From Candidatus Woesearchaeota archaeon (GTDB lineage: Archaea > Nanobdellota > Nanobdellia > Pacearchaeales > GW2011-AR1), in assembly GCA_964408905.1 (NCBI GenBank), contig CAYPBD010000003.1, positions 19,197-29,937 on the forward strand: DNA of 10,741 nt, in the 5' to 3' direction. A program made the position numbers and the translations under genes. Below, piece by piece: positions 1 through 10,741 of this stretch (the first letter of the stretch is position 1; each line of letters begins with the position of its first letter). The notes below the pieces were generated by a model, which saw nothing but the letters and a program-made list of their open reading frames with translations, searched no databases and was not told the DNA's origin.

Positions 1-3
1 AAA

Positions 4-459
4 TTATTTCAATTTAAAATATAAAAAAGCAAAAACTAATCCTAAAATAAATAATCCAGTTCCGATAAATCTTGAATTATTTTGAGTTAAATCAAAAACA
101 GAATACCCCGTTAAGCTAACTGAAGTAAATAATAAAGCAGATAAAAGAAATATTATAGATAAAGATGCAAAGAAAAATCTTTTTTCTATACCCTCTTCTT
201 TTCTAGCTCCTGGTTTTAATTTATCTTCTATCATTTTTATTAGCTTAGGATCTTTTGTAAATTCTCTTACTTCATTTAAAATTTGATGTGCCATATAAGA
301 ATTTCCTTTTTCAATAAATCCTCCAGCAGCAGAAGCATATCTTCTAACTACTTTACTCTGAGGAGGGCCTCTTTTAAGATTAGTGCTCCTCCTTGCCATA
401 TTATGCGCTTCCTTATAAAGTTCTTCAGGAGATTCTCCTGTATAATCCCCTCTTACCAT
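4..459 (-). CDS. hypothetical membrane-anchored protein (basic soluble N-terminal ~95 aa plus two C-terminal TM helices)
   Basis: 151-aa ORF with ATG at 459-457 (rc) and TAA at 6-4. It has two hydrophobic segments (FFFASLSIIFLLSALLFTSVSL and FIGTGLFILGLVFAFLYF). A TTTAAA box lies 21 nt upstream. It is longer and more protein-like than the + strand shadow ORF 283-489. No family recognised. Confidence 0.55.
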   Translation of the reverse strand: MVRGDYTGESPEELYKEAHNMARRSTNLKRGPPQSKVVRRYASAAGGFIEKGNSYMAHQILNEVREFTKDPKLIKMIEDKLKPGARKEEGIEKRFFFASLSIIFLLSALLFTSVSLTGYSVFDLTQNNSRFIGTGLFILGLVFAFLYFKLK

Positions 460-480
460 ATATTATCTAACATTAACAAA

Positions 481-488
481 TTTAAATA
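481..488 (-). promoter_or_regulatory. TATA-box-like element (TTTAAATA on +, TATTTAAA on -) for the 151-aa gene
   Basis: The AT palindromic core TTTAAA sits with 21 nt (460-480) between box and ATG. The same spacing is seen at 5 other genes in this window. It lies in the 34-nt spacer after the ATPase stop codon. Confidence 0.4.
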
Positions 489-493
489 ACTTT

Positions 494-2776
494 TCAAATC
501 CTTGTTTTTTTAACTTCTTCATTTAACCACTTCTGCCATTCAGGAAAAACTCTTTCACTCAAGGGCAATCCAATTTCCTCTCTTACTTTATCAGAAATTT
601 TATGAAACATACGATTAGATAAAGAAGTAAAACCAGCTTCTAAAATTTTTTCATTATTTATTTTTTGAGAAGTTTCAAAAATTTCTTTTTTCATTTTAGC
701 CCTTAATAAAATATTATCATAAACAGCATCCCAGTTTCCAGCCCACCCTTTTACATTAGAAGCAATATCTTTAACAACTTCACTATCACCATTAATTAAA
801 TCCTCGGTAGGTTCCAACTCATCTTTCTCAACATTATATTTCAATAAATCAACAAATCCTTTTTCTAATGAAGGATCTTCTTTCCAATGCTTTCTAATTT
901 CAGAAATTTGAACAACTCTTTTATATGCATGTAAACCATCTGGAGACTTTATTGGATTACAAACCGCAATTATGTCTGTTGCCTTAAATGAAGTAGCCGG
1001 AACACCCAAATCATTTACAACTCTATCAAAAACACCATAAGGGGAAGCACCGTGAATTGTTCCTGCAACAACATTTGCCAAAGCACCAACTCTCATCGCC
1101 TCATACAAAGCCTTTGCCTCAACGCTCCTAACTTCACCAATAATTAAACAACTATCCCCCAATCTCAAACTTGTTCTTATTCCATCATCAGCAGCAACTT
1201 CAGTAGTTGTTTTTAACAAAGCAGAACGAACCTTCATTCTCAAAATATCATAATCTAATTTTCTCAGAGATTCAACAGGTAGTTCCAACGAATCCTCAAC
1301 AGTAATAATTCTAAACTTAGGAATTATCTCAAGCATTAAACTTCCAAGCAAAGAGGTCTTACCAGAACTTCTTGTTCCAGCAACCAAAAGAGTCCTTGCT
1401 CCGTCAATCAAAAAACTCAGCAAACCTGCAGTAAAAGAATTTATCATCTTATATTTTATAAAAAGAGGCAAGGTCCAGGGAGATTCTCTATGTCTTCTAA
1501 TAGCATAGGCCAAACCATCTGGAGATAAAGGTCTTTGAATTATTGCAATTCTTGCTCTAATCTTTCCAATCTCAAGTTGAGTATCTAAGATAGGATTTGC
1601 TTCATCTAATGGTCTTCCAGAAATAACTCTAAACTTAGCAGCCCAAGAGTTTATATCTTCTTGACTTGGAAGAATATTTGTAGAACATTCATCATAATCC
1701 TGATGTCTTACAAAAATATTTGTTAATGAAATAGGGGCATTCAAAAAAATATCTTGAAGTTTCTTATCCTGAAGTAAAACCTCAATCAAACCAAAACCAA
1801 TCGTATGTCGCACAAGAATTGTGGCCAATTTATTTAAATCAGAATAATCCAATTTTATCCTTTTAGTCTGAGCCAAATCCTGTAATAAATCTTTAGCAAT
1901 ATTAAAAAAAACCTGTCTAATTCTTTCAGTATCTGTAAATTCCTCTGCCCTAGGCTGATGTTCAATTAAAACACTTCGTGCCAAATTCAAAAGCATTCCA
2001 TATTCTTCACTTAAAGAATTTTCAGGTGGATTCAAATGATAAATCAATTTAACTGCATCTTTTTTTCTTAAAACAGTTACAAAAGAAACATCATAATCTT
2101 CACCAATTTTATATTGGTCAACAATTTCAGCATCTTCTGGTAAATCAGAAACAAGTCGGGTAAAAGTAAAATTAGGAATTACATCAGGTCTGAAAATTTT
2201 ATTATAAATATCTCTGTTTCCCTTTTGATAATTCTCAAGAGGAAGAACAGCCTGAATCAATTTTGTTTTTTCAATCAATCCAAAAATTCTTTCCAATAGA
2301 TGTACATAATTTAATTGGTCTATTTTACATCTAGCATCAACTTTGCTAAGAAAAATTTTAGCTTCAATAATAATTTTTCTTAATTCAACATAAGCTGCAA
2401 TTGGATCTTGTTTTAATAAATAAAGAAAAGAAAAAAGAGCATTATATCTTTGAGAGAAAAATTGTTCACAATTAGTGATAAGCTTTTCTTGTGATAAAAT
2501 CTTTTCTTGACGAACAAAATAAACATAAAGTTGAGCAATCTCCAAAAGTAAATTTGTTTCATTTAAATCATAATTATAATTTTTTTGCTGAACAAATACA
2601 ATTCTTGAAACATTTGGATTTTCTATTAAAACATCAATAGTTCTTTCCATAATCTCTGGAGAATCAGAAAGACTTGGAACATAAGGGGCTCCTAAATAAT
2701 TAATGTAAATAACATCTTCACCTTCTTCTCTTTGAACTTCATAAGAATATAATTTTGCACCTTCTGCGAATTGCAT
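494..2776 (-). CDS. type II/IV secretion-superfamily ATPase (archaeal FlaI/PilB/VirB11-like), unusually long
   Basis: 760-aa ORF. Walker A GTRSSGKT is at aa 467-474 (nt 1355-1378, verified codon by codon). The Asp-box/Walker B region is RIITVEDSLEL ... CLIIGEVR (nt 1127-1150). The His box is AGTIHGAS, and an AIRRHR motif precedes Walker A. This is the motif set and order of the GspE/PilB/FlaI family. The ~400-aa N-terminal region and ~135-aa C-terminal extension have no motifs I recognise. Confidence 0.85.
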   Translation of the reverse strand: MQFAEGAKLYSYEVQREEGEDVIYINYLGAPYVPSLSDSPEIMERTIDVLIENPNVSRIVFVQQKNYNYDLNETNLLLEIAQLYVYFVRQEKILSQEKLITNCEQFFSQRYNALFSFLYLLKQDPIAAYVELRKIIIEAKIFLSKVDARCKIDQLNYVHLLERIFGLIEKTKLIQAVLPLENYQKGNRDIYNKIFRPDVIPNFTFTRLVSDLPEDAEIVDQYKIGEDYDVSFVTVLRKKDAVKLIYHLNPPENSLSEEYGMLLNLARSVLIEHQPRAEEFTDTERIRQVFFNIAKDLLQDLAQTKRIKLDYSDLNKLATILVRHTIGFGLIEVLLQDKKLQDIFLNAPISLTNIFVRHQDYDECSTNILPSQEDINSWAAKFRVISGRPLDEANPILDTQLEIGKIRARIAIIQRPLSPDGLAYAIRRHRESPWTLPLFIKYKMINSFTAGLLSFLIDGARTLLVAGTRSSGKTSLLGSLMLEIIPKFRIITVEDSLELPVESLRKLDYDILRMKVRSALLKTTTEVAADDGIRTSLRLGDSCLIIGEVRSVEAKALYEAMRVGALANVVAGTIHGASPYGVFDRVVNDLGVPATSFKATDIIAVCNPIKSPDGLHAYKRVVQISEIRKHWKEDPSLEKGFVDLLKYNVEKDELEPTEDLINGDSEVVKDIASNVKGWAGNWDAVYDNILLRAKMKKEIFETSQKINNEKILEAGFTSLSNRMFHKISDKVREEIGLPLSERVFPEWQKWLNEEVKKTRI

Positions 2777-2797
2777 AAATGAAAAAAGTATAAATAG

Positions 2798-2805
2798 TTT
2801 AAATT
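2798..2805 (-). promoter_or_regulatory. TATA-box-like element for the ATPase gene
   Basis: TTTAAATT on + (AATTTAAA on -), with 21 nt (2777-2797) between box and the ATG at 2776-2774. This implies a leaderless or near-leaderless transcript. Confidence 0.4.
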
Positions 2806-2879
2806 ATTTTGTATATTTTAAGGAAAGGATGACCTGATGTCCTCGCAATCACAACAAATTTAAACCGCTTTGACATCAT

Positions 2880-2887
2880 TTTAATAT
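2880..2887 (+). promoter_or_regulatory. TATA-box-like element for the + strand coiled-coil operon
   Basis: TTTAATAT is the only TATA-like box upstream of the 2933 ATG on the + strand. It lies 45 nt from that ATG but 22 nt from an out-of-frame ATG at 2910 (see findings). Confidence 0.3.
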
Positions 2888-2932
2888 GACAGAAATCAAA
2901 AGGGAGTTGATGGGTCAAGAAAGTATCTTACA

Positions 2933-3256
2933 ATGGCTGAAGAACAAGTAAATTATACAGGACAATATTTTGGAGATATAAATTCTAAAATGAAAGATTT
3001 AGAAGAAAAACAAAGAATATTAAAAGACCGGCTTCTCTTAATAGGACAAAATCTTATAGAAACAAAAGAAGAAACAAATCAAAAAATTCTTGAAATAAAG
3101 AAAAATATTGAGATAATTAAACAGAATATGGAAAGGATAATTTCTTTTGTGGAAATAGCATCAAGTGAATTTTCCAAATTCGCTAGAAAAGAAGATTTAG
3201 AAATTTTATCAAAACAAGCAAAAATGTTTCAACCTTTAAAATTAATAAAAAAATAA
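2933..3256 (+). CDS. hypothetical coiled-coil protein (107 aa)
   Basis: ATG at 2933 is the only in-frame start after the TAA at 2882-2884. A long heptad-like charged/hydrophobic pattern is present (KMKDLEEKQRILKDRLLLIGQNLIETKEETNQKILEIKKNIEIIKQNMERIISF). There is no TM segment or catalytic motif. Its stop at 3254-3256 is followed 1 nt later by the next ATG. Confidence 0.6.
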   Translation: MAEEQVNYTGQYFGDINSKMKDLEEKQRILKDRLLLIGQNLIETKEETNQKILEIKKNIEIIKQNMERIISFVEIASSEFSKFARKEDLEILSKQAKMFQPLKLIKK

Positions 3257-3257
3257 A

Positions 3258-3938
3258 ATGGCTGTTTTAGATCAAATACAACAAATGAAAAATCAGGGAA
3301 TGCCTGATGAAGAAATTGTAAGAAATTTACAAGACCAGGGAATATCTCCCAAACAAATAAATGATGCACTTAACCAATCACAAATAAAAAGAGCTGTTGT
3401 TGATGAAAGAGATATGGATCCAGCAAATCAAAGAGCTCCTCCTTACCCAAATCAACAAGCTCAAGGAAATTATGTTCCTCAGACCCAAGAAGTTCCTGAG
3501 TCTCCAACACCGAGTGAACAAACATATCAACAACAAGAATATTCTCAGCCTCAAGAAGGATATCAAGGATACCCAGAAGAAGAATATGCTTACCCTTCTG
3601 GAGGAATGGATAGTGATACTATAATTGAAATTGCAGAACAAGTTTTTTCTGAAAAAATGAAAAAAACACAAAAACAAGTAGATAATTTAAGTGAATTTAA
3701 AACTCTTGCACAAACAAGAATAGAAAATATTACAGACAGACTCAAAAGAATAGAAACAATTATTGACAAATTACAAATTTCAATTCTTGAAAAAATAGGT
3801 TCTTATGGAGACAATATAGATAATATCAAAAAAGAAATGTCAATGATGCAGGACTCTTTTGGAAAAGTAGTAAATCAAGCAGTAAAAGGGAAATCAACTT
3901 CTAAAAAAACATCAGGGAAAAAGATTTCCAGAAAATAA
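3258..3938 (+). CDS. hypothetical modular protein: small helical N-terminal head, Q/P/Y/E-rich disordered linker, C-terminal coiled coil, Lys/Ser-rich tail
   Basis: 226-aa ORF. The head is aa 1-45 (MPDEEIVRNLQDQGISPKQINDAL, a helix-turn-helix-hairpin or UBA-like pattern; inference). The linker is aa 54-116. The coiled coil is about aa 140-205 (RIENITDRLKRIETIIDKLQISILEKI...). The tail is KGKSTSKKTSGKKISRK. Two shadow ORFs lie on other frames in the linker region. Confidence 0.65.
   Translation: MAVLDQIQQMKNQGMPDEEIVRNLQDQGISPKQINDALNQSQIKRAVVDERDMDPANQRAPPYPNQQAQGNYVPQTQEVPESPTPSEQTYQQQEYSQPQEGYQGYPEEEYAYPSGGMDSDTIIEIAEQVFSEKMKKTQKQVDNLSEFKTLAQTRIENITDRLKRIETIIDKLQISILEKIGSYGDNIDNIKKEMSMMQDSFGKVVNQAVKGKSTSKKTSGKKISRK
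3903..3909 (-). terminator. oligo-T (T7 on - strand) candidate terminator for the 178-aa membrane protein gene
   Basis: A7 on the + strand equals T7 on the - strand, about 32 nt downstream of the - strand stop at 3941-3943. It lies inside the 3' end of the convergent 226-aa gene. Confidence 0.25.
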
Positions 3939-3940
3939 GA

Positions 3941-4477
3941 TTAAGTAGTTTTTTTCCCAGAAACAATCATAGCAACAACAAGCCCCACAATAACTACAAC
4001 TGCAATAATCATTGACCAATTATCCAACCACCATTGAGCAGCAGACCAATTAAGAGCTCCAGCAGTATTCACTAAAACAACAATGATTATAATTCCTGCA
4101 ATTCCAAGAAGTATATAATTAATCCATTTATCTCTATTTGTCTCATCCTTTAAAAAAAGACCTGCCACAATCATTATAACTAAAATAATTGCCAAAGCAA
4201 TTCCTAGATTAGGAAAGATAACTGAAAAAAATTCAGAAACTGCTGGAACTTGTATTGCTATTAACCCCACTGCCAAAGAAATAATTGCATTAATAACTTT
4301 ATTATCTTTAAATAAATTAAGTTTAAGTAATATTCCAAACATAAAAGCAAAAATTAGTAAAAAAGGAATAATATAACTGAAAAAACCCATTTGATACCAA
4401 ACATCAAACATGTTTCCAATAGTTGTACCATCAGCAGAACCATATGAAGCTAAAAAAATCATCAACTCTTTTATCAT
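3941..4477 (-). CDS. hypothetical polytopic membrane protein (178 aa), paralog of 4523-5020
   Basis: It has about five hydrophobic helices. The core IIPFLLIFAFMFGILLKLNLFKDNKVINAIISLAVGLIAI aligns to the neighbour (16 identities in my 41-column hand alignment). Both have a Trp-rich segment before the last TM and a short basic C-terminus. Confidence 0.7.
   Translation of the reverse strand: MIKELMIFLASYGSADGTTIGNMFDVWYQMGFFSYIIPFLLIFAFMFGILLKLNLFKDNKVINAIISLAVGLIAIQVPAVSEFFSVIFPNLGIALAIILVIMIVAGLFLKDETNRDKWINYILLGIAGIIIIVVLVNTAGALNWSAAQWWLDNWSMIIAVVVIVGLVVAMIVSGKKTT
3949..3955 (+). terminator. oligo-T (T7) candidate archaeal terminator for the + strand pair
   Basis: The T7 run begins 11 nt after the TAA at 3936-3938. 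It is embedded in the last codons of the convergent gene 3941-4477. Confidence 0.3.
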
Positions 4478-4496
4478 AAGATAAAATAAGAAAACT

Positions 4497-4504
4497 TATT
4501 TAAA
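4497..4504 (-). promoter_or_regulatory. TATA-box-like element (TTTAAATA on - strand)
   Basis: There are 19 nt between the 8-mer and the ATG at 4477 (21 nt from the TTTAAA core). The flanks resemble those of the box at 5042-5049. Confidence 0.4.
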
Positions 4505-4522
4505 TATGTTTCGAAGTTCTCA

Positions 4523-5020
4523 TTAAGAACTCTTCGCTGGATTTTTCAAAACCAATGCTAATGCAACTGCAATTACAATTACAAATAAAATATTTGTCCA
4601 AAAAGTGCCTGTCCATTCTCTATCAGATATCCAGCCAAGAAAATTTGTTTGTGTAGTTAATATCCATATAATTAAAAAAAGAAATCCAATTCCTACACCA
4701 ATTATTAATACCCATTTCATGAATTTTGGATTAATTAATTCTGTATCTCCTTCAGTAATAAACCCCCATAAAAATAATACAACAAATACAACAATCATTG
4801 CTATTGTTAAAAATAAAACCAAATTTGTAATTACTTCTTTTGGGAAAACAGCAGTTACAAAAACCACACCAACAACAAAAGCTATAATAGCATTAAGAGT
4901 TTTCTTTCCCTCTCCTAAAATTTTAGTTTTTTCAAGTAAAGCAAAAGCTATAATAAAAACTAATAAGAAAGGAAGAATAAATTCCTGAAAAACAGGAGTT
5001 TGAAAAATTGTGTCTGCCAT
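4523..5020 (-). CDS. hypothetical polytopic membrane protein (165 aa), paralog of 3941-4477
   Basis: It has five hydrophobic segments. The core ILPFLLVFIIAFALLEKTKILGEGKKTLNAIIAFVVGVVFV is homologous to the neighbour. The + strand ORF 4605-4988 is its shadow. Confidence 0.7.
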   Translation of the reverse strand: MADTIFQTPVFQEFILPFLLVFIIAFALLEKTKILGEGKKTLNAIIAFVVGVVFVTAVFPKEVITNLVLFLTIAMIVVFVVLFLWGFITEGDTELINPKFMKWVLIIGVGIGFLFLIIWILTTQTNFLGWISDREWTGTFWTNILFVIVIAVALALVLKNPAKSS

Positions 5021-5041
5021 AACCTATTAAGACTAAAATAG

Positions 5042-5049
5042 TATTTAAA
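5042..5049 (-). promoter_or_regulatory. TATA-box-like element (TTTAAATA on - strand)
   Basis: There are 21 nt between the 8-mer and the ATG at 5020. Confidence 0.4.
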
Positions 5050-5080
5050 TGTTTTTGAATATTTAAGAAAACTTTTCAGA

Positions 5081-5359
5081 TTACATTAAGTCTTCTGGAA
5101 CTTCTTCAATATCAGAATCTGGATTTGGTAAAGCAGTTTTATTTATTATAAAAATATCACTAATAGCTTTCACAAACTGATGAGGAATTATCACACCCTT
5201 AGCTCCTCCAATCAGAGAAATAATGCTTCCACCTACTCTAATTCTCCAACCATCAATTTTATTTTCAGACAAATTAGCTTCTTCTACCTCTCCAAAAAAA
5301 TCCCCAGAATCAGTATAAACCTTTGTTCCAACAACATCACTTATTTTTTTAATCCTCAT
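5081..5359 (-). CDS. PRC-barrel domain protein (small stand-alone archaeal type)
   Basis: 92 aa. VVGTKVYTDSGDFFGEVEEANLSENKIDGWRIRVGG ... GVIIPHQFVKAISDIFIINK follows the PRC-barrel pattern (G-x-x-V-x-x-x-x-G-x-x-h-G-x-V-x-[DE], then h-x-h strand, then IP...V...D.hhh). The C-terminal tail is acidic (PNPDSDIEEVPEDLM). Confidence 0.7.
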   Translation of the reverse strand: MRIKKISDVVGTKVYTDSGDFFGEVEEANLSENKIDGWRIRVGGSIISLIGGAKGVIIPHQFVKAISDIFIINKTALPNPDSDIEEVPEDLM

Positions 5360-5380
5360 AAAATAAAAATCAATATATTC

Positions 5381-5388
5381 TTTAAATA
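5381..5388 (-). promoter_or_regulatory. TATA-box-like element for the PRC-barrel gene
   Basis: TTTAAATA on + (TATTTAAA on -), with 21 nt (5360-5380) to the ATG at 5359. Confidence 0.4.
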
Positions 5389-5416
5389 GTTTTCCATAAT
5401 TTATTATATAATAAAC

Positions 5417-5424
5417 TTTATAAA
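5417..5424 (+). promoter_or_regulatory. TATA-box-like element for the 5446 gene
   Basis: TTTATAAA, with 21 nt (5425-5445) to the ATG at 5446. Confidence 0.4.
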
Positions 5425-5445
5425 AAATCTTCCTCTTAATTAACC

Positions 5446-6078
5446 ATGTTTAATAAAAGAGAAATTTTTTCAATAATAATAGTAACAATTATTCTTGCCT
5501 TTGCAATTAATTTAATAGAAACAATGGAGAGTTTTCTTTATACTGTGCTTGCAGTATTTCTTATAATTACTATAAATATTATAGCAAAAAAAATTATGAG
5601 TTTTTATGCCGAATCAGAAATAGAAATAAAATTGTGGGAAATCACACAATATGGTTTTAAAGCACATAAACATTTCAAAAGACCTTTTCCAATAGGAGCT
5701 TTCCTGCCTCTCATTTCAAAAATTATTCTTTTTCCTATAAATGGTCTAGTCTGGATGGCTTCTCTTGTATTTGATGTAAAACCAAAAGTATATCGTGCAG
5801 CAAAAAGACATGGCCTTTATTCATTTTCAGAAATGACTGAATCGCATATAGGAATTATAGCATCAGCAGGAATTATAGCAAATATAATTTTTGCAGTAAT
5901 TGCATATTTTATCGGATTTCAGGAATTCACAAGATTAAGTATTTTTTATGTCTTTTTCAATATGATTCCATTATCTGATTTAGATGGAAATAAAATATTT
6001 TTTGGAAACATAGTATTATGGAGTTTTTTGGCTGCAATAGTTTTAATAGGATTATTTTTTACTCTTTTTATTGTATAA
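5446..6078 (+). CDS. polytopic membrane protein, M50 (site-2 protease)-like but lacking HExxH
   Basis: 210 aa and multi-TM. FNMIPLSDLDG (aa 171-181; nt 5959-5988 for N172-G181) matches the S2P/M50 N-x-x-P-x-x-x-LDG motif. An ASAGIIANIIF helix lies upstream, where M50 has its A-G-P helix. The only histidines are H74, H76, H122 and H134, and none is in an HExxH context. Confidence 0.4.
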   Translation: MFNKREIFSIIIVTIILAFAINLIETMESFLYTVLAVFLIITINIIAKKIMSFYAESEIEIKLWEITQYGFKAHKHFKRPFPIGAFLPLISKIILFPINGLVWMASLVFDVKPKVYRAAKRHGLYSFSEMTESHIGIIASAGIIANIIFAVIAYFIGFQEFTRLSIFYVFFNMIPLSDLDGNKIFFGNIVLWSFLAAIVLIGLFFTLFIV

Positions 6079-6091
6079 TCATTCTAACAAA

Positions 6092-7639
6092 ATGAAATTT
6101 TTAAAAGGAATCACTCCAAGAGAATATCAACAAAAGATATTTGAAAAATGTATAAATAAAAATTGTTTAGTTATTTTACCAACAGGATTAGGAAAAACAT
6201 TAATTGCTCTGATGTTGTCTATAAAAAGGATGCAAAGTTTCCCTGGGCAAAAAGTCATCTTCCTTGCACCAACAAAACCTCTAGTTGAACAGCATCTTAA
6301 CTATTTTAAAAAATATCTTCCTGAATTATTTGCTGAAATGATTTTATTTACAGGAAAAATAAATTCTAAAGAAAGACAAAAACTTTGGGAAATATCCGAC
6401 ATTATTTTTTCAACACCTCAATGTATTGCTAATGATTTAAAGAAAAACTTGTACAATTTAAAAGAGGTTTGCCTTTTAATAGAAGATGAAGCTCATAGGT
6501 GCATAAAAAATTATGACTACAATTATGTTGCCCAACAATATATTAAACAAGCTAAACATCAAAGAATTCTGGGATTAACAGCTTCCCCAGGAAGTAACAG
6601 TTCAAAAATAAAAGAAATTTGTAAAAACTTATCAATAGAAGAGGTTGAATTAAGAACAAGAGATAGTGGTGATGTAGAACAATATCTTCAGGAATTAAAA
6701 TTTGAAAAAATAAGTGTTGATTTTCCGTCTGAATTTGAAGAATTAAGGCAAATATTTCTCAATCTATTTAAAAAATATACAGATGAATTAAAAAAAAGAA
6801 AAGTTCTTTGGGAACCTCCCTCTAAAATGAATTTAATTAAACTTCAAAAAAAGATTTTTGGAACTCTGTCAAGAGGAAACAAAAATTTCAATTATATGAT
6901 AGGAGCAAGCTTATGTGCTCAGGCAATAAAAATACAGCATGCATTAGAACTTTTAGAAACACAGACATTAATGAGTTTTAACAAATACTTAAAAAATTTA
7001 TTTGATCAGGCAAGACAAAAGAAAAGCAAAGGAGTTATAAAACTTGTAGCAAAACCAGAATTTAATTTTGTTTTTATGAGGAGCAATGAACTTTTAATAA
7101 AAAATACCGAACATCCAAAAATTCAAAAACTTATTGATATTATAAAAAAAGAAAAATTAAATAATCAAAAAATTAAAATTATTATTTTTACTCAATTCAG
7201 AGATACTGCAGTAGCAATATCAAACAAACTTAATGAAATTAAAGGAATAATATCTAAAGTTTTTGTTGGACAAGCCAAAAAGAACAATACTGGATTAAGC
7301 CAAAAAGAACAAAAACAAATAATAAACCAATTTTCTTCTGGAGAAATAAATATTTTATGTGCCACTTGTATTGCAGAAGAGGGATTGGATATTCCAGAAG
7401 TTAATGCAGTTATTTTCTATGAAGCAGTACCGTCAGCAATAAGAAAAATTCAGAGAAGTGGAAGAACAGCAAGACTTATGAAAGGCAAATTAATAATGTT
7501 AATTACAAAAAAAACAAGAGATGAAACCTTTTATTATATAGCAAATGCAAAAGAAAAAAAAATGCATAAAACTATACAAAAAATAAAAAAAGAAATATCA
7601 AATGGAATTAAACCAGATTATCAAAAAAAATTAATATGA
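6092..7639 (+). CDS. hef: Hef-type SF2 helicase (FANCM/Mph1/Hef family), helicase part only
   Basis: Walker A is PTGLGKT (nt 6179-6199). Motif II is DEAH (nt 6485-6496). Motif III is TASPG and motif VI is QRSGRTAR. An inserted helical region lies between the two RecA-like lobes. An ERCC4 nuclease ORF follows directly. I prefer the ATG at 6092 over the track's TTG at 6071, which overlaps the upstream gene. Confidence 0.85.
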   Translation: MKFLKGITPREYQQKIFEKCINKNCLVILPTGLGKTLIALMLSIKRMQSFPGQKVIFLAPTKPLVEQHLNYFKKYLPELFAEMILFTGKINSKERQKLWEISDIIFSTPQCIANDLKKNLYNLKEVCLLIEDEAHRCIKNYDYNYVAQQYIKQAKHQRILGLTASPGSNSSKIKEICKNLSIEEVELRTRDSGDVEQYLQELKFEKISVDFPSEFEELRQIFLNLFKKYTDELKKRKVLWEPPSKMNLIKLQKKIFGTLSRGNKNFNYMIGASLCAQAIKIQHALELLETQTLMSFNKYLKNLFDQARQKKSKGVIKLVAKPEFNFVFMRSNELLIKNTEHPKIQKLIDIIKKEKLNNQKIKIIIFTQFRDTAVAISNKLNEIKGIISKVFVGQAKKNNTGLSQKEQKQIINQFSSGEINILCATCIAEEGLDIPEVNAVIFYEAVPSAIRKIQRSGRTARLMKGKLIMLITKKTRDETFYYIANAKEKKMHKTIQKIKKEISNGIKPDYQKKLI

Positions 7640-8340
7640 AAAAAATAAATACAAAAACTATATTTAATATTTTTTCAAAAAAGAAAAATAAAAAAATAGA
7701 AAAGAAAAAACAAAAAGTTATAATTGACAATCATGAAAAAAATTGCCTTGTCCCATCTGAACTTAAGGACATGGGTTTTGAAATTGAATTTAAAGACTTG
7801 AAAGTAGGAGATTACATTGTTAGAGATGTAGTAATAGAAAGAAAAACAGTTTCAGATTTTATTTCTTCTATGATAAATAAAAGACTTCCTAAACAACTTG
7901 ATGAATTAAAACAATACAAAAGACCACTCCTTATTGTAGAAGGAATTGATGAACAGGACTTATACACAGAAGAATATTTTAAAGAAAAAATAGGAATGCA
8001 CCCAAATTCAATTAGAGGTTTCTTAATATCAATTGTGTTAAATCATAAAATCCCAATTATTTTTACAAAAAATACAGAAGACACTGCAAAATTTATTTCA
8101 GTTATACTTAAACGAAAACCCAAAGAAGTTTCACTTAATGTCTCAAAAAGAAATTTAAACCAAAAAGAAAGAATGCAATTTGTTCTTGAAAGTTTTCAGG
8201 GAATAGGTCCAAAAACAGCAAAAAAACTTTTAAACGAATTCAAGACAATAAAAAATATAATAAATTCACCTTTAGAAGAATTAAACAAAATTATTGGGAA
8301 AAAATCAGAAGTTTTCAGATTATTAGAAGAAAATTATTAA
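7636..8340 (+). CDS. hef: ERCC4/XPF-family structure-specific nuclease with C-terminal (HhH)2 (Hef nuclease part)
   Basis: The ERCC4 active-site signature is GDY (aa 58-60) ... ERK (aa 68-70, nt 7837-7845) ... SD. The C-terminal helix-hairpin-helix is FQGIGPKTAKKLLNEF ... EELNKIIG. The N-terminus is a Lys-rich linker-like stretch. The ATG overlaps the helicase TGA (ATGA, 7636-7639). Confidence 0.85.
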   Translation: MKKINTKTIFNIFSKKKNKKIEKKKQKVIIDNHEKNCLVPSELKDMGFEIEFKDLKVGDYIVRDVVIERKTVSDFISSMINKRLPKQLDELKQYKRPLLIVEGIDEQDLYTEEYFKEKIGMHPNSIRGFLISIVLNHKIPIIFTKNTEDTAKFISVILKRKPKEVSLNVSKRNLNQKERMQFVLESFQGIGPKTAKKLLNEFKTIKNIINSPLEELNKIIGKKSEVFRLLEENY

Positions 8341-8792
8341 ATTAATTTAGCTTCATCTCTTGAAAAATCATGATTACAATAATGACAAGTAAATTTTTTA
8401 TCTTTATAATAAATAACTGGAATTTCTTTTTCAGAAGAATCATTAGTAACACAATTTGGATTTGCACAATAAACTAACCCTTCTAATTTTTCAGGAATTT
8501 CTGCTTTTCTTTTTTCTTTAACTTTCCCATTTTCAATAATACTAATTGTAACATCAGGAGCAACTAAAGCCACTAAATTTAATTGATGGTTGTTTAATTT
8601 TCCATGCTCTATTTTTAAAATCCCTTTTTTTCTATTTGTTTTCTTAGTTTCATAACCCTCCCCTATAGAAACTCTACCATTTTGTTCTTGGTCTATATTT
8701 AAAATATTTACAATTTTCCAAACATTTCCATAAGGAATATGGTCTATTACAATTCCATTTTCTATATATCCAATTATTTGATTATTCCTCAT
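8337..8792 (-). CDS. pyrI: aspartate carbamoyltransferase regulatory subunit
   Basis: 151 aa. The N-terminal allosteric domain pattern is IENGIVIDHIPYG. The C-terminal Zn domain has cysteines at CANPNC ... CHYC. It overlaps the pyrB 3' end by 11 nt. Confidence 0.85.
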   Translation of the reverse strand: MRNNQIIGYIENGIVIDHIPYGNVWKIVNILNIDQEQNGRVSIGEGYETKKTNRKKGILKIEHGKLNNHQLNLVALVAPDVTISIIENGKVKEKRKAEIPEKLEGLVYCANPNCVTNDSSEKEIPVIYYKDKKFTCHYCNHDFSRDEAKLI

Positions 8793-9735
8793 TTTTGCCC
8801 CCTGTGACTAAATATAATAAAGATTTTCTAACATACAAACCATTTTCAGCTTGTTTCCAAAAAGAGGCATATTTTGAATCATCAACTTTTTTATCAACTT
8901 CAGTTATTTTAGGAAGAGGATGCATAATTTTTATATGAGAATTTCCTGAATTTTCCAACATATCTAAAGTCAAACAATATTTGCGAGATATTTTTTCATA
9001 CAAATCATCTCCTTCAAACCCTTTAGGAAATCTCTCCCTTTGTATTCTCGTCATATAAATAATATCAACATCTCTCAAACTTTTTTCTAAATCACTTAAA
9101 TCTCTTTCTTCTATTTTAACATTGTTAGCATCTTTAATAAAATCAGACGGCATCCTTAATTCTTTCGGAGAAATAAATGTAACATTACAATCTTTATATA
9201 AATTAAGAGCAGTTAAAAGAGAATGAACTGTTCTGCCATATTTTAAATCCCCTGCCATAATTATTTTTGTTCCATCTATTTTTCCTCTTAATTCTTTAAT
9301 TGTATATAAATCAAGTAAAGTCTGAGTTGGATGTTGATTTTGACCATCTCCAGCATTTATTACAGGACAAGAAATAACATCTGCAACAAGTTGAGCAGAA
9401 CCATCTTTGTTATGTCTAATTATAACAACATTAGGATTATAACCATTCACCATACGCGAAGTATCTCTTAAAGTTTCTCCTTTTTTTCTAGAACTTAAAT
9501 CAGGATTAAAATCAATTATATTTCCTCCCATTTGCATCATAGCCATCTGAAAACTCATTTTAGTTCTTGTACTTGGCTCAAAAAAAAGAGGGATCATTAT
9601 TTTTCTATTCAAACAATTTTCATACTTGTGGGGATTTTTTTCAATTTCATTAGCAACATCAAGAATAAGATCTATCTCATTACGCTTTAAATTATTAATA
9701 GAAATTATATCTTTTCCTTTGAATTCTTTTCCCAT
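8782..9735 (-). CDS. pyrB: aspartate carbamoyltransferase catalytic subunit
   Basis: 317 aa. Motifs present are STRTKMSF (the STRTR carbamoyl-phosphate motif), IIRHN, QHPTQ, GRTVHSL, TRIQRERF and HPLP. Confidence 0.9.
   Translation of the reverse strand: MGKEFKGKDIISINNLKRNEIDLILDVANEIEKNPHKYENCLNRKIMIPLFFEPSTRTKMSFQMAMMQMGGNIIDFNPDLSSRKKGETLRDTSRMVNGYNPNVVIIRHNKDGSAQLVADVISCPVINAGDGQNQHPTQTLLDLYTIKELRGKIDGTKIIMAGDLKYGRTVHSLLTALNLYKDCNVTFISPKELRMPSDFIKDANNVKIEERDLSDLEKSLRDVDIIYMTRIQRERFPKGFEGDDLYEKISRKYCLTLDMLENSGNSHIKIMHPLPKITEVDKKVDDSKYASFWKQAENGLYVRKSLLYLVTGGKNEE
8798..8802 (-). promoter_or_regulatory. Shine-Dalgarno-like G5 upstream of pyrI
   Basis: The - strand reads GGGGG-caaaa-ATG. 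A G-run is conspicuous in this AT-rich sequence and sits 5 nt from the start, inside the pyrB 3' end. This is consistent with SD-dependent initiation of an operon-internal gene. Confidence 0.35.
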
Positions 9736-9761
9736 TAAAATAAAATCAATCCTTTTTCTTT

Positions 9762-9769
9762 TTTAAATA
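9762..9769 (-). promoter_or_regulatory. TATA-box-like element for pyrBI
   Basis: TTTAAATA on the + strand, with 26 nt to the ATG at 9735. It lies in the 39-nt spacer after the upstream gene. Confidence 0.3.
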
Positions 9770-9774
9770 ATTCT

Positions 9775-10296
9775 TTATTTTAGTATATATTTTCCAATAA
9801 CAGAATATTTTGGTCCTTGCTCAGAAAGTTTAGACTCCATCAAATAAAAAGAACTAATCCTAAATTTTATTGGCTTTATTTTTATCTTTTTTAATTCACT
9901 TAGAAATCTTTTCTTGTCTTTAATTTTCTTAACTCTCGCAATTGTTAAATGACTCATAAATCTATTTTCTTTTTCAAATAAGTCTTCCAATTTTGCATCA
10001 ATTTCTTTTTGTAGTTCCTCACAATTTTTCAAATGTAACCAAATAATTCTAATAAACTTCTCAGAAAAAATACCTAAAGAATTAATCTCTGTTTTAAAAG
10101 AATCAAATTTAACTTTAATTAATTTCTCTTTAACTTGCCCAACTTTTTCTTTAGAAATTTCTCCTAAAAACTTCAGAGTCAAATGCAAATTTTTTAGTTC
10201 AATCTTTTTACCATTAAATTCAGGAAGATGCTTTTGAATTTTTTCAATTTCTTTTTTAATACTAGTAGGAATTTCAATTGAAATAAAAGTTCTCAT
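9775..10296 (-). CDS. thpR: 2H phosphoesterase, RNA 2',3'-cyclic phosphodiesterase / 2'-5' RNA ligase family (LigT/ThpR)
   Basis: 173 aa with the two diagnostic H-x-T-x motifs, HLTLKF and HLTIAR, about 80 residues apart. The start is 1 nt after the upstream stop. Confidence 0.8.
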   Translation of the reverse strand: MRTFISIEIPTSIKKEIEKIQKHLPEFNGKKIELKNLHLTLKFLGEISKEKVGQVKEKLIKVKFDSFKTEINSLGIFSEKFIRIIWLHLKNCEELQKEIDAKLEDLFEKENRFMSHLTIARVKKIKDKKRFLSELKKIKIKPIKFRISSFYLMESKLSEQGPKYSVIGKYILK

Positions 10297-10297
10297 T

Positions 10298-10741
10298 TTA
10301 AATCAGTTCTGCTAAAATCTTAGCACCTAATTTTGTTGTAATCATTCCAAACTCTTTATCATTTTCAGAATTTATTTCCACAATATCAACTGCTCTCAAA
10401 TTTTTCATTTTATTTATCCTTTGAATCAAATACAAAAACTGCCTTGAAGTCAATCCTCCAACTTCAGGATAACCAGTCGCGGGTGCAAAAGCAGGGTCAA
10501 TTACATCAATATCAATTGAAACATAGACTTCCTTATTATTTGAAAATTCCATTATAGTATCTGCAATATTATCAATATCTTCAATAATAGAATTAATAGG
10601 AATTTGTTGAATACCTTTTTCCTTAACAAATTTTATTTCATCTTTCCACATATTTCTCACCCCAACTAATAAAATATTCTCTTTAGGAAATCCTTCCTCA
10701 ATTAATTTTCTAAGCCATTCCTCGTGTGTTGGTTCTTTCAT
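10298..10741 (-). CDS. arginase-fold (ureohydrolase) enzyme, agmatinase-like, C-terminal part only (runs off the window)
   Basis: SIDIDVIDPAFAPATGYPEVGGLT matches the family S-x-D-x-D-x-x-DP ... G-T/Y-x-x-x-GGL signature. The upstream GGDHS and DAH-x-D metal-ligand motifs are not within the 147 aa, so the true N-terminus should lie beyond 10741. Confidence 0.7.
   Translation of the reverse strand: MKEPTHEEWLRKLIEEGFPKENILLVGVRNMWKDEIKFVKEKGIQQIPINSIIEDIDNIADTIMEFSNNKEVYVSIDIDVIDPAFAPATGYPEVGGLTSRQFLYLIQRINKMKNLRAVDIVEINSENDKEFGMITTKLGAKILAELI

Follow-up and report, generated by a model that had tools for sequence, protein, structure and literature searches.

The window, a stretch of 10,741 nucleotides of archaeal DNA, carries eight open reading frames in its left 6 kb (Table 1). 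ORF calling on the window recovered all of them where an earlier note on this DNA had placed them, with spacers of 34, 156, 1, 2, 45, 60 and 86 nt in order (the range of 1-156 nt given there). Because of the strands, the spacers and the distinct TATA variants of the individual genes, the region comprises at least four transcription units and is not one module.

Table 1. Genes and promoter-like elements in the left 6 kb of the window.
Feature	Positions	Strand	Basis or remark
151-aa protein, cytoplasmic helical N-terminal part and C-terminal two-TM hairpin	4..459	-	TM 96-114, 132-150
Secretion-superfamily ATPase, 760 aa, type IV filament (TFF) locus	494..2776	-	Pfam T2SSE 6.2e-16
Promoter-like element ACAAAATAATTTAAAC, ends 20 nt before the start codon of the ATPase gene	2797..2812	-	Intergenic conservation
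Promoter-like element ACAAATTTAAAC, before the 107-aa gene and facing away from the ATPase gene	2854..2865	+	Motif search
107-aa soluble coiled-coil protein, opens a two-gene unit that runs divergently to the ATPase gene	2933..3256	+	Generic coiled-coil matches
226-aa coiled-coil protein, second gene of the unit	3258..3938	+	1-nt spacer after the 107-aa gene
178-aa 5-TM membrane protein, conserved flank	3941..4477	-	Paralogue of the 165-aa protein
165-aa 5-TM membrane protein, conserved flank	4523..5020	-	Paralogue of the 178-aa protein
Stand-alone PRC-barrel protein, 92 aa, of the kind that includes CdpB	5081..5359	-	Pfam PRC 3.3e-8
M50/S2P-like membrane protein, 210 aa, without HExxH	5446..6078	+	Peptidase_M50 in orthologues

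As had been proposed, the 760-aa protein belongs to the secretion ATPase superfamily, and it is intact: besides the T2SSE match, it has a Walker A motif (467), an Asp box (494), a Walker B motif (544) and a His box (572). Its catalytic core covers approximately residues 215-630, with a further ~215 N-terminal and ~130 C-terminal residues, and this extension at both ends makes it unusually long compared with the ATPases of archaeal type IV pili and related filaments (T4P/TFF). Its relatives (~80% identity) comprise more than 120 clusters. The best sequence relatives of the core are Archaeoglobus fulgidus GspE (PDB 2oap, 7.8e-25 over residues 215-605) and the Tad/Flp pilus (CpaF, 1.5e-23; NCBIfam TadA, 5.7e-34). 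The Tad/Flp pilus differs in that TadB and TadC are separate there, whereas one fused platform is found here; no other Tad genes were detected at this locus, and all Tad/GspE-type scores lie far under the family cut-offs.

Some orthologues are named 'flagellar protein FlaI' by JGI, and FlaI is also the best-scoring NCBIfam model for the window protein (1.4e-36, like TadA far under its cut-off), which would be consistent with an archaellum motor ATPase (ArlI/FlaI) and a locus for a swimming organelle. We consider this extremely improbable, as the FlaI score is 126 bits against an equivalog cut-off of 550 and the closest solved structures, afGspE and CpaF, rank before FlaI (2e-15). The archaellum (ArlI/ArlJ with ArlX or ArlCDE scaffolds) has the core of ATPase and platform in common with the locus studied here, but the score stays below the ArlI equivalog threshold and no archaellum accessory genes were found. 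Specifically, no Pfam archaellum family occurred among the downstream proteins scanned in the related locus L002, nor was one recorded for the remaining genes called in L002 and L003.

Pfam and NCBIfam scans of the window revealed no encoded T2SSF platform, pilin or A24 peptidase, because the window stops 3 nt past the 151-aa gene. The earlier statement that the canonical partners are invisible is therefore accurate inside the window but not beyond position 1, where a platform gene lies on a 3-kb metagenome contig (L084). Bases 1-106 of this contig are the exact reverse complement of window positions 106-1; it then encodes a 165-aa hairpin paralogue (150-647) followed by a 724-aa polytopic protein (P0124). 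In the same population, P0124 is thus encoded ~700 nt past window position 1, and the longest contig listed is 29,937 bp both for P0124 and for the window ATPase (P0001).

Nine TM segments are predicted for P0124, along with two soluble stretches of ~135-150 aa. It gave no match to Pfam T2SSF and no PDB sequence match, and a search for an internal repeat detected none. When its AlphaFold model (pLDDT 70) was compared with known structures using Foldseek, the sole compact matches were the cytoplasmic domains of EpsF, OutF and PilC (probability 0.97-1.0; TM-score 0.63-0.71 on the target; rmsd ~3 A; global Foldseek E ~1). Orthologues found by the family HMM at 1e-64 to 1e-118 match Pfam T2SSF, the distant members L092 and L152 scoring 26.5 and 25.4 bits (cut-off 25.2), and some members are named TadB by JGI. 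Judged from the modelled fold and the T2SSF matches of its distant orthologues, the 724-aa protein is a divergent GspF/PilC/TadC-type platform, distinguished from those of other archaeal T4P/TFF in that the version of this clade escapes Pfam T2SSF. The platform gene adjoins the ATPase gene in 35/39 ATPase clusters. The 151-aa protein, described previously as hairpin-anchored, does have two hydrophobic segments at its C-terminus, and it is 51% identical to a paralogue in L002 across the C-terminal 100 residues. Between the ATPase and platform genes a hairpin-type gene is present in 23/120 loci and nothing in 63/120, and we regard the 151-aa protein as an optional membrane accessory sited at this position.

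While the contig of the window was followed only as far as the platform, the remainder of the locus is known from relatives whose ATPase is 75-89% identical. There, the platform gene precedes genes for 7-9 proteins that carry class III signal peptides ([KR][GA]-hydrophobic type) and for a prepilin peptidase (Pfam Peptidase_A24, 3.2e-11). Among the products are small pilin-like proteins of a kind typical for filament subunits (for example the RG|QGLSTN family, 35/35 members), and the pilin cassette also includes a 410-aa protein that combines a class III signal peptide with an Amidase_2 domain (4.8e-17). The locus shares its core with archaeal T4P/TFF, namely one secretion ATPase, a T2SSF-type polytopic platform, several proteins bearing class III signal peptides and a peptidase of A24 type, and as in those systems accessories specific to the lineage are clustered with it; the amidase fused to a pilin-like N-terminus sets the present cassette apart. 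On its left side the window very probably ends within a pilus-like type IV filament locus that belongs to a DPANN archaeon of Pacearchaeota type. Most likely the 760-aa ATPase is the first gene of a type IV pilus locus, ordinary in kind, of this tiny symbiotic archaeon (Pacearchaeota), and the remaining neighbours are unrelated housekeeping genes mixed with one conserved block.

By what is known of the superfamily, the A24 peptidase would trim the signal peptides, and the hexameric ATPase would dock on the cytoplasmic domains of the platform and power the assembly of pilin subunits, by insertion, into either a short pseudopilus or a surface filament. The archaeal TFF classes have been reviewed (bioRxiv 10.64898/2026.04.22.720090), adhesive pili including the Aap, Ups, Epd and Haloferax Pil systems. 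The filament of this locus probably serves in host attachment. No filament has been observed so far in this lineage, and one preprint describes DPANN genomes as being without type IV pilus components, which counts against the pilus reading.

The amidase within the pilin cassette also raises the question of whether the machine builds a long adhesive pilus at all. It could instead be a bindosome-like or type II-secretion-like device for surface display or export, presenting enzymes with class III signal peptides (peptidoglycan amidase, proteases) to attack or feed on the host cell. A cargo block situated between the coiled-coil pair and the ATPase in L016/L168 is in line with this idea, as its genes include those for a Peptidase_C25 protein and for a 1061-aa Peptidase_S8/NosD protein whose N-terminus is pilin-like. 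The ATPase also matches the bindosome BasE model (5.4e-20), but with a score of 71.6 against a cut-off of 1000, weaker than its FlaI and TadA scores, and the presence of the small filament-subunit-type pilins speaks against display or export. We therefore rate such a device as rather unlikely, noting that the data fit a short pseudopilus and a long pilus alike.

The 92-aa protein matches the PRC-barrel proteins 8qzo and 8onw in the PDB (3e-8), in agreement with its previous assignment. Nearly all archaea have PRC-barrel proteins, which are for the most part encoded by stand-alone genes (bioRxiv 10.1101/2023.03.28.534520, 10.1101/2023.03.28.534543). CdpB-type division proteins are likewise single PRC barrels of the same size, within a family that has three ancient branches; nothing ties the 92-aa protein to the ATPase. 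Its gene adjoins the ATPase in 12/34 clusters and 2/4 ingroup clades and belongs to the same block as Hef, XPF and LigT, and the suggestion of a division-associated module was not borne out.

The 210-aa protein had correctly been described as M50-like without HExxH, this motif being absent from all 53 family members, in contrast to site-2 proteases of family M50. It shares with them a weak but consistent Pfam match and a retained NxxPxxxLDG-like motif: Peptidase_M50 was matched in 34/38 orthologues (best 2.5e-8; the window copy scores 21.9 bits, under the curated cut-off of 27.2), and [LIM]DG is found in 51/53 members (LDG in the window copy). N44, K48 and K49 are conserved at the place equivalent to HExxH, and D180-G181 is invariant. 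Since HExxH is missing, the protein is, as far as its sequence indicates, probably not a metalloprotease. Its gene overlaps the start of the Hef helicase gene by 8 nt and is, from this layout, co-transcribed with Hef/XPF. The M50-like gene is beside the ATPase in 12/33 clusters and Hef in 10/27, and the PRC-barrel and M50-like genes belong to one syntenic block, which in half of the related clades lies apart from the ATPase. These two are unrelated housekeeping neighbours outside the pilus locus.

Two further pairs of genes, the 5-TM genes and the coiled-coil pair, keep their place next to the ATPase. The 178-aa and 165-aa proteins are paralogues as claimed (29% identity, E 1e-8), and five long helices were modelled for the latter (AlphaFold, pLDDT 75). 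No relative of the 178-aa protein was found in Pfam or the PDB, and the 165-aa model had no Foldseek match in the PDB (best E 1.7). Among 120 listed homologues of the 165-aa protein (of 284 found), none has a Pfam domain; where the source name is informative, as in a few cases, it is Pacearchaeota or Nanoarchaeota. The genes lie beside the ATPase in 22/37 (178-aa) and 21/35 (165-aa) clusters and in 4/4 ingroup clades; in more distant clades the family is a tandem of three. A functional tie between these paralogues and the ATPase locus is a tentative proposition that we think somewhat unlikely. As candidates for a T2SSF-type platform they were rejected, showing no T2SSF similarity by Pfam, PDB profile or fold.

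The 107-aa and 226-aa proteins are not homologous to each other or to any known pilus accessory, and Pfam and PDB searches with both gave generic coiled-coil matches only, apart from a Pfam match of the 226-aa protein to DUF7626 over its N-terminal domain. In an alignment of the 226-aa family, the conserved parts are an N-terminal helical domain of 45 aa and a C-terminal coiled coil of ~95 aa; a variable linker rich in P/Q/E/Y lies between them, and a basic KKxSKKK tail follows. The 107-aa gene adjoins the ATPase in 29/45 ATPase clusters, being absent from 14 clusters at <=41% identity, and the 226-aa gene in 25/41. ArlX and ArlCDE are the model for the suggestion that coiled-coil proteins of the cytoplasm might scaffold the ATPase. 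Compared with these scaffolds, the proteins here have no TM segment, and FlaC_arch matches them weakly and inconsistently (6/44 members, best 0.0015).

The earlier note had suggested that the neighbours may be a non-canonical partner set for an ATPase lacking its usual partners, such as a platform substitute with a coiled-coil stator or scaffold. In this view the 5-TM proteins would take the place of the platform, and the PRC-barrel protein would connect the machine with cell division. The absence of T2SSF, pilin and A24 genes from the window and the co-occurrence of the coiled-coil pair and 5-TM genes with the ATPase are consistent with this, but a T2SSF-type platform is encoded directly past position 1, pilins and peptidase are present in relatives, the 5-TM family is without T2SSF similarity, half of the clades have the PRC-barrel and M50-like genes away from the ATPase, and the region is split into at least four transcription units. 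We consider a partner set of this kind very unlikely, and the off-window platform largely refutes it. A pilC/flaJ and pilin cassette past position 1 had been named as the arrangement that would speak against it; with the platform on L084 and the cassette in relatives, essentially this was found. Overall the interpretation is partly supported. Its fallback, a collection of unrelated genes, describes the PRC-barrel and M50-like genes. The test for co-occurrence with the ATPase that the note had proposed is positive for the coiled-coil pair and the 5-TM genes. These four remain candidate accessories, and since they stay beside the ATPase, the idea of lineage-specific accessories survives for them, not as platform substitutes.

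Conserved linkage may nevertheless have another origin. We give an even chance to the explanation that none of the genes next to the ATPase in the window, the coiled-coil pair and 5-TM genes among them, is functionally related to it, and that slow gene-order change has kept them there. Hef, XPF, LigT and arginase, plainly non-pilus genes, are syntenic in most close relatives and in 2/4 deeper clades, so that much of the linkage could be due to slow rearrangement alone. In the tree, the second block was lost once, in a monophyletic group, implying few independent events. Consistent with this explanation, the neighbours lack homology to known pilus accessories, and cargo insertions part the coiled-coil pair from the ATPase, with up to 13 kb of other genes between them in one genome. 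Against it, the coiled-coil pair is kept about as widely as the platform over the ingroup (4/4 clades beside the ATPase) and in L156 is inverted yet still beside the ATPase. The promoter-like elements also argue for a specific link. The ATPase-upstream element is conserved when the intergenic regions of the window and 51 loci (52 sequences) are aligned, and the motif ACAAA-N0-5-TTTAAAC has 2 matches in the window (0.07 expected). The full motif was found within 60 nt of the start codon in 0/13 other neighbour gene families checked. That the coiled-coil pair is a cytoplasmic accessory or co-regulated partner of the ATPase is a candidate role that we place a little short of even. In 1.32 Mb of related loci the motif is almost exclusive to the two divergent genes, 93/105 matches lying upstream of one or the other: 47 just upstream of the ATPase ORF (median 21 nt) and 46 just upstream of the 107-aa gene.

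Open reading frame calls on the window (G+C ~28%) confirmed all eight genes of the left 6 kb at the positions that the earlier note had given them. The 760-aa ATPase carries a T2SSE domain (Pfam, 6.2e-16) in which the Walker A (GTRSSGKT, residue 467), Asp box (494), Walker B (544) and His box (572) motifs are intact. Its nearest solved structures were Archaeoglobus GspE (2oap, 7.8e-25, query residues 215-605), CpaF (1.5e-23) and FlaI (2e-15), and because the match to the PDB is confined to residues 215-605, ~215 N-terminal and ~130 C-terminal residues of the protein are extra. NCBIfam models for FlaI, TadA and BasE all scored far under their cut-offs; the ATPase reached neither the ArlI equivalog level (NF058587, 126.4 bits versus a cut-off of 550) nor that of the BasE model (NF053672, 71.6 bits versus 1000). 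Both the archaellum and the bindosome were rejected as family assignments of the ATPase, its scores lying far under the cut-offs. Within the locus, Pfam families for archaellin, arlF/G/H, arlX and arlCDE were absent from the genes of two close relatives (L002 and L003) and from the downstream proteins that were scanned.

The ATPase is ~80% identical in >120 protein clusters, whose source names, where given, are Pacearchaeota or Nanoarchaeota. Some of its orthologues (P0114, P0241-P0245, P0249 and P0252) are longer, at 1,260-1,780 aa, with similarity to the query broken up into 2-3 stretches; P0114 contains intein and LAGLIDADG domains (PF14528, PF14890), and the ATPase has been invaded repeatedly by inteins. 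One contig titled 'Bacillota bacterium' (L064, DATKUW010000085.1) shows the full archaeal gene order of the locus with an ATPase 75% identical, and is probably mis-binned.

Beyond position 1, the sequence is continued by a 3,013-bp metagenome contig (L084), whose first 106 bases equal window positions 106-1 in reverse complement. Past this overlap, L084 encodes a 165-aa paralogue of the hairpin protein and then a 724-aa protein (P0124) whose hydropathy profile indicates nine TM segments and two soluble stretches (~142-277 and 443-592). For both the window ATPase (P0001) and P0124 the longest contig on record measures 29,937 bp, which suggests that the two genes share a contig. By sequence, P0124 gave no match in Pfam, in a phmmer search of the PDB or in a profile search of the PDB; comparing profiles of its N- and C-terminal halves revealed no internal repeat, with an alignment too shallow for this purpose (Neff 1.5). 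When an AlphaFold model of P0124 (mean pLDDT 70) was compared with the PDB using Foldseek, compact matches were confined to cytoplasmic domains, those of EpsF (2vma, 2vmb, 3c1q), OutF (5nbg) and PilC (2whn), with probabilities of 0.97-1.0, target TM-scores of 0.63-0.71, rmsd values of ~3 Å and global E-values of ~1. A further match was to the PilC chain in 3jc8, a model of the T4aP machine.

The family HMM detected distant orthologues of P0124 (1e-64 to 1e-118). Over their first cytoplasmic domain the Pfam T2SSF model scored 26.5 bits in L092 and 25.4 bits in L152 (cut-off 25.2), with weaker matches in the orthologues of L122, L099, L101 and L130, and some members of the family bear the JGI name TadB. 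Taken together, the Foldseek matches, the T2SSF matches in distant orthologues and the JGI names indicate that P0124 is a platform protein of a divergent GspF/PilC/TadC/ArlJ type, encoded beside the ATPase in the window's own population. A polytopic protein of 723 aa occupies the position after the second hairpin paralogue in L002 (ATPase 89% identical) and L003. The hairpin gene itself, whose 151-aa product in the window has two C-terminal hydrophobic segments, is optional: it lies between ATPase and platform in 23/120 loci, and in 63/120 nothing lies there.

Following the 723-aa protein, L002 and L003 encode a string of small proteins, each with a single hydrophobic helix at the N-terminus, along with one Amidase_2 and one Peptidase_A24 protein. 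Six downstream families of the relatives (d4, d7, d9, d10, d11 and d12) show [KR][GA] followed by ~20 hydrophobic residues, and all 35 of the 35 members of one pilin-like family carry RG|QGLSTN. Class III signal-peptide families were found downstream in most related loci with enough flank, the window's own contig ending too early, and an A24 peptidase was located within 10 kb in 33/48 eligible close loci of relatives. A four-part core of ATPase, platform, class III substrates and peptidase defines archaeal type IV filament systems (paper on archaeal TFF classes).

The earlier note had regarded the canonical partners of the ATPase as missing. This claim fails by the test that the note itself had named, since a predicted T2SSF-type platform is found directly past position 1; inspection of that side placed the platform on L084, and pilins and an A24 peptidase there in relatives. 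The ATPase looks like an 'orphan' because of where the window ends. Its genes identify the stretch as a type IV filament locus that the window edge truncates and that lies beside unrelated housekeeping genes. What survives of the proposed module is a conserved flank of four genes, the coiled-coil pair and the 5-TM paralogues, which are unproven candidates for such a link to the machine.

This pilus-type locus, with its full set of parts, is conserved over ~270 species-level genomes with an ATPase ~80% identical. The system is of known kind, with a platform unrecognised by Pfam T2SSF in this clade; because the platform is too divergent here for the standard model, automatic annotation under-reports the locus. 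Among DPANN archaea, Pacearchaeota are counted with those that show the strongest reduction and the tightest attachment to hosts (genome survey). Type IV pilus components were described as missing from DPANN genomes in one genome survey, although reports of type IV pili exist for several lineages of DPANN. The locus, predicted from its genes, may bear on how Pacearchaeota hold on to their hosts. Within the pilin cassette of L002, a 410-aa protein joins a class III N-terminus (NNRG|TEKMTAVYWFAILLIV) to an Amidase_2 domain, a type corresponding to N-acetylmuramoyl-L-alanine amidase. A pilin-anchored peptidoglycan-cutting enzyme in an archaeon hints at bacterial hosts.

Nucleotide coordinates of features in the window and in related loci
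Feature	Sequence	Coordinates	Strand	Remark
ACAAA-N0-5-TTTAAAC, ATPase side	window	2797-2812	-	
ACAAA-N0-5-TTTAAAC, 107-aa gene side	window	2854-2865	+	
Hef split into helicase and XPF-nuclease genes	window	6071-8340		4-nt overlap
pyrI and pyrB	window	8337-9735		between XPF and LigT
410-aa pilin-Amidase_2 protein	L002	18608-19840		Amidase_2, 4.8e-17
A24 peptidase	L002	21337-22194		Peptidase_A24, 3.2e-11
Insert between 107-aa gene and ATPase	L016	957-9928		up to 13 kb (L016/L168)
Insert between 107-aa gene and ATPase	L168	12449-20501		up to 13 kb (L016/L168)
Insert between 107-aa gene and ATPase	L030	4887-9904		
Insert between 107-aa gene and ATPase	L044	6828-9950		

Conservation of the neighbourhood was assessed in 80 loci from species-representative genomes (273 genomes matched; ATPase 75-89% identical) and in 80 metagenome loci obtained via an alignment of distant full-length orthologues (ATPase 35-83% identical to that of the window). 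Every neighbour family was searched by HMM across all loci, the ATPases were clustered at 70% identity to give 45 clusters, and a family was scored as adjacent when present in at least half of a cluster's loci with enough flank. The platform was adjacent in 35/39 ATPase clusters, followed by the 107-aa gene (29/45), the 226-aa gene (25/41) and the 5-TM genes (22/37 and 21/35); lower counts were obtained for the PRC barrel (12/34), the M50-like gene (12/33), Hef and XPF (10/27 each) and LigT (9/24).

These per-cluster counts were read together with an NJ tree of the loci with enough upstream flank. The outgroup (ATPase ≤41% identity, with a different, Cys-rich N-terminus) had none of the in-window neighbours; platform and pilins are kept in some of its members, and in others the ATPase stands alone with no adjacent platform. 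Outgroup ATPases from L085, L094, L095 and L099 (36-40% identical) illustrate the Cys-rich N-terminus, e.g. FDCRNCPYNTSIAEDPRC. The ingroup consists of four clades, all of which keep the coiled-coil pair and the 5-TM block, and the block of PRC, M50-like, Hef, XPF and LigT genes is adjacent in just two of the four and absent from one monophyletic clade. In L156 the coiled-coil pair is inverted, with adjacency retained. The expectation that the neighbours would be conserved with the ATPase was thus borne out for the coiled-coil pair and the 5-TM genes, and not for the PRC-barrel and M50-like genes.

Strand and spacing divide the genes into four units: the ATPase and hairpin genes, running off the window; the 107-aa and 226-aa genes, which diverge from the ATPase gene and are spaced by 1 nt; the PRC, 165-aa and 178-aa genes, which converge on the 226-aa gene; and the M50-like, Hef and XPF genes, which overlap successively by 8 nt and 4 nt. 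The 156-nt spacer between the ATPase and 107-aa genes contains two blocks conserved over 52 aligned sequences (the window and 51 loci), each reading ACAAA-N0-5-TTTAAAC in the direction of its own gene. This motif was observed twice in the window versus 0.07 times expected. Across 82 related loci (L002-L083; 1.32 Mb) there were 105 occurrences, of which 47 directly precede the ATPase gene and 46 the 107-aa gene (median 21 nt), making the motif nearly exclusive to the divergent promoters (93/105). The full motif was absent within 60 nt of the start codon in 13 other gene families checked, which have other TATA-like variants instead, and its conservation was not found in more distant clades. The shared motif provides modest evidence that the ATPase and the 107-aa gene may be co-regulated in the close clade. 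Upstream of the platform and two small pilin genes the common sequence is TTTATTAA, and upstream of the 178-aa 5-TM gene and the PRC gene it is TATTTAAA. A sigma-70 and terminator scan showed no enrichment, its models being bacterial and not applicable to an archaeon.

Several loci (L030, L044 and L016/L168) carry genes inserted in this spacer, oriented in the same direction as the ATPase. Their products are mostly large and probably secreted, some with pilin-like N-termini, and the L016/L168 block encodes a 1061-aa Peptidase_S8/NosD protein and a Peptidase_C25 protein. The ATPase retains its own promoter box in the loci with insertions. The inserts are variable 'cargo' and the spacer is a growing edge of the pilus locus; they are neutral with respect to membership of the coiled-coil pair in the locus.

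The 107-aa and 226-aa proteins gave generic coiled-coil matches and nothing else, and they are not paralogues, no homology between them being detected. For the 107-aa family a PDB profile search returned nothing specific and per-member Pfam matches were generic or scattered; a per-member Pfam scan of the 226-aa family likewise returned at most generic coiled-coil or scattered families. In the 226-aa family, a 45-aa helical domain at the N-terminus and a coiled coil are conserved; a variable linker rich in P/Q/E/Y separates them, and the tail is basic. The 178-aa and 165-aa 5-TM proteins are paralogues (29% identity, E 1e-8), and their family gave nothing in a PDB profile search and scattered membrane families in Pfam. 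The suggestion that they substitute for a T2SSF-like platform found no support, there being no sequence or fold similarity to T2SSF: Pfam T2SSF matched none of 48 family members, and AlphaFold modelling of the 165-aa protein with Foldseek yielded no fold match. Where the ATPase is 50-64% identical, the family forms a tight tandem of three genes (5-13 nt spacers) instead of two, and this tandem lies upstream of the 226-aa gene in L105, L106, L108, L114, L116, L121, L123, L131, L140, L160 and L164.

The 107-aa, 226-aa and 5-TM proteins could not be assigned to a known family by any of the methods used. The coiled-coil pair may tentatively be linked to the pilus machine, at somewhat less than an even chance, and for the 5-TM genes such a link is doubtful. 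A broader reading, which we consider unlikely, is that the pair and the 5-TM paralogues would be clade-specific parts of a DPANN pilus, co-regulated with the ATPase via ACAAA-TTTAAAC, in a machine displaying host-attacking enzymes with pilin signals (amidase, proteases). Under this broader reading they may provide, for example, a cytoplasmic scaffold on the enlarged N-terminal region of the ATPase, together with a small complex in the membrane next to the platform.

The 92-aa protein is a single PRC barrel (Pfam PRC, 3.3e-8, residues 4-75) that matches PDB entries 8onw and 8qzo at 3e-8. It resembles CdpB-type PRC-barrel proteins in its single domain and in its size class of ~80-100 aa. PRC-barrel proteins are present in 509/524 archaeal genomes, mostly as stand-alone genes, with a distribution that parallels FtsZ and SepF (PRC-barrel papers). 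The gene in the window is an unremarkable example of the small stand-alone PRC-barrel kind and shows no tie to the ATPase.

The window copy of the 210-aa M50-like protein scored 21.9 bits versus a Pfam cut-off of 27.2, and 34/38 of its orthologues matched M50 at E ≤0.01 (best 2.5e-8); the family profile found nothing in the PDB. The earlier description of this protein as lacking HExxH proved correct for the family, with HExxH or HxxxH in 0/53 members and N44, K48 and K49 conserved in the motif's place. An [LIM]DG motif is present in 51/53 members and reads LDG in the window. The M50-like gene overlaps the start of the helicase gene and is directly beside it in most close loci. Farther right lie genes for Hef helicase, XPF nuclease, PyrI, PyrB, LigT and an arginase-family protein; no tRNA genes or Rfam families were found in the window. 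Hef is split into two genes here, and in L117, L129 and L161 one ORF matches both the helicase and the XPF HMMs. Within 10 kb of the ATPase, pyrI/pyrB are missing from all 80 related genome loci, so this pair of pyrimidine-synthesis genes seems to have been inserted locally, in a lineage of minimal metabolism.
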